A stretch of DNA of 58,264 nt, filler included, from an uncultured bacterium (GCA_964637655.1; 2 parts of 2 records of this genome joined end to end with filler, not necessarily neighbours in it), one strand, 5' to 3'; shown: positions 1 to 58,264, numbered from the whole stretch's first letter. Notes: a model not told the origin generated them from the sequence alone. Program-made: numbers and translations.

Positions 1-461
1 ACTTCCGACACCGTGTCGGCCAGCGCGATGAGTTCAAGGGTCGCACCGCGCCCGGTCAGTACCACCGCGCTGCGCGCATGCGTTCCCCGCACTGCCGCTG
101 CCACCGCCTCAGCGTCGAGCAGACCGCGGGCAACCGCGACACAGATTTCATCGAGAATGACGAGGTCCCACGCCCCGCCCGCCAGTTCCTGTTCCGCGCG
201 CCGCAGCGCCGCCTGCGCCACGTCGCGGTGTGCCGCAAAGCGCGGGCTGCTCTCCTCCGGCAGAAACCCGAGCCCCGTCTGCACGTACACAGCTCCTTGC
301 TGCATGGCAAAAAAGCGTTCTTCGCCGGTATCCTGCCCCTTGACGAAACCGAGGATGAGCACCTGCTGCCCGTTGCCGAGCGCGCGGGCGGCCATGCCCA
401 GCGCCGCCGTCGTCTTCCCCTTGCCGTCCCCCGTGCAGAGCACAATGCGCCGCGGCGCCAT
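1..461 (-). CDS. cobO: Cob(I)yrinic acid a,c-diamide adenosyltransferase (CobO/BtuR), 3' end runs off the window
   Basis: Not in the ORF track; manual translation from ATG at 461 gives MAPRRIVLCTGDGKGKTTAALGMAARALGNGQQVLILGFVKG...WDLVILDEICVAV...VVLTGRGA...IALADTVSEV. It carries the family P-loop (GxGKGKTTAA), LDE and LTGR motifs, with a GGGAG SD upstream. Confidence 0.93.
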   Translation of the reverse strand, partial: MAPRRIVLCTGDGKGKTTAALGMAARALGNGQQVLILGFVKGQDTGEERFFAMQQGAVYVQTGLGFLPEESSPRFAAHRDVAQAALRRAEQELAGGAWDLVILDEICVAVARGLLDAEAVAAAVRGTHARSAVVLTGRGATLELIALADTVSE

Positions 462-502
462 ACGTATCTCCCGGTGATTCCTGGATTGTGTGTGTCTGAT
501 TG

Positions 503-748
503 CTACGCGGCGTGTTTCTTCCTGCCGTTGGTCTTCCTGACCTGCCGCCGTACCGGAGCGGTCCGTTTGATGAGCGAACGCAACGCGGCATTGACCGCAG
601 CCGAATCCGGAAACTGTTCCGCCACATCAACATCAAGAACCACCACATTCGCCCCTTCGGCCAGAATTCGACCCACGTGTTTGCCCCGCACCGCCGTCCG
701 GTAATCGAACAGATATTCCCGTCGCATCTCTGCTTTACGCGTTTTCAT
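503..748 (-). CDS. brnA: BrnA-like/CopG-type antitoxin
   Basis: 81 aa MKTRKAEMRREYLFDY..AVRGKH...VVLDVDVAEQFPDSAAVNAALRSLI, typical of the partners of DUF497 toxins; start overlaps the toxin 3' end. Confidence 0.8.
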   Translation of the reverse strand: MKTRKAEMRREYLFDYRTAVRGKHVGRILAEGANVVVLDVDVAEQFPDSAAVNAALRSLIKRTAPVRRQVRKTNGRKKHAA

Positions 749-1007
749 GGCGTTGCCTTTCCGCTGCTGTCGCGCACCGCGCGCTGATAATCCGCACCTT
801 GTCCTCCTGTTCGGTATAGGCCACCAGCAACAACCGTTTCCTGATTGACCAGCCAACCGTTATAAACCGGTCTTCTCCAGTCGAATGATCCGGATCAGCA
901 AACGTTGCCGCAAGCGGGTCGCAAAACACGGTAAGCGCCTCCTCAAAAGCAACACCATGCTTCTTCAGGTTGCTCCCGGCTTTTGCCTTGTTCCAGATAA
1001 AGCGCAT
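735..1007 (-). CDS. brnT: BrnT family ribonuclease toxin (DUF497)
   Basis: MRFIWNKAKAGSNLKKHGVAFEEALTVFCDP...DPDHSTGEDRFITVG...LLLVAYTE...VRIISARCAT; GGAGG SD before ATG 1007. Confidence 0.93.
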   Translation of the reverse strand: MRFIWNKAKAGSNLKKHGVAFEEALTVFCDPLAATFADPDHSTGEDRFITVGWSIRKRLLLVAYTEQEDKVRIISARCATAAERQRHENA

Positions 1008-1024
1008 TCCCCGCCTCCACACAA

Positions 1025-1085
1025 ATCATACCGCCTTCCACCAACAGGTGTCAACCTTGACGGCACTGCCCCGGACAGATACAAT
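1025..1085. promoter_or_regulatory. Back-to-back sigma70-like promoters (brnTA-cobO leftward; cobD-cobQ-cbiB rightward)
   Basis: Minus strand: TTGACA(1054-1049)-N18-TATGAT(1030-1025). Plus strand: TTGACG(1057-1062)-N17-TACAAT(1080-1085). Confidence 0.6.
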
Positions 1086-1110
1086 CCTTTCATCGACGAC
1101 GGAGAGACGG

Positions 1111-2163
1111 ATGAACGAACCGCACGGCGGGAACCGGCGCGCGGCGGCCGAGCGCTATGGCCGCCCGGCGGAGTCCTTCCTCGATTTCAGCGCGAATATC
1201 TGCCCGCTGCCGTATCCATCCGCGCTCGCGCAGCGCCTGGCGGAAACGCTGCCGCGCCTGCGCGAGTATCCCGCTCCGGAACATCGCGCGCTCACCGCGC
1301 GCCTCGCCGCCATCTACGGTTGCGACCCCGGGACCATCGTCATCGGCAACGGCACCGCGGAACTTGTGTTCGCGCTGCTGCGCGCGTTTCCTGCATCGCG
1401 TGTTGTCACCTGCGACCCGACCTTCACCGAGTATGCGCAGGCCGCACACGCCGCCAGCCGGCCGCACCTGAGCGTCCCGCGTACCGCGGCTGACGGGTTT
1501 GCCCTGCCCGCGGCAGCGCTGGCCGGGTGCCTGCAGGAAGGAGACCTGCTCTTCCTCGGACAACCCGATAACCCGACCGGCACCTGCCTGGCGGAAGCGG
1601 AACTCGCTGACGTGCGCGCGCTCTGCCGTAAGCGTCGCGCCATGCTCGTGCTCGATGAGGCGTTTGTCGATTATACGGACACGCCCTCGCTCGTCGGGCA
1701 GGCGGATGACACCCTCATCGTGCTGCGCGCACTGACCAAAATACTCGCTATCCCCGGTCTGCGCGTCGGCTTTCTCACTACTGCACCCGCGCTGGCTGCC
1801 CGCCTGCGCGAACTGCTCCCGCCGTGGAATATCAATGTCTGCGCGGAGGTCGCCGTCGATACGCTGCTGACGCGCACGTGGGTGGACGCGGCAGTTGCTG
1901 CCAACACCGCGGCACGCGCAGAACTCGCCCGCGGTCTGGCCGCGCTGCCGCTGCGGGTCTTCCCTTCGCAGGCGAATTTCCTGCTCGTTCGGCGCGCCGA
2001 TGGCGGCAGCGTCGCCGCGCTGGCTGATACGCTCGGGCGGCAGGGTATCCTCATCCGCACCTGCACGAACTTTGCCGGGCTTGATGATGCGTACCTGCGT
2101 GTCGCGGTGCGCACCCCGGACGACAACGCGCAACTGCTCGACGCCTTGCGGGCGGCACTATGA
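1111..2163 (+). CDS. cobD: Threonine-phosphate decarboxylase (PLP-dependent)
   Basis: HGGN N-terminus, DFSANI, GNG, PDNPTG, DEAF, ALTKILAIPGLRVG (PLP Lys), IRTCTNFAGL, RVAVR; GGAGA SD; cob gene context. Confidence 0.9.
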   Translation: MNEPHGGNRRAAAERYGRPAESFLDFSANICPLPYPSALAQRLAETLPRLREYPAPEHRALTARLAAIYGCDPGTIVIGNGTAELVFALLRAFPASRVVTCDPTFTEYAQAAHAASRPHLSVPRTAADGFALPAAALAGCLQEGDLLFLGQPDNPTGTCLAEAELADVRALCRKRRAMLVLDEAFVDYTDTPSLVGQADDTLIVLRALTKILAIPGLRVGFLTTAPALAARLRELLPPWNINVCAEVAVDTLLTRTWVDAAVAANTAARAELARGLAALPLRVFPSQANFLLVRRADGGSVAALADTLGRQGILIRTCTNFAGLDDAYLRVAVRTPDDNAQLLDALRAAL

Positions 2164-3644
2164 CCCGCCCCGCACGCTGCCTGATGGTGCAGGGGACCGG
2201 CTCCCACGTCGGCAAGAGCGTGCTGGTCGCGGCGCTCTGCCGCATCTTCACGCAGGACGGGCACCGCGTACTGCCCTTCAAGGCGCAGAACATGGCGTTG
2301 AATTCCTTCGTCACTCCGGACGGCGGCGAACTCGGGCGGGCGCAGGCGGTGCAGGCGCAGGCCTGCCGCGTCCCGCCGCGCGTGGCGATGAATCCCGTCC
2401 TCATCAAGCCGACCGCGGATTGCGCCGCGCAGGTGGTGGTCAACGGCACACCGTGGGCCAACCTCTCCGCGCGCGACTACCACACGCGCAAGGCGGAACT
2501 GCTCGGACACGTTAGCGCCGCGCTCGATGAATTGCGTGCCGACGCGGATATCGTCGTCATCGAGGGGGCGGGGAGTCCGGCGGAGATCAACCTGCGCGAC
2601 AACGATATCGTCAACATGGCGGCCGCGCGCCTCGCGCAGGCGCCGGTGCTCCTTGCCGGTGACATCGACCGCGGCGGTGTCTTCGCCGCGCTCTACGGCA
2701 CCGTGGCGCTGCTCACAGAGGATGAGAAACGCTACGTGCGCGGGTTCATCATCAACCGCTTCCGCGGCGACCGCACGCTGCTCGAGCCCGCGTTTCCCAT
2801 GTTCCGTCAGCATACGCATATTCCCGTGCTCGGCGTCGTACCGTATCTCCATGACCTCGGGCTGCCGGCCGAGGACTCCGTCGAGTTCGAGGAACTCCCC
2901 GCCGCGCGGCCGTGGGGGGCAGACACCGTCAACATCGCCGTTATCCGCCTGCCGCATACCTCCAACTTCACTGATTTCGACGCGCTGCGCTGCGAACCCG
3001 ACGTGGCCCTGCGCTATGTGGCCTGCGGCGAACCGCTGGGCGGGCCCGATCTCGTCATCATTCCGGGCACCAAGAACACGCTTGGCGACCTGCAGGTGCT
3101 GCGCGCCTCGGGCACCGCGGACGCGCTGCTGCGCCTGCATGCCGCAGGCACACCCGTTTTCGGCATCTGCGGCGGCTACCAGATGCTCGGACAGCGCATC
3201 ACCGACCGTGTCGGTGCGGAAGGCCATGCCACTGCTGACGGGCTCGGCCTGCTCGCGCACGCCACCGAGTTCGGCACGGAAAAGCAATTGCGCCAGGTGG
3301 CAGGAGCACACCTGCCGTCAGGACTTCCCGTGGCGGGTTATGAAATCCACATGGGCGTGTCGGATGCGGCGGACAGTCCTCTCTTCCGCACTGCGGACGG
3401 GCGAACGCTCGGTAGCATCACTGCGGACGGGCGCGCGGCGGGGACCTACCTGCACGGCGTGTTCGATGCCGACGCCTTCCGCCGCAATTTTCTCGACGCG
3501 TTGCGCGTACGCAAGGGGCTCGCTCCGCGCACCACCATCACCCCGTATGACACCGATGCGCCGTTCGAGCGTCTCGCCGCCACCGTGCGCGCCGCGCTCG
3601 ATATGCCCGCCATCTACCGCATCCTCGACGCCGGCCTCTCCTGA
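2160..3644 (+). CDS. cobQ: Cobyric acid synthase
   Basis: QGTGSHVGKS, FKAQNMALNS, EGAGSPAEINL, GDIDRGG, SNFTDF, GICGGYQMLG and GTYLHG motifs; ATGA overlap with cobD. Confidence 0.97.
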   Translation: MTRPARCLMVQGTGSHVGKSVLVAALCRIFTQDGHRVLPFKAQNMALNSFVTPDGGELGRAQAVQAQACRVPPRVAMNPVLIKPTADCAAQVVVNGTPWANLSARDYHTRKAELLGHVSAALDELRADADIVVIEGAGSPAEINLRDNDIVNMAAARLAQAPVLLAGDIDRGGVFAALYGTVALLTEDEKRYVRGFIINRFRGDRTLLEPAFPMFRQHTHIPVLGVVPYLHDLGLPAEDSVEFEELPAARPWGADTVNIAVIRLPHTSNFTDFDALRCEPDVALRYVACGEPLGGPDLVIIPGTKNTLGDLQVLRASGTADALLRLHAAGTPVFGICGGYQMLGQRITDRVGAEGHATADGLGLLAHATEFGTEKQLRQVAGAHLPSGLPVAGYEIHMGVSDAADSPLFRTADGRTLGSITADGRAAGTYLHGVFDADAFRRNFLDALRVRKGLAPRTTITPYDTDAPFERLAATVRAALDMPAIYRILDAGLS

Positions 3645-3649
3645 TGTAC

Positions 3650-4250
3650 TGCACGGCTTTCACCACGGAGCACACACGCTCCGCAGTAAACATGTATTCC
3701 CGACCAATACTGCAACTCTCAACGGCTTTCACCACAGAGCACGCAGAGCACGCGGAGCGGCTGCGATTGTTCACAGGTTTCTCTGTTTTCACCACTACCG
3801 CCTTTTGCCCACAGGGCCTTACCTGTTCCCCTTCTTCCATGTTTCTCCGTGCACTCCGTGTGCTCCGTGGTAAAGCAGGTCCGTTCTGCCACCCTTCGCA
3901 GCAACTCTCAACGGCTCTCACCACGGAGCACACGGAGCACGCAGAGCGCACACGATCTGCAACAGGTATGGATTCCCGATTACCCATTTCGGGAATGACA
4001 CATGGAACCTGCCCGCAGGGCCGGCCCTGCTCCCCTTCTTCCGTATTTTTCCGTGCGCTCCGTGTGCCCCGTGGTAAAGCAGTGTCTTTTCTCGGCGAAC
4101 TCTGCGTGCTCTGCGGTGAACAGTTCCGTGCCGTTCTCCGTGCGCTCCGTGTGCTCCGTATGCTCCGTATGCTCCGTGTGCTCCGTGTGCTCCGTGGTAA
4201 AGCAGTGTCTTTTCTCGGCGAACTCTGTGTGCTCTGCGGTGAACATGTTT
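3650..4250. repeat. Composite palindromic repeat array 1 (9-nt GGAGCACAC/GAGCACGCA units in inverted pairs, plus a REP/dRS3-like hairpin)
   Basis: TTCACCAC(G/A)GAGCAC... at ~3659, 3728, 3918; inverse CTCCGTGTGCTCCGTGGTAAA-type units at ~3845, 4050, 4136-4201; duplicated ~50-nt block GTGGTAAAGCAGTGTCTTTTCTCGGCGAACTCTG..GCTCTGCGGTGAACA; hairpin GGATTCCCGATTACCCATTTCGGGAATGAC at 3970-3999. Confidence 0.9.
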
Positions 4251-4296
4251 CCGGTTTTCTCCGTAGCCGGTCAGTGTGCCGCGGAGACAGTCACGT

Positions 4297-5340
4297 ATGA
4301 TGGAGACATTCCTGCTGGTGTGGGGACAGGTAGTTGCCATCCTGCTCTGCGGGCTGATGCTCGATGTCATTGTCGGTGACCCGCAGTTTCGCCTGCATCC
4401 CGTGCGCCTCATCGGCGCCGCCATCACCGCGGCGGAGCGCGTCCTGCGCCGTCCGGCCGCTTCTCCCACCGCGCAGCGTCTCGCCGGCATGGTCGCCGTG
4501 CTGCTGGTGGTCGGCGGCACGGTCGCCGTCGCCGGCTGCCTGCTCTGGCTGCTCGTCGATCATATCGGCATCATGCTGCCGGCGCTGCTCGTCTGGGCCG
4601 CGGTGGCGGTGCGCGACCTGCTGCGCGAAAGCAGTGCCGTGCTGACGCACCTGCAACGCAACAACCTGCCCGCCGCGCGTGCGCAGGTGGCGCGCATCGT
4701 CGGGCGCGATACCGCTACGCTCGATGAGCCGGAGGTTGTGCGGGCCGCCGTCGAAACCGTTGCCGAGAGCGCCTGCGACGGCATCATCGCCCCGCTCTGC
4801 TGGGCAGCAGCATTCGCCCTGCCGCTCGCTGCGTGGGCGGCACTGCATCCCGGCAGCACCGCCTGGCACGTTGCCGTGTACGCCCCGCTCGGCGCGCTCT
4901 TCTGCCGCGCCGTCAACACCCTCGACTCGATGCTCGGGCACAAGGACGACCGCTACCGGTATTTCGGCTGGGCGGCCGCGCGCCTCGACGATCTTGTCAT
5001 GTACGTTCCCGCCCGCCTCACCGCGCTGCTCATGCTCCTCGCGGCGCCGCGGCCGCGTCCGCCACTGTCAGCCATGCTCACCATCGTCCGGCGCGATGCC
5101 CCGCGGCACCCGAGCCCGAACGCCGGCTGGCCCGAGACCGCCGCCGCGGCGGCGCTCGGCGTGCAACTCGGCGGCATGAATTTCTATGACGGTATCGCGG
5201 TCGACTACCCGCGTTTCGGCAATGCCACACGCGCGCTGCACGCGAACGATATTCTGGGGGTGAACCGGCTGGTCATCCACGCGCTCGCGCTCCTGCTGAT
5301 TGCGCTCTGCCTGCCGCTCATGCTATTGCTTTTCTCATAG
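4297..5340 (+). CDS. cbiB: Adenosylcobinamide-phosphate synthase CbiB
   Basis: GDP..LHPV, IVGRDT, VETVAESACDGIIAP, NTLDSMLGHK, ARLDD and SPNAGWPE motifs; multi-TM protein. Confidence 0.95.
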   Translation: MMETFLLVWGQVVAILLCGLMLDVIVGDPQFRLHPVRLIGAAITAAERVLRRPAASPTAQRLAGMVAVLLVVGGTVAVAGCLLWLLVDHIGIMLPALLVWAAVAVRDLLRESSAVLTHLQRNNLPAARAQVARIVGRDTATLDEPEVVRAAVETVAESACDGIIAPLCWAAAFALPLAAWAALHPGSTAWHVAVYAPLGALFCRAVNTLDSMLGHKDDRYRYFGWAAARLDDLVMYVPARLTALLMLLAAPRPRPPLSAMLTIVRRDAPRHPSPNAGWPETAAAAALGVQLGGMNFYDGIAVDYPRFGNATRALHANDILGVNRLVIHALALLLIALCLPLMLLLFS

Positions 5341-5349
5341 GGGGACGAC

Positions 5350-5796
5350 ATGGACCTTGCTGCGGTATGTGACCTCATCCTGCAGGTGAAACAGGCACAA
5401 CTCGAACTCTACCGCGCTGCCGCCGTGGCATTACCGGAGCAGAAACGCATCTGGCTGATGTTCGAAACCGACTGCGAAAGCCATCAGCTCGCCTACACGA
5501 AAGTCAGAACGGCGGCCACGGAGAACCCGGGCCGCTGGGTACAGCATCCCTTCACGGAGCAGGTGGCGAAACACCTGCTCGACGAGATGCGCGCCTCGAC
5601 GCCTCAGCTCCGCGATGGGAAACTGGTCGCCCGTTATGCCTACACTTTCATGGCCGACGCGGAGAAATCGTTGCTCGACGCGAAACTCTACGATGCCGTG
5701 CGCACCGACCTGACTGAATATGCCAACCTGCTCGACACGGTGAAGAACGAAGCCCTCGCCCACAGCACCAAACTGCGCGAACTCTCCCGCATGTAA
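5350..5796 (+). CDS. Hypothetical protein, possibly a degenerate ferritin/rubrerythrin-like four-helix bundle
   Basis: 148 aa with a GGGGA SD; helical, with CESH and EALAH (ExxH-like) spaced as in ferritin-like folds; last gene of the cob operon. Confidence 0.6.
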   Translation: MDLAAVCDLILQVKQAQLELYRAAAVALPEQKRIWLMFETDCESHQLAYTKVRTAATENPGRWVQHPFTEQVAKHLLDEMRASTPQLRDGKLVARYAYTFMADAEKSLLDAKLYDAVRTDLTEYANLLDTVKNEALAHSTKLRELSRM

Positions 5797-5803
5797 AAAA
5801 ATC

Positions 5804-5943
5804 GGGGACGGGTGTTGACAAATTGACAAACTTTTGGCTATAAAGCCCGTATACGTCACCTATACGCCTTTCCGCCTATTTATCAACCAATATTCGCAAT
5901 ATGCTATATTTGCAAGTTTGTCAATTTGTCAACACCCGTCCCC
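5804..5943. mobile_element. MITE-like 140-bp element with perfect 30-bp terminal inverted repeats
   Basis: GGGGACGGGTGTTGACAAATTGACAAACTT (5804-5833) and its exact reverse complement (5914-5943) flank an AT-rich 80-bp core; related copy at 12156-12297. No obvious target-site duplication. Confidence 0.7.
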
Positions 5944-5950
5944 ATTGCCT

Positions 5951-6634
5951 TCAGCGCAGGGCGAAACGGACAGGAACGATGCCGCGGGCCTCGCGCGGCA
6001 TGCCGTCGACCGTGACCGGGGCAAAGGTCCAGCCGCGCACCGCGTGCAGGGCAGCCGCATCGAGCACGTCATACCCTGAACTCCGCACCAGCGATGCGGT
6101 AGTGACCCGGCCGCGAATATCGACTTCCACCTGCACGCGCACGGTCCCCTCGTAGCCGCGCCGCTGCGCCAGCGCGGGATACTCGGGCGGCGGGGCGCTG
6201 CGATAGTGCATTTGCGAAACCGTCACCATGCCGCCGGCTTCACCGGCAGCAGCGGGCGACGCCGGTGCCGCCGCTGCCGGCGTCGCCAGACGTGACGGGA
6301 GTACCGGCGGCATGACTGCTGCCGGTGCGGTGAACTCCGGGGCGGGTACCGCAGCTGCCGCCGTCAGCACCGGGGCGGGCAGTGCCGCGGGTGGCGGCTC
6401 GACTGCCGCTGCCGAAGCTGCCGTCGGCACAGGTTCCGGTTCGGTCAGTTCCCTGACGGGCGCATGGCGGCGTTCAGCAGCTGCTGTCGCGGATGCAGGT
6501 TCCTCCGCCAGCGTGCACCAGACCACCAGTTCCGGCGGCGGCGCCTGCGGTGCAACCGCCACACCGCCCGGAAGCAGCACACAAACCGCAGCATGCGCCA
6601 GCACGCTCAGTGTTGCCGCCGTCCCGAGTTTCAC
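5951..6634 (-). CDS. tonB: Energy transducer TonB
   Basis: N-terminal TM with SxxxH (SVLAH), Pro/Ala-rich linker, C-terminal PEYPALAQRRGYEGTVRVQVEVD..G...VRSSGYDVLDAAALHAVRGWTFAP. Confidence 0.92.
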   Translation of the reverse strand: MKLGTAATLSVLAHAAVCVLLPGGVAVAPQAPPPELVVWCTLAEEPASATAAAERRHAPVRELTEPEPVPTAASAAAVEPPPAALPAPVLTAAAAVPAPEFTAPAAVMPPVLPSRLATPAAAAPASPAAAGEAGGMVTVSQMHYRSAPPPEYPALAQRRGYEGTVRVQVEVDIRGRVTTASLVRSSGYDVLDAAALHAVRGWTFAPVTVDGMPREARGIVPVRFALR

Positions 6635-7440
6635 CGCTGCTCCCGTTCCAGCAGGCGCCGCGCGACGGGATAGATATGCGGGCGCTTCGTCACCGGATGT
6701 TCGCCCACCACCACCACCGTGCGATAGACCGCCTCGATGTTTGCATAGGTGAGCACGTCCACGGGCGTGCCGTCACCATAGACCTTCCCCTCGTGCAGCA
6801 GCACGGCGCGGTCACAGTAGTCCGCCACCAGGTTGAGGTCATGCAGGATCATCAGCACCGCCAGCCCGTTGGCATTGAGCCGCCGCAGCCGGTCGAGGAT
6901 GTCGGTCTGATGGCTGATGTCGAGGTGCGCAGTCGGCTCGTCAAGGATAAGCAGCGCCGGCTGCTGCGCGAGCGCCTGCGCGAGGTGGACGCGCTGCGCT
7001 TCCCCCCCCGACAGTTCATTCACCGCACGCGCCGCGAGATGTTCCGTGTCGGTCAACGCCAGCGCCTCCGCCACCGCCGCCGCATCGTGCGCCGCCGCGT
7101 CCGTCCCCGCGTGCGGGTAGCGGCCCATGCGCACGAATTCCCGCACGCTGAACGGGAAGCTGCGTTCCGCCTGCTGCGGCAGCACCGCCACGCGCCGCGC
7201 CCGTCGCCGCCAGTCCAGCGCGTCCAGGGTCTCTCCGTCGAGCAGCACCGTTCCCGCCGTCGCCGGCAGCAGCCCGGTCAGCGCCCGCACCAGCGTCGTC
7301 TTGCCGCAGCCGTTCGGCCCCGCCACGCCGACCATCTCCCCCGCCCGTACCGTCAGTGACACGTCGCACAGCACGGCCCGCTCCCCGTAGCCGCAGGTCA
7401 GGCCGCGCGCCGCGAGCAGCGGGGTCAGAAGAGTTTCCAT
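6631..7440 (-). CDS. btuD: Cobalamin/Fe-siderophore ABC transporter ATPase
   Basis: Walker A GPNGCGKTT, LSGGEAQR signature, ILDEPTAHLD, LHDLN. Confidence 0.9.
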   Translation of the reverse strand: METLLTPLLAARGLTCGYGERAVLCDVSLTVRAGEMVGVAGPNGCGKTTLVRALTGLLPATAGTVLLDGETLDALDWRRRARRVAVLPQQAERSFPFSVREFVRMGRYPHAGTDAAAHDAAAVAEALALTDTEHLAARAVNELSGGEAQRVHLAQALAQQPALLILDEPTAHLDISHQTDILDRLRRLNANGLAVLMILHDLNLVADYCDRAVLLHEGKVYGDGTPVDVLTYANIEAVYRTVVVVGEHPVTKRPHIYPVARRLLEREQR

Positions 7441-8399
7441 TCGCGTACACGCATGAGATAGATGATGAAAAAGGTGCCGCCCACCAGCCCGGTGAGCACC
7501 CCGACAGGGAGCTCTGTCGGCGCCACCAGCGTCCGCGCCAGCGTATCAGCCAGCACGAGGAAGGTTCCCCCCGCCAGCGCCGCGGCGGGAAGCAGCACGC
7601 GGTGCCCGGGTCCGCACCAGCGGCGCAGCAGGTGCGGGATGAGCAGCCCGACGAAACCGATCATCCCCGCCACTCCGACACAGGCACCCGTCACTAATGA
7701 AGCGGCAAGGAAGAGTTCGCGCCGCACCCGCACTGCCTCCACCCCGCGCAGCCGCGCCTTCCCGCCCCCCCGCGTCCGCCGGTCGAGTCCCGCCGCGCGC
7801 CGCCGCACCACCAGCTGGCCCGCGGCGACGAGGATGCTCCCCGTCAGCAGCAGTTCGCGCGTCACCGCCGACAAATCCCCCATCAGCCAGAGGAAGACGC
7901 CGTGCAGTTCCTGCGCGGTGGCCAGCGCGAAAATGAAGAGCACCACCGCGCTGAGCAGAAAATTGAGCATCACCCCGGCGAGGATGAGCATGGCGACAGA
8001 GAACCCGCGGCGCGCGGCGCGCCGCCCGACCCAGAGCGCGGCCAGCAGCGCGCCGCTGAACGCCGCGCCCGGCACGCCGCTGGCGCCGCTCCCCGCGATG
8101 ACCGCGAGCGCCGCCCCGAGCACCGCGCCCCCCGAGACCCCGAGCGTGTAGGGCTCCGCCAGCGGGTTGCGCAGCAGGCCCTGGAACACGACGCCGCCGA
8201 CCGCGAGCCCCGCCCCGACGAGCAGCGCCGTCAGCACGCGCGGCAGGCGCACCTGCCAGATAATCGCCGCTTCCGGGGCTGTCCCCTGCGGTCCCGCCAG
8301 CAACCCCTGCCGGCATTCCGCCGGGCTGAGTACGCCGACCGACAGCGCCAGCAGCGTCGCTCCCAAGGCCAGCACCGGCAGCAGGGCCGCAATTTTCAC
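7425..8399 (-). CDS. btuC: Cobalamin ABC transporter permease (FecCD/BtuC)
   Basis: VRLPRVL, QGLLRNPLAEPYTLGVSGGA, WLMGDL, IGFVGLLIPH, ELPVGVLT; the EAA loop is anomalous (see findings). Confidence 0.92.
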   Translation of the reverse strand: MKIAALLPVLALGATLLALSVGVLSPAECRQGLLAGPQGTAPEAAIIWQVRLPRVLTALLVGAGLAVGGVVFQGLLRNPLAEPYTLGVSGGAVLGAALAVIAGSGASGVPGAAFSGALLAALWVGRRAARRGFSVAMLILAGVMLNFLLSAVVLFIFALATAQELHGVFLWLMGDLSAVTRELLLTGSILVAAGQLVVRRRAAGLDRRTRGGGKARLRGVEAVRVRRELFLAASLVTGACVGVAGMIGFVGLLIPHLLRRWCGPGHRVLLPAAALAGGTFLVLADTLARTLVAPTELPVGVLTGLVGGTFFIIYLMRVREWKLF

Positions 8400-9286
8400 G
8401 GCAACACCGCCGCCGGATGAAAGAGTTTCGCCAGCAGTCGCACGCTCGCCGCATAATGCTGCGGGGTCGGGATGCAGATTTCCTGCGCGCGCAGCAGCGG
8501 CAACCGGTTGGCCCGCACCGCTGCCAGCGACGGCACCTGCCGCCAGCGCTCCGCCTCCGCCGGCGACATGTTCCCCATGTCGACCATGAGGATGAGGTCG
8601 GGATTGAGGCGTAGCGCCTCCTCGCGGCTGTAGCGCGGGTAGGCCTCCGCGTTCCCCGCGGTCAGGTTCTCACCGCCCGCATCGCTGATCAATTCGTTGA
8701 GGAACGACCCGCTTCCCACCGCCACCAGCGGATCCGTTCCCACCTGGCAGAGCACACGCACGCGCGGGAAAGGCGCCACCGCCGCGTGCGTGCGATCGAT
8801 GGCACGGTCAACCTCCGCCACCTGCGCCGCGGCGCGTTCCGTCACGCCGAGCAGTTTGCCCAGGCGCAGGTATTTCTCCCGGATGGACACCCAGCCGGTG
8901 TCGAGCCCGAACTCCTCGATGTGCAACCCGACGCCGCGCAACTGTTCCAGCGTCCGCGCGCGGTTGGTCGTGTTGTTGGCGAGGATACGGTCGGGGCGCA
9001 GGGCGATGATTTTCTCCGCGTTCGGCTGCAACAGCGTGCCGACGCGCTCCTTCGTTTCGCGGGCGTGGTAGGCAGTGCAGTAGTCGGTCACCCCGACCAG
9101 GCGCGTATCCTCGCCCAGTTCGTAGACCATCTCCGTCAGCGATGGCGCCAGCGAGATGACCCGCTGCGGCGCTACGGTCACGGTACGTTCCGGGGCGATG
9201 CCCGGGCTGCAGCCCGCCGCCAGCAGACAGCCCAGCAGCAGAACACACCCGCAATAACTTAATAACTTGAGCTCCGTCCCCCTCAT
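8396..9286 (-). CDS. btuF: Cobalamin-binding lipoprotein (BtuF-like)
   Basis: Lipobox-like LAAGC; PQRVISLAPSLTEMVYELG, VGVTDYC, PNAEKIIALRPD, AGGEN, NPDLIL motifs. Confidence 0.9.
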   Translation of the reverse strand: MRGTELKLLSYCGCVLLLGCLLAAGCSPGIAPERTVTVAPQRVISLAPSLTEMVYELGEDTRLVGVTDYCTAYHARETKERVGTLLQPNAEKIIALRPDRILANNTTNRARTLEQLRGVGLHIEEFGLDTGWVSIREKYLRLGKLLGVTERAAAQVAEVDRAIDRTHAAVAPFPRVRVLCQVGTDPLVAVGSGSFLNELISDAGGENLTAGNAEAYPRYSREEALRLNPDLILMVDMGNMSPAEAERWRQVPSLAAVRANRLPLLRAQEICIPTPQHYAASVRLLAKLFHPAAVLP

Positions 9287-9311
9287 CCCCTCATCCCCTC
9301 ATCCCCCTCAT
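9278..9311 (-). repeat. Tandem repeat (ATGAGGGG[G]) x4 at the btuF start
   Basis: Minus strand reads ATGAGGGGG ATGAGGGG ATGAGGGG ATGAGGGGG; the last ATG is the btuF start. Confidence 0.85.
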
Positions 9312-9329
9312 CACACTGAGAAAGGCACT

Positions 9330-9885
9330 TGTTTGACCACAGCACACGGAGTGCACGGAGGGATGCACCGGAGCGGACAGCTACCGGGCCCGGCAGGCAT
9401 GTACCAGCGAACGTTCCAGCAGCAGTGACACCGGCACACCGCTGACGCTCCGCGTGCTCTGCAGTAAGGTTTCGCTTCACGGCACTGGACTCCCGATTAT
9501 ACATTTCGGGAATGACGATCTTGTCTTGTGAAGTTTCCGCGGCGGTCTCGTCTTTGGTTGTCACTCCTGAAACGGGTAATCGGGAGTCCGGCATTTCCCC
9601 CTGCATCAGGATGTTTTCCGTGTGCTCTGTAGTGAACCTGCCGTTGCCGTGCGCCCGCAGGGCCATCTCCGGCATCAGTCTCCTGCCGTTCTCCGCGTGC
9701 TCCGTGTGCTCCGTGGTGACCGTTGTTGCCGGTCCGGCCGACGCAGCCGCAGCGCCGCCGGCACACCGCTGACGCTCCGCGTGCTCTGTGGTAAACCTGC
9801 CGTTGCCGTTCGCCCGCAGGGCCATCTCCGGCATCAGTCTCCTGCCGTTCTCCGCGTGCTCTGTGTGCTCTGTGGTGAACATGCT
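9330..9885. repeat. Composite palindromic repeat array 2 (same family as 3650-4250)
   Basis: CTCCGCGTGCTC(C/T)GTG..GTGAAC/GTAAA units at ~9448, 9617, 9691, 9775, 9850; ~88-nt direct duplication 9632-9719 vs 9791-9878; inverted hairpin pair GGACTCCCGATTATACATTTCGGGAATGAC (9487-9516) and GTCACTCCTGAAACGGGTAATCGGGAGTCC (9560-9589). Confidence 0.9.
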
Positions 9886-9893
9886 GTACCGCC

Positions 9894-11774
9894 TCAAAAA
9901 TCAAGCCGCAGGCCGGCACGAATGCTCCGCCCCGCCTCGTAGTATTCATATCTGCTGGCGCCCGACAGGTCGCCCGCGGTCGCGTTTTCACGGTCGAACA
10001 GGTTGGTCACGCCGACGGTGAACTCGCCCCACCCGTCGGGCAGCGCGATGCCCACCGTCGCGTCCGTGCTGACGAAATCTGCGAGCGCGTTCTGCCGGTC
10101 GCAGAGCATGGTCTGGCTCACCGTGACGTTCACCGTGCCGTTGTCGAAGGCCAGCGAGGGCTTGAGCTGCCACTCCGCCCCCGTCTGCGTCCTGCTATTC
10201 TGCGCATTGACAAATTCCGCATCGGCGTAGCACCCGGCAAACGACACCTGCCAGTGCTCGTGCGGAGTAATGCCGAGATCCCATTCCACGCCCGTGCTGC
10301 GGTAGTAGCCGGTGTTGTAGTAGGTCAGCGGATTGCCGAGCGTGCGGTCGAACTCGATCTTGTCCTTGTAGCGCATGAGGAAGGGCGCCACCGTGAGGTC
10401 GAACCACTCCCCGTCATACTTCCCGCCAACCTCGTACGTCCAGCCGTGCTCAGGTTTCAGGTCGGGATTGCCGCGCACCAGGTTCGAGACACGGTAGAGG
10501 CGGGTCAGGTCAGGCGCCCGGAAGGCACGCCCGGCATTGGCATACAGCACGACCTTCTCCGCCACCTGCCATGACGCCTGCGCCGTCGGCATGAAGGTCG
10601 AGTAATCAGCCGCGTCCTTCTGCGTCACCCACTGGTGCCGCCCGCCGAGCGTCACTGCCAGCGCTTGCCACGGCCGCAGCGTCACCGTGCCATAGCCCGA
10701 CCAGTTGCGCCGCGTGCGCGTCCCGTACGCTGAACTCTTCACGCGATCGACCTGCCCGTCAGCCCCGACGAGATATTCCACCATCTCACTGATGCTGCCA
10801 TGATACTGCGGGTTGGCGCCCCAGCGGAAATAGTCGGTGGCATTCAGTTCCGGCGCGTTGTCCGTGCGATACCAGAGCAGGTCGCTCAGGTAATTCCCCT
10901 GCAGGGAGAACCCGTCATGCTCCCACGCCAGCGTCGCGAGGTTGCGGTTGCCCTCCTGCACCGAGCCCCGATGGCTGTTGCTGGTCGTCACCCGCCGGTC
11001 GGGCCACGGGTTGCGTACGAACCCCGTCGTCTCCCGTGATCCGAGCCAGCCGGCGGTAAGCCCGTCCACCGGCTCCAGCCTGATCAGCGCGCCGTAGTCG
11101 TCGGTCGGCATCTGGTCGTATTCCCAGAAACCGGTATGACTCTTCGCGATGCGGTCGAGCGCCCCGAGATGCGTGTGGCTGATGCTCGCCAGCCAGCGGG
11201 CGTCCGCCACGCTCACCGTGCTGCGCACAAACGCGTCGTTGCCCGCCTCACTCTGCACCGTCGCTTCGCGCCCCTGCGGCTTCCGCGTGATGATGTTGAT
11301 GACCCCGGTCATCGCCGCCGAACCGTACAGTGCCGAGTTGGCACCGCGCACCACTTCGATGCGCTCGATGGCGCTGACGGGAATGGTGTTGAGGTCGTAG
11401 CCGCCCCCCGACGGGTTGTTGAGCGCCTGCCCGTCAACGAGCACCAGCTCGCCGTCGGGCACGCCGCGCACCGGCAGTTCGCTGTTCATCCCCCCCTGGC
11501 TGCTGCCCAGCGGCCCGTAGGAGACGTAATCGAGTCCCCCGAGGCCGCGCACCGCTTCCGCCGCGCTGCGCGCCCCGCGCCGCTGCAGGTCATCTCCGCG
11601 GATGACCGTGGTGAAGGACGGGGTGGTCAGCACGGGCGTCGCATAGCGCTGCGCCGTCACCACCACTTCCGCCAGTTCAGTTGCCGGGGGTTCTGCTGCC
11701 CTGCTGCCTGAGGAAAAGAGCACTGCCACCGCTGCCGCCGCCAGCCACTGCCACTGCCGCCGCCTGCCGTCCAT
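9894..11774 (-). CDS. btuB: TonB-dependent receptor, probable cobalamin/cobinamide importer
   Basis: Signal peptide, TonB box EVVVTAQR, plug motif IERIEVVRGANSALYGSAAMTGVINIITRK, GRAFRAP, GNPDLKPE, NLFD, C-terminal Phe; downstream of a B12 riboswitch. Start reassigned to ATG 11774 (AGGAG SD). Confidence 0.9.
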   Translation of the reverse strand: MDGRRRQWQWLAAAAVAVLFSSGSRAAEPPATELAEVVVTAQRYATPVLTTPSFTTVIRGDDLQRRGARSAAEAVRGLGGLDYVSYGPLGSSQGGMNSELPVRGVPDGELVLVDGQALNNPSGGGYDLNTIPVSAIERIEVVRGANSALYGSAAMTGVINIITRKPQGREATVQSEAGNDAFVRSTVSVADARWLASISHTHLGALDRIAKSHTGFWEYDQMPTDDYGALIRLEPVDGLTAGWLGSRETTGFVRNPWPDRRVTTSNSHRGSVQEGNRNLATLAWEHDGFSLQGNYLSDLLWYRTDNAPELNATDYFRWGANPQYHGSISEMVEYLVGADGQVDRVKSSAYGTRTRRNWSGYGTVTLRPWQALAVTLGGRHQWVTQKDAADYSTFMPTAQASWQVAEKVVLYANAGRAFRAPDLTRLYRVSNLVRGNPDLKPEHGWTYEVGGKYDGEWFDLTVAPFLMRYKDKIEFDRTLGNPLTYYNTGYYRSTGVEWDLGITPHEHWQVSFAGCYADAEFVNAQNSRTQTGAEWQLKPSLAFDNGTVNVTVSQTMLCDRQNALADFVSTDATVGIALPDGWGEFTVGVTNLFDRENATAGDLSGASRYEYYEAGRSIRAGLRLDF

Positions 11775-11878
11775 CGTCCTGCTCCTGCGCACCGGCACGG
11801 CTGCTGCCCCCGCGCCGCCGGCAGGAAACACCGGACGGGCGGCTGTGCACGCGACAGCCGTACCTGTCAGTCGCCCGC

Positions 11879-12035
11879 GGGCAGGTCTTCTGGCTTCCGG
11901 GTCATCCTCCCGCTGCGCCTTCCCGCCATGCGACGCATGACAGTGGCACTGCTGCAGCGTTCGTCTCCGGTTACAGCGGCGCGTCCGCGGCCGATTTGCA
12001 CGGCCTTCCCGACTCCACATCGGAGCGCCCGCAGG
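11879..12035 (-). ncRNA. Cobalamin (AdoCbl) riboswitch
   Basis: Minus strand: ...GGGAAGGCCGTGCAAATCGGCCGCGGACGCGCCGCTGTAACCGG...GCCACTG...GGGAAGGCG...AAGCCAGAAGACCTGCC (B12 box); lies in the btuB leader. Confidence 0.93.
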
Positions 12036-12042
12036 CAGCGCG

Positions 12043-12071
12043 ATGATACGCCACCTGCCGCCGCTTGTCAA
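12043..12071 (-). promoter_or_regulatory. sigma70-like promoter of the riboswitch-btuB operon
   Basis: TTGACA(12071-12066)-N17-TATCAT(12048-12043), immediately upstream of the riboswitch. Confidence 0.65.
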
Positions 12072-12155
12072 CCACACGGGTTGCCTCACGTAAAATCATC
12101 GCGTAACTGATTCGTTGCCTCACATGAAATCTGCGCGAAAACACTCACGGCAGGC

Positions 12156-12297
12156 GGGGGCGGGTGTTGCCCCATCGACAAAACTATCCGTCCGGCCCGC
12201 GTATGCGCCCCCTGCACGACCGCGCCGTTTTGTGATTCTCTCCAGGAACGCAATTCACCCGAATTGAAAGTTTGTCAATTTGACAACACCCGCCCCC
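12156..12297. mobile_element. Second, degenerate copy of the 140-bp inverted-repeat element
   Basis: Right end AAGTTTGTCAATTTGACAACACCCGCCCCC (12268-12297) matches 5914-5943 at 28/30 nt; left end GGGGGCGGGTGTTGCCCCATCGACAAAACT is degenerate; span 142 bp. Confidence 0.6.
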
Positions 12298-12368
12298 TCC
12301 CGCGGTTGCATTACTGTTGACAGATGCGGTATAATCGGCGTTCAGGGGAATGACCCGGAGGCAGGCAG

Positions 12369-13568
12369 ATGAGCGACGTGAAACCCGAAACGGCGTACGC
12401 CCCGCCCGAGCGCGCGAGCGATGCGGTCATCAACGACCAGCACCGCCGCCTCGTCGGGGTCGAGTACATCAAGGCGGTGCTCAACGCCATCGGCCAGGTT
12501 GCCTTTATCCTCAACCGCGAGCGCCAGATTGTCTTCAGCAACCAGCCGTTGCTCGACATGCTTGGCGTGCAGGATGTCAGTCAGGTGCTCGGCAAACGGC
12601 CGGGCGAAATCGTCAGCTGCATCCACGCCGGGGCGAAGAACGGCTGCGGCACCTCCGCGGCGTGCGCGCAGTGCGGTGCGGTCAACGCCATCCTCGAATG
12701 CCAGCGCACGGGGCAGACCGTGACCCGCGAATGCCGCATCAGCGTGACCCGCGACGGTCTGCCCGGGTCGCTCGACCTGCGCACCACCGCCGCCGCTATC
12801 ATCGTGGGGGACGAGCCCTTCTATGTCGTTTCGCTTTTCGACATCAGCGATGAGAAGCGCCGCCGGGCGCTCGAACGTCTCTTCTTCCACGACATCATCA
12901 ATACCGCCAGCGGCATCGAGGGGTTGAGCAGTTTCGTCGTACAGAGCGAGTACGACCCCGAGAGCGTGCGCGAGACGCTCCCCATCATCAGCCGCAGCTC
13001 CAAGCACCTGCTGGACGAGATCGTCGCCCAGCGCGAACTGGTGCTCGCCGAGAGCGGCGACCTCAAGGTGCATACCGAGCAGGTTGACGCGCGCGCCGCG
13101 CTGGAGGAAACCGCTGATTTCTACCGCCAGTTGACGGTCTCCAGCGGCAAGGAAATCGTTATTGCTCCGGCCGGCGCCGGCACGTTTTCCACCGACCCGG
13201 CCATCCTCCGCCGGGTGCTCGGTAACCTGCTGAAAAACGCGCTCGAAGCGAGCGCAGCAGGGGACACTATCACCCTGCGCGCGACCGCACTCCCCGGCGG
13301 CGGCGTTTCCTTCTCCGTCCATAACCCGGCGGTCATGCCGGACGAGGTGCGGCACCAGGTCTTCCAGCGTTCGTTTTCGACCAAAGGGAAGAACCGCGGG
13401 CTGGGCACCTACAGCATCCGCCTGCTGACGCAGCGCTACCTGGGCGGCAGCGCGTCCTTCAACAGCAGCAAGCCGGAGGGGACAGTATTCACCATCTCGC
13501 TCCCCCCGGTACTGGTCATGCCCGAGTCGTCAACTGCGCTCCCCAGCATCCCGCACCTGCTCAAGTAG
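12369..13568 (+). CDS. Cytoplasmic sensor histidine kinase (Cys-rich PAS-like domain + HisKA + HATPase)
   Basis: H-box FFHDIINT, N-box RVLGNLLKNALEA, FQRSFSTKG, GLGTYS, GTVFTI; PAS-like N-terminus with CIH..GCGTSAACAQC. Promoter-like TTGCAT-N18-TATAAT at 12306-12335. Confidence 0.9.
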   Translation: MSDVKPETAYAPPERASDAVINDQHRRLVGVEYIKAVLNAIGQVAFILNRERQIVFSNQPLLDMLGVQDVSQVLGKRPGEIVSCIHAGAKNGCGTSAACAQCGAVNAILECQRTGQTVTRECRISVTRDGLPGSLDLRTTAAAIIVGDEPFYVVSLFDISDEKRRRALERLFFHDIINTASGIEGLSSFVVQSEYDPESVRETLPIISRSSKHLLDEIVAQRELVLAESGDLKVHTEQVDARAALEETADFYRQLTVSSGKEIVIAPAGAGTFSTDPAILRRVLGNLLKNALEASAAGDTITLRATALPGGGVSFSVHNPAVMPDEVRHQVFQRSFSTKGKNRGLGTYSIRLLTQRYLGGSASFNSSKPEGTVFTISLPPVLVMPESSTALPSIPHLLK

Positions 13569-13675
13569 CGGGGTACTACGTCGGCTCAAACGCATTTTCC
13601 GGCTTACCACATGCCACGCCACAACCGGAACCGTTTCCCACTGCAGCCCCGAAACCGCCAGGAGACCGTCCCCTT

Positions 13676-14038
13676 TTAATAGTCGGCGTTGGCGACCCAG
13701 ACGCGCGGGGTGTAGGGACGGCCCGCTGGCACCTCGTCGATGACGATGCGGTAATCGCGCGTCTCCCCCTGCTGCATGCGCCCGATATGCAGCCGGTTCT
13801 GCCCGAGCAGGTTTCCCGCGGGGCCCGTCAGTTCCGCGTGCAGCACCACATTATCCACCCCGCGCCCCGCATCGTTGCGCACCCGCCCGTTGATCACCAC
13901 AATGGTGGGCCGCTCGCGATGCTGGTGCATGGTCAGCAGCGTGATGTGCGCAGTTGCCTCACCGCCCGTCATCGCCGCCCCGCCCCCTGTGCATCCCGCC
14001 AGCAGCAGCCCCGCCAGCACCAAAAGCAGCCGTCGCAT
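13676..14038 (-). CDS. Lipoprotein with an FxLYD-like beta-sandwich domain
   Basis: MRRLLLVLAGLLLAGC lipobox; INGRVRND...VVLHAELTGPAGNLLG...MQQGETRDYRI pattern. Confidence 0.65.
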   Translation of the reverse strand: MRRLLLVLAGLLLAGCTGGGAAMTGGEATAHITLLTMHQHRERPTIVVINGRVRNDAGRGVDNVVLHAELTGPAGNLLGQNRLHIGRMQQGETRDYRIVIDEVPAGRPYTPRVWVANADY

Positions 14039-14142
14039 AAGCACCCCCGAACCCATGGCTGCGCCCATGCTACCACACCGCCGCCTGACTGTCACCTGCA
14101 GGCGCGAATATGGTATACTAAACAAAACGTCAGGAGGGTACC

Positions 14143-14877
14143 ATGCGTTCATCCAATCCCATGCTGCGCCAGTCGGTCTTCGACCGGGCCGCGCTCGACC
14201 GCGGCGCAACGATGACGGTCGCCGGCACCGCCGCGCGCACCTTCATCCTCTTGGTCATCATGCTCATGCCCGCGCTCTGGCTCTGGTGGCAGGCGGTGAC
14301 GGGCGCCGCGCCGCTGGTCGGGCCGTTCATGATCGGCGGCGTCATCACCGGGTTGGTCCTCGCCCTGGTCACCGTCTTCAAGCCGCTCTGGGCGCCGGTC
14401 ACCGCCCCGCTCTATGCCATCGCCGAGGGGTTCGCGGTCGGCGGCATCTCGCTGGTCTTCGCCGCGCAGTACGGCGGCATCGTCCTGCAGGCGGTGGCCG
14501 CCACCTTCGGGGTCGCTGCGGTGATGTTCGTCGCCTACAGCACCGGGCTGCTGCGCCCGACCGCGAAGTTCCGCGCCTTTGTCATCGCCGCCACCTTCGC
14601 CCTCATGCTTTTCTACCTCGCCAACCTCGTGCTCATGTTCTTCGGCAACACGTCCCTGAGCGTCTTCCACATGGGCTGGCTGGGCATCGGCATCTGCGCC
14701 TTCGCTGTCGGCCTCGCCGCGCTCAACCTGATCCTCGATTTCGGCTTCATCGCCGACATGGCGCAGCAGGGCGCCCCGAAGGCGTACGAGTGGTACGGCG
14801 CTTTCGGCCTGCTCGTCACGCTCATCTGGCTGTATATCGAACTGCTGCGGCTGCTCGCGCTGCTGCGTCGCCGCTGA
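14143..14877 (+). CDS. Bax inhibitor-1/YccA family membrane protein
   Basis: MRSSNP start, 7 TM, LILDF..I..GAPKAYEWYGAFGLLVTLIWLYIELLRLL; AGGAGG SD. Confidence 0.92.
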   Translation: MRSSNPMLRQSVFDRAALDRGATMTVAGTAARTFILLVIMLMPALWLWWQAVTGAAPLVGPFMIGGVITGLVLALVTVFKPLWAPVTAPLYAIAEGFAVGGISLVFAAQYGGIVLQAVAATFGVAAVMFVAYSTGLLRPTAKFRAFVIAATFALMLFYLANLVLMFFGNTSLSVFHMGWLGIGICAFAVGLAALNLILDFGFIADMAQQGAPKAYEWYGAFGLLVTLIWLYIELLRLLALLRRR

Positions 14878-14892
14878 CCAAGGAAGACCATC

Positions 14893-15885
14893 ATGCGCAC
14901 ACTGCTCATCCTCTGCTGCCTCATCGTCGCGGGGTGCACCGCCCCGCAGGGTACCGCGACCGGCGACCAGCCGGCCCAGCTGATCACCGCGACCGCCATC
15001 GGTCCGGAGATCCGCATCGACCGTGTTACCCCGTTTCCGGCACCCGACAACACCGTCGGCATCACCACCGAGCCGTTCCTGCTCACCGCCGACGTCAGCT
15101 ACCCGTCGTCATACGGCGACAACGGCACGCTGGTGCTCACGGTCAACAATACCGTGACCCCGTTCCGCGAGGTCGGCGGCGGCTACGGCGGCGGCCGGGT
15201 GACGCGCACGCTGCAGTTTTACGCGGGCGCACCGGGGGACAAGAACATTGTCGCCACCTACTCGATCGATGGCGAACCGTTCGCCACCACCCCGGTCAAC
15301 TACGGTTTCGTATCGCACGGCGATGTGCTGCTGCTCGACCGTTTCGACGGGGAGACACTCTTCGCCGCACAGCCGCTACGCTTCCTCGCCTACTTCGCGG
15401 GCGAGGTGCAGGCGACGCTCAACGGGACACCGCTGGCGCTCACCGCCGCGCGCCTCGACGCCGCGAATGCCGACCTGCTGCACGAATGCGCCGCCCCCGC
15501 CTATGTCGCGGGCACCAACACCCTGGTCGTGCGCTGGACCGGCAGCAACGGGCAGGCGCGCGAACGCAGCATCACCCTGCTCTATCATCCCGGATACCGG
15601 GTGCCGCGCCACCAGCCGGTACGCATCGCCTACGGCGAAGTCGGCTCACGCTCAGGCCCCTACTTCCGCCTCAATGCCGCGGACAGCACAACCGTCACCT
15701 TCAGCGGTAACCAGCAGAGCGCGATCTTTCCGGTCATCGAGCAGGGTTCGCTCGGCTACGGCACGCGCCTGCACTCGCAGGCGACGTTCCTGAAGCCCGG
15801 CCCGGTGGCGGTCTGGATCGAGCGCAAGGGGATGTTCCTGCTGCCGTTCGAACCGGCGGATACCGTAACCTTCAGCGTCGAGTAG
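14893..15885 (+). CDS. Hypothetical lipoprotein (beta-rich)
   Basis: MRTLLILCCLIVAGC lipobox, AAGGA SD, coding-like codon usage. Confidence 0.75.
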   Translation: MRTLLILCCLIVAGCTAPQGTATGDQPAQLITATAIGPEIRIDRVTPFPAPDNTVGITTEPFLLTADVSYPSSYGDNGTLVLTVNNTVTPFREVGGGYGGGRVTRTLQFYAGAPGDKNIVATYSIDGEPFATTPVNYGFVSHGDVLLLDRFDGETLFAAQPLRFLAYFAGEVQATLNGTPLALTAARLDAANADLLHECAAPAYVAGTNTLVVRWTGSNGQARERSITLLYHPGYRVPRHQPVRIAYGEVGSRSGPYFRLNAADSTTVTFSGNQQSAIFPVIEQGSLGYGTRLHSQATFLKPGPVAVWIERKGMFLLPFEPADTVTFSVE

Positions 15886-15889
15886 GGAC

Positions 15890-17938
15890 TCAGTCAGTGG
15901 TCTCGCCGCGGCGCAGCAGATCGCGCGCCGCCTGCACCGCGACCGCCGTCCCCGCCAGCGCCAGCGTGTCGCCCACGCCGAGCGGTTCACGGCCCGACGG
16001 TATCGCCACGCCACGCTCGCTGTGAACGATGGCGAGCACGGTTGCATCAGTGCGTCCGCGCAGGTTGAGTTCCGCCAGCGATTTGCCCACCGCGTGGTCG
16101 CGCTCCTGCAGCCGCACCGCCACCGGGTCGCCGATGCCGGGGAGCACCGCCCGCACCGCCGCCAGCGCCTCATCCTCGCTGGCCCGGCCGCCGTGCACCA
16201 TCCGGGCGCGATGCAGCAGCGCCTCGCTGATCGCCTGTGCCCCCGCCGCGAGATGCGCCTGCAGGTCGACCGTCCGCCGCCAGAACACCACCACCCCGGG
16301 CGCCAGCATCAGCACGACCACGAGCGTGCCATAGACCGGCGGCACGAAGGGCTGCACCAGTGCCAGCAGCGGCAGCATCACGACGAGCACCACCGCCGCA
16401 TGCAGCATGGTGACGAGCGCGCGGCGCGGTGCCTCCGCCTGCGGCAGCAGGTTGCCCGCGAGCGGCAGGCAACCGTTGGCCAGCACCAGCGCGAGTTTCT
16501 TGGCATTGACCGCGATACCAAGTGCGAACACCGCCACCAGCGCGGCACAAAGCGCGGCCATCCCGTATTCCGCCTGCGGCGGCAGCCCCGTCGCCAGCAG
16601 CGCCCCGGTGAGGTTGGGCCAGGCGAGCGCTGCCCCGACCACCATGGCCGCGAGCGCCAGCGCGTCGAGGATGATGATCCCCCCGAGCGTGCGGCACTTG
16701 CCGGCCAGCCCCGTCGCCGACCCGCCCGCCGCCACCCAGGAACCGTCCAGCGCGAGGAAGTTCTGCACCGCGGTCGGCAGCGCCCCGTCGATGAACGCCG
16801 CCGTGCGCTTCGACACGGCAATCGCCGCCGGGGTGAGCAGGATGGTCAGCGCCGACACCGCGACAATGACCGAGTAGAGCGCACTGTCGAGCACCCCCGC
16901 CGCGCGCCCGACCCCGGCGATGATGAACGAGAATTCGCCGATCTGCCCCATCGTCATCCCCGCCTGCACCGCGCGGCGCAGCCCGCCCCCGGTGAGAAAG
17001 ACCCCGAGGGTCAGCCCGGTGAACTTGGCGACAATGACCAGCAGCGTCAACCCGAGCACCAGCCGCCAGTGCACGCTGACCGCCTCCGGCACGATCATCA
17101 TCCCCACCGCCACGAAGAAGATGGCGGCGAACAGGTCGCGCAGCGGGCGCACGAGTTTTTCCAGTTCGTAGGTGCGTCCCGCCTCGGCGATGAGCATGCC
17201 GGCGATGAACCCGCCGAGCGCCACCGAGTAGCCGAACCGCTGGGCGAGCAGCGCCACGGCGAAACAGAGCCCGACCCCCGCCACCAGCAGCGTCTCCGCC
17301 CGGCGCAGGCGCTGCACCGCACGGAAGAGCCGCGGCACGACGAGCAGTCCGCCCAGCACCAGCGCCAGCAGGAACGCCGCCAGCCGGGTCGACACGTCCC
17401 CGACCTCCGCCAGCGACAGCCCGCGCCCCGCCCCGACCGCCGTCAGCACCGCGAGCAGCACCACCGCCACGAGATCCTCGACCAGCAGGATGCCGAAGAT
17501 GCGGTCGCGCAGTTCGCGTTCCGGGGGCCGCTCGGCGAACTCGCGCGCGATGATGGTAGTCGAGGAGATGCAGAGCGCGCCGCCGATGAAGAGCGCCGCC
17601 GTCACCGGCAGACCCGCCAGCCGCGCGGCCAGAAACCCGAGCCAGAAACTGATGCCGATTTCGACCACCGCGGTAAAGCCCGCGGTCAGCCCGAGGCGCA
17701 GCAGGCGGCCCAGCGAAAACTCGAGCCCGATGGCGAACATCAGCAGAATGACCCCGAGTTCCGCCAGCGTGTCGACCAGCGCCTCGTCGGCCACCAGCGG
17801 CAGCCCGATATGCGGACCGATGGCCACCCCGGCCAGCAGGTAGCCGAACACCACAGGGAGGCGCAGCCACTGGCAGACGACGGTGGTCACCGCCGCGGTC
17901 GCCAGCACCAGAGCCAGGTTGGGGAGAAAATCGTGCAT
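15890..17938 (-). CDS. CPA2 cation:proton antiporter with C-terminal TrkA-C (RCK_C) domain
   Basis: GYLLAGVAIGP, LMFAIGLEFS, ISSTTII, GILLVEDL, GQIGEFSF; C-terminal VGKSLAELNLRGRTDATVLAI...GDTLALAG. Confidence 0.9.
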   Translation of the reverse strand: MHDFLPNLALVLATAAVTTVVCQWLRLPVVFGYLLAGVAIGPHIGLPLVADEALVDTLAELGVILLMFAIGLEFSLGRLLRLGLTAGFTAVVEIGISFWLGFLAARLAGLPVTAALFIGGALCISSTTIIAREFAERPPERELRDRIFGILLVEDLVAVVLLAVLTAVGAGRGLSLAEVGDVSTRLAAFLLALVLGGLLVVPRLFRAVQRLRRAETLLVAGVGLCFAVALLAQRFGYSVALGGFIAGMLIAEAGRTYELEKLVRPLRDLFAAIFFVAVGMMIVPEAVSVHWRLVLGLTLLVIVAKFTGLTLGVFLTGGGLRRAVQAGMTMGQIGEFSFIIAGVGRAAGVLDSALYSVIVAVSALTILLTPAAIAVSKRTAAFIDGALPTAVQNFLALDGSWVAAGGSATGLAGKCRTLGGIIILDALALAAMVVGAALAWPNLTGALLATGLPPQAEYGMAALCAALVAVFALGIAVNAKKLALVLANGCLPLAGNLLPQAEAPRRALVTMLHAAVVLVVMLPLLALVQPFVPPVYGTLVVVLMLAPGVVVFWRRTVDLQAHLAAGAQAISEALLHRARMVHGGRASEDEALAAVRAVLPGIGDPVAVRLQERDHAVGKSLAELNLRGRTDATVLAIVHSERGVAIPSGREPLGVGDTLALAGTAVAVQAARDLLRRGETTD

Positions 17939-17991
17939 GCCGCCATGGTAGCACAGGCGGGCGGCGCTGACAAATCAGCGACGGGAATGCG

Positions 17992-19485
17992 TCAGGACGC
18001 GGGGACCGACTCCGGGACGGGCTGCTCCAGCTGCGCGATGACCGCCGGCAGCAGCGCGCGATCGGCCAGCAGCTGCAGCGTGTCGTACGGCTCGAGCACC
18101 GTGTGGCCGCGCGGCACGATGAACTCCGTCCCGCGACGGATGAGCAGGATGAGCACGTCGCGCGGCAGCCCGAGCTGCGCGACGCTCCGTCCCACCGCCG
18201 CCATGCCCGGCTCGAGGTCGATTTCGCGCGTCTCGCTCTGCACCCCCGAGCGCCGCTCGAACTCGAGCGGTGAGCGCGGCCGTGCGGCGAGCGGGGCATC
18301 CACCCTGAGCCACCGCGCCACGGGCATCAGCGTCCGCCCCTGCAGCAGCGCCGAGGTCAGCACGACGAAAAAGACGATGTCGAAGAACAGCGCGGAATGC
18401 GCGTAGCCGGCCATGAACGGGTAGGTGGCGAGCACGATGGGGACCGCGCCGCGCAGCCCGGTCCAGGCCACCAGCGTCTTCTCCGCCGCCGCGAAGCCGC
18501 TGCGCCAGAGCACCAGCCAGACCGCGACCGGCCGCGCCACCAGCATGAGAAACAGCGCCAGCAGCAGCGCGGGCACCGCCACCGCCGGCAGCTGGTGCGG
18601 GAAGACCAGCAGGCCGAGCGTGACGAAGAGGATGATCTGCATCAGCCAGCTCAGCCCGTCATGGAACTTGGTCAGGTAGCGCTGATGCGGGAAATCGGTA
18701 TTCCCCAGCACGATGCCGCAGACGTACACGGCGATAAACCCGTTGCCCCGCAGCAGTTCGCTGCTCCCGTAGACGAGCAGCACCACGCTCATGCTCAGCA
18801 CCGGATAGAGCCCCTCGTAGCAGAGCCGCAGGCGGTTGAGCGCGCGCGCCGCCAGCCACCCGCCGGCCACCCCCACCGCCGTGCCGGCCAGCAGGTTGTA
18901 AAGCACCGCGGGGAGCAGCGGCAGCCACGCGGCATCCGGGCGCGACAGCAGCCCGAGGATGCCGACGGTGAGGAAAACCGCCAGCGGGTCGTTGCTCCCC
19001 GATTCGAGTTCGAGCAGCGGCTTGAGCCGCCCGCGCAGCGCCACCCCGCGCGAGCGCAGCACCGAGAAGACCGCCGCGGCATCCGTCGACGAGACGATGG
19101 CGCCGAGCAGCAGCCCGTCGAGCAGCAGGAAGCCGAGCACGCGCCAGGCGAAGAGCCCGACGAGCCCCGCGGTCAGCGCCACCCCGAGCGTGGCGAGCAG
19201 CAGCGCCGGGCGCAGCACCGGGCGCACGCTGCGCCAGTCGGTGTCCATGCCGCCGGCAAACAGGATATAGGCGAGGGCGAACACGCCGACGAGGTTGGCC
19301 ACCGCCGGGTTGTCGAAGTGGATCCCCCCCGGTCCGTCCGAGCCGGCGAGCATGCCGACCGCGAGAAAAACGAGCAGCGCCGGCACCCCGAGCCGGTCGG
19401 AGAGCCGGTTGGCAAGCACGCTGAGCAGGAAGAGCATGCCGACCGCAAAGAGGATATGGTGCGGGGCCGCCAGCAGTTCGTTCAC
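17992..19485 (-). CDS. nhaP2: K+/H+ antiporter NhaP2/CvrA (CPA1) with TrkA-C domain
   Basis: GMLAGSDGPGGI, ILFAGG, SSTDAAAVFSVLR, LELESGSNDP, GLRGAVPIVLATYP; C-terminal RCK_C (IRRG..FIVPRGHTVLEPYD). Confidence 0.92.
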   Translation of the reverse strand: MNELLAAPHHILFAVGMLFLLSVLANRLSDRLGVPALLVFLAVGMLAGSDGPGGIHFDNPAVANLVGVFALAYILFAGGMDTDWRSVRPVLRPALLLATLGVALTAGLVGLFAWRVLGFLLLDGLLLGAIVSSTDAAAVFSVLRSRGVALRGRLKPLLELESGSNDPLAVFLTVGILGLLSRPDAAWLPLLPAVLYNLLAGTAVGVAGGWLAARALNRLRLCYEGLYPVLSMSVVLLVYGSSELLRGNGFIAVYVCGIVLGNTDFPHQRYLTKFHDGLSWLMQIILFVTLGLLVFPHQLPAVAVPALLLALFLMLVARPVAVWLVLWRSGFAAAEKTLVAWTGLRGAVPIVLATYPFMAGYAHSALFFDIVFFVVLTSALLQGRTLMPVARWLRVDAPLAARPRSPLEFERRSGVQSETREIDLEPGMAAVGRSVAQLGLPRDVLILLIRRGTEFIVPRGHTVLEPYDTLQLLADRALLPAVIAQLEQPVPESVPAS

Positions 19486-19504
19486 CGGCGGTGCGCTCCC
19501 GGGC

Positions 19505-21175
19505 TCACGCTTCGCCCCCTGCCGTCACCTGCGCGAAGATGCTGCTGCCGGTCAGCCGGCCGGCGACGATAACCTGGTGCGCCCCCTCCTGCCGCAGGAT
19601 GTCCGCCTCCGCCATGCTCTCCGCCGACAGCAGGTAGCGCGCCCCGGGCGCGAGCCGCCGCAGGTGCGCCAGCAGGCGCCGGTTGGTCGTCCCCTTGAGG
19701 AAGGTGTCCGAAATCGGGCAGATGATCCACGCCGCCCCGGCAATACCGAGATGCTGCAGCGTCTCCGGGTGCGCCACGTCGCCGTAGGCCCAGCGGAAGC
19801 CGCGCGCCGCCAGCGCCTGCCCGTGCGCCGCGTTGAAGTCGACCACCAGCACGCGCTCGCGCAGGTGCGGCGCCCGCTCCGCCAGCACGTCGAGGAACGC
19901 CTCGCCGGTGCGGAAACAGCCGAGCAGCACCAGTTCGTTTTTCGTTTCCCCGTCGCTATCGTCCGTTCCCGCCGCGGTGGCGCCGTGCAGACGCACCCCG
20001 AGCCGCAGCAGGTTCCGCCGCACTCCGCGCGCCAGCGTGTCGTTCCAGGTGATCAGGTAGGGGGCGAGCAGCGAGGTGAGCAGCATCGCGGTCAGCACCG
20101 TCGCGGCAAGGTCGGGCGACACGTGCCCGTACCCGGCCCCGAGCGCGACGATGACCAGCGAGAATTCGCTGACCTGCGCGAGGTTGAACGCGGTCACCAG
20201 CCCGTTGCGCAGCCCGAGACGCAGCAGGTGCGCGACCGGGGCGATGGTGACCAGCCGGCTGACCAGCACGAACGCGGCGATGAGCAGCGCCGTGCCCGTC
20301 ATCCCCCACGTCGGGGCCGGCACCTTCAGCCCGAGGGCGACAAAGAACAGCGTGACGAAAAAATCGCGCACCCCGGCGAGTTTGGCGATGACATCCGCCC
20401 CGTAGGGAAAGGCGGCGATGCTCAGCCCGGCAATCAGCGCGCCCATCTCCTTCGACAGCCCCGCGTGCTCCGCCAGCCCGCAGACGGAGAAACACCAGGC
20501 GAGGGCGGTGAGCAGGACGAGTTCCGGGCTGCGGCAGGCGGCGTGGAACAGGCGGCCGAGCACGTAGCGGCTGACGAGGAACGCGGCCGCCAGCAGCAGC
20601 ACCCCCGCCCCGAGCGAGCCGAGGATGCCCGTCAGGCGCGGGTCAAGCAGGTTGGGCTGCACCGCCATGAACGCGATGGCCCAGACATCCTGCAGCACCA
20701 GCACGCCGACCGTCAGCCGCCCCGCCACGGTGTGCAGTTCGAACTTGTCGTGCAGCATCTTGACGACGATGAGCGTCGAACTGAGCGCCAGCGCCACCGC
20801 GAGGTAGAGCAGGTCGAAGCGCCCCGCCGCGGCCCGGCTCAGCGGCAGGAAGGCCGCCAGCCCGAGCAGCACGCAGGCAACAAACTGCACGCCGCCGAGC
20901 ACGAACATCGCGCGTCCCATACGCGCCAGTTCGCGCAGGTTGATCTCCAGGCCGATGATGAAGAGCAGCAGGATGAGTCCGATCTCGGAGATCAGCTCGA
21001 TGCTCGCCTCGTCGTGCACCAGCCCGAACCCGAGCTGGGTGCCGAGCAGCACGCCGCCGGCGACATAGCCGAGCAGCAGCGGCTGTTTCAGCAGCCGCGC
21101 GCCATGCGCCGCCCCCGCGGCGAAGATAATCCCCAGCCCGATGTCGGTAAGCAGGGTCAGCGCGTGTCCGGGCAT
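19505..21175 (-). CDS. CPA2 (Kef-type) cation:proton antiporter with TrkA-N (RCK_N) domain
   Basis: LLLFIIGLEI, LSSTLIVVKML, GVLVLQD, LAQVSEFS; C-terminal VLLGCFRTG..VVDFN..YGDV Rossmann-like domain. Confidence 0.9.
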   Translation of the reverse strand: MPGHALTLLTDIGLGIIFAAGAAHGARLLKQPLLLGYVAGGVLLGTQLGFGLVHDEASIELISEIGLILLLFIIGLEINLRELARMGRAMFVLGGVQFVACVLLGLAAFLPLSRAAAGRFDLLYLAVALALSSTLIVVKMLHDKFELHTVAGRLTVGVLVLQDVWAIAFMAVQPNLLDPRLTGILGSLGAGVLLLAAAFLVSRYVLGRLFHAACRSPELVLLTALAWCFSVCGLAEHAGLSKEMGALIAGLSIAAFPYGADVIAKLAGVRDFFVTLFFVALGLKVPAPTWGMTGTALLIAAFVLVSRLVTIAPVAHLLRLGLRNGLVTAFNLAQVSEFSLVIVALGAGYGHVSPDLAATVLTAMLLTSLLAPYLITWNDTLARGVRRNLLRLGVRLHGATAAGTDDSDGETKNELVLLGCFRTGEAFLDVLAERAPHLRERVLVVDFNAAHGQALAARGFRWAYGDVAHPETLQHLGIAGAAWIICPISDTFLKGTTNRRLLAHLRRLAPGARYLLSAESMAEADILRQEGAHQVIVAGRLTGSSIFAQVTAGGEA

Positions 21176-21196
21176 CAGGCGGCCGCGACTGCCGGG

Positions 21197-22819
21197 TCAG
21201 TCCTTATCGGTGCGGTGCGCGAGGGCAAAGAACTGCTCCGTGTTTTTGCCCCGGTCACCCGTGCACCAGCTCACCGCGACCAGCACGATAATGGACGCGG
21301 TCACGCCGAAGACACCCGGCCCGCCCGAGGTCGGCAGCCCGACAAACTCCTTGACTCCCGTGAAGAGCAGGACGATGAAGAAGACCGAGACGCACAGCCC
21401 GGTGAGGATGCCGGCAATAACCCCCTGCCGCGTCGCCCGCTTCCACCAGAGCGTTGCCATCATCGCCGGGAAGATGGCGCTCGCCGCAATGCCGAAGGCG
21501 AGCATCACCAGCCAGGCGACGTTCTCCTTCTTCAGCGCCACCGCCAGCACCACGGCGATGGCCGACATCACCAGGGTGGTGATCTTGGCGATGTTCAGTT
21601 CCTGTTTGTCGGTCGCGTTGCGGTTGATGTAGACCTTGTACAGGTCGTGACTGATGGTCGACGCGGTGGTGATCATCAGCCCGGCCGAGGTCGAAAGGAT
21701 GGAGGCTACCGCGCCCGCAGCGCCGATGGCCATCAGCCACGGACCGCCGAGGCGCAGACTGATTTCGAGCACCGCCATGTTCTTGGCCAGGCCGATCCCC
21801 TTGTCACCCTGCGCGATCCACTCGACCAGTTTCGGGTAGATAGCGGGGATGAGCAGGAAGCCGAGGATGATGGCACAGAGGTAGAAGATGCCCAGCGCGA
21901 CGATGCAGAGGGTCACGCTCTTCTTCGCCGCGCGCGCGCTTGGCACGGTGTAGAACATGATAAGGATGTGCGGCAGCCCCGCGGTGCCGAACACCAGCGC
22001 GATGACCGTGCTCACCTGCGCCAGCGTGCTCTTGGTCTTCACCCCGAGGGACAGCGCCCCGGGCGCGTCTGGCATCGCTGCGCGTGCTGCCACCGCCGCC
22101 TGTCCCGGTTCCGCCGCGGCCACCGCGGCCACCGCCGCCTCATTCTTCCCCGCGAGGATGGGCGGTACCGCCTCTTCCGCCAGCTGCAGCATGCGGTCGA
22201 ACGAGCCGTCAGCGACGACCACGAACGCGATACACGTCAGCACCACCATGGTGACGAACAGGAAGAGCGCCTGCAGCACCTGGTTGTAGAGCGTCGCTTT
22301 CATCCCGCCGAAGATGATGTAGATGGAGACGAGCACGCCGACCCCGACCGTCACCCAGATGAAGTTCCAGCCGAGCAGCATCTCAAAGAGCAGTCCCGCC
22401 CCGAGCAGCTGCGGCACGAGGTAGAAGGTCGAGATGACCAGCGTCGAGGTCATCACCGCGAGCTTGATGCGGTCGTCCGGGAAGCGGCGGTGCAGCGCGT
22501 CCGCCACCGTGTAGGAGCCGACGTTGCGCAGCGGCCCGGCGATGAGCAGCAGCACCGCCATATAGCCGCCGAAAAAGCCGATGGAAAGCCAGATGCTGTC
22601 AATGCCGAAGACGCCGATGTCGCCCGAGCAGCCGAGAAAACTCGCTGCCGACAGGTAGCTGCCGACCATGGCGATGCCGACCTGGATCCACGGCACCCCC
22701 TTCCCCGCGACGTAGAAGTCCGCAGTCGAGCGGGTCGATTTCTGCGTCAGCCAGGTGATGATGATCGACGCGGCGACGAAAAAGGCGATGAAGCCGACCA
22801 CCAGTCCGCTGTGTTCCAT
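21197..22819 (-). CDS. actP: Cation/acetate (monocarboxylate) symporter, SSS family
   Basis: DFYVAG, GSYLSAASFLG, YTVAD, FYLVPQ, GGMKAT, FGTAGLPHILIMFYTVP, ISHDLY; follows DUF485. Confidence 0.88.
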   Translation of the reverse strand: MEHSGLVVGFIAFFVAASIIITWLTQKSTRSTADFYVAGKGVPWIQVGIAMVGSYLSAASFLGCSGDIGVFGIDSIWLSIGFFGGYMAVLLLIAGPLRNVGSYTVADALHRRFPDDRIKLAVMTSTLVISTFYLVPQLLGAGLLFEMLLGWNFIWVTVGVGVLVSIYIIFGGMKATLYNQVLQALFLFVTMVVLTCIAFVVVADGSFDRMLQLAEEAVPPILAGKNEAAVAAVAAAEPGQAAVAARAAMPDAPGALSLGVKTKSTLAQVSTVIALVFGTAGLPHILIMFYTVPSARAAKKSVTLCIVALGIFYLCAIILGFLLIPAIYPKLVEWIAQGDKGIGLAKNMAVLEISLRLGGPWLMAIGAAGAVASILSTSAGLMITTASTISHDLYKVYINRNATDKQELNIAKITTLVMSAIAVVLAVALKKENVAWLVMLAFGIAASAIFPAMMATLWWKRATRQGVIAGILTGLCVSVFFIVLLFTGVKEFVGLPTSGGPGVFGVTASIIVLVAVSWCTGDRGKNTEQFFALAHRTDKD

Positions 22820-22823
22820 GGCC

Positions 22824-23087
22824 CTACCTCCAGGTCACGAAGAAGATGACGATGATGATCCACGACACGGGAAAGATCATCAGCGAGAGGAAGAGCCCGA
22901 AGGGCATTCCCAGGAAGAGCGCGCCGGCCAGCCCGGCGAAGGCGGGGGTCTGGATGACCGCCGCGGACACATAAAAGATAAAGAACAGGAAAAACAGGGC
23001 GCTGCAGATGAGCAGGCGGCGGCGGTAATTGCGTGCGGATTCCTCGACTTCCGCGCTGCTCAGCGTCACTTCGTCATGGCCGGCCAT
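22824..23087 (-). CDS. yjcH: DUF485 (YjcH-like) small membrane subunit of ActP
   Basis: 87 aa with two TM helices after an RRR motif, immediately upstream of actP as in yjcH-actP operons. Confidence 0.8.
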   Translation of the reverse strand: MAGHDEVTLSSAEVEESARNYRRRLLICSALFFLFFIFYVSAAVIQTPAFAGLAGALFLGMPFGLFLSLMIFPVSWIIIVIFFVTWR

Positions 23088-23184
23088 GGCGTCCCTCTTC
23101 TTGCTTCGGGTGTGTGGCGCGCGGCCGCAACGCGAACCGCCGGAAAGCAGGACATAGTATCATCACCGACGGGATGGCGTCAAC

Positions 23185-23910
23185 TCAGGCACGGGCGCAG
23201 CGGATAAGCGAACGCAGGCGGGCGAACCAGGACGGTCGCGGCAGGCCGCCGAGCGGATGGACGTGCTGCACCAGGGTGCCGTCGTCACCCAGCACCGCAT
23301 ACCCCTCCCACGCCTCCGCCAGCCCGTGGTACGTGATATCGTCACGCTGCCGCGTATACCAGCAATGATGGTGCGCGAAACACCAGTGGCGGGGGCGGTA
23401 ACGCGCCGCCAGTTCGTCGCCGCGCGCGAACCCCGCCGGCGCGCCGTCCGCGGCCAGCAATCCCGCCCCGCGCGGGCAGTCATGCGAGACAATCAGGTCG
23501 ATGCTCTCCGCCGGCTGCGCCAGCGCGCGGTCAATGTCCGCCTCGCGGATGACCGACGCCGCCGGTGTGCGCCGCGGGTCGATGAACTGCGCCCCGCCCA
23601 GCGCCAGCAGCCGCACCCCGTCCACCGTATGGGCTGTGCCGCGCGGCAGGTGGGTGAAACAGTCCGCGTAAGCCGCCGTCAGTTCCGCGAAACGGGAAAA
23701 ATCCTCGTGGTTGCCCTCGAGGAAGAAGGTCGGCCGCAGAAAGCGCTCGCCGCGGCGCCGGAAATAGTCGTCGAGGTCCGCGGCGAAAAGCCCGAAATCA
23801 CCGAGCGCGATCACCGCCGCCACCGCTTCCCCGGACGCCGCCGCCGCGTGTGCCGCCTGCGCGTTGACCGCCGCGAAATGCCCGTGCAGGTCGCCGAGCA
23901 GCAGGATCAC
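23185..23910 (-). CDS. Calcineurin-like metallophosphoesterase
   Basis: GDLHG, GDFG, GNHE, SHDCP and AHHH (GHxH variant) motifs; GTGA overlap with the upstream gene. Confidence 0.88.
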   Translation of the reverse strand: MILLLGDLHGHFAAVNAQAAHAAAASGEAVAAVIALGDFGLFAADLDDYFRRRGERFLRPTFFLEGNHEDFSRFAELTAAYADCFTHLPRGTAHTVDGVRLLALGGAQFIDPRRTPAASVIREADIDRALAQPAESIDLIVSHDCPRGAGLLAADGAPAGFARGDELAARYRPRHWCFAHHHCWYTRQRDDITYHGLAEAWEGYAVLGDDGTLVQHVHPLGGLPRPSWFARLRSLIRCARA

Positions 23911-26252
23911 AGGCGCTCCGCACCTCCCGCGAACTCGCGGCTCAGCCGCGTCTGGAAGGTGCGTATCTGTGCGAAGGTCTCAGTCAGCATCCGCCGGTCG
24001 ATGGCCGTCAGTGCCGCCGGTGCGATCAGGTTGTCCGGTTCGCGTCCGTCGCGAATCGCCCGCACCTGGTGTTCGAGCCGCAGCCGCATCAGCCCGCGAT
24101 AGGCATGCACCAGTTCCTCATGCGCCGCCGCGTCGAGCGTCCCGCCCGCACGCAGCGCGTCGAGCCGGTCGCTGGTATTGGTCGCGTCAACTCCCTGCTG
24201 CAGCGCGTAGAGGCGGGCGAAATCAACAATGGGGGTCATCGCCAGTTTGCAGTCGAAGGTGCGCCGCCCGTCCGCCGCCGTGTCGAGCACAAAACTGCCG
24301 AAAGCGCCGAGCGGGGGCGCCAGTTTGAGCACGTTGAGCGCCAGCAGCGGCAGGAAACGCGGGGCCGCGGGAATGATCGTCCGCAGGTGCGCGCGCAACG
24401 CCGCCACCAGTTCCCGGTCGCCGCAGGCGGCGCGGAAATCGAAGAAAATTTTGCTCTGCATCAGGTCCATCGGTTCGAGGGTCTGCACCCAGGTGCGGAA
24501 CGTCTCCCGCCACTGCGCCAGTGACGCGCACCACTGCGGGTTGCGCGCCATCACGTCCCCCTTGCAGTGCGCGTACCCCGCCTGCGCGCTCAGGTCGCAG
24601 ACCTGCGCCGCCAGCGCGAGGAAATACGCCTGCACCTCCGCTGCCTGCGCCGCCGGCACATCGGCATAAATGATCGCGTTGTCCTGATCGGTGCGCAGCG
24701 TCTGCTCGTGCCGCCCCTCGCTCCCCATCACCATGAAAGCGAAGGGGACGGGCGGTTCCCCGAGGTCAGCTATGGCGAACTGTACCGCGCGCGCCACCAC
24801 CGCGTCAGCGACGCTGGTGATGAAGCGGTTGACCCGCCGCGTGCGCACCCCGCCGTCCATCAGCGCGCCGATGAGCGCGGGGAGCGTGCGTGCCGCGACG
24901 ACCATGTCGTCCGGCGTCGCCGCCTGCGCGATGGCGCGCAGCAGCCGCGTCGGCGCGTAGTGCTGGATGGCCGCCAGTTCGCGCAGCCCGATACTGCCAA
25001 TGGTCTGCCCGCGTTCGTCGGTCACCGCCAGCGGCATAAACCCGTTGCGTTCGAGCGACGGGTAGATCTCGCTGAGGAGCATGGTCGCGGGCACCGCGGC
25101 CGCCGGCGTGCCCTCCGCCGGGCCGCACGCCTCGCCCGCGGTGCGGTTGAGGAACGCCACCGCCAGCTGCAGGTCGGCCAGCGCCTGCTCCTGCCGCAAC
25201 TGCTGCTCGCGCTGCGCCGAGAGGTCGGCGGCCACCGCGATGATGCCGCTGCGCCCGCGCACCGTCACCGGGGCGAGCGACAGCACCACGGTCAGCAGCG
25301 TGCCGTCCGCGCGCCGCAGGTGTCCCTCCGCGCTCGCCGCCACCGTCTCCCCGCGCTGCAGCGCGTGATGCCGCCGCTCCCCGCGCTGCCGCTCCGCCTC
25401 CGTCGGCACGATGAGGTCGTCGAGCGTCAGCCGCGCCAGCGACGCCGCATCATGCCCGAGCAGGCGCAGCATGCTGGGATTGGCATAGAGCGGTTCACCC
25501 GCCAGCGCCATCAGCAGGTTGCCCTCCGCCGACTCCACCAGCAGGCGGTACTTCTCCTCCGACGCGCGCAGCGCCGTCTCCGCCTCACGCCGCGCCCGCT
25601 CCGTGCGGTAATGTCCCGCCAGGTTCCACCGCAGCAGCAGGGCGATGAGCGCGAGGATGCCCCCCGCCACCGCCAGCAGGTTGCGGCGCAGTGCCGCCAC
25701 CTCGTCCTGCACGTCGTTGGTATAGACCCCGGTGCCGATGATCCAGCCCCACGGGGCGAACAGTTTCACGTAGGAGAGTTTCGGCTCGATCCGCGCGGGA
25801 TCGTCCTTCCACTGCCAGCGATACGCGACGAAACCCGCGCCGTCACGCAGCGCCGTGCGCACGAACGCGACAAACAAGTATTTGCCCGCCGCGTCGCGGA
25901 ATGCCGTCAGGTCCTGTCCTTCGAGATCGGCACGGTAGGGATGCACCACCATGCGCGGATGCGTGTCATTGATCCAGAAGTAGTCCTTTCCCTCCTGCCC
26001 GTACTGCAGCGTGCGGATCTGCGCGATCGCCTGCGCCTGCGCCGCCGCCCGCGTCAGCCGCCCCGCGCGTTCCTCCGCCTCGCTCTGCGCGAGGATGTTC
26101 CCCGCCGTCGCCGTCAGTTCGCGCAGCAGTTCCCGCTTCTGCGCCATGATGCTCTCTTCCAGCGCCGGGATGAGCAGGTACCAGAGGGCAGCGGTGAAGA
26201 GCAGCACGGTCAGCGCGACGGGCAGCACTGCCCGCACCAGGAAGGTGTTCAT
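23907..26252 (-). CDS. Membrane sensor nucleotidyltransferase: TM-sCache_2-TM-PAS-(degenerate CBS)-DUF294-DUF294_C
   Basis: Cache_2 motif (IRTLQYG..GKDYFWIND..PRMVVHP..DLEG..D..G..LF..F..GFVAYRW..K..PKLSYVKLFAPWGWIIGTGVY); ASEEKYRLLVE..YANPS PAS; GSEGRHEQTLRTDQDNAII NTase; CKGDVMARNPQW, IFFDFR, K..PIVDFARLYAL, NTSDRL. Start placed at ATG 26252. Confidence 0.88.
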   Translation of the reverse strand: MNTFLVRAVLPVALTVLLFTAALWYLLIPALEESIMAQKRELLRELTATAGNILAQSEAEERAGRLTRAAAQAQAIAQIRTLQYGQEGKDYFWINDTHPRMVVHPYRADLEGQDLTAFRDAAGKYLFVAFVRTALRDGAGFVAYRWQWKDDPARIEPKLSYVKLFAPWGWIIGTGVYTNDVQDEVAALRRNLLAVAGGILALIALLLRWNLAGHYRTERARREAETALRASEEKYRLLVESAEGNLLMALAGEPLYANPSMLRLLGHDAASLARLTLDDLIVPTEAERQRGERRHHALQRGETVAASAEGHLRRADGTLLTVVLSLAPVTVRGRSGIIAVAADLSAQREQQLRQEQALADLQLAVAFLNRTAGEACGPAEGTPAAAVPATMLLSEIYPSLERNGFMPLAVTDERGQTIGSIGLRELAAIQHYAPTRLLRAIAQAATPDDMVVAARTLPALIGALMDGGVRTRRVNRFITSVADAVVARAVQFAIADLGEPPVPFAFMVMGSEGRHEQTLRTDQDNAIIYADVPAAQAAEVQAYFLALAAQVCDLSAQAGYAHCKGDVMARNPQWCASLAQWRETFRTWVQTLEPMDLMQSKIFFDFRAACGDRELVAALRAHLRTIIPAAPRFLPLLALNVLKLAPPLGAFGSFVLDTAADGRRTFDCKLAMTPIVDFARLYALQQGVDATNTSDRLDALRAGGTLDAAAHEELVHAYRGLMRLRLEHQVRAIRDGREPDNLIAPAALTAIDRRMLTETFAQIRTFQTRLSREFAGGAERL

Positions 26253-26478
26253 CGCCGGGCCGCATCCGGCATGCCGGCACAACCGCAAGCGCGTGCAGCA
26301 GCAGCGGCAGGCATCACTGCCGCGGTGGCGGGTTCCGGCATCAGGCCGACAGGCACATGTCGCATGCGGGCATGTTACCACGCTCCGCCCGCGCTGACAA
26401 ACCGCACCGCCTTTACAGCGTCACGACGGTATGCTATGGAACCGGTATGGTTGCCTGTTGCCGTCGGCGCGGTCCGGC

Positions 26479-29264
26479 ATGACGAGCCCCCTTTCCTGCC
26501 CGCAGTGCGGATTCCCGCTCAGCGCGGGCACCCGTTTCTGCAGCAACTGCCGGCAGCCGCTGGTGACGCCGGCCATCATAACCGCACGCCTGCAGGTGCA
26601 GTTTGAACATCTGGAAGAGGATGTCAAACGTCTCGCAGACGAGTTGCAGGAGGTACGCGCTGAGCTGGCTGAAGCGAAGCAGGCGCTGGCGGCGCAGGCC
26701 GCCGTGCCGCAGCCGGCCCTGCCGCCCGCCGGTTCCGGCACGTTGCCGTCCCCCCCGCCCGCAACCGCCGCCGCGTCCGCTCCGTCCACCGGACCGGCAA
26801 CGTCCGTCGGCCCGGCACTCCCTGCACCGTTGCCGCCGGCACCCGTCAGCATAGCGTCCGCATACAACCGACCGGCGGGTGAATCGGCAGCCTGCTCTGC
26901 GCCGCCGCCAGTGGCGCAGCCGGCCACTCCGGCAGTGAAGACCACACCAGCGAAGCCGGCTGAACCACCGGCCCGGAAAATGGATCTCGAAACAACGATC
27001 GGTGCCGTCTGGTTCAATCGCCTTGGACTCGCCGCGCTGGTCATCGCCTTTGCGCTGCTCGCCACGTATGTCACCCCGCGCCTCTCCCCCGCCTTCAAAC
27101 TGGGCGGCAGTTTCCTGCTCGACGGGCTGCTCTTTGGCGCCGGCTGGTGGTTCCGCGACCGCCTGAAACTCTTCGCGCGTCCCGTGCTGGCGGGCGCGCT
27201 CGCCATCGCCTTCTTCCTCGGTTATGCCGGCCATTTCGTTGACGCGATGGCCTGTCTGCCGCTCGCCGCCGCGCTGGCGCTGATGACCCTGGCGATGGTG
27301 GGGGTGCTCGCCTGCGCCGACCGCTGGGCATCGTCCGCCACCGCCGCTTTCGCCATCCTGCTCGGCCATATCGCCGCCTTCATCGCCGGCGGACGGGCTG
27401 ACGCCTTCTCGCTTATTGCCATTCTCTTTCTCTGCTTCGTTCCCGCGCTGCTCTTCCGCCGGCATAACTGGACCGGGCTCAATCTTTTTGCCGTCATCGC
27501 CGCCTACGTTTCGCATCTGCTCTGGGCACTGCAGGAGCATCCGCTCGTCTCAGTCGAGGTGCGCTTCTGGGCCAACTTCGCTTTCCTGACCGCGTACTAC
27601 CTTATTTTCACCGCTGTTGCCCTCGCCTTCTACCGCCGCCTGCGCGCGGGCGACGCGTTCCGCACCGTCACCCGCCTCTGCGGGCGCGGTATCGGCCCCG
27701 CGGCGCTCATACTCTACCCCGCGCTCACCGCTGTCCTCTTCTACGCCACGGACATCTACGCGGATGTCATCCACCGCTACCTCTTTCCGCTGGCGCTGGC
27801 CCAGTTCGCCGTCGCCTGGTGCTGCCGCCGCTGGCGCGAGGGCGACGGCAGCATCTACACTGCCGCCGGCGTCACCTTCGCCACGTTTGCCGTTATCGCG
27901 AAATACGACGGGCTGGCGCTCAATCTCGTCCTTGCCGGCGAGGCGCTGCTGCTCCTCGTCCTCGCCCGCCACCTCCGCTTCTGGCTGCTCAACCTGCTGG
28001 CGCAGATCGTGCTCGGTGTCAACTTCGTCCATTTCTGGGTTTCCGACGCCGCGCAGATCACCTCCTGGGCGACCTTCTTCGGCGCCGTGGCGACCGCCCT
28101 TGTCTATTTCGTCAAGGCGCGGCTCGAAGAAACCTGGCCGGTTGCACCGCCCGCACCGGGCAACATCACCCGGGCGCTCAATGCCGTCATGGACCGGCTG
28201 GTGCTGCCGCTCTCCTATCTCCACGCGTTCCTCGGCTGCGTACTGTTTGTCTATGGCTGCTACAGCGGTTTCTTCGCGCCCACCCGTCTGCCGCTGGCCC
28301 TGGCGCTCGGCGCCCTGACCCTGTTCATCGCCGTACTCACCCTGCGCAGCGGCCCGCTTGCCGTTGCCGCCTGGCTGCTCGCCGTGCAGACCCTGCTCGC
28401 GCTGGCAACCTTCGATTTCTCGCCCCGCCCCGCTGCCGACAGCGTTTTCATCTGGACCCTGTCACGTTGGCTGTTGCTCGGTTTTGCCGTGCTGGGACTC
28501 GTCACCCTCAGGCAGGCACGCCGCACCAGGCGCCCCTTTTTCCTGCTGTTCGCACAGGTCTGGTTTGCCATTGTCGCGATCGGCACGCTGCTGAGCGGCA
28601 GTTGCGGTCTGCCCCGCGGGGAAACCTACGCCGTTGCGCTGCTGGTGCCGCTCATTTTCTGGGTGGTGGCGGAACGCTGGCGGGAAACGCTCCCCGCCCA
28701 TGCCTGTGTCATGAGCGGACGCTGGCACGATATCATCGAGGAGACCGCCCGTTTCCTCACGCCGTACCTTGCCGCTGCCGCCGCCCCGCTCGGCGCGCTG
28801 CTGCTGCACGTCATCACCGTCACCGTTTTTGCCGACCGGACGCAAGTGCTCTTCTTCCTGAGCATTCTCCCCTGGCCGTTCCTCGCTGCCGCCCTGCTGC
28901 GCCGCAGCCGCAACCTGCTGCTGGGCGTGCTCACCGCGTACGCGCTCAACACCTGCTACCTCGTCTGGCACGCGCTTACGCTCGCCACGCCACCCGCGCC
29001 TGCCGATTCCTTTGCCGCGTTGCTGGCGGTTCTCGGCGCCATCGGCGGCGGCGTGTTCTGTGCCGCCACTGCCCGGCCGGTTGGACAACGCTCATTGCTC
29101 AACGGTTCGCTGGTCGCGCTCCTCTGCGGCATGGTGATGCTCGCGGTGCTGCTCAACCGCAGCGGCTGGATTTTCGTCCCGCTTCCCGGCTGGTTCGCCG
29201 CCGCACTCTCCTGCTGGCTGGTCATCGAAAAATTCCGCCGCGAATGCACGCTCCCCGACCGCCT
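26479..29264 (+). CDS. DUF2339-like large membrane protein with N-terminal zinc ribbon; truncated at the gap
   Basis: CPQC..CSNC zinc ribbon, coiled coil, Pro/Ala linker, DLETTIGAVWFNRLG motif, then many TM helices; the only stop is in the artificial linker. Confidence 0.8.
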
Positions 29265-29364
29265 NNNNNNNNNNNNNNNNNNNNNNNNNNNNNNNNNNNN
29301 NNNNNNNNTTAATTAATTAANNNNNNNNNNNNNNNNNNNNNNNNNNNNNNNNNNNNNNNNNNNN
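29265..29364. other. Artificial contig-join linker
   Basis: 44 N + TTAATTAATTAA (stops in all six frames) + 44 N = exactly 100 nt. Confidence 0.97.
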
Positions 29365-29796
29365 CTGCGGGAGGTACTGCTCAGCGAGCGCAAGGGACTG
29401 TTTTTCTGGTCGCCGGTGCTGCTTTTCGGCGTCGCCGGCTGGCTGACGCTGCGCGGACCCGCGCGCATCTGGCGCCTGCCGCTGGCCGCAGCACTGCTGC
29501 TGCACACCTGGCTGGTGGCCAGTTATTACAGCTGGTTCTACGCCGCCAGTTTCGGGCATCGCGGGTTTACCGACCTGTTGGTGTTTTTCGCGCTGCCGCT
29601 CGGTCTGCTGCTGCAGGCGACCCGCCGGCCGCGCCTCCGCCTGCTGCTGGCTGCGCTGCTGCTGCTGCTCTGCCTGCTGACGCAGGTGCAGGTGCAGCAG
29701 TACCGGCGCGGCATCATCTCCGGTGACGGCATGACCTGGCCGCTCTACCGCGCGGTTTTTCTGCGCCTTGATCTTCCTTCGCTGTACGGGGTATGA
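29365..29796 (+). CDS. 3' fragment of a GT-C-like integral membrane glycosyltransferase
   Basis: Open from the gap: ..LLSERKGLFFWSPVLL..YYSWFYAASFGHRGFTD.., a pattern typical of GT-C-like proteins; 5' end missing. Confidence 0.6.
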   Translation: MREVLLSERKGLFFWSPVLLFGVAGWLTLRGPARIWRLPLAAALLLHTWLVASYYSWFYAASFGHRGFTDLLVFFALPLGLLLQATRRPRLRLLLAALLLLLCLLTQVQVQQYRRGIISGDGMTWPLYRAVFLRLDLPSLYGV

Positions 29797-29882
29797 ACGG
29801 GAGTTGTCCGGCCGGACGGCACGGGATCGGCGTGCGCACCGCCTGCGCTGTACGAACCGGCCGGGGGGATGTCGGGAATGCG

Positions 29883-31274
29883 CTATTTCTTGACCAGGTA
29901 GTCCCAGACGCGCTTGAGAATGAACAGGAAGTGGCGGGGGCTCTGAATCTCCGCAAACTGCTTGAGCACGATGCGCGGCCGCAGGTGGAAGCGCAGCATG
30001 GCGTAGATCTGCAGATTCTTGAGCTGCTTGGGCGTGATCCCTTTCGGGGTGTAGGCGACGGAGGTCGGCTTGATTTTCGACCAGTCGATTTCCCGCAATT
30101 CCCCGGAGTGGACCAGCACGTCATACGCTTCTGAACCCGGCTGCGGATGGAAGATGGCGTACTGCGCCCGCTTCAACTTGAGTTCCAGCGAGAACCGTAT
30201 GGTTTCGTGCATGTCGGCGAGGGTTTCGATCGGGTAGCCGAGAATGAACAGCCCGGTCGGTTCGAATCCCGCGGCATTGACCAGGTCGACCCCCTTGCGG
30301 ATCTCCTCGAGCGTGGTGCGCTTTTTCATGTGGTCGAGCACGCGCTGCACGCCCGACTCGATGGCAATGGTCAGCGTGTAGCACCCGGCTCGCTTCATCA
30401 GCTGCAGCGTGTCGAGGTCGAGCGAATCGAGCCGCACGCCGCTGGAACAGTGCCACCACAGGCCCGGTTCCTCGGCGAGGAGCCGCTCGCAGAACGCGCG
30501 CACGTAAGCGCGGTTCATGGTCAGGTTGTCATCCTCGATGTGGATTTCCTTCACCCCGTAGGTTTCCCGCAGCAGGCGGATCTCACGCATGACCAGGTCG
30601 AGCGAACGGTAGCGGATTTTGCGCCCGGCCAGCAGCTTGGTGGCGCAGAAGGTGCAGTCGAACGGGCAGCCGCGGGAGATGATCAGCGGGGCGTTGGGAA
30701 AGGCCTTGGCGAACCCCTGGTGCGGCGCCTCGGGGAACCGGCGCGGGTCGATGAGATCCCACGCGGGCATGTCGAATTCGTCGAGGTTGGCGTAGTACTC
30801 CTGCAGGTTGGCGACCGGCTGCCCCGCCGCGTTCCGCCAGATGAGCCCGGGAATATCCGGGAAATCAGAACGGTCGCCCGTCGCGATCCCCCTGACGAAG
30901 CGCGGAAACCCGCGCTCCCCTTCGCCGCGGAAGGCAAAGTCAGCATCCGGGAGCTGGCGCAGGACCTGGTCCGGGTCGCCGGTCGGATGGGCCCCGCCGA
31001 CGATGGTGACACAGTGCGGCAGCAGCTCCTTGCACAGGGCCAGGGTGCGCTGCACCGCCGGAAAATCGCATGACCACATCTGGATGCCGAGAATGTCGGG
31101 TTTGCGTTCCTGCAGCTCGCGGCGCAGCCCGTCCCAGTCCAGCCCGGCGAGGGTGCAGTCGAGCAGCTGCGGCTGCCAGCCCGCCGTGCGCAGGGCCGTG
31201 GCGAGGTAGCCCAGCCCGATGGTGGGGGAGATGATGTGCGTCTCACTGACGGGTTTCAGCAGCAGGATATTCAT
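29883..31274 (-). CDS. B12-binding radical SAM protein
   Basis: N-terminal B12-binding domain (GLGYLA, VGGAHPT, GEGE), SRGCPFDCTFC (CxxxCxxC), EDDNL, IESG, FILGYP.ET. Confidence 0.93.
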   Translation of the reverse strand: MNILLLKPVSETHIISPTIGLGYLATALRTAGWQPQLLDCTLAGLDWDGLRRELQERKPDILGIQMWSCDFPAVQRTLALCKELLPHCVTIVGGAHPTGDPDQVLRQLPDADFAFRGEGERGFPRFVRGIATGDRSDFPDIPGLIWRNAAGQPVANLQEYYANLDEFDMPAWDLIDPRRFPEAPHQGFAKAFPNAPLIISRGCPFDCTFCATKLLAGRKIRYRSLDLVMREIRLLRETYGVKEIHIEDDNLTMNRAYVRAFCERLLAEEPGLWWHCSSGVRLDSLDLDTLQLMKRAGCYTLTIAIESGVQRVLDHMKKRTTLEEIRKGVDLVNAAGFEPTGLFILGYPIETLADMHETIRFSLELKLKRAQYAIFHPQPGSEAYDVLVHSGELREIDWSKIKPTSVAYTPKGITPKQLKNLQIYAMLRFHLRPRIVLKQFAEIQSPRHFLFILKRVWDYLVKK

Positions 31275-31406
31275 GCGCGCAAAGCACACCATCCCTTCCT
31301 GAAGTTGCCGACGGCAAAATACAAGATGGCGTGCGGTTTGTCAACCCGCCCCCGGCCCTGCGCACCGGAATACCTCCTGCCGGAGGGGCGGCGGCGATAC
31401 AACTTA

Positions 31407-31436
31407 TTGACAGGTGATGCCTGCCCATAGTACAAT
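31407..31436 (+). promoter_or_regulatory. sigma70-like promoter of the long + strand operon
   Basis: TTGACA(31407-31412)-N18-TACAAT(31431-31436). Confidence 0.6.
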
Positions 31437-31473
31437 CCCGCTCTGGTGTTTCAGGAAAGCAGGGTATAATTAT

Positions 31474-31956
31474 ATGGACAAGGGTGATCGCCGCGATCGG
31501 CAGGAACGGCTCGCGGCGCAAGCATTGCACGAATATCCGGGGTATCCGCCGGCGCTGGCTTTTCCGGCGGCGGACGAACAGGCGCGCGAGTATGTCGCCC
31601 GGCGGATCAACCAGGTGCGGCGGCAGCTGGAACTGCTGCGCATCCACTACACCGAGTCGGGCAAACCGCTGTATCTCGATGACCTGGCCAAGCTCAACAC
31701 GCAACTCGACGCGGTGCATGGGCGGCTGTTGCACGGTGAGTACCCGGCTTTGGCGGCCGACACGCCGGAACGGCGGGCACGCCTGACGGCGGCGGATCAG
31801 CTGCTGCTCAGACTGGTTGCGGAACTGGCGGAACTGGTGGCGGCGGTCGGGCAGTCGGCAACGCCAGTGCAGGATTTCGACGCGGCGCAGGCCCTGGCGA
31901 CACGGCTGCTGACGGCAACGGAACAGCGGTTCGCGGCGGATGCCGCGGATGCATAG
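31474..31956 (+). CDS. Hypothetical helical protein
   Basis: 160 aa with coding-like codon usage; follows the promoter and overlaps the rmlD start. Confidence 0.7.
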   Translation: MDKGDRRDRQERLAAQALHEYPGYPPALAFPAADEQAREYVARRINQVRRQLELLRIHYTESGKPLYLDDLAKLNTQLDAVHGRLLHGEYPALAADTPERRARLTAADQLLLRLVAELAELVAAVGQSATPVQDFDAAQALATRLLTATEQRFAADAADA

Positions 31957-32788
31957 CGCGACGCTCATCCTTGGGGCTGACGGGCAGCTCGGCGGGGCGC
32001 TGGCGCGGGCGCTGCCGGCGGCGACGGCATGGACGGCTGACGATTTCGACCTGTGCCGCCCGGCGGAGCTGCTGCTGCGCCTGCGCGGGCGGCAGCCGCG
32101 CCTGGTCATCAACTGCGCGGCGCTGACCGATGTCGACGCTTGCGAGCGGGACGCGGTGCGGGCGCTGCAGGCGAACGCGCTGGGGGTGCAGTCCCTGGCG
32201 CAGTGGCAGCAGGAAAGCGGGGCAACGGTTGTGCAGGTGTCGACTGATTACCTGTTCGACGGGCGGCAGGCAACCCCCTACCGCGAGGACGATGCTCCCC
32301 GCCCCTTGCAGGTCTACGGGGTGAGCAAGTGGCTGAGCGAACGCTGGCTCGACCCGGCACGCTCCCTGATCGTGCGCACCTCGACGCTGCTGGGAACAGG
32401 CAGGGCGAGTTTTGTCGGGCGGGTGCGGGCCTGGGCGGCGGGGCGGAGCGAACTGCGCGTGGTGGCTGACCTGGTGGCGGCCCCGACGACGGTCCCCGAC
32501 CTGGCGCAGGCCCTGCAGGAGCTGCTGGTGCAGCAGGTGCGGGGGACGGTCAATGTCACCAATGCCGGCGCCTGCAGCCGCGCCGACCTGGCGCGGACAA
32601 TGCTGGCCGGCCTGGGCCTGACCGCAACCGTGCACGACGCACGGCAGGCGGAGTTCGCCGCCCCGGCCCGTCGCCCGGTGTACAGCGAACTGGCGCTCGA
32701 CCGGTTGCGCGACTATGGCATCACCATGCGCCCGTGGCGGGCGGCACTTGACGACCTGCTGCGGCAGCAGCGGAAAGGCGGCACCTGA
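31949..32788 (+). CDS. rmlD: dTDP-4-dehydrorhamnose reductase
   Basis: GADGQLG, NCAALTDVDACE, STDYLFDG, YGVSK, PARRPVYS. Confidence 0.93.
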   Translation: MHSATLILGADGQLGGALARALPAATAWTADDFDLCRPAELLLRLRGRQPRLVINCAALTDVDACERDAVRALQANALGVQSLAQWQQESGATVVQVSTDYLFDGRQATPYREDDAPRPLQVYGVSKWLSERWLDPARSLIVRTSTLLGTGRASFVGRVRAWAAGRSELRVVADLVAAPTTVPDLAQALQELLVQQVRGTVNVTNAGACSRADLARTMLAGLGLTATVHDARQAEFAAPARRPVYSELALDRLRDYGITMRPWRAALDDLLRQQRKGGT

Positions 32789-33249
32789 TGGGACAGATTG
32801 AGGGCGTGAAACTGATACCGCTCAAGAAGCATTGCGATGACCGCGGCTACGTGATGGAGGTGCTGCGCCGCGACGCGCCGCACTTCATCGATTTCGGTCA
32901 GGCCTATATCTCGACCTGCTACCCCGGCATCATCAAGGCCTGGCACTGCCACCGCCAGCAGACCGACCACTTCTGCGTCATCAGCGGCATGGCGAAGATC
33001 GGGTTTTACGACGACCGCCCGGAGTCGCCGACGCGCGGGGAGAAAATGAGCGTGGTTATCGGCGACCATAACCCGCTGCTGGTGCAGATCCCCCCGAGCG
33101 TCTGGCACGGGCAGATGTGCCTCGGGGGGACGACCTCGGTGCTGCTGAACCTCCCCACGCACCTGTACGATTATGCCGCGCCTGATGAAGAACGGCGCGA
33201 TCCGTTCGACCCGGCCATCGGTTTCGACTGGCTGCCGAAGCACGGCTGA
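32788..33249 (+). CDS. rmlC: dTDP-4-dehydrorhamnose 3,5-epimerase family protein (cupin)
   Basis: [31 protein letters not shown]. Confidence 0.88.
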
Positions 33250-33265
33250 GGAAAGGAAACTGACC

Positions 33266-34924
33266 ATGCGCAGTCACCAGATGACGCAGGGCGTCGACAA
33301 GGCGCCGCACCGGTCGCTGTTCAAGGCGATGGGCTACAGCGACGAGGAACTGGCCCGGCCGCTGATCGGCATCGCCAGTTCGGCCAATGAAATCATTCCC
33401 GGCCATATCCATCTCGACCGCATTGTCGAGGCGGTCAAGGCGGGCGTGTATGCCGCGGGCGGCACCCCCATGGTCTTTTCCACCATCGGGGTATGCGACG
33501 GCATCGCCATGAACCACCAGGGGATGAAATACTCGCTGGCCAGCCGCGAACTGATCGCGGATTCGGTGGAGACGGTGGCGACGGCGCATCCGTTTGACGG
33601 GCTGGTGCTCGTTCCCAACTGCGACAAAATCGTGCCGGGCATGCTGATGGCCGCGCTGCGGCTCAACATCCCCGCGGTGATGGTCAGCGGCGGGCCGATG
33701 CTCCCCGGGCGCTGGCGCGGGAAGAAACTCGACCTGATTTCCGTGTTCGAAGGGGTGGGCGGCGTGCGCACGGGCACGTGCAGCACCGCCGACCTGGCGG
33801 AAATGGAGGAACGCGCCTGCCCGGGCTGCGGTTCCTGCGCGGGGATGTTCACCGCCAACTCGATGAACTGCCTGACCGAGGTCATCGGGCTGGGCCTGCC
33901 CGGCAACGGCAGCATTCCGGCGGTGGCGGCGGCGCGCATCCGGCTCGCCAAGCGGGCGGGCGCGGCGGTGCTGGAACTGGTGCGGAAGAACCTCACGCCG
34001 CGGCAGATCGCCACGGCCGCGGCCTTCCGCAATGCCATGGCGGTCGACATGGCGCTCGGCTGCTCGACCAACACGGTGCTGCATCTCCCGGCCATCGCGC
34101 GCGAGGCGGGGGTGACGCTCGATCTCGACCAGTTCAACGAGGTGTCGCGGAAGACCCCGCATATCGTTTCGCTGTCGCCCGCGGGCCCGCACCACCTCGC
34201 CGACCTCGACGAGGCGGGCGGCGTGCCGGCCGTGATGGCGGAACTGGCGGCGGCGGGGCTCATCGACACCTCGGCGCTGACGGTGACCGGGCGGACGGTG
34301 GGGGAGAATCTCGTCACGGCGCGGGTGCGCGACCGCGAGGTCATCCACCCGCTCAGCGACCCGTACCACAAGGAAGGCGGCATCGCCGTGCTGCGCGGGA
34401 CGCTGGCCCCGGACGGGGCGGTGGTCAAGCAGTCGGCGGTGGCCCCGGCGATGATGGTCAACACCGGCACGGCCAAGGTGTTCGACAGCGAAGAAGACGC
34501 CTACGCGGCCATTACCGGCGGGAAGATCGTTGCCGGCGACGTGGTGGTGGTCCGCTATGAGGGACCGCGCGGCGGTCCGGGGATGCGCGAGATGCTCTCC
34601 CCGACAGCGACCATCGCGGGCATGGGCCTGGACACCAGCGTGGCGCTGATCACTGACGGGCGGTTCTCCGGCGGGACGCGCGGCGCGGCCATCGGGCATG
34701 TGTCGCCCGAGGCGGCGGCGGGCGGGCCCGTTGCGCTGGTGCGCGACGGTGACCGCATCAGTATCGACATCCCGAACCGCAAACTCGACCTGCTGGTCGA
34801 CGACGCGGAACTGGCGCGACGCAAGGCGCAGTGGCGGGCGCCGGCGGCGAAGATCACCACGGGGTACCTCGCCCGCTACGCGCGGCAGGTGACCTCGGCG
34901 GCGAGCGGCGCGGTGGTGGAGTAG
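33266..34924 (+). CDS. ilvD: Dihydroxy-acid dehydratase
   Basis: [74 protein letters not shown]. Confidence 0.98.
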
Positions 34925-34927
34925 GCA

Positions 34928-37453
34928 ATGGCACAGACACGGAAACTCGCCGCCCGGGGCAAGGGGGGCGGGCAGTTCACCATGGTGCGGCCGGGGGAGA
35001 TCGCCGGCGTGCTGCTGGCCCTGCTGGCCCTGGTGCTGTTCATCGCGTTTGCGTCGTATACCCCGGATGATCCGCCCAACTCGGTGGCCGGGGCAGAGGC
35101 ACCGGTGCACAACCTGTGCGGTATTGTCGGCGCTCACGTCGCCTCCTGGAGCCATGACGCGGTGGGGCACGGCAAGTTCCTGCTGCTGCTCTGGCTGGTG
35201 ATGTTCACCTACCGCCGTTTTCGTCCCGTGCCGCCCGGGGTCGGGTTCCTCGAAGGCCTGGGTTTCGGCGTCGGGGTGCTCTCGCTGACCATGCTGCTGG
35301 CCCGCTTCGACGCGGGCTGGGGCGGCGTCTTCGGCCTCTACCTCAATACCGTCGGGGCCCGCTGGCTGGGTGAATGGGGGAGTGTGCTGCTCGCGCTGGC
35401 CGGCCTGCTCTGCTGTCTCGTGCTGACCACGCGTTTTTCGCTGCGCGACCTGCTGGCGGTGACGGGCACCGGGGCGGCGCTGGTACTGCGACACAGCATG
35501 ACCACCGGTGGCGAACTGGTGCGCAGTTTGCGCGAACACTGGCTGCAGCGGCGGACGCTGCTCGAACCGGCGCGCGAAACGGCACCGCCGCGGGTGAAAC
35601 GCCCGCGTGACGGCGCGGAGGAACCGGGCAAAGGCAGGCGCAAGGGGACGGAAGAAGCAACGGGTGAGGAAGAGGTGGAGACCTTCAGCAAGCCGGTGAA
35701 ACCGAAGATCCAGCGCCCGGAAGCGGAAGAACCGGTGGCGGAGGAAACGACCGACGACGGCAAGGTGGTCTCGCTGGCGAAAAAACGCAAGGAGCGCGAA
35801 GCGACCGGTACCCCGGCGGCAGAGAACGGGGAGGACGCGGCCGGTTCAGCCCCCGCGTCGCCCGGCCCGCGCGCCCCGCAGCCGGTGGAAGCCGCCCCGA
35901 TCCACGCCACCGACGATTACGATCCGGCGGCCTACGTGCTGCCGTCGCTGACGCTGCTGCAGGACGCGGTGGTGACGGAAACGGGGGCGGACGACGCGCA
36001 GATGCTGCGCACCTCCGACCTGCTGGTCAAGACGCTGCGCGATTTTGACATCGAGTGCCGCGTCGATACCATTACCCCGGGCCCGGTGGTGACGCTCTAC
36101 GAACTGCTCCCCGCGGCGGGGGTCCCGGTCAACAAGTTTGTCAGCCGCCAGGACGACCTCAAACTGGCGCTGGCCGCCAAGTCGATCCGCATCGTCGCGC
36201 CCATCCCGGGCAAGTCGGCGGTCGGCATCGAGGTGCCCAACCCGCAGCGCGCCAACGTCTTTTTCAAGGAGATCGCGCAGGCGGCGAAATTCCGCGACTG
36301 CAGCGGCCTGCTCAAGGTGGTGCTCGGCAAGGACGCGCTCGGCGCTCCCAACTTTCTCGAACTGGACAAGATGCCGCACCTGCTCATCGCCGGGGCCACC
36401 GGCTCGGGCAAGAGCGTCTGCATCCATTCGCTCATCACCTCGCTGCTGCTCAACGCGGCCCCGCACCAGCTCAAGTTCGTGATGATCGATCCCAAGCAGG
36501 TGGAACTGGCGATGTACCGCGATATCCCGCACCTGCTGTCGCCGGTGGTGACCGACCCGAAGGACGCGACGCGCGCGCTGCGCTGGCTGTGCGGCGAGAT
36601 GGACGCGCGCTACGAGACGCTGGCCAACGCCACCTGCCGCGACATCACCCGCTACAACGAGAAGCAGCTGGCGGCGGAACTGCCGGTAATGCCCTACGTC
36701 GTGGTCATTATCGACGAACTGGCCGACCTCATGGCGGTGGCGGCGCAGGAGTGCGAGGCGGCCATCGCGCGGCTCACCGCCAAGGCGCGCGCGGTCGGCA
36801 TCCACCTGGTGCTGGCGACGCAGCGCCCGTCGGTGGATGTCATCACCGGGCTGATCAAGGCCAACCTGCCGGCGCGCATCGCCTTTGCCGTGCTCGCCAA
36901 GGTCGACTCGCGCACCATCATCGATCAGAACGGGGCGGAGACGCTGCTCGGCAACGGCGACATGCTCTACCAGGACCCGCGCTCGGCGGAACTGGTGCGT
37001 ATGCAGGGCGCCTACCTCAGCGAGCAGGAGATCGAGGCGGTGGTGGCGGCGGTCAAGGCGCAGGGCAGGCCGCACTACCATCTCGAGGTGACGCGCAGCT
37101 CGGAACAGGCGGCGGGGAGCGAGCTGACGGATGAGGACCGCGACTACTACGAGGACGCCAAGCGGGTCATCATCCGCGCACAGAAGGGGTCGATCATGCT
37201 GCTGCAGCGCACGCTCAAGGTGAGCTACCCGCGCGCGCAGCGCCTCATCGACCAGATGGAGAAGGACAGCGTGGTCGGTCCGCAGGAGGGGCCGAAGGCG
37301 CGCAAGGTGCTGGTCACCTACAAGGATTATTACGGCGAGGAACTCGACGGCGACGTGCCGGTGGATGATGCCGGTGACGACCTGGACGCCAATGCCGACG
37401 GGACGACGGATGGTGACCATGCGGCCGGGGACGATGATGACAACCGCGGCTGA
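34928..37453 (+). CDS. ftsK: DNA translocase FtsK/SpoIIIE
   Basis: 4TM N-domain, linker, GPVVTLYE, RIVAPIPGK, MPHLLIAGATGSGKS, IIDELADLM, ATQRPSVDVITG, C-terminal gamma domain. Confidence 0.97.
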   Translation: MAQTRKLAARGKGGGQFTMVRPGEIAGVLLALLALVLFIAFASYTPDDPPNSVAGAEAPVHNLCGIVGAHVASWSHDAVGHGKFLLLLWLVMFTYRRFRPVPPGVGFLEGLGFGVGVLSLTMLLARFDAGWGGVFGLYLNTVGARWLGEWGSVLLALAGLLCCLVLTTRFSLRDLLAVTGTGAALVLRHSMTTGGELVRSLREHWLQRRTLLEPARETAPPRVKRPRDGAEEPGKGRRKGTEEATGEEEVETFSKPVKPKIQRPEAEEPVAEETTDDGKVVSLAKKRKEREATGTPAAENGEDAAGSAPASPGPRAPQPVEAAPIHATDDYDPAAYVLPSLTLLQDAVVTETGADDAQMLRTSDLLVKTLRDFDIECRVDTITPGPVVTLYELLPAAGVPVNKFVSRQDDLKLALAAKSIRIVAPIPGKSAVGIEVPNPQRANVFFKEIAQAAKFRDCSGLLKVVLGKDALGAPNFLELDKMPHLLIAGATGSGKSVCIHSLITSLLLNAAPHQLKFVMIDPKQVELAMYRDIPHLLSPVVTDPKDATRALRWLCGEMDARYETLANATCRDITRYNEKQLAAELPVMPYVVVIIDELADLMAVAAQECEAAIARLTAKARAVGIHLVLATQRPSVDVITGLIKANLPARIAFAVLAKVDSRTIIDQNGAETLLGNGDMLYQDPRSAELVRMQGAYLSEQEIEAVVAAVKAQGRPHYHLEVTRSSEQAAGSELTDEDRDYYEDAKRVIIRAQKGSIMLLQRTLKVSYPRAQRLIDQMEKDSVVGPQEGPKARKVLVTYKDYYGEELDGDVPVDDAGDDLDANADGTTDGDHAAGDDDDNRG

Positions 37454-37913
37454 CGTGCGCCCGTGGTGGCGGCGCAACCTGTCGCTGCTGCTGCTGCTGG
37501 CGGTGCTGGCGACGGCAGGTACCGCGTATGCCCTGCGCCCGCCCGACGGGGAGCAGTTCGCCCTGCTGCTGCAGCAGGCGCAGCAGGGACTGGAGACGGA
37601 AAATCCCGCGCTGCTCGAACAGGTGCTGTCGACGGGCTACAGCGACAGTTACGGGCTCAATCGCGGCGCGCTGCTCGCCTTCCTCGGCGAACACCTGTGG
37701 CAGCCGTTCAGCGTGCGCCTCAGCGTGCGCGCGCAGCAGGTGACCATGGTGGCACGACACCGCGCGCGCGCGGAACTGACCGTCGACCTGGCGCGGACGC
37801 GCGGCATGCTCCCGGCGTTCACCGAACCGTACACGGTGACGCTCGACCTGCGGCGCGAGCGTGACGGCTGGAAAATCGTTTCGGCAGTGCTGCTGCCGGC
37901 GGTGGCCCCGTGA
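37434..37913 (+). CDS. Hypothetical exported NTF2/SnoaL-like protein (start uncertain: 37434, 37437 or 37455)
   Basis: N-terminal TM, then LSTGYSD..G..R pattern and C-terminal RRERDGWKIVSA, typical of NTF2-like folds; fills the ftsK-pgsA gap. Confidence 0.6.
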   Translation: MMTTAADVRPWWRRNLSLLLLLAVLATAGTAYALRPPDGEQFALLLQQAQQGLETENPALLEQVLSTGYSDSYGLNRGALLAFLGEHLWQPFSVRLSVRAQQVTMVARHRARAELTVDLARTRGMLPAFTEPYTVTLDLRRERDGWKIVSAVLLPAVAP

Positions 37914-38521
37914 GTCCGAACTACTCGCGCCTCGCCAACCAGCTGACGCTGTTCCGGCTGGTGCTGGCGCTGGTCTTCATCGCGCTGATGCAGATCGACA
38001 CGGCGGCCTGCGCGACGGCGGGACTGTTTGTCTTCGCCATCGCCTCGATCACCGACATCTACGACGGGCGGCTGGCGCGCATGGCGGGCAAGTCGAGCAA
38101 CTTCGGCGCCTACTTCGACCCGCTGGCGGACAAGGTGCTCGTCGCCGCGGCGCTGATCGTGCTGGTGTCGTCGCGCCATGTCGCGATACCGACCTGGATG
38201 GCGATCGTCGTTATCGCGCGCGAGTTTCTCGTCACCGGCCTGCGCGTGGTCGGGGCGTCACGCGGGGTGATGATGGCGGCGGAGACGCTGGGCAAGGCGA
38301 AGACCATCTTCCAGATGGTGGCGCTGAACTTCATCCTCGCGGTGCTGGCGGTGAAGATGTATCTGGCGGAGACGTTTGCCGGCTACACGCCGCCGGCGAG
38401 CGTCGAACTGGGGATCAGGGTCTTCTACCTGCTCAACATGTGGGGGATCGTTATTCTCGGGGTGTGGTCGGGAATCGGCTACTTCGTGCGCCACGCGAAA
38501 CTTGTGGCGGACGATTTCTGA
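37910..38521 (+). CDS. pgsA: CDP-diacylglycerol--glycerol-3-phosphate 3-phosphatidyltransferase
   Basis: NQLTLFR, TDIYDGRLAR..FGAYFDPLADK, REFLVTGLR, GKAKT..Q. Confidence 0.95.
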   Translation: MSPNYSRLANQLTLFRLVLALVFIALMQIDTAACATAGLFVFAIASITDIYDGRLARMAGKSSNFGAYFDPLADKVLVAAALIVLVSSRHVAIPTWMAIVVIAREFLVTGLRVVGASRGVMMAAETLGKAKTIFQMVALNFILAVLAVKMYLAETFAGYTPPASVELGIRVFYLLNMWGIVILGVWSGIGYFVRHAKLVADDF

Positions 38522-38531
38522 GGCGGGACGG

Positions 38532-39017
38532 ATGAGCGACTGGCTGGTCAAACTGCTGGCAACGGGGGGCGGGGTCGGGTATATTCGCTTTGCCTCTGGC
38601 ACCTTCGGCACCCTGCCGCCGCTGGCGCTCGCGCTGGTGCTGGCCCTCTCGCCGGGCGCGGCAGCGGCGCCCGCGCTGCTGCTGGCGCTGGCGCTGGTGA
38701 CGACCCTGCTGGCGGTGCCCGTGGCGACGCGGGCGGAGACGCTGTTCGGGCAGAAGGACAGCGGGCGCATCGTGCTCGACGAGGTGGCGGGTTTTTTCTG
38801 GACGGTGGCGCTGGTGCCGCTGCCGGCGGGCGGGTGGCCGCTGCTGCGCCTGCTGCTCGCGGCGTTCCTGCTCTTCCGCCTCTTTGACATCTGGAAACCG
38901 TGGCCGGTGCGCGGACTGCAGCGTCTTGCCGGCGGCTACGGGGTGGTGCTCGACGACGTGGTCGCGGGCCTCTATGCGAATATCGTGCTGCGCCTGCTGC
39001 TGCACGTGTACGGCTGA
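38532..39017 (+). CDS. pgpA: Phosphatidylglycerophosphatase A
   Basis: ASGTFGT, KDSGRIVLDEVAG, FRLFDIWKPWP, GVVLDDVVAG. Confidence 0.95.
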   Translation: MSDWLVKLLATGGGVGYIRFASGTFGTLPPLALALVLALSPGAAAAPALLLALALVTTLLAVPVATRAETLFGQKDSGRIVLDEVAGFFWTVALVPLPAGGWPLLRLLLAAFLLFRLFDIWKPWPVRGLQRLAGGYGVVLDDVVAGLYANIVLRLLLHVYG

Positions 39018-39032
39018 ACCGGAGGATAACGG

Positions 39033-40346
39033 ATGAAAGTGGCAATCGTGGGGACGGGGTACGTGGGACTGGTGGCGGGCACCTGCTTCGCCGACCTGGG
39101 CAACGACGTGGTCTGCCTGGACATCGACGCGGGGAAAATCGACATGCTGCGGCGGGGCGAATCGCCCATCTACGAACCCGGCCTGTCGGAACTGATCGTC
39201 AAGAACGTCAAGGAGAAGCGCCTGCGTTTCTCCACGGACATCGCCGCGGGCATCCAATGGGCGAAATACGTGTTCATCGCGGTCGGCACCCCGAGCAACA
39301 AGCGCGGCGAAGCCGACCTGCAGTACGTCTGGGCGGTGGCGAAGACCGTCGGCAGACATATGAACGGCCCGAAGATCGTCGTCGACAAGAGCACGGTTCC
39401 CATCGGCACGGGAGACAAGGTGAGCGCGCTGATCGCGGCGGAACTGCGCAAGCGGCGGAAGAAAATCCCCTACGTCGTCGTCTCCAACCCGGAATTCCTG
39501 CGCGAGGGGTGCGCGATCAAGGACTTCATGGAACCCGACCGCGTGGTCATCGGTGCCGACCAGCCGAAGGCGGCGGCCGAGGTGGCGCGCCTCTACCAGC
39601 CGCTGCACGCCAACGTCATCCTCACCGACCTGCGCAGCGCGGAGATGATCAAGTACGCGGCCAACGCCTTCCTCTCGGTGAAAATCTCCTTCATCAACAA
39701 TATCGCCTGCCTGTGCGAGGCGATGGGCGGTGACATCAAGGCGGTGGCGGAGGGCATCGGCAGCGACCACCGTATCAACCCGTTCTTCCTGCATTCGGGC
39801 ATCGGCTACGGCGGCTCCTGTTTCCCCAAGGATGTCGATGCGCTGGAAAAACTCATGCAGGAGCACCGGGTCGACGCGGGCATTCTCGAATCGGCGCGGC
39901 GCATCAACCGCGGGCAGCGCACGCGCTTTGTGGCGCGGGTGAAAAAGGCGATGCCGAACCTGAAAGGGAAAAAGCTCGGGGTGCTCGGACTGGCGTTCAA
40001 GGCAAATACCGACGACATGCGCGAGGCGCCCGCCCTCGACATCATCCCGCCGCTGCTGCGCGCCGGCGCGCAGGTGCGCGCCTATGACCCGGTGGCGATG
40101 AAGAACGCGGCGGAACTGCTGCCGGCCGGGGTGCGCTTCTGCGACTCGGTGTGGGACGCAGTGGCGGGCGTCGACGCGGTGCTGGTACTCACCGAGTGGA
40201 ACGACTTCAAGGAGCTCAACTTCGCCGCGCTGCGCCGGAAGATGCGCGGGCGGCTGCTGTTCGACGGGCGCAACCTGTACGATCCGGCGGCGGCGCGCCG
40301 CGCGGGCTTCAACTACCACGGCATCGGCCGCAACGGGAGGGCATAG
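39033..40346 (+). CDS. ugd: UDP-glucose 6-dehydrogenase
   Basis: GTGYVGL, PIYEPGL, KSTVPIGT, SNPEFLREG, GYGGSCFPKD, GLAFKANTDDMRE. Confidence 0.96.
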   Translation: MKVAIVGTGYVGLVAGTCFADLGNDVVCLDIDAGKIDMLRRGESPIYEPGLSELIVKNVKEKRLRFSTDIAAGIQWAKYVFIAVGTPSNKRGEADLQYVWAVAKTVGRHMNGPKIVVDKSTVPIGTGDKVSALIAAELRKRRKKIPYVVVSNPEFLREGCAIKDFMEPDRVVIGADQPKAAAEVARLYQPLHANVILTDLRSAEMIKYAANAFLSVKISFINNIACLCEAMGGDIKAVAEGIGSDHRINPFFLHSGIGYGGSCFPKDVDALEKLMQEHRVDAGILESARRINRGQRTRFVARVKKAMPNLKGKKLGVLGLAFKANTDDMREAPALDIIPPLLRAGAQVRAYDPVAMKNAAELLPAGVRFCDSVWDAVAGVDAVLVLTEWNDFKELNFAALRRKMRGRLLFDGRNLYDPAAARRAGFNYHGIGRNGRA

Positions 40347-40348
40347 GC

Positions 40349-41317
40349 ATGGCACGGCGCATTCTCATCACGGGCATCACCGGCTTCGCGGGGAGTCACC
40401 TCGCGGAGTACGTCCTGCGCGAGCATCCGGAATTCGAGGTCTGCGGCACCTGGCGCTGGCGCAGCCGCATGGAAAATGTGAGCGAATGCCGGGACAAGGT
40501 GCGGCTCATCGAGTGCGACCTGCGCGACCCGGTGGCGGTGCGGCGCACGCTCGAGGAGGTGCGCCCTGAGCGCATCTTCCACCTCGCGGCGCAGAGTTTT
40601 GTGCCGGCGTCGTGGGCCTCGCCGCTCGAGGCGCTGGACACCAACATCCACTCGACGCTGCACCTGCTCGAGACCATGCGTTCGCTCGGGCTGAAGGACA
40701 CCTGGCTGCAGATCGCCTGCTCATCGGAGGAGTACGGGCTGGTGCACCCTGATGAGACGCCCATCGCCGAGACCAATCCGCTGCGCCCGCTCTCGCCCTA
40801 CGCGGTGAGCAAGGTGGCGCAGGACTATCTCGGCTACCAGTACCAGCAGAGCTACGGGCTCAAGACGGTGCGCACGCGCGGCTTCAACCACACCGGGCCG
40901 CGGCGCGGCGAGGTGTTTGTGACGAGCAACTTTTCGCGCCAGGTGGCGCTCATCGAGAAGGGGAAGCAGGCGCCGGTGGTCAAGGTGGGCAACCTCGAGG
41001 CACGGCGTGATTTCACCGACGTGCGCGACATGGTGCGCGGCTACTGGCTGGCGACGGACGGGGGCTGCACGCCGGGCGAGGTCTACAATATCGGCACGGG
41101 ACGTGATGTGACGATCCAGTGGGTGCTCGATACGCTGGTCTCGTATGCGAAAGTGAAAGTGACCGTCGAGCAGGAAGCAAGTCGCATGCGTCCGTCGGAC
41201 GTGCAGATCCTCTGCGCCGACAACAGCAAGTTCGCGCGGGCCACGGGCTGGGCGCCGTCGTACACGCTCGAACAGACGCTGCTCGACCTGCTGAACTACT
41301 GGCGCGAGCGCGTCTGA
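40349..41317 (+). CDS. gmd: GDP-mannose 4,6-dehydratase-like extended SDR
   Basis: ITGITGFAGSHL, HLAAQSFV, SSEEYG, YAVSK, FNHTGPRRGEVFV, GNLEARRD. Confidence 0.8.
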   Translation: MARRILITGITGFAGSHLAEYVLREHPEFEVCGTWRWRSRMENVSECRDKVRLIECDLRDPVAVRRTLEEVRPERIFHLAAQSFVPASWASPLEALDTNIHSTLHLLETMRSLGLKDTWLQIACSSEEYGLVHPDETPIAETNPLRPLSPYAVSKVAQDYLGYQYQQSYGLKTVRTRGFNHTGPRRGEVFVTSNFSRQVALIEKGKQAPVVKVGNLEARRDFTDVRDMVRGYWLATDGGCTPGEVYNIGTGRDVTIQWVLDTLVSYAKVKVTVEQEASRMRPSDVQILCADNSKFARATGWAPSYTLEQTLLDLLNYWRERV

Positions 41318-42274
41318 GTGCGCCTGCTCATCACCGGTGCCGGCGGGTTTGCCGGCAGCCACCTCACGGAGTTGTGCGCCGCGTGCGGCGACGAGGTGTG
41401 GGGAACGGTCTGGCCGGTGCGGGCGCAGGCGGATATCACGCCGCGGTACGGCGAGCGGGAACTGATCCCGCTCAACATCGCCGAGGCGGCGGGGGTGGCG
41501 GAGACGGTGCGGCGGGCGCGCCCCGAAGGGGTCATCCACCTGGCGGGGATGGCGTTCGTGCCGCAGGCGACGCGCGACCCGCGCGGTGCCTACGCGGCCA
41601 ATTTTTCCGGCACGGTCAATCTGCTCGACGCGCTGGCCCGGCATGCCCCGGACGCGCGGGCGGTGATGGTCACCTCAGCGGACGCCTACGGCCCGGTGCC
41701 GGAGGCACGCCAGCCGATCACCGAGGACGAACCGCTGCGCCCGGTGACGGTCTACGGGGTGAGCAAGGCGGCGGCGGACGCGGCGGCGCTGCAGGCGGCG
41801 CGCGGCAACCGGCAGCCGGTCATCGTGGCGCGCCCGTTCAACCATATCGGGACGCGCCAGCACCCGTCGTTTGTGGCCGCGAATTTCGCGCGGCAGATCG
41901 CGCAGGCCGAGGCGGGACAGCAGGAACCGCTGCTGCGCGTCGGCGACCTTTCGGCCGTGCGTGATTTCACCGATGTGCGGGATATGGTTGCCGGCTACCG
42001 GCTGCTGCTGGACAGGGGCGTGCCGGGTGAGGCGTACAACCTCGCCAGCGGCACGGGGCGCAGCATCCGCGACCTGCTCGACGGACTCTGCGCGCTGGCG
42101 CGCGTGCCGGTGCGCACGGAAACGGACACCGCGCGGCTGCGCGCGAGTGACACGCCGCGCGTGGTGGGCGACAGCGCGAAGGCGCGGGCGCTCGGCTGGC
42201 AGCCGCGTTGCGCCTGGACGGATACACTGCAGACACTGCTGGACTACTGGAGGACACAATGCGCGCACTCGTGA
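41318..42274 (+). CDS. rmd: GDP-4-keto-6-deoxymannose reductase-like extended SDR (Rmd-like)
   Basis: [42 protein letters not shown]. Confidence 0.7.
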
Positions 42275-43188
42275 CCGGCGGAGCGGGATTTCTCGGCTCG
42301 CACCTGACCGACCGGCTGCTGGCCGACGGACTCGACGTGGTGGTGGTGGACAATTTCCTGACGGGGAGCCGCGACAACATCGCCCACCTGCAGGGCAACC
42401 CGCGTTTCACGTTCGTCGAGCACGACGTGACGAAGTTCATCGCGGTGGACGGCCCGCTCGATTACGTCTTTCATTTCGCCTCCCCGGCGAGCCCCATCGA
42501 CTACCTCAAACTCCCCATCCAGACGCTCAAGGTCGGGTCGCTGGGCACGCACAACGCGCTCGGGCTGGCCAAGGCGAAGGGGGCGCGCTTCCTGCTCGCC
42601 TCGACCAGCGAGGTCTATGGCGACCCGCTGGTGCACCCGCAGACCGAGGCCTACTGGGGCAACGTCAACACCATCGGGCCGCGCGGCGTGTATGATGAAG
42701 CGAAGCGTTTCGCCGAGGCGATGACCATGGCCTACCACCGCGCGCACGGGGTGGCGACGCGCATCGTGCGCATTTTCAACACCTACGGGCCGCGCATGCG
42801 GCTCAACGACGGGCGCGTGGTGCCGGCGTTTATCGGGCAGGCGCTGCGCGGCGAGCCGCTGACGGTGTTCGGCGACGGCAGCCAGACGCGCTCGTTCTGC
42901 TATGTCAGCGACCTCATCGAGGGCATCTGGCGGCTGATGCGCTCGGACGAGGTTGAGCCGGTGAACATCGGCAACCCGCGCGAGATGACCGTGCGGCAGT
43001 TCGCGCAGGCGGTGCAGGCGCAGCTCGGCACCGACTACCCCATCGCTTACGAGCCGCTCCCGGTTGACGATCCCAAGGTGCGCCAGCCCGATATCGGCAG
43101 GGCGCAGCGCCTGCTCGGCTGGGAGCCGCGTGTCACGCTCGAAGACGGGCTGCGCGAGACCATCGCCTATTTCCGCCCCCGCTGCTGA
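42259..43188 (+). CDS. uxs: UDP-glucuronate decarboxylase (UDP-xylose synthase)
   Basis: [60 protein letters not shown]. Confidence 0.92.
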
Positions 43189-43198
43189 CCGCCCGCCG

Positions 43199-44386
43199 AT
43201 GCTGCCCGTGTCACCAGCCGGGTCGCGCCTGACGGCGGCTGCCGGCTGGCTGCTGCTGCTGACCATCATCGCCCTGCCGTTCTCGGAAGGACTGAAGACT
43301 ATCGCGCTGGTCCTGTGCGTAGCGGCCGTGCTGGGGCAGGCGCACGGCCGCGCGGCAGCCGACGCGCTGCTGCCGGCCTGGCTGGCGCTGCTGGTTTCCG
43401 CGGTGCTCAGTTCCCTGGCGGCGGCGGTGCCGCTGGACAGCTGGAAAGGGGCCCTCGATCCGCTGCGCCTGACGCTGTTCTACCTCGCCTGCCGCCGGCT
43501 GCTGCGCGACGCGCAGTGGCGTGAACGGGCGCTGGCGGTCGCATGGTGGAGCGGCGTGGCGGCGGCGGTGTGGGGCGTGGGACGCTGGGCGATTGCCGCC
43601 GGGCAGTACCTGGCGTCGCTCAACGGGTGGACGCACCCGGTTGCCTGGAAATGGGTGACCACGCGGGTTCACCTGGAAATCCTTTCGCTCGGCCAGTTCA
43701 ACCACACGGCCATTTACCTGGCGCTGATCCTGCTGCTGCCGCTGGGACGCGGCGCCGCCGGCCGGCGGCTGACGATGGCGGAACTGGCTGGCGCGCTGCC
43801 GGTCGTGCTGGCGCTGTTGCTGACCACGTCGCGCGCCGCCTTCGGGCTGTGGCTGTTCTGCGCGCTGGCGGTGCTGGTCCACCGGAAATGCTGGCGCCTG
43901 CTGGGGGCCGGAGTGCTCCTGCTGCTGGTGTTTGCCGTGGTGCTGCTGCGCGCCGACTGGACGCCGGACAAGATCTTCAGCCTGCAGTCGCTGCACATGC
44001 GCGTGGCCATCTGGAAGAACGCGGCCAAAGTGGCGGCCGCGCACCCGCTGCTGGGCATCGGGCTCAACCAGTTCGGCCGGGTCGATTTCGCCGCGCTCGG
44101 TTCGGCGTTTGAGGGACGTGCCGACCACGCGCATAACCTGTACCTCAACACGCTGGTGCAGCAGGGGGCGGGCGGCCTGCTGGCACTGCTGGCGCTGGCC
44201 GGTATTGCCGCCCGGCAGCTCTGGCGCCGCCGCCGGAATGACGCGGCATGGTATATCGCGGCCGGGGCATGGCTGCTGACGTTCGGCATCGGGATGTTCA
44301 ACACCACCCTGCATCATGAACACGGGCTGCTCTTCTGCCTGTTGCTGGCGGCGGGACTGGCGGCAGCGGATCAGGAAACGGCATGA
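43199..44386 (+). CDS. waaL: O-antigen ligase family protein
   Basis: Multi-TM protein; LLTTSRAA, R..IW, HPLLGIGLNQF and HAHNLYL (Wzy_C/WaaL) motifs. Confidence 0.85.
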   Translation: MLPVSPAGSRLTAAAGWLLLLTIIALPFSEGLKTIALVLCVAAVLGQAHGRAAADALLPAWLALLVSAVLSSLAAAVPLDSWKGALDPLRLTLFYLACRRLLRDAQWRERALAVAWWSGVAAAVWGVGRWAIAAGQYLASLNGWTHPVAWKWVTTRVHLEILSLGQFNHTAIYLALILLLPLGRGAAGRRLTMAELAGALPVVLALLLTTSRAAFGLWLFCALAVLVHRKCWRLLGAGVLLLLVFAVVLLRADWTPDKIFSLQSLHMRVAIWKNAAKVAAAHPLLGIGLNQFGRVDFAALGSAFEGRADHAHNLYLNTLVQQGAGGLLALLALAGIAARQLWRRRRNDAAWYIAAGAWLLTFGIGMFNTTLHHEHGLLFCLLLAAGLAAADQETA

Positions 44387-45438
44387 GCGCTGCTGCTGCC
44401 CGCCTCGCGGCGTGCGGCCTGCTGCCGGGGTATGCCCTGCGGCGGCTCCTGCTGCCGCCGCGCCGGCGGCCGTGGCGCAGGGTGCTGTTCGTGCGCCTCG
44501 ATTTCGTCGGCGACATGGTCGCGTACCTGCCGGTGCTTGAACTCTTTCACCGGCGCTATCCGCAGACGGAACTCCACGTGCTTGCCGAACTGGCGGCGTG
44601 GCAGCCGCTGCTCGAAGCGCAGCCGCATATCACGCGGGTGCATGACGCGGCGGCGGTGATGGCGGCGGCGCGGCGCGGGACGGCCGACTGGCCGGCCGTG
44701 CGGGAACTGCTGCGCACGCTGCGCGCGGAGCGATACGACGCGGTTGTGCTTGCCAACAAGCACCGCAACGTGTGGCTCAATGTCGCCGCGGCGCTCGTCG
44801 GGCGCGGCGAGGTCTACGGGTTCGCCTCGCGCAGCGCGCGCCTGCTCTTCCGCGCGGCGCCACCCGAGGATGTGACCCTTGCCGAAACGGCGCGCAACTG
44901 TGCGCTGCTGCCGCTGCTGGGGGTGCCGCTACCGGCTGTACTGCCGTCGCCGCGCCTGCAGGTGACGGCGCGGCCGCGCCCGGCGGACGACATGACGGCG
45001 GTCGCCGTGCATGCGGGGAGCACGCAGCCGCACAAGCGCTGGCCGGCGGAACGGTTTGCGGCGACCCTGGCTGCCGCCGGGCGGCCGCTGCGCGTCACGC
45101 TGGTGGGCACGGAAGCCGATCGCGCGGCGAACGCGACCGTGCGCGCGGCGCTGCCGCCGGGTATCGCGGCGGACGACCGTACCGGGACGACGACGCTGGC
45201 GGAACTGGCGGCGTTGCTGGCGGCCCACGACCTGCTGCTGGGGAATGACAGCGGGGTCATGCATCTGGCGGCGGCGGTCGGCACGCGTGCGGTGGCGGTC
45301 TTCGGGCCGACTGACGCGGGCAAGTGGCTGCCGCCCGGGGCGACGGCGATCACGGCGCCCGCCGGCGACCTGGCCGCGCTGCCGGTTGAACCGGTTGCGG
45401 CTGCCGTGCGGCGGGTGCTGGCGGAGGCGGCCCGGTAA
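44383..45438 (+). CDS. GT9 glycosyltransferase (ADP-heptose:LPS heptosyltransferase family)
   Basis: RLDFVGD, HAGS..KRWP, GNDSGVMHLAAAVG, VFGPT. Confidence 0.9.
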   Translation: MSAAAARLAACGLLPGYALRRLLLPPRRRPWRRVLFVRLDFVGDMVAYLPVLELFHRRYPQTELHVLAELAAWQPLLEAQPHITRVHDAAAVMAAARRGTADWPAVRELLRTLRAERYDAVVLANKHRNVWLNVAAALVGRGEVYGFASRSARLLFRAAPPEDVTLAETARNCALLPLLGVPLPAVLPSPRLQVTARPRPADDMTAVAVHAGSTQPHKRWPAERFAATLAAAGRPLRVTLVGTEADRAANATVRAALPPGIAADDRTGTTTLAELAALLAAHDLLLGNDSGVMHLAAAVGTRAVAVFGPTDAGKWLPPGATAITAPAGDLAALPVEPVAAAVRRVLAEAAR

Positions 45439-46577
45439 TGCTGCGCATCGCGCAGGTGCCGCTGAAGTATCCGCCGGCGCTGGGCGGGGTGGAGAAGGTC
45501 GCCGCGCAGCAGTGCCGTATTCTCGCTGACGCCGGGCATCAGGTGACGGTCTTTACCACGCAGTACGACGCTGCCTGGCGGCCGCTGGACGCCCCGGCCG
45601 AGGAAGTGCGTGACGGCATCCGCGTGCGCCGCTTTACCGGGCGCTGGCTGCGCGGCCTCAAGTATCCGCTGGTCCCCGGACTGGCGGCGGCGCTGCAGGC
45701 CGCGGACGCCGACGTCCTGCACGCGCATTCCTTCTGGTACCACAACCTGCTCGCGGCGCAACGCGCACGCCGTGCCCGGCGCCTGCCGCTCATCATCCAG
45801 CCGCACTTCGACTGGAAACGCTCATGGTTCCATACGCCCTACCGCGTGCTGCTCGGGCGCCGGCTGCTGCAGGCGGAACTGGTCATCTGCGTGTCGCGGT
45901 TCGAGGCGGACCTGCTGCGCACGGCCGGCCTGCCGTACGGGCGCATGGCGGTGCTCCCCAACGCTGTCGACCTGCGCGAGTTTGCCGCGCCGGCACCGCG
46001 GCCCGCAGCGGCGGCAACCGCGCCGTATGCCGGGCGCCCGTATCTGCTCAGCGTCGGGCGCGTGTCGGAAGGGAAAGGGAGCGACCTGCTGCTGGCGCTG
46101 GCCGCGCGCCTGCGTGACGAGCGCGCGGCGGAGTTCGTGCTGGTGGCCGGTCCTGACGGCGGCGGGCTGGCAGCCGCGCAGCGGGCGGCCGCGCGCGACG
46201 GGCTCGGCGAGTACATCGTGTTTGCCGGGGCGCTGCCGCGGGCGGAACTGCTCGCGCTGTTTGCCCACGCCCGGGCCTACGTGCACGCGAGCCGGGCGGA
46301 AGCGTTCGGTATTGTGCTGGCCGAGGCGCTGGCGGCCGGTCTGCCCGTTATCGCACCGCGTGCGTTCGCCGCGGCGGAAATTGTCAGCGACGGTGAAAAC
46401 GGGCTGCTCTATCCGCCGGATGATGCCGGCGCGCTCGCCGGCGCGGTGCGGCAGTTGCGTGATGCGGGCCGGCGCACGGCCATGGCGGCCGCGGCCCGCG
46501 CCGCCGCCGCGCGGTTCGACCTGGTCCCGTACGGCAGACACCTGCTGGAACTGTACGCCGCGGTGGTGTCAGGCTGA
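45438..46577 (+). CDS. GT4 glycosyltransferase
   Basis: PPALGGVE, VGRV..GKG, EAFGIVLAEALAAGLPVI, ENGLL. Confidence 0.92.
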   Translation: MLRIAQVPLKYPPALGGVEKVAAQQCRILADAGHQVTVFTTQYDAAWRPLDAPAEEVRDGIRVRRFTGRWLRGLKYPLVPGLAAALQAADADVLHAHSFWYHNLLAAQRARRARRLPLIIQPHFDWKRSWFHTPYRVLLGRRLLQAELVICVSRFEADLLRTAGLPYGRMAVLPNAVDLREFAAPAPRPAAAATAPYAGRPYLLSVGRVSEGKGSDLLLALAARLRDERAAEFVLVAGPDGGGLAAAQRAAARDGLGEYIVFAGALPRAELLALFAHARAYVHASRAEAFGIVLAEALAAGLPVIAPRAFAAAEIVSDGENGLLYPPDDAGALAGAVRQLRDAGRRTAMAAAARAAAARFDLVPYGRHLLELYAAVVSG

Positions 46578-46578
46578 G

Positions 46579-48168
46579 TCAAGGGGTGACGGTGTCGGCG
46601 GGGCAGTAATACACGGTGCCTGCGCCGGGAAACTCCCGCAGCGTGACGAGCGGCACCTGCCGCCGGATATCGTCCGCGGTTACCAGGTAGTAGCGCCAGC
46701 GCACTTCCTCAAGCATGACCAGATAGCCGTTGCCGCGGCGGAGGGTCTCCGCCATGGCGGCAATGTCGCGGGCCGGGTCGATGGGGTGCTGCGAATTCGG
46801 GTTGAACTTGTAGGGCACCGTGATGGCCGGACGGCCGGTGAGCGCGTAGATGATGTCCTGCCCGTTAGCATAGAGCGGCACGCCTGCCGGCAACCCGCGC
46901 ACGGCGCTGATGATGGCGGTATGCCGCCAGCGGGCGAACCCCATCCCCTCACCGGTGTTCCGGATATGGCTGTAGCGGAGGGAGAACGCCCCGACCAGCA
47001 GCGCGCCGAGGAGGACCACGCCGACGCCCAGGACATGGCAGGCAGCCGGGGCCGCGGTTCGCGCCAGGGCGAAGAGACGCGCCCCGGCGCTCCACAGCAC
47101 AATGACGAGGGCGGGAAACACCGGCGACAGCAGGCGATGGTCGAGCGGGGTGTGCGCGTCGATGACGGAGATCGAGACGAGCAGGAACGGCACGTAGACC
47201 GCGGCGAACAGCATGGCGATGAACACTGCCGGGCGGCGAACGGCAAACCCGTGCAGCGTCCGCAGGCGCAGCCGGACACCGGCGTGGCGGGTGACGTGCC
47301 AGGCGAGGCCGGCGGCGGCGGCCGCGAGCAGCGCGAAGAGCAGCGCGCGCGGGGCGGGCGGAATGGCCTGCGGCAGCAGCCACTTGGTGACCACTCCGGC
47401 GCCCATGCGCAGGTGACCGGCACTGACCGGATGCCAGGCCAGCGTCCGCCCGGCGGCAGTGCCGGCGACAGCATGATTGCGCAGTGACCAGAGTGCGGGC
47501 AGCAGCAGCCCGAGGCAGAGAAACAGCGCCAGCGCCAGCGCGCGGCGGCGCGGGGCGAAGGCGGGATGCAGCAGGAGCGCGAGCGCCCCGGCGATGAAGG
47601 CCGCCACACCCGCGTAGCGGGTGAGCCAGGCAGCGGCGAAGCAGAACGCTGCCGCTGCGACCGGGAGCAGGGTGCGGGTCTGCAGGGCACGGGTAAGCAG
47701 CAGCCAGGCGGCGAGCAGCAGCAGCAGGAAGAGCGGCTCCGAGAGGGCCATGCAGGCGAGTGCGAAGAGGTCGACGGAGAGCGCGACAGTCATGGCGGCC
47801 CCCAGCGCCGGCAGGAACGGCGGCCCGGTGGCGCTTGCGGTGAGCAGACAGACCATGATGACGGTGCCGGCGAGGCAGAGCGCATTGACCAGACCGGCGG
47901 CGGTTTCCGGGGTGCCGGCGAGGCGGGCCAGCGCGGCGAGCACGGCGGGATAGAGCGGCGGGTAGCCGACTACCGGGACCGGCTGTGCGGTAGCGTAACT
48001 GAGCGCATAGTACCGGCCGTGCGCACCCAGTTCGCGCGCGGCGTCGAGATAGACGGTGCTGTCGTGGTTCAGCCCGATGCCATACTGCCGGAACGGACCG
48101 AGCAGCAGCACGACCGGCAGCAGGGCGGCACAAGCCAGGGGGAGCAGGAACTGCCGGGGGGAGATCAT
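46579..48168 (-). CDS. GT-C fold membrane glycosyltransferase (ArnT/PMT_2-like)
   Basis: TM1 followed by NHDSTVY, YPPLYP, LSEPLF, LTRYAG, RLLSP; multi-TM. Confidence 0.78.
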   Translation of the reverse strand: MISPRQFLLPLACAALLPVVLLLGPFRQYGIGLNHDSTVYLDAARELGAHGRYYALSYATAQPVPVVGYPPLYPAVLAALARLAGTPETAAGLVNALCLAGTVIMVCLLTASATGPPFLPALGAAMTVALSVDLFALACMALSEPLFLLLLLAAWLLLTRALQTRTLLPVAAAAFCFAAAWLTRYAGVAAFIAGALALLLHPAFAPRRRALALALFLCLGLLLPALWSLRNHAVAGTAAGRTLAWHPVSAGHLRMGAGVVTKWLLPQAIPPAPRALLFALLAAAAAGLAWHVTRHAGVRLRLRTLHGFAVRRPAVFIAMLFAAVYVPFLLVSISVIDAHTPLDHRLLSPVFPALVIVLWSAGARLFALARTAAPAACHVLGVGVVLLGALLVGAFSLRYSHIRNTGEGMGFARWRHTAIISAVRGLPAGVPLYANGQDIIYALTGRPAITVPYKFNPNSQHPIDPARDIAAMAETLRRGNGYLVMLEEVRWRYYLVTADDIRRQVPLVTLREFPGAGTVYYCPADTVTP

Positions 48169-48377
48169 GACAGAACAGTTGTCAGGCCGCCGGGCAGCCC
48201 CTGCCCACCCGCCAGGTTCGATTGTTCCGCCGCGCGGTTGCGACCAGACGAGCGCATGCACAACCTCCGCCGGCAGTATAGCAGATTGGCGAAGTGAACG
48301 GTATGCGCGTGTCCCGGACAGGGCGGAATATGCTATACTTGCGCGCAGCAGATACGGAAGACAGATCAGGAAACGGA

Positions 48378-49529
48378 ATGTCACAGGATACCGCACCGCC
48401 CGACCAGCTTGCCGTCAGTGTCCGCCTGCCGCAGCTTGACATTCTCCGTGGCATCGCCATCCTGCTGGTCCTTGGCCGGCACAAGCCGCTTATTTACCTG
48501 TGGTACAAACTGGGCTGGACCGGGGTTGACCTGTTTTTTGTGCTCAGCGGTTTTCTTATCGCCAATCTGCTGTTTGGCGAGTTCCGGCGGTCCGGCACCA
48601 TTGACGTGTGGCGTTTCTACCTGCGCCGCGCGTTCAAAATCTACCCCGGCTTCTACCTGCTCATCGGGCTTACGCCGTTGTTGTTCGCGCTGACGGGCAA
48701 GGAATATACCGGCCGTCAGATACTGCACGAACTGCTGTTCATCCAGAATTACTGCGGGGGGCTGTTTTACCGGCACACGTGGTCGCTGGCTATCGAGGAG
48801 CATTTCTACCTGCTGCTGCCGCTGCTCCTGCTGGCGTTGATCCGCAACCGCCGCGGTGCGGCGGATCCGTTTGCCGCGCTGCCGGCCTTCTTCGCGGTGC
48901 TTGCCGTGGTGCTGATCATGGCCCGGCAGGTGACCTTTCAATGCCTGCCGTTCATGCTCGAGACCCACCATTTTCCGACCCACCTGCGCATCGACGCCCT
49001 GCTGTTCGGGGTGCTGCTGGCATACCTGTGCACCTTCCGCCGTCTCCTCGACCGGCTGGGGCCGTGGCAGGTGGCCGTCATGGCCGCGCTCGGTGTGCTG
49101 CTGGTGCTGCCCGCCGCTTTCCTGGATCTGGCGTCCGCGACGATGAACACGGTCGGACTGACCGGGCTCTATCTCGGCTACGGGCTGCTCATGCTCGCGG
49201 TACTCAAGATCCCCGTGCCTGTGCAGGGACTGTCGCGGTGCGCGTACCGGGTGCTGGCCGAACCGGTCGCCACCATCGGCAAATACTCCTATTCGATTTA
49301 CCTGTGGCACATGGGGATCAGCCACTGGGTGCGCCAGTGGTATCAGGCCTACTGCCCCGAGGGCTGGGAGCGCACCAGCGAATGGTTCGTGTACCTGATC
49401 GTTTCGCTGGGGACGGGCATCCTGCTGGCAAAAGTCGTCGAATTTCCGTTCCTGCGCCTGCGTGACCGGCTGTATCCGTCGCGGGTCGGGGCCCGGGCCG
49501 CCGGCGGCAGCAGTTCGCCTGCCGCCTGA
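48378..49529 (+). CDS. Acyltransferase family 3 (OafA-like O-acyltransferase)
   Basis: LDILRGIAILLV, GVDLFFVLSGFLI, FYLRRAFKIYP, HTWSLAIEEHFY, YSIYLWH. Confidence 0.93.
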   Translation: MSQDTAPPDQLAVSVRLPQLDILRGIAILLVLGRHKPLIYLWYKLGWTGVDLFFVLSGFLIANLLFGEFRRSGTIDVWRFYLRRAFKIYPGFYLLIGLTPLLFALTGKEYTGRQILHELLFIQNYCGGLFYRHTWSLAIEEHFYLLLPLLLLALIRNRRGAADPFAALPAFFAVLAVVLIMARQVTFQCLPFMLETHHFPTHLRIDALLFGVLLAYLCTFRRLLDRLGPWQVAVMAALGVLLVLPAAFLDLASATMNTVGLTGLYLGYGLLMLAVLKIPVPVQGLSRCAYRVLAEPVATIGKYSYSIYLWHMGISHWVRQWYQAYCPEGWERTSEWFVYLIVSLGTGILLAKVVEFPFLRLRDRLYPSRVGARAAGGSSSPAA

Positions 49530-49691
49530 GCGCGGGTGTCATCATCCCGGCAGCATGGACGCCGCCAGGCGGATGTTCTATACTCCATTGCTGTAAACGG
49601 CCCGGTCCTGGCGGTGGCCGACGGAATGTGCAGCCGGCAACCGGAGGCCGCGGCGCTCCCGCGTGCAGGCGCACCGGAATGAGGAGAGGGC

Positions 49692-50447
49692 ATGGGCATA
49701 GTCGGGAACATACTGCGCGCGGCGCTGCCGGCTGATCTGGCACCGGAGGCGCAGGCGCTTTCCCGCGAGGTAAAGCGACGGCTGCTCTGGTGGCTGCGCC
49801 GGGGCGTGACGGGAGCCGACCGCCGGGTGCGGGAAACCTACCTGCACGGGCACGCGGAGCCGAAACTGCACATCGGCTGCGCCGGTCACCTGCTGGACGG
49901 CTGGCTGAACACCGACCATTTTCCGGCATTGCCGGCGGTGGTCCACCTTGACGCGACGCAGCCCTTTCCCTTTGCCGACGCGACGTTCACGTGTATCTAC
50001 AGCGAGCATATGATCGAGCATATCCCGCATGCACAGGGGGGAGCGATGCTGCGCGAGTGCCGGCGGGTGCTGCGTCCGGACGGCAGCATCCGTCTCGCCA
50101 CGCCGGATCTGCGTTTCCTGCTTGCCCTCGGCGGCGACGTGCTGACGGAAGCGCAGCAGCGCTACCTGGCCTGGTCGGCGCAGCAGTTCCTGCCGGCAGA
50201 GTCCGGCATGACCGCTGCCCCGGTAATCAACCACTACTGTCACGGCTTCGGACACCGGTTCATCTACGACGAACCGACCTTGCGGCAGGCCCTGGTGCAG
50301 GCCGGGTTCACGGCTATCAGCCGCATGGAGATCGGGCAGAGTCAGGTGCCGGCACTGTGCGGCCTGGAACACACGGCCCGACTGCCTCAGGGATTTTTGC
50401 AGCTGGAAACGATGGTGCTGGAGGCGCGGCCGGCCGGGCAGCGGTAA
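49692..50447 (+). CDS. Class I SAM-dependent methyltransferase
   Basis: KLHIGC..GWLNTD, PFPFAD, SEHMIEH, ECRRVLRPDG.IRLATPD; GAGGAG SD. Confidence 0.88.
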   Translation: MGIVGNILRAALPADLAPEAQALSREVKRRLLWWLRRGVTGADRRVRETYLHGHAEPKLHIGCAGHLLDGWLNTDHFPALPAVVHLDATQPFPFADATFTCIYSEHMIEHIPHAQGGAMLRECRRVLRPDGSIRLATPDLRFLLALGGDVLTEAQQRYLAWSAQQFLPAESGMTAAPVINHYCHGFGHRFIYDEPTLRQALVQAGFTAISRMEIGQSQVPALCGLEHTARLPQGFLQLETMVLEARPAGQR

Positions 50448-51412
50448 CTGGCGGGGCCGGGCCGGATGCCGTAGCGCAGCGCGTCGCTGAAACCGAGCAG
50501 GTAGCCGGTGATTTCCGAGAGCACGCGGTTGAGTAGCGCCCGCAGAAACAAGCCGACAAATGACCAGATCAGGGCAGCGAACGCCAGGGGGGTTTTGCGC
50601 ACGTTCTTGCGGAAATGATACAGGTAGTTGCTGACAAACATGCGGGCATGGTCGCGCCGCGCCAACTGGGTGGTATGCAGCGCGCGATGATAGACCAGTG
50701 CCGCAGGATTGAAAAACAGCCGGTGTTCGCGCGACACGCGGAAACCGAAATCGGTATCCTCCAGCACGCAGTAGCCGTTCAGGGCAGGATCGAACAGGTA
50801 GCGTTCACAGATCTCCCGCCGGAAAATCATCGCGTAGCCTTCGACCATGGCCGTGTCCACCAGCCGGTGCTGCTCAAGCGGGTGGCGGGGCATACCGTTC
50901 GGGAGAAAACCGCCGTGCCCGTAATGGCCCATGCAGAAAAAACGTTTGAACCGCTGGCTGGGGATGCGCAGCGGGCGGAAAGCCGGATCATCTGTCCACA
51001 TGGCGCTGCCGCCCGCGTAATCGGGGCCGAGCGCCTGCAGGGTGCCCGCCATCTGGGCAATGAAATCGGGCTGGACAAGGGTGTCGTCATCGATGAACAG
51101 GATAAACGCGCCGCGGGCAAGGCCAATGCCGAGGTTGCGGCTGCGGGTCAGGGAGAATACCGGCTGCGCGGGCCGGTGGTGGATGAACCGGAACGGCAGC
51201 GACTGGCGGGTGAACGCGGCAAGCATCGTGCTCGTGCGCTCGTCGGTGGAATCGTCGATGACGACGACCTCATCGGGGCACACGGTCTGCCGCAGGAGGT
51301 GCTGCAGCGCCTCCTGCAACACGTCCGGGCGATTGCGGGTGGGAATGACGACAGAAACGGCCGGCTGCTGCGTGGCTGGTGCGGGGGCAGCGGAACCAGG
51401 GGCTGTGGTCAT
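50387..51412 (-). CDS. GT2 glycosyltransferase
   Basis: SVVIPTRNR, VIDDS, SRNLG, FIDDD (DxD), EDTDF. Confidence 0.9.
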   Translation of the reverse strand: MTTAPGSAAPAPATQQPAVSVVIPTRNRPDVLQEALQHLLRQTVCPDEVVVIDDSTDERTSTMLAAFTRQSLPFRFIHHRPAQPVFSLTRSRNLGIGLARGAFILFIDDDTLVQPDFIAQMAGTLQALGPDYAGGSAMWTDDPAFRPLRIPSQRFKRFFCMGHYGHGGFLPNGMPRHPLEQHRLVDTAMVEGYAMIFRREICERYLFDPALNGYCVLEDTDFGFRVSREHRLFFNPAALVYHRALHTTQLARRDHARMFVSNYLYHFRKNVRKTPLAFAALIWSFVGLFLRALLNRVLSEITGYLLGFSDALRYGIRPGPASYRCPAGRASSTIVSSCKNP

Positions 51413-51562
51413 GGCGGGGAAACGCGGCCGGACGGTAGCATGCCTGGCCTTATACCAATGCATACTGATAAAGTCAACCGGTGTGGTGCACGGGGGCAAA
51501 CGGCACGTGCCGGCCCTGACAGCCACATCATCTGCAAGCCTGCGGCCGGCCGGAGACGCGGG

Positions 51563-53152
51563 CTATTCCGGAGACTCCGCCTCCGCGCGGCGCCCCCGCG
51601 TCATGGCTGACGATGCGGACGGGGGCAGGCGGTAGAGACGGAAACCTTCGGTTTCCGTAACGGTCAGATGGTGTCCGGCCAGGGTCGTCGCAAGGGCCGC
51701 ATCAAGTTCGGGATCGGGTGTTTCGCGGCCGGGGATGATGTCGTGGACGAACAGGACTGCGGTGCAGGAGGCCGGCCGGGCAGCGAGGGCCTGCTCCAGA
51801 CCGGCACCAGTGCGGATCAGGTCCGCATACCAGCGTTCCAGGTACCAGGTATCGTGCAGTTGTGAGAGATTGCGATTGGTGAGCACGTAGGTCTGTTCAT
51901 CCGCCTGTGTGTGTGCTACCGCGGCGAACCGCAGGCTGCGGTCCAGCCCGCCGCGGGCGAATTCCTGGTGCCAGAACCACACGTTTGCCGCCAGCCACAG
52001 CATGGCCAGCGCTTTCGCCGCCAGGCGCCACCGGCGCAGCAGCGGGACGAAGCCGAGACCGAGCAGCAGCGCGCACAGCGTACTGCTCTGGAGGACAATG
52101 TAGGAATGGACGAGGAACGCGTTGGCGAAGATCACGGCGTACAGCCCGTAGGTCAGCGCCAGCAGGCCGGCCAGTTGACGGGAGCGCGCGTTGACGCCCG
52201 TCCGCCACAGGCGCAGGATACCGAACGCCAGCAGGATCAGGCCGACCGGATTCAGGTTGAACCAGTGCCAGCGGGTGAACAGCGTGGCGCCGGTGGCAAG
52301 CAGCGACAGGGTGAGCCCTGACAGTGAACGCCCGGTGAACTTGGCGATGAGGGCGGCGGGCGGGACATCAACGACCACCAGCAGGTAGGTGGCGAACAGG
52401 AGGACGACGGCGGCCTGCAGGGCCAGGATCGCGGCCAGCAGCCCGGCGGTGCGCCAGCGCCGTCGCCACGCTTCGCTGAGGAGCAGAACAAGCGGCGGGA
52501 GGATCCCGTCATAGTTGAGCAGGGCGCCGAGCACCGCCGCCCCCGCCAGCCGCAGCGTGTCGCCCGGTAACGGTCTCCGTTGCCAGCGCGGATACAGCAG
52601 AAACATATACAAGGCGGTAATGAGCGTGATATTTTCCGGGATGGCCACCTGGCGCAGGGCCAGCGTTGACGGCAACAGGCACCAGGCAACAAAGGCCGCC
52701 GGCGCAACCGGCCCGCGGCCGCAGTAGCGCACCAGCACACGCCACAGCAGCCAGGCGGCCGGGACGGTCAACAGGATATTGGTGAGGCGAACGGTCCGGT
52801 CCTGCTTGCCGAACCACCAGAATCCGGGGAGATACAGGTAGTTGAACAGCGGCGGCCGTGAAACATAGTGCCGCCCGGGCGGAATCGGACCGGGCGCATA
52901 CGGCAGCAGTTCGAATATGTTGCCGCCGCGGGTTGCAGAAAATCCGTAACCGATATGGGCATAGGCCTGAATCGCCGCCTGGGTGTTGAGCGGATCGAAC
53001 CGGCGGGAAAAGGGCCAGCGGAGGAACACGGCATTGGCGGCGAGCATGATCAGCAATGCTGCCGCGAGCAGCAGGCGCTGCCGGTTGCGGTACCGCTGCC
53101 TGGTGCTGCCGTTTTCAGGCATGGCGGGCGTGCCTGCCGGGCACATGGTCAT
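51563..53152 (-). CDS. GT-C fold membrane glycosyltransferase (ArnT-like); start 53152 or 53122
   Basis: YVSRPPLF motif, RLTNIL, many TM helices and a soluble C-terminal tail; starts directly after the fkbM-family gene stop. Confidence 0.7.
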   Translation of the reverse strand: MTMCPAGTPAMPENGSTRQRYRNRQRLLLAAALLIMLAANAVFLRWPFSRRFDPLNTQAAIQAYAHIGYGFSATRGGNIFELLPYAPGPIPPGRHYVSRPPLFNYLYLPGFWWFGKQDRTVRLTNILLTVPAAWLLWRVLVRYCGRGPVAPAAFVAWCLLPSTLALRQVAIPENITLITALYMFLLYPRWQRRPLPGDTLRLAGAAVLGALLNYDGILPPLVLLLSEAWRRRWRTAGLLAAILALQAAVVLLFATYLLVVVDVPPAALIAKFTGRSLSGLTLSLLATGATLFTRWHWFNLNPVGLILLAFGILRLWRTGVNARSRQLAGLLALTYGLYAVIFANAFLVHSYIVLQSSTLCALLLGLGFVPLLRRWRLAAKALAMLWLAANVWFWHQEFARGGLDRSLRFAAVAHTQADEQTYVLTNRNLSQLHDTWYLERWYADLIRTGAGLEQALAARPASCTAVLFVHDIIPGRETPDPELDAALATTLAGHHLTVTETEGFRLYRLPPSASSAMTRGRRAEAESPE

Positions 53153-53153
53153 C

Positions 53154-53954
53154 TCAGAGTTTTGGGCGCAGGAAAATATGGCACATCCCGTTGCGGGGAA
53201 TGGCTTCAGGCTCAAACGGGAGCAGAACCTCGTCGCCGCCGCAGATATGCAGTTCGCCGGTGTAGGCGGAAAAGTCGATCACCTCCGCCAGGGCCTGCAC
53301 GCTGCCGCCATGCGCGCGGAGCATGTCCGCGGTATTATGGATTTCGATGGCGAGCCGCGGGCGGCGGCGCAGCAGTTCGCGACAACCGCGCAGCACATGC
53401 CACTCGTAGCCCTCCACGTCGAGTTTCAGCACGGTGAACTGTCCGCCGGCCGCATCCAGGTCGTCGCCGGTGACGGCTGGAAACGGGGTGGCACCAGCCG
53501 CGCCGGCGGTCACGCGTGCATTGAACGCGCCGGAAAGGGTGCGCGTGCCCGGGGTTTCAGCAGCGACGGCACAGCGGACACGCGCGTGCGTGAAACCGTT
53601 CAGCGCGCAGTTGGCCTGGGCGATGAGACAGTTGCGGGGCAGGGCCTCGACCCCGGTGACCGCACCGCCTGCGCCCGTGCGCAGCGCCAGCAGTGAGGTG
53701 AAAAACCCGTGATGTGAGCCGATTTCCAGGACCCGGTCGCCAGGCCTGACGAGCGCTGACAGGCCGCGAATCTCAGCGAGCGTCTGCAGATGGCTGTCGG
53801 GATGGTCGTACCAGGTGGCGGCCTCGGCATCGGCAACCCAGAACAGGAAGGCACCGGTGTCGAGGGTAATCGTGCGCGTATAGGGAAAACGGCCGGGTGA
53901 TTCCGGTTTCCGGCCGCGCATGCGGTCCCGAATCGATTGCAGCAGAGTGCGCAT
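53154..53954 (-). CDS. FkbM family methyltransferase
   Basis: RPGDRVLEIGSHHG, VEALPRN, LKLDVEGYEWHVLRG, IEIH. Confidence 0.9.
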   Translation of the reverse strand: MRTLLQSIRDRMRGRKPESPGRFPYTRTITLDTGAFLFWVADAEAATWYDHPDSHLQTLAEIRGLSALVRPGDRVLEIGSHHGFFTSLLALRTGAGGAVTGVEALPRNCLIAQANCALNGFTHARVRCAVAAETPGTRTLSGAFNARVTAGAAGATPFPAVTGDDLDAAGGQFTVLKLDVEGYEWHVLRGCRELLRRRPRLAIEIHNTADMLRAHGGSVQALAEVIDFSAYTGELHICGGDEVLLPFEPEAIPRNGMCHIFLRPKL

Positions 53955-54079
53955 GATAAGCCTCGCGGCGCTGCCATGTTCCGACTGCAGCACACGGGTG
54001 GAGTGTAGCACCGGCGTACTCCCGGCGTCAAACTGACCGATGGTGGACGTTGTCTGCCGGGTGAGGTAAGATACGGCGC

Positions 54080-55663
54080 ATGCATACTGGCAACTGGCGG
54101 CGCTACGGGGTATGGGGGTGCCTGGCCGCAACGCTGCTGCTGGCCTGGCAGCAGCGCTTCATCTGCGATGATGCCTTCATCTCCCTGCGCTACGCGCGGC
54201 ACCTGGTGCAGGGGCAGGGACTGGTGTGGAATCCGGGCGAACGGGTCGAGGGATACACCAACTTCCTCTGGACGCTGTGGCTGGCAGTGCCGCTGCACTG
54301 CGGGAACAACCCGGTAACCTGGATGCACGCGACGGGTATCGCGGCCGCGCTGCTGACGGTGCTGCTGACCTGGTACCTGGGCCGCCGCCTCTGCCGTTCC
54401 GACCACGGCGCGCTGCTTGTCACCCTGCTGCTGGCTACCAACTACTCCTTTGTGGCGTTTGCCACGAGCGGTCTTGAAACCATGGTGCAGACGCTGCTGA
54501 TGGCCGCGCTGCTGTTGCAGGCAACCGTGCTGCTGCAGGACGGAGCGACTCGCCCGCGCCTGCTGCTGCTCTCCGTGCTCGCGCTGCTGGCGGCACTGAA
54601 CCGGCCTGATGGCGTACTCCCCGGGGCGCTGGCCGTGGCTGCCGCGCTCCATGCGCTGCGGCGCGGGGGGGAGGTGCGTGCCGGCCTGCTGGCGGCACTG
54701 CTGCTGCCGGTGCTCGGCGGCGGCACACTCTATGCCGCATGGAAACTGGCGTATTTCGGGGCCCTGCTGCCGAATACGTTCGCGGCGAAGGTCGGCGGCA
54801 CGCCCTGGGCGGCCGGGCTGACCTATCTGTTCTGGTTCAGCGTGTCGTACGCGTACCTGCCGCTGCTCCCGGTGGTACTGGTGCGCCTGCGCCGCGGCCC
54901 GGCGCAGGCCCTGGTGCTGCTGTTTGTCGTGCTCTGGGCGGCCTACGTTGTCGCGGTCGGCGGGGACTTCATGGAGTTCCGCTTCCTCGTGCCGCTGCTG
55001 CCGCCGCTGCTGCTGCTGCTGGTCGGGGCGGTCACGGACGGGCATCTGCCGCGCGTCATCCAGGCGGCGCTGCTGGCGCTGCTGGTGGCGGGGAATCTCC
55101 ATCATGCGCGTTTTTTCGGGCGGACGGTGCGCGTGCCGCAGGTTGAGACGGTCACGCAACTCTCCGGGCATATCTGGAGTTCGACGCACAACTGGGAGGG
55201 CATCGGGCGCCTGCTGGGCGAAGCCTTTCCGGCGCGTGACGTGGGCATCGCCACCTCGGCGGCCGGCGCCATCCCGTATTTCTCCGGTCTGCCGGCGGTG
55301 GACATGCTCGGGTTGTGTGATACGTTTGTGGCGCGGCACGGACTGCCGGCGGGTGACAAAGCCGGCCACCGCCGGTATGCTCCGCTCGCGTACCTTGTGC
55401 AACGTGGCGTACACCTGGTAATCGGCAGTCCGTGGGTCCGCCCGGCAACGGAGACCGGGGCGTTCTACCCGTGGTCAGCCGTCCGTGCCCGGCCGTTCAT
55501 GCACTGGGAGGCCGCAGCACTTCCTGCCGGTGCGGTCATGCTGGAAATCCCGCTGCCGTTCGCGCAGCACCTGCGCGTGCTCTACCTGCAGCCGCACCCG
55601 GCGGTCGAGGCGGCCATTGCCCGCTACGGCTGGCGTCGCGTGCCCGTCGACCGCAACCGCTGA
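54080..55663 (+). CDS. GT-C fold membrane glycosyltransferase (AftB-like 'DDAFI..RYA' family)
   Basis: CDDAFISLRYA, GLVWNPGERVEGYTNFLW, SGLET, RPDG, LPNTFAAK, GGDFMEFRFLVP, AGAIPYFS, DMLGL, KAGH. Confidence 0.82.
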   Translation: MHTGNWRRYGVWGCLAATLLLAWQQRFICDDAFISLRYARHLVQGQGLVWNPGERVEGYTNFLWTLWLAVPLHCGNNPVTWMHATGIAAALLTVLLTWYLGRRLCRSDHGALLVTLLLATNYSFVAFATSGLETMVQTLLMAALLLQATVLLQDGATRPRLLLLSVLALLAALNRPDGVLPGALAVAAALHALRRGGEVRAGLLAALLLPVLGGGTLYAAWKLAYFGALLPNTFAAKVGGTPWAAGLTYLFWFSVSYAYLPLLPVVLVRLRRGPAQALVLLFVVLWAAYVVAVGGDFMEFRFLVPLLPPLLLLLVGAVTDGHLPRVIQAALLALLVAGNLHHARFFGRTVRVPQVETVTQLSGHIWSSTHNWEGIGRLLGEAFPARDVGIATSAAGAIPYFSGLPAVDMLGLCDTFVARHGLPAGDKAGHRRYAPLAYLVQRGVHLVIGSPWVRPATETGAFYPWSAVRARPFMHWEAAALPAGAVMLEIPLPFAQHLRVLYLQPHPAVEAAIARYGWRRVPVDRNR

Positions 55664-57090
55664 GCGGCCTGCCACAGCGCGGTCAGCAGCAGCACCAGCA
55701 GCAGCGGGTCGATTTCCGCCCGGAAGCGCATATTGTCGTTGCACTCCCCGAAGCAGCCGACCAGAAGATTGTAGACGACGATGCCCCAGCAGAACGTGAG
55801 TGCCGGGTGCGCCCGCAGTAACTGCAGCCAGCGTGCGGCCGACCAGCCGCCCTGCCGCCCGGCGGCGGCGGCATACCCGCCCAGCAGCAGCGGCAGGATG
55901 ACAACGAGCAGCGAACCGGCATCCTCGCCCAGGTATGGCGCCAGGGCGCGGGTAAGCGGCGCCCCGTGCAACAGCGCATCAGCCGTGAACCATCCGGGGA
56001 TCAGCGCCTGTGCCGGGGTGAAATGGCGGAACGAGGTGGCGGGCAGGCAGTAGAGTTTGTATGACCAGAGCACTGTGCGCAGGTAGTGTGCCGGGTCGTG
56101 CCTGATGACCGCCCGCGCCGCCTTCCCGTAAAGCCGGCCGAGCGGAACGTAGATGCTGTTGTGCAGGTCGTTGCGGGCAAGGTGCGGGATGTCCGACACC
56201 GGCTGCGCGAAACCTGCGGCCCGGAACGCGGCCGGGGGACTGAAGGCGTTGACCTGCGCCACGAGCGGCGGGATGACGCCCTGCTGCGCCAGTGCTGCCC
56301 GTGCCTGCGGGGAATAGCGTGCCGCAACCCCGTGCCACAGGTTCATGCCGCTCCAGCTGCTCATGCCGAAAAACCCGAACAGCATCAGGTTTTTCAGGCA
56401 CCAGGCGGCGGCGGGGAACGAACTGAGCAGCCCGACAAGCGCGACCGGGCGCTGCGCGGAGCGCGGGGCAAGCATGACGGCAAACGGCAGTGCGAACAAC
56501 AGCAGCACCGGGTGGTAGAAACTGCGGGTCAGCATGAGCAGCACAAGCAGGAACAGGAAAGCATGCAGCCAGCGTACCTGATGCGACACCTGCCAGCGGC
56601 TCAGCGCCCAGGCCGCGAACGTGATCAGCGCTGTTGCTTCAAGCGTGTAGAGCGGATACGCCGCGTAGAGCAGGAGCGGGGGATAGAAGGCGAGCAGCAC
56701 GCCCCCGGCCAGTGCGGGCAGAATGTTTCCGGTCAGGTGCCGCAGCACTACGGCTGCCGCCGCGCAGGTCAGGGCGCCAAGCAGGAGGTTGGCCGTGTGC
56801 TGCGCGGCCAGTGCCCGCAGCGGAAAGCAATGCAGCCAGAGGGCGCCGTAGGCATTGTGCAGCGGCGGCTGGGCGTGCAGGTAGAACAGCGCGTGCGGCA
56901 GCCCGTGCTGCAGTTCTGCCGCGGGCAGGTGCTGCCAGAAAAAATCCCAACCGCCGCTGCCCGGGACGACGGTCGCCGGGCTGACTCCCGCCCGTATGGC
57001 GAACAGCGCCATGCCGCCATGCAGGAGCAGGACGAGAATGACCAGCAGGCGCACGGTCAATTGCGGCGGACGCGAAACCGGCGGCAACAT
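55624..57090 (-). CDS. Multi-TM membrane protein, probable GT-C fold glycosyltransferase
   Basis: YLHAQPPL, YTLE, LTRS..HP, KN..LFG and ENxRF-like (ECNDNMRFR) motifs; about 11 TM. Confidence 0.65.
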   Translation of the reverse strand: MLPPVSRPPQLTVRLLVILVLLLHGGMALFAIRAGVSPATVVPGSGGWDFFWQHLPAAELQHGLPHALFYLHAQPPLHNAYGALWLHCFPLRALAAQHTANLLLGALTCAAAAVVLRHLTGNILPALAGGVLLAFYPPLLLYAAYPLYTLEATALITFAAWALSRWQVSHQVRWLHAFLFLLVLLMLTRSFYHPVLLLFALPFAVMLAPRSAQRPVALVGLLSSFPAAAWCLKNLMLFGFFGMSSWSGMNLWHGVAARYSPQARAALAQQGVIPPLVAQVNAFSPPAAFRAAGFAQPVSDIPHLARNDLHNSIYVPLGRLYGKAARAVIRHDPAHYLRTVLWSYKLYCLPATSFRHFTPAQALIPGWFTADALLHGAPLTRALAPYLGEDAGSLLVVILPLLLGGYAAAAGRQGGWSAARWLQLLRAHPALTFCWGIVVYNLLVGCFGECNDNMRFRAEIDPLLLVLLLTALWQAAQRLRSTGTRRQP

Positions 57091-57187
57091 GCCGGCGCGT
57101 GCCTGCCTGACACCGCTGAAGATGGGACATAAATCATTATCATGGTGCCGATTATAGCGTGGCAGAGCGCGTCTGTCAATGTGGCGG

Positions 57188-57215
57188 TCAAGTCACCGCG
57201 GGGCGCTGACGATAA
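57188..57215 (+). promoter_or_regulatory. Putative sigma28 (FliA) promoter
   Basis: TCAAG(57188-57192)-N15-GACGATAA(57208-57215), about 40 nt before the flgM-like ATG; one mismatch to GCCGATAA and spacing about 1 nt long. Confidence 0.45.
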
Positions 57216-57254
57216 GGGCACTAAGAACATCGAGCGCACAAGGAGGTGAGCGAG

Positions 57255-57548
57255 ATGATCAGGAGCATAGAGTCCCTCGGCAGCATCGGGCACACGGACG
57301 TGCCGGCAGTGACCGCAGGCAAACCGGCAAACGATCCCAGGACGGCAGGCGATACCGTGACACTCTCTGAACGCGGGCGGGAATACAGTGCGGCCCGGAA
57401 AACCGCGCAGGAAAACCGGCAGATCCGCGAGGCGCTGGTGCAGGAGATGAAGAAACGCCTCGAACAGGATCCGTTCATTGCCGGGCGGGTGGCGGACATC
57501 ATTGCGGACAAACTGGTCAACGGCTGGCGCGCTGTCGGTCAGACCTGA
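57255..57548 (+). CDS. flgM: FlgM-like anti-sigma28 factor
   Basis: 97 aa with a perfect AGGAGGTGA SD; low-complexity N-half, then DTVTLSERG, IREALVQEMKKRL and IADKLV, matching the FlgM D-x-V-x-L-S / R..KV..LK..I / IA.KL pattern. Confidence 0.7.
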   Translation: MIRSIESLGSIGHTDVPAVTAGKPANDPRTAGDTVTLSERGREYSAARKTAQENRQIREALVQEMKKRLEQDPFIAGRVADIIADKLVNGWRAVGQT

Positions 57549-57581
57549 CGACATCATCCATACGTCATTATAGATCCCCCG

Positions 57582-57622
57582 GAAAACGGGCGGGGTCCTT
57601 GGAGACCCCGTCCGTTTTCTCT
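57582..57622 (+). terminator. Rho-independent terminator-like hairpin
   Basis: GAAAACGGGCGGGGTC-cttgga-GACCCCGTCCGTTTTC followed by TCTTT, just after flgM. Confidence 0.75.
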
Positions 57623-57961
57623 TTGGTCAACCCGGCAGAGCTGACGGCAGGAAGGCAACCACATTGCGCGCCGCAAGCCGTCTGTCAGCGCGCGCAATTC
57701 ATGCAGCAGGCGTGCTTCTATGGTATACCAAGGCTGTGCGGTACGGGTTCACGACACGCTGAATACTCCTGTACGGTGGCTGCTTTTCCCACAGGATGGG
57801 CAACGGCTGTCCGGCAGTGAAGTACAGCGGCCGGTGCGGCGGCGCAACGATGGCCCGCCGGCGAAGCCGGGTGGTGCCGGAGGCCGTACTGACAACTTGC
57901 ATGACCGGATGCCGGACGTGTTCCGCGAAGGGGGCGACCGGTACCGGATGACAGGAACGAG

Positions 57962-58264
57962 ATGATGCGCGTCCTCTTTGTCTATCCCGACTGGTACTCC
58001 GTCTTTCCGCGCCATTTCAACGTCGGCCTCGCTTCGCTCATGGCGGTGACCCGCCGCGCCGGGCACGAGATCAGGTTCGTCTATGCCAGGGAGCAGGAGT
58101 GCTGCGCCGGGGTGCTGCAGTGTGTCCGCGATTTTCAACCGGAGGTGGTCGCGTACTCGGTCGTCAGCGCGATGGTGCGGGCTGTGGAGCAGATGGCACC
58201 GCTGGTCAAAGCCGCCCGGCCGCAGGCCTTTCAGGTGGCGGGCGGCATTCACCCCACGCTCCAG
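57962..58264 (+). CDS. B12-binding domain protein (probable radical SAM), 5' part; runs off the window
   Basis: Not in the ORF track; manual translation MMRVLFVYPDWY..FNVGLASLMAV.RRAGHE..DFQPEVVAYSVVS..VKAARP..QVAGGIHPTL matches the N-terminus of B12-binding radical SAM proteins. Confidence 0.82.
   Translation, partial: MMRVLFVYPDWYSVFPRHFNVGLASLMAVTRRAGHEIRFVYAREQECCAGVLQCVRDFQPEVVAYSVVSAMVRAVEQMAPLVKAARPQAFQVAGGIHPTLQ

Follow-up and report, generated by a model that had tools for sequence, protein, structure and literature searches.

Mycobacterial interspersed repetitive units (MIRUs) are short tandem direct repeats of Mycobacterium, tens of bases long, and the 1997 MIRU paper reportedly describes MIRU open reading frames (ORFs) that overlap both neighbouring genes. 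The REP, BIME, and REPIN elements of Proteobacteria are extragenic imperfect palindromes located just behind gene ends. They are enriched between convergent or co-directional genes, group into mosaic clusters, and are transcribed together with the operons in which they lie; REPs are regarded as RNA or DNA structures that are not translated. Di Nocera et al. (2013; PMC3733652) give a GTAG or CGTC tetranucleotide at one end as a criterion for REP. In the passage of PMC12548453 that cites Supply et al. (1997), MIRUs are placed between co-directional operon genes. Rickettsia palindromic elements (RPE) are mobile palindromic repeats that keep a frame open and are tolerated in translated regions, as are further open-frame MITEs (ERIC, YPAL, and the 107-bp Correia element), according to the passages on these elements in PMC2229807. 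Ordinary coupled gene pairs use ATGA or TGATG overlaps (PMC6728339; PMC10666635). In this study, we describe palindromic repeat arrays that fill gene junctions in the genome of an uncultured bacterium (GCA_964637655.1). The DNA stretch analysed, hereafter the window, is 58,264 nucleotides long, filler included.

Gene starts and ends were taken from our own simple gene caller. Array 1 lies between cobQ and cbiB, and its surroundings are as follows:

1111..2163, plus strand: cobD, threonine-phosphate decarboxylase (TIGR01140, 300 bits, over the cut-off; called by our own gene caller), first gene of cobD-cobQ-array-cbiB, with a 4-nt overlap with cobQ
2160..3644, plus strand: cobQ, cobyric acid synthase (NF001989 at 631 bits and TIGR00313, over the NCBIfam cut-offs; Pfam GATase_3 and CbiA)
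3642..3646, plus strand: TGATG, the cobQ stop (TGA 3642-3644) overlapping the ATG of bridge ORF 1 (3644-3646), read directly
3644..4300, plus strand: bridge ORF 1, 218 codons, stop-free and built wholly of repeat modules
4283..4286, plus strand: GGAG, Shine-Dalgarno (SD)-like, 10 nt before the cbiB ATG, with a predicted pairing probability of 0.96 in free RNA
4297..4302, plus strand: ATGATG, the stop of bridge ORF 1 (TGA 4298-4300) overlapping the cbiB ATG 4297-4299 and the ATG 4300-4302, read directly
4297..5340, plus strand: cbiB, adenosylcobinamide-phosphate synthase (TIGR00380 over the NCBIfam cut-off; Pfam CobD_Cbib)

The C-terminus of CobQ is complete relative to its homologues, with tblastn alignments reaching residues 485-494 of 494. 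Alternatively, cbiB could start at an in-frame GTG (4276). In most of 17 distant loci, cobQ and cbiB overlap (ATGA, TGATG, TAATG, or GTGA), and TGATG also joins cobQ straight to cbiB in distant lineages. The search for close relatives yielded no genome nearer than 55% CbiB identity, and a metagenome scan with CbiB found nothing above 50% identity; the host's phylum is represented by only two genomes in the compared set. One genome of the same family lacks the repeat motif and has no cobQ match in the stretch examined upstream of its cbiB.

Array 1 is composed of head arms and complementary tail arms:

3653..3676, plus strand: head arm 1 (ACGGCTTTCACCACGGAGCAC...), pairing with tail arms 3858-3874, 4185-4201, and 4226-4243 (repeat families D5 and I11-I13)
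3722..3758, plus strand: head arm 2, 2.7 nine-nt units
3843..3874, plus strand: tail arm (CTCCGTG... GTGGTAAA), complement of the heads (families D1, I6, and I11)
3911..3951, plus strand: head arm 3, 3.3 nine-nt units
4047..4122, plus strand: two adjoining tail arms, which form one copy of the 73-nt direct repeat D2
4134..4245, plus strand: tail arm carrying 6.8 tandem 9-nt units (4136-4196) and, behind it, the other copy of D2

In the array 1 peptide, heads read FTTEH or TEH and tails LRVLRGK or LCVLCGE, and all head and tail motifs (10/10) are in one phase. The spacings of the direct repeats (204, 42, 45, 9, 123, 189, 69, and 210) are all multiples of 3. Between 3644 and 4297, the ORF frame has 0 stops, the other sense frames 2 and 6, and the antisense frames 4, 1, and 7.

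An earlier note on this DNA had described the insertion as a stop-free ORF of 218 codons whose ATG overlaps the cobQ stop and whose TGA overlaps the cbiB start. The ORF listing and the translation bear out the former, and both overlaps are read directly in the sequence. The note had further called the product repeat-derived and stated that the 9-nt unit keeps the frame upon expansion; both points agree with the module composition of bridge ORF 1 and with repeat periods that are all multiples of 3. Its caveat that other frames are also partly open is right, because few stops occur in the other frames of array 1. It had also cautioned about chance. In first-order Markov resampling, the ORF frame was open in 21/2000 resamples, and joining the existing modules in random phase gave P = 0.0585. 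Array 1 alone is only suggestive against chance (P about 0.01-0.06), and the case is therefore carried by the genome-wide pattern; the caution stands for array 1 taken singly, but the genome-wide pattern argues against chance.

Array 2 lies in a second operon of the window:

11863..12047, minus strand: cobalamin riboswitch in front of the receptor operon (RF00174, 93.9 bits against a gathering score of 31.5)
9894..11666, minus strand: TonB-dependent receptor, B12-receptor-like (below the equivalog cut-off), ending ...DF-TGA
9283..9897, minus strand: bridge ORF 2, 204 codons, from TTG (TTGA on the receptor stop) to the TGA in the ATGA on the start of the BtuF-like gene
9278..9311, minus strand: four units of ATGAGGGG(G), which place a TGA in every one of the three frames and G-rich, SD-like runs shortly ahead of the start at 9286
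8396..9286, minus strand: BtuF-like periplasmic binding protein with a lipoprotein-like N-terminus (Pfam Peripla_BP_2; NCBIfam TroA_like over the cut-off, BtuF below)

The TTG of bridge ORF 2 is its mechanical start; an in-frame ATG lies 12 nt further on (at 9882). As the earlier note had it, this array is open end to end, with 0 stops in the ORF frame, 8 and 4 in the other sense frames, and 4, 3, and 8 in the antisense frames. Its head and tail motifs are in phase in 7/8 cases, and its repeat period is 159 nt.

The element itself is palindromic, with arms of 9-nt units: one arm reads TTCACCAC(RGAGCACRC)n and the opposite arm its complement. Head and tail arms are 17-30 nt long and 83-94% complementary. 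Bridge arrays are mosaic or nested, 330-650 nt in length, with ORFs of 112-218 codons. Elsewhere, in other phyla, the arms occur as single hairpins with 100-480 nt between them, and a 23-nt core of the hairpin family is common to MAGs of about 10 phyla; roughly 40 assemblies carry the family. The repeats are extragenic and clustered behind gene 3' ends, and the first head commonly follows the stop by 9-23 nt in all contexts. On one contig (C81:2749-3291), the C-terminus of a gene is extended into a repeat head, the only such case. The junction sequences differ between the two ends of an array and between arrays, and no consistent target-site duplication was found at them. An ancestral TGATG target-site duplication giving both overlaps formally fits array 1, but it was rejected because the two ends of the other arrays differ in junction type. 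Rfam MIR4239 matched over the array on both strands at 26-30 bits against a gathering score of 100 and was regarded as spurious; only the cobalamin riboswitch passes. A blastn search of a plasmid collection gave no match. In the literature, 13-nt motif strings matched only unrelated eukaryotic papers, and searches for translationally coupled REPs and for MIRU returned the MIRU precedent and nothing on a 9-nt-periodic hairpin element.

Ten co-directional intergenic regions of the genome hold at least 250 nt of repeat. Six of them have one stop-free sense frame, always starting at the last base of the upstream stop, and 0/30 of the antisense frames of the ten are open. In a seventh array (contig C275), a 100-N scaffold gap interrupts the frame, which is open on either side of it. 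The upstream junctions of the six are ATGA (three), TGATG (two), and TTGA; over all seven bridge arrays, TAATG is added. All six arrays that are open end to end terminate 1-13 nt into the downstream gene, and the other four N-free ones show start/stop overlaps as in arrays 1 and 2. At other gene ends, the baseline of an overlapping ATG is 123/765, which gives P(>=5/6) = 5.6e-4. The pattern was found on six contigs. The seven loci are uppS-cdsA, cobQ-cbiB, receptor-BtuF-like, two Opp/Dpp-type ABC ATPases, bioB-bioF-like, DUF748-GT4, and MFS-acyltransferase with an AMP-binding domain; the genes flanking the bridge arrays are operon partners. The earlier note had proposed comparing the genomic copies, and copies at operon junctions were indeed more often open and stop/start-coupled (5/18) than control frames (11/174; other sense frames, antisense frames, and convergent copies; Fisher P = 0.009). 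However, 13/18 N-free co-directional arrays carry stops in every sense frame, including dapF-dapA (C317) and C60, and bridging is therefore no general rule for the element.

We favour, with some reserve, the reading that palindromic, REP/MITE-like repeats make up the cobQ-cbiB block as a mosaic array, which survives as a translatable bridge ORF. The array would have invaded a gene junction at which stop and start normally overlap by 1 or 4 nt. A ribosome finishing cobQ at the UGA would restart at the overlapping AUG and read 218 codons through RNA that would otherwise be very stably folded, burying the cbiB SD sequence. It would halt at the UGA overlapping the cbiB AUG and then restart on cbiB. 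Translational coupling would be kept in this manner, and a long C-rich untranslated stretch would probably be protected from polarity; the peptide would most likely be a by-product. The RNA of 3630-4320 has a predicted fold of -283.4 kcal/mol (z = -8.0), and the GC skew of the first half of array 1 is -0.29. The genes downstream of the bridges have SD-like sequences of their own, and strict dependence on coupling is therefore not required. From the sequence pattern, we infer that ribosomes translate the array and that selection acts on translation.

The phase of the repeats bears on this reading and on its nearest alternative. All ungapped matches (109/109) among the five N-free bridge arrays are in codon phase, 81/81 between and 28/28 within arrays; these counts come from a small, post hoc sample, and matches that belong to the same repeat family are not independent of each other. 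In other arrays of the same repeat, the three phases are taken by 203/191/198 matches between arrays and by 16/8/12 within arrays. These ungapped counts replaced gap lengths from gapped BLAST, of which 14%, 13%, and 16% were multiples of 3 across three comparisons, an uninformative result dominated by alignment noise. The first repeat head is in the coupling phase in 7/7 bridge arrays versus 20/22/15 for other copies; outside the bridge arrays, first heads show no preferred phase behind stops, and such a general preference was rejected. We demonstrate the anatomy of the arrays, a frame constraint on them, and the restriction of this constraint to arrays that fill operon junctions.

The alternative is a ready-made in-frame cassette, that is, an element or sub-lineage with an intrinsic ORF that lands at or beside stop/start overlaps, with no locus-wise shaping by selection. 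The bridge arrays combine the same modules into mosaics, and the frame in which these are read is always the same; elements lie very close behind stops everywhere; and the MIRU precedent is described in such terms in the passage of PMC12548453. Nevertheless, these modules are found in all three phases at other places in the genome, and the family has no fixed intrinsic frame, because head-to-tail phase is mixed in non-bridge arrays. In bridge arrays, the distance from the stop to the first head varies (11, 17, 20, and 23 nt), yet the phase is kept. The lack of a consistent target-site duplication and the differing junction types at the two ends of one array likewise speak against a cassette, which we consider rather unlikely. 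An element-intrinsic stop-free frame was also rejected, given modules in all phases elsewhere and two Longimicrobiales MAGs without bridging. Heads use one (TEH) of three stop-free frames, which stop-avoidance alone would not demand; founder effects or the copying of ready-made in-frame modules may contribute to this single head frame. For the translatable bridge put forward in the earlier note, the junction copies are open, coupled, and in phase (5/18 versus 11/174; 7/7; 109/109), but avoidance of polarity and coupling are not separable as its basis, and the stops in 13/18 arrays limit its reach.

The bridge ORFs could instead be genes for functional proteins, whether young ones that arose de novo or members of a repeat-protein family, for example, His/Glu-rich metal-binding peptides beside cobalamin genes. 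Such proteins would fit the kept frame, the TEH frame shared by all heads, and the best codon score of the bridge frame among the three sense frames; the ORF is also present in a protein collection, i.e., a gene caller had called it as a protein. However, a search of 5.8 billion clusters at 119-382 aa returned only the ORF itself, and Pfam and NCBIfam gave no family match. Codon scores of the bridge ORFs are -0.09 to +0.06 per codon (-0.06 for bridge ORF 1, GC3 0.56), far below the 5th percentile of called genes, whose median is 0.29. The same modules recur in unrelated operons, and the sequence is constrained as a nucleic-acid palindrome (z = -8). A functional product is therefore quite improbable, and the suggestion of the earlier note that the repeats seed de novo proteins finds no support (no homologue, no family, codon score about 0 against 0.29). 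Given non-genic codon usage and no homologue, a bridge ORF probably matters through being translated rather than through its product.

Long frames could also arise by chance in stop-poor DNA, in which 65% G+C and stop-free arms leave frames open and the overlaps are coincidental. Consistent with this, the other frames of array 1 include some with only 1-2 stops, array 1 alone has a P of 0.01-0.06, 4-11% of frames are open in repeat-free intergenic regions of at least 300 nt, and ATGA is common at gene starts (191/589). Against chance, six or seven arrays share the phase, with overlapping starts; all 109 matches are in phase; and the module-phase null gives P(>=5/9) = 1.7e-5. No excess of open frames is seen on the antisense strand or in convergent regions, nor in the control of two Longimicrobiales MAGs with the same motif (3/13 sense and 2/13 antisense open). 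As a further control, frames open in the bridge phase in repeat-free regions resemble ordinary missed genes. By these genome-wide counts, chance is very unlikely.

The genome is a 485-contig draft with 65% G+C, and runs of N occur in three arrays (C30, C275, and C32). In other public runs, contig pieces (3436-3796, 3592-3760, 3759-3971, 3851-4035, 4114-4385, and 4250-4471) cover both array 1 junctions and most of the interior without differences; no independent contig spans all of array 1, and the internal order of the arrays rests on one short-read assembly. One contig with a 3-nt net deletion aligns over just 60 nt and probably represents another copy; otherwise, there was no informative variant. 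That the array order, and hence the frame, was made by short-read mis-assembly over repeats is extremely unlikely despite the draft state, the N runs, and the want of a spanning contig, since the pieces match, the frame would survive a collapse or expansion by any of the repeat periods observed, which are all multiples of 3, and the pattern occurs on six contigs.

A translatable bridge would leave a countable footprint, readable from sequence alone, of selection for translatability on DNA without protein function. With it, the MIRU idea would reach beyond the short tandem repeats of mycobacteria to long mosaic arrays of palindromes in an uncultured lineage unrelated to them. The finding carries an annotation warning in both directions: such hypothetical proteins would be neither real protein genes nor meaningless ORFs. 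The arrays would offer a simple system for how ribosome transit shields operon expression from structured or Rho-sensitive insertions. They are natural candidates for studies of de novo gene birth; if true, the translated arrays would be a pool from which new genes could arise. A wider proposal is tentative and somewhat doubtful: selfish hairpin repeats might persist in tight operon junctions only as translated cistrons, under a general translation-proofing rule, with arrays of up to 218 codons kept in frame purely to convey ribosomes and forming a standing pool of expressed, sequence-unconstrained ORFs. The 9-nt-periodic hairpin family, with its 23-nt core in about 10 phyla, would then be one that is undescribed as far as found.

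Compared with known systems, the repeats resemble REP/REPIN in being imperfect palindromes, extragenic and clustered behind gene 3' ends, and they resemble MITEs in having terminal inverted repeats round a short non-coding core. They differ from REP/REPIN in their 9-nt arm period and in the lack of an adjoining RAYT-type Y1 transposase (0/8 PF01797 (Y1_Tnp) loci of the genome contain the repeat motif) and of a GTAG/CGTC tag, judged by inspection only (arms begin TTCACCAC and end GTGGTGAA or GTGGTAAA). Like RPE, they are palindromic and stay open in one frame; unlike RPE, which is fused in frame inside host genes as part of the host protein, they form a cistron of their own, in the -1 frame relative to the upstream gene. 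The junction types are those of ordinary coupled pairs (of the 2341 co-directional pairs in this genome, 487 share a 4-nt and 110 a 1-nt overlap), but the middle gene is selfish repeat DNA throughout, belongs to no protein family, and has a codon usage unlike that of genes. The translational-bridge idea is not new in kind, since MIRUs, the closest precedent, are described likewise in the passage of PMC12548453. As with MIRU, both arrays of the window and five more lie between co-directional operon-type partners, and the array ORF starts on the upstream stop and stops on the downstream start (TGATG/ATGATG in array 1; TTGA/ATGA in array 2). Unlike MIRU, only 7 arrays among the copies are of the bridge type, and the array is not filed as a member of the mycobacterial MIRU sequence family. 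It is set apart by its architecture: palindromic hairpin modules with 9-nt periodic arms, assembled into mosaic arrays in an uncultured lineage.

Positions 1-29264 of the window are a single contig (C15) of a draft genome of 3.99 Mb, 485 contigs, and 65.5% G+C, whose phylum has only two genomes in the genome set searched. The contig ends at 29264, and 29265-29364 holds two N runs of 44 nt each. The features considered here are listed below; cobD, cobQ, and cbiB scored above the NCBIfam cut-off and matched Pfam.

1111-2163, + strand: cobD
2160-3644, + strand: cobQ
3644-4300, + strand: ORF of array 1, the repeat block between cobQ and cbiB
4297-5340, + strand: cbiB
5801-5946: a further intergenic palindrome, containing the 8-nt repeats TTGACAAA / ATTTGTCA
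9278-9311, - strand: four ATGAGGGG(G) units at the very start of a BtuF-like gene
9283-9897, - strand: array 2, between a TonB-dependent receptor gene (upstream) and the BtuF-like binding-protein gene (downstream)
11863-12047, - strand: cobalamin riboswitch heading the receptor operon (RF00174, 93.9 bits)
3653-3750 and 9857-9879: 23-nt core TTCACCACRGAGCACRCRGAGCA

Array 1 fills a 652-base gap whose G+C is 0.57-0.60, versus 0.65-0.72 in the flanks, and its first half has a strong C-over-G skew. It is built of head arms (ACGGCTTTCACCAC followed by 9-nt RGAGCACRC units), tail arms complementary to them, (GYGTGCTCY)n GTGGTRAA, and a few conserved spacer modules. Heads and tails pair over 50-550 nt with 83-94% complementarity, and the RNA of 3630-4320 has a predicted fold of -283.4 kcal/mol (z = -8.0 relative to 20 shuffles). 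DNA contigs matched both junctions and, in separate pieces, most of what lies between them. The 5801-5946 palindrome appears unrelated to this 9-nt family; it gave mirror-image spurious microRNA matches on both strands.

As the earlier note had described, array 1 is a 218-codon ORF with zero stops. Its ATG uses the A of the cobQ TGA (TGATG, 3642-3646), and its TGA lies within ATGATG (4297-4302) at the cbiB start; were cbiB to start at the in-frame GTG at 4276, the overlap would be 25 nt. The remaining five frames contain 2, 6, 4, 1, and 7 stops. Array 2 is likewise open (0 stops versus 8, 4, 4, 3, and 8), with TTGA at the receptor stop, an in-frame ATG 12 nt on, and ATGA at the downstream start. 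The mechanically called ORF 9894-12089 overcalls the receptor 5' end, because the riboswitch precedes the receptor. The units at 9278-9311 carry TGA in all three frames (9310/9301, 9293, 9285), ATG in every frame, and G-rich SD-like runs, so any arriving frame would end no more than 25 nt from the real BtuF-like start. This 8/9-nt tandem repeat could be slippage-prone.

The same note had cautioned that chance might explain the open frame, which was fair for array 1 alone. First-order Markov resampling left its frame open 21 times in 2000, and rejoining the existing modules in random phase gave P = 0.0585; by itself, array 1 exceeds chance only weakly.

The repeat was considered across the genome, using a gene set from a simple codon-statistics caller written for it (3402 genes, 88% coding). 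Copies were mapped by BLAST; the first round yielded 79 blocks, and two further rounds brought the set to 133 intergenic blocks. Copies are nearly confined to intergenic space, frequently 9-23 nt past a stop codon, and are relatively most frequent in convergent regions (24/285; co-directional 51/2341, divergent 15/291). About half of the 64 gene-end-proximal first heads, in all gene orientations, have this spacing, with recurrent distances of 9, 17, and 21 nt, a pattern that points to a rule of targeting or to a minimum distance kept from the terminating ribosome.

Ten co-directional regions hold at least 250 nt of repeat. In six (C13, C15 twice, C30, C70, C285), a sense frame is stop-free over the entire region, and in all six it is the frame whose first base is the last one of the upstream stop codon, hereafter the coupling phase; antisense frames were open in 0/30. 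The C30 array contains 10 N. In C275, the coupling phase is open before a 100-N scaffold gap and a matching frame is open after it, with a start in TAATG and an end in ATGCTGA. No stop-free frame was found in C60 or C317, and C32 (100 N) is also stopped in every frame as assembled. In a wider set of 18 N-free co-directional regions (at least 250 nt, with at least 140 nt of repeat), the coupling phase was open in 5/18, other sense frames in 0/36, and antisense frames in 4/54; 14 convergent or divergent repeat regions had 7/84 frames open. In co-directional copies the coupling phase is thus open more often than their other frames and the frames of convergent or divergent copies (5/18 versus 11/174, Fisher P = 0.009), a comparison of the kind that the earlier note had proposed. 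Since 13 of the 18 lack an open coupling frame, most co-directional copies are not bridges; the bridge arrays, seven including C275, are those in which repeat fills nearly all the space between two genes.

A start codon overlaps the upstream stop in 6/6 open arrays: ATGA in C30, C70, and C285, TGATG in C13 and array 1, and TTGA in array 2. Among other gene ends with 100 or more gene-free nt behind them, 123/765 have an overlapping ATG, and under this baseline at least 5/6 has P = 5.6e-4. Each of the six terminates at the start of the downstream gene, with TGA as the stop codon: ATGA in three, ATGCTGA in C30, 13 nt within the next gene in C285, and ATGGATGA in C70, where the bioF-like start was set at the ATG beginning MDELRGW. 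This stop-side overlap weighs less, because ATGA at starts is common anyway (191/589). The flanking genes of bridge arrays are operon partners:

uppS / cdsA
cobQ / cbiB
receptor / BtuF-like
two Opp/Dpp-type ABC ATPases
biotin synthase / class I/II aminotransferase (bioF-like)
DUF748 / GT4 glycosyltransferase
MFS transporter / acyltransferase with AMP-binding domain

For the three non-open arrays among the ten, the flanking pairs are an unknown gene / chorismate-binding enzyme, dapF / dapA, and UvrD / HEAT-repeat protein. At 17 cobQ-before-cbiB loci of distant lineages, the junctions are mostly overlaps (ATGA, TGATG, TAATG, GTGA), so array 1 entered a normally coupled junction; the collections searched contained no close relative's allele with an empty site.

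The strongest result is the frame constraint. Head and tail motifs lie in one codon phase per bridge array (5/5, 10/10, 7/8, 8/8, 9/9, 7/7, and 6/6 before the C275 gap), heads translating as (F)TTEH and tails as LRVLRG(K/E), and all phases are mixed in non-bridge arrays of the same repeat. Ungapped BLAST matches among the seven bridge arrays were in phase in 161/175 between arrays and 32/35 within; all 17 out-of-phase matches involve the part of C275 past its arbitrary 100-N gap, and the N-free arrays alone (two N-holding ones left out) gave 81/81 and 28/28. For 23 non-bridge arrays, the match phases were 203/191/198 between and 16/8/12 within. Because matches inside a single repeat family lack independence, these counts are a pattern and not a P value. 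In 7/7 bridge arrays the first head occupies the coupling phase ((1/3)^7 = 4.6e-4), and its phases at all other gene ends are 20/22/15. No frame is thus built into the repeat family; one is maintained only in arrays that bridge two genes.

As a control for composition, 142 co-directional regions of this genome that lack the repeat and span at least 300 nt were considered; the three sense phases were open in 6, 8, and 16 and the antisense phases in 12, 13, and 15. Those open in coupling phase resemble ordinary proteins missed by the gene caller, so in this genome a region-spanning ORF in that phase marks a real cistron, which the bridge arrays imitate. The other possibility raised previously, that the repeats seed de novo proteins, found no support, and a protein function of the bridge ORFs is unlikely: although the bridge frame outscores the other two sense frames, codon scores of the bridge ORFs run from -0.09 to +0.06 per codon versus a median of 0.29 for called genes (5th percentile 0.15), GC3 is 0.56-0.70 versus about 0.84 in neighbour genes, no Pfam or NCBIfam family matched, and the sole match in 5.8 billion protein clusters (119-382 aa range) was the array 1 ORF itself.

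The claim that the arrays carry ribosomes from gene to gene passed the sequence-level test proposed in the earlier note, and the arrays may form a translatable bridge between operon genes. A ribosome would terminate at the cobQ UGA, re-initiate on the overlapping AUG, read through the hairpins of array 1, terminate upon the cbiB AUG, and re-initiate there. In free RNA, the GGAG 10 nt ahead of the cbiB ATG has a predicted pairing probability of 0.96. If not read, the C-rich first half would amount to several hundred bases of untranslated RNA, and Rho loads on RNA of this kind. Ribosome transit might keep coupling or prevent polarity or decay; the sequence fits both.

The exact TTCACCACRGAGCACRCRGAGCA core also occurs in MAGs labelled as about ten phyla (loci L024-L103): Gemmatimonadota/Longimicrobiales (many copies), Planctomycetota/Phycisphaerales, Verrucomicrobia, Acidobacteriota, Chloroflexota, Nitrospirota, Omnitrophota, Bacteroidales, Proteobacteria, and Desulfobacterota-type. 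At least 97 stretches matched, and the 80 loci examined come from about 40 assemblies (counted by record prefixes); the core is rare (0/400 in a sample of other genomes). Its usual form elsewhere is one hairpin behind a gene end, with arms of 9-nt period (CACAGAG plus 2 variable bases). Two Longimicrobiales MAGs, used as a further control for composition, contain many such single hairpins; among their co-directional regions, a sense frame was open in 3/13 (phases 1, 2, 1) and an antisense frame in 2/13. Rfam and literature searches on motif strings returned no description of the core element, nor an Rfam family or matching description for the window's repeat.

In position and mosaic form this repeat resembles REP/BIME, but it has no adjacent RAYT and no GTAG/CGTC tag; eight Y1_Tnp (IS200/RAYT-type) transposase matches (C121, C40, C11, C309, C41, C197, C212, C454) had the repeat at none of their loci. 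Other palindromic elements, whose open frames are fused into genes, are RPE, ERIC, YPAL, and the 107-bp Correia element, as reviewed in PMC2229807. At C81:2749-3291, a gene C-terminus enters a repeat head in another frame (...HHGAHGARGE...) and the gene overlaps its downstream neighbour by 4 nt, an RPE-like in-frame absorption of a repeat element. The closest precedent for the bridge arrays is MIRU (Supply et al., 1997, as described in PMC12548453): the arrays are not MIRU by architecture, but they may work alike.
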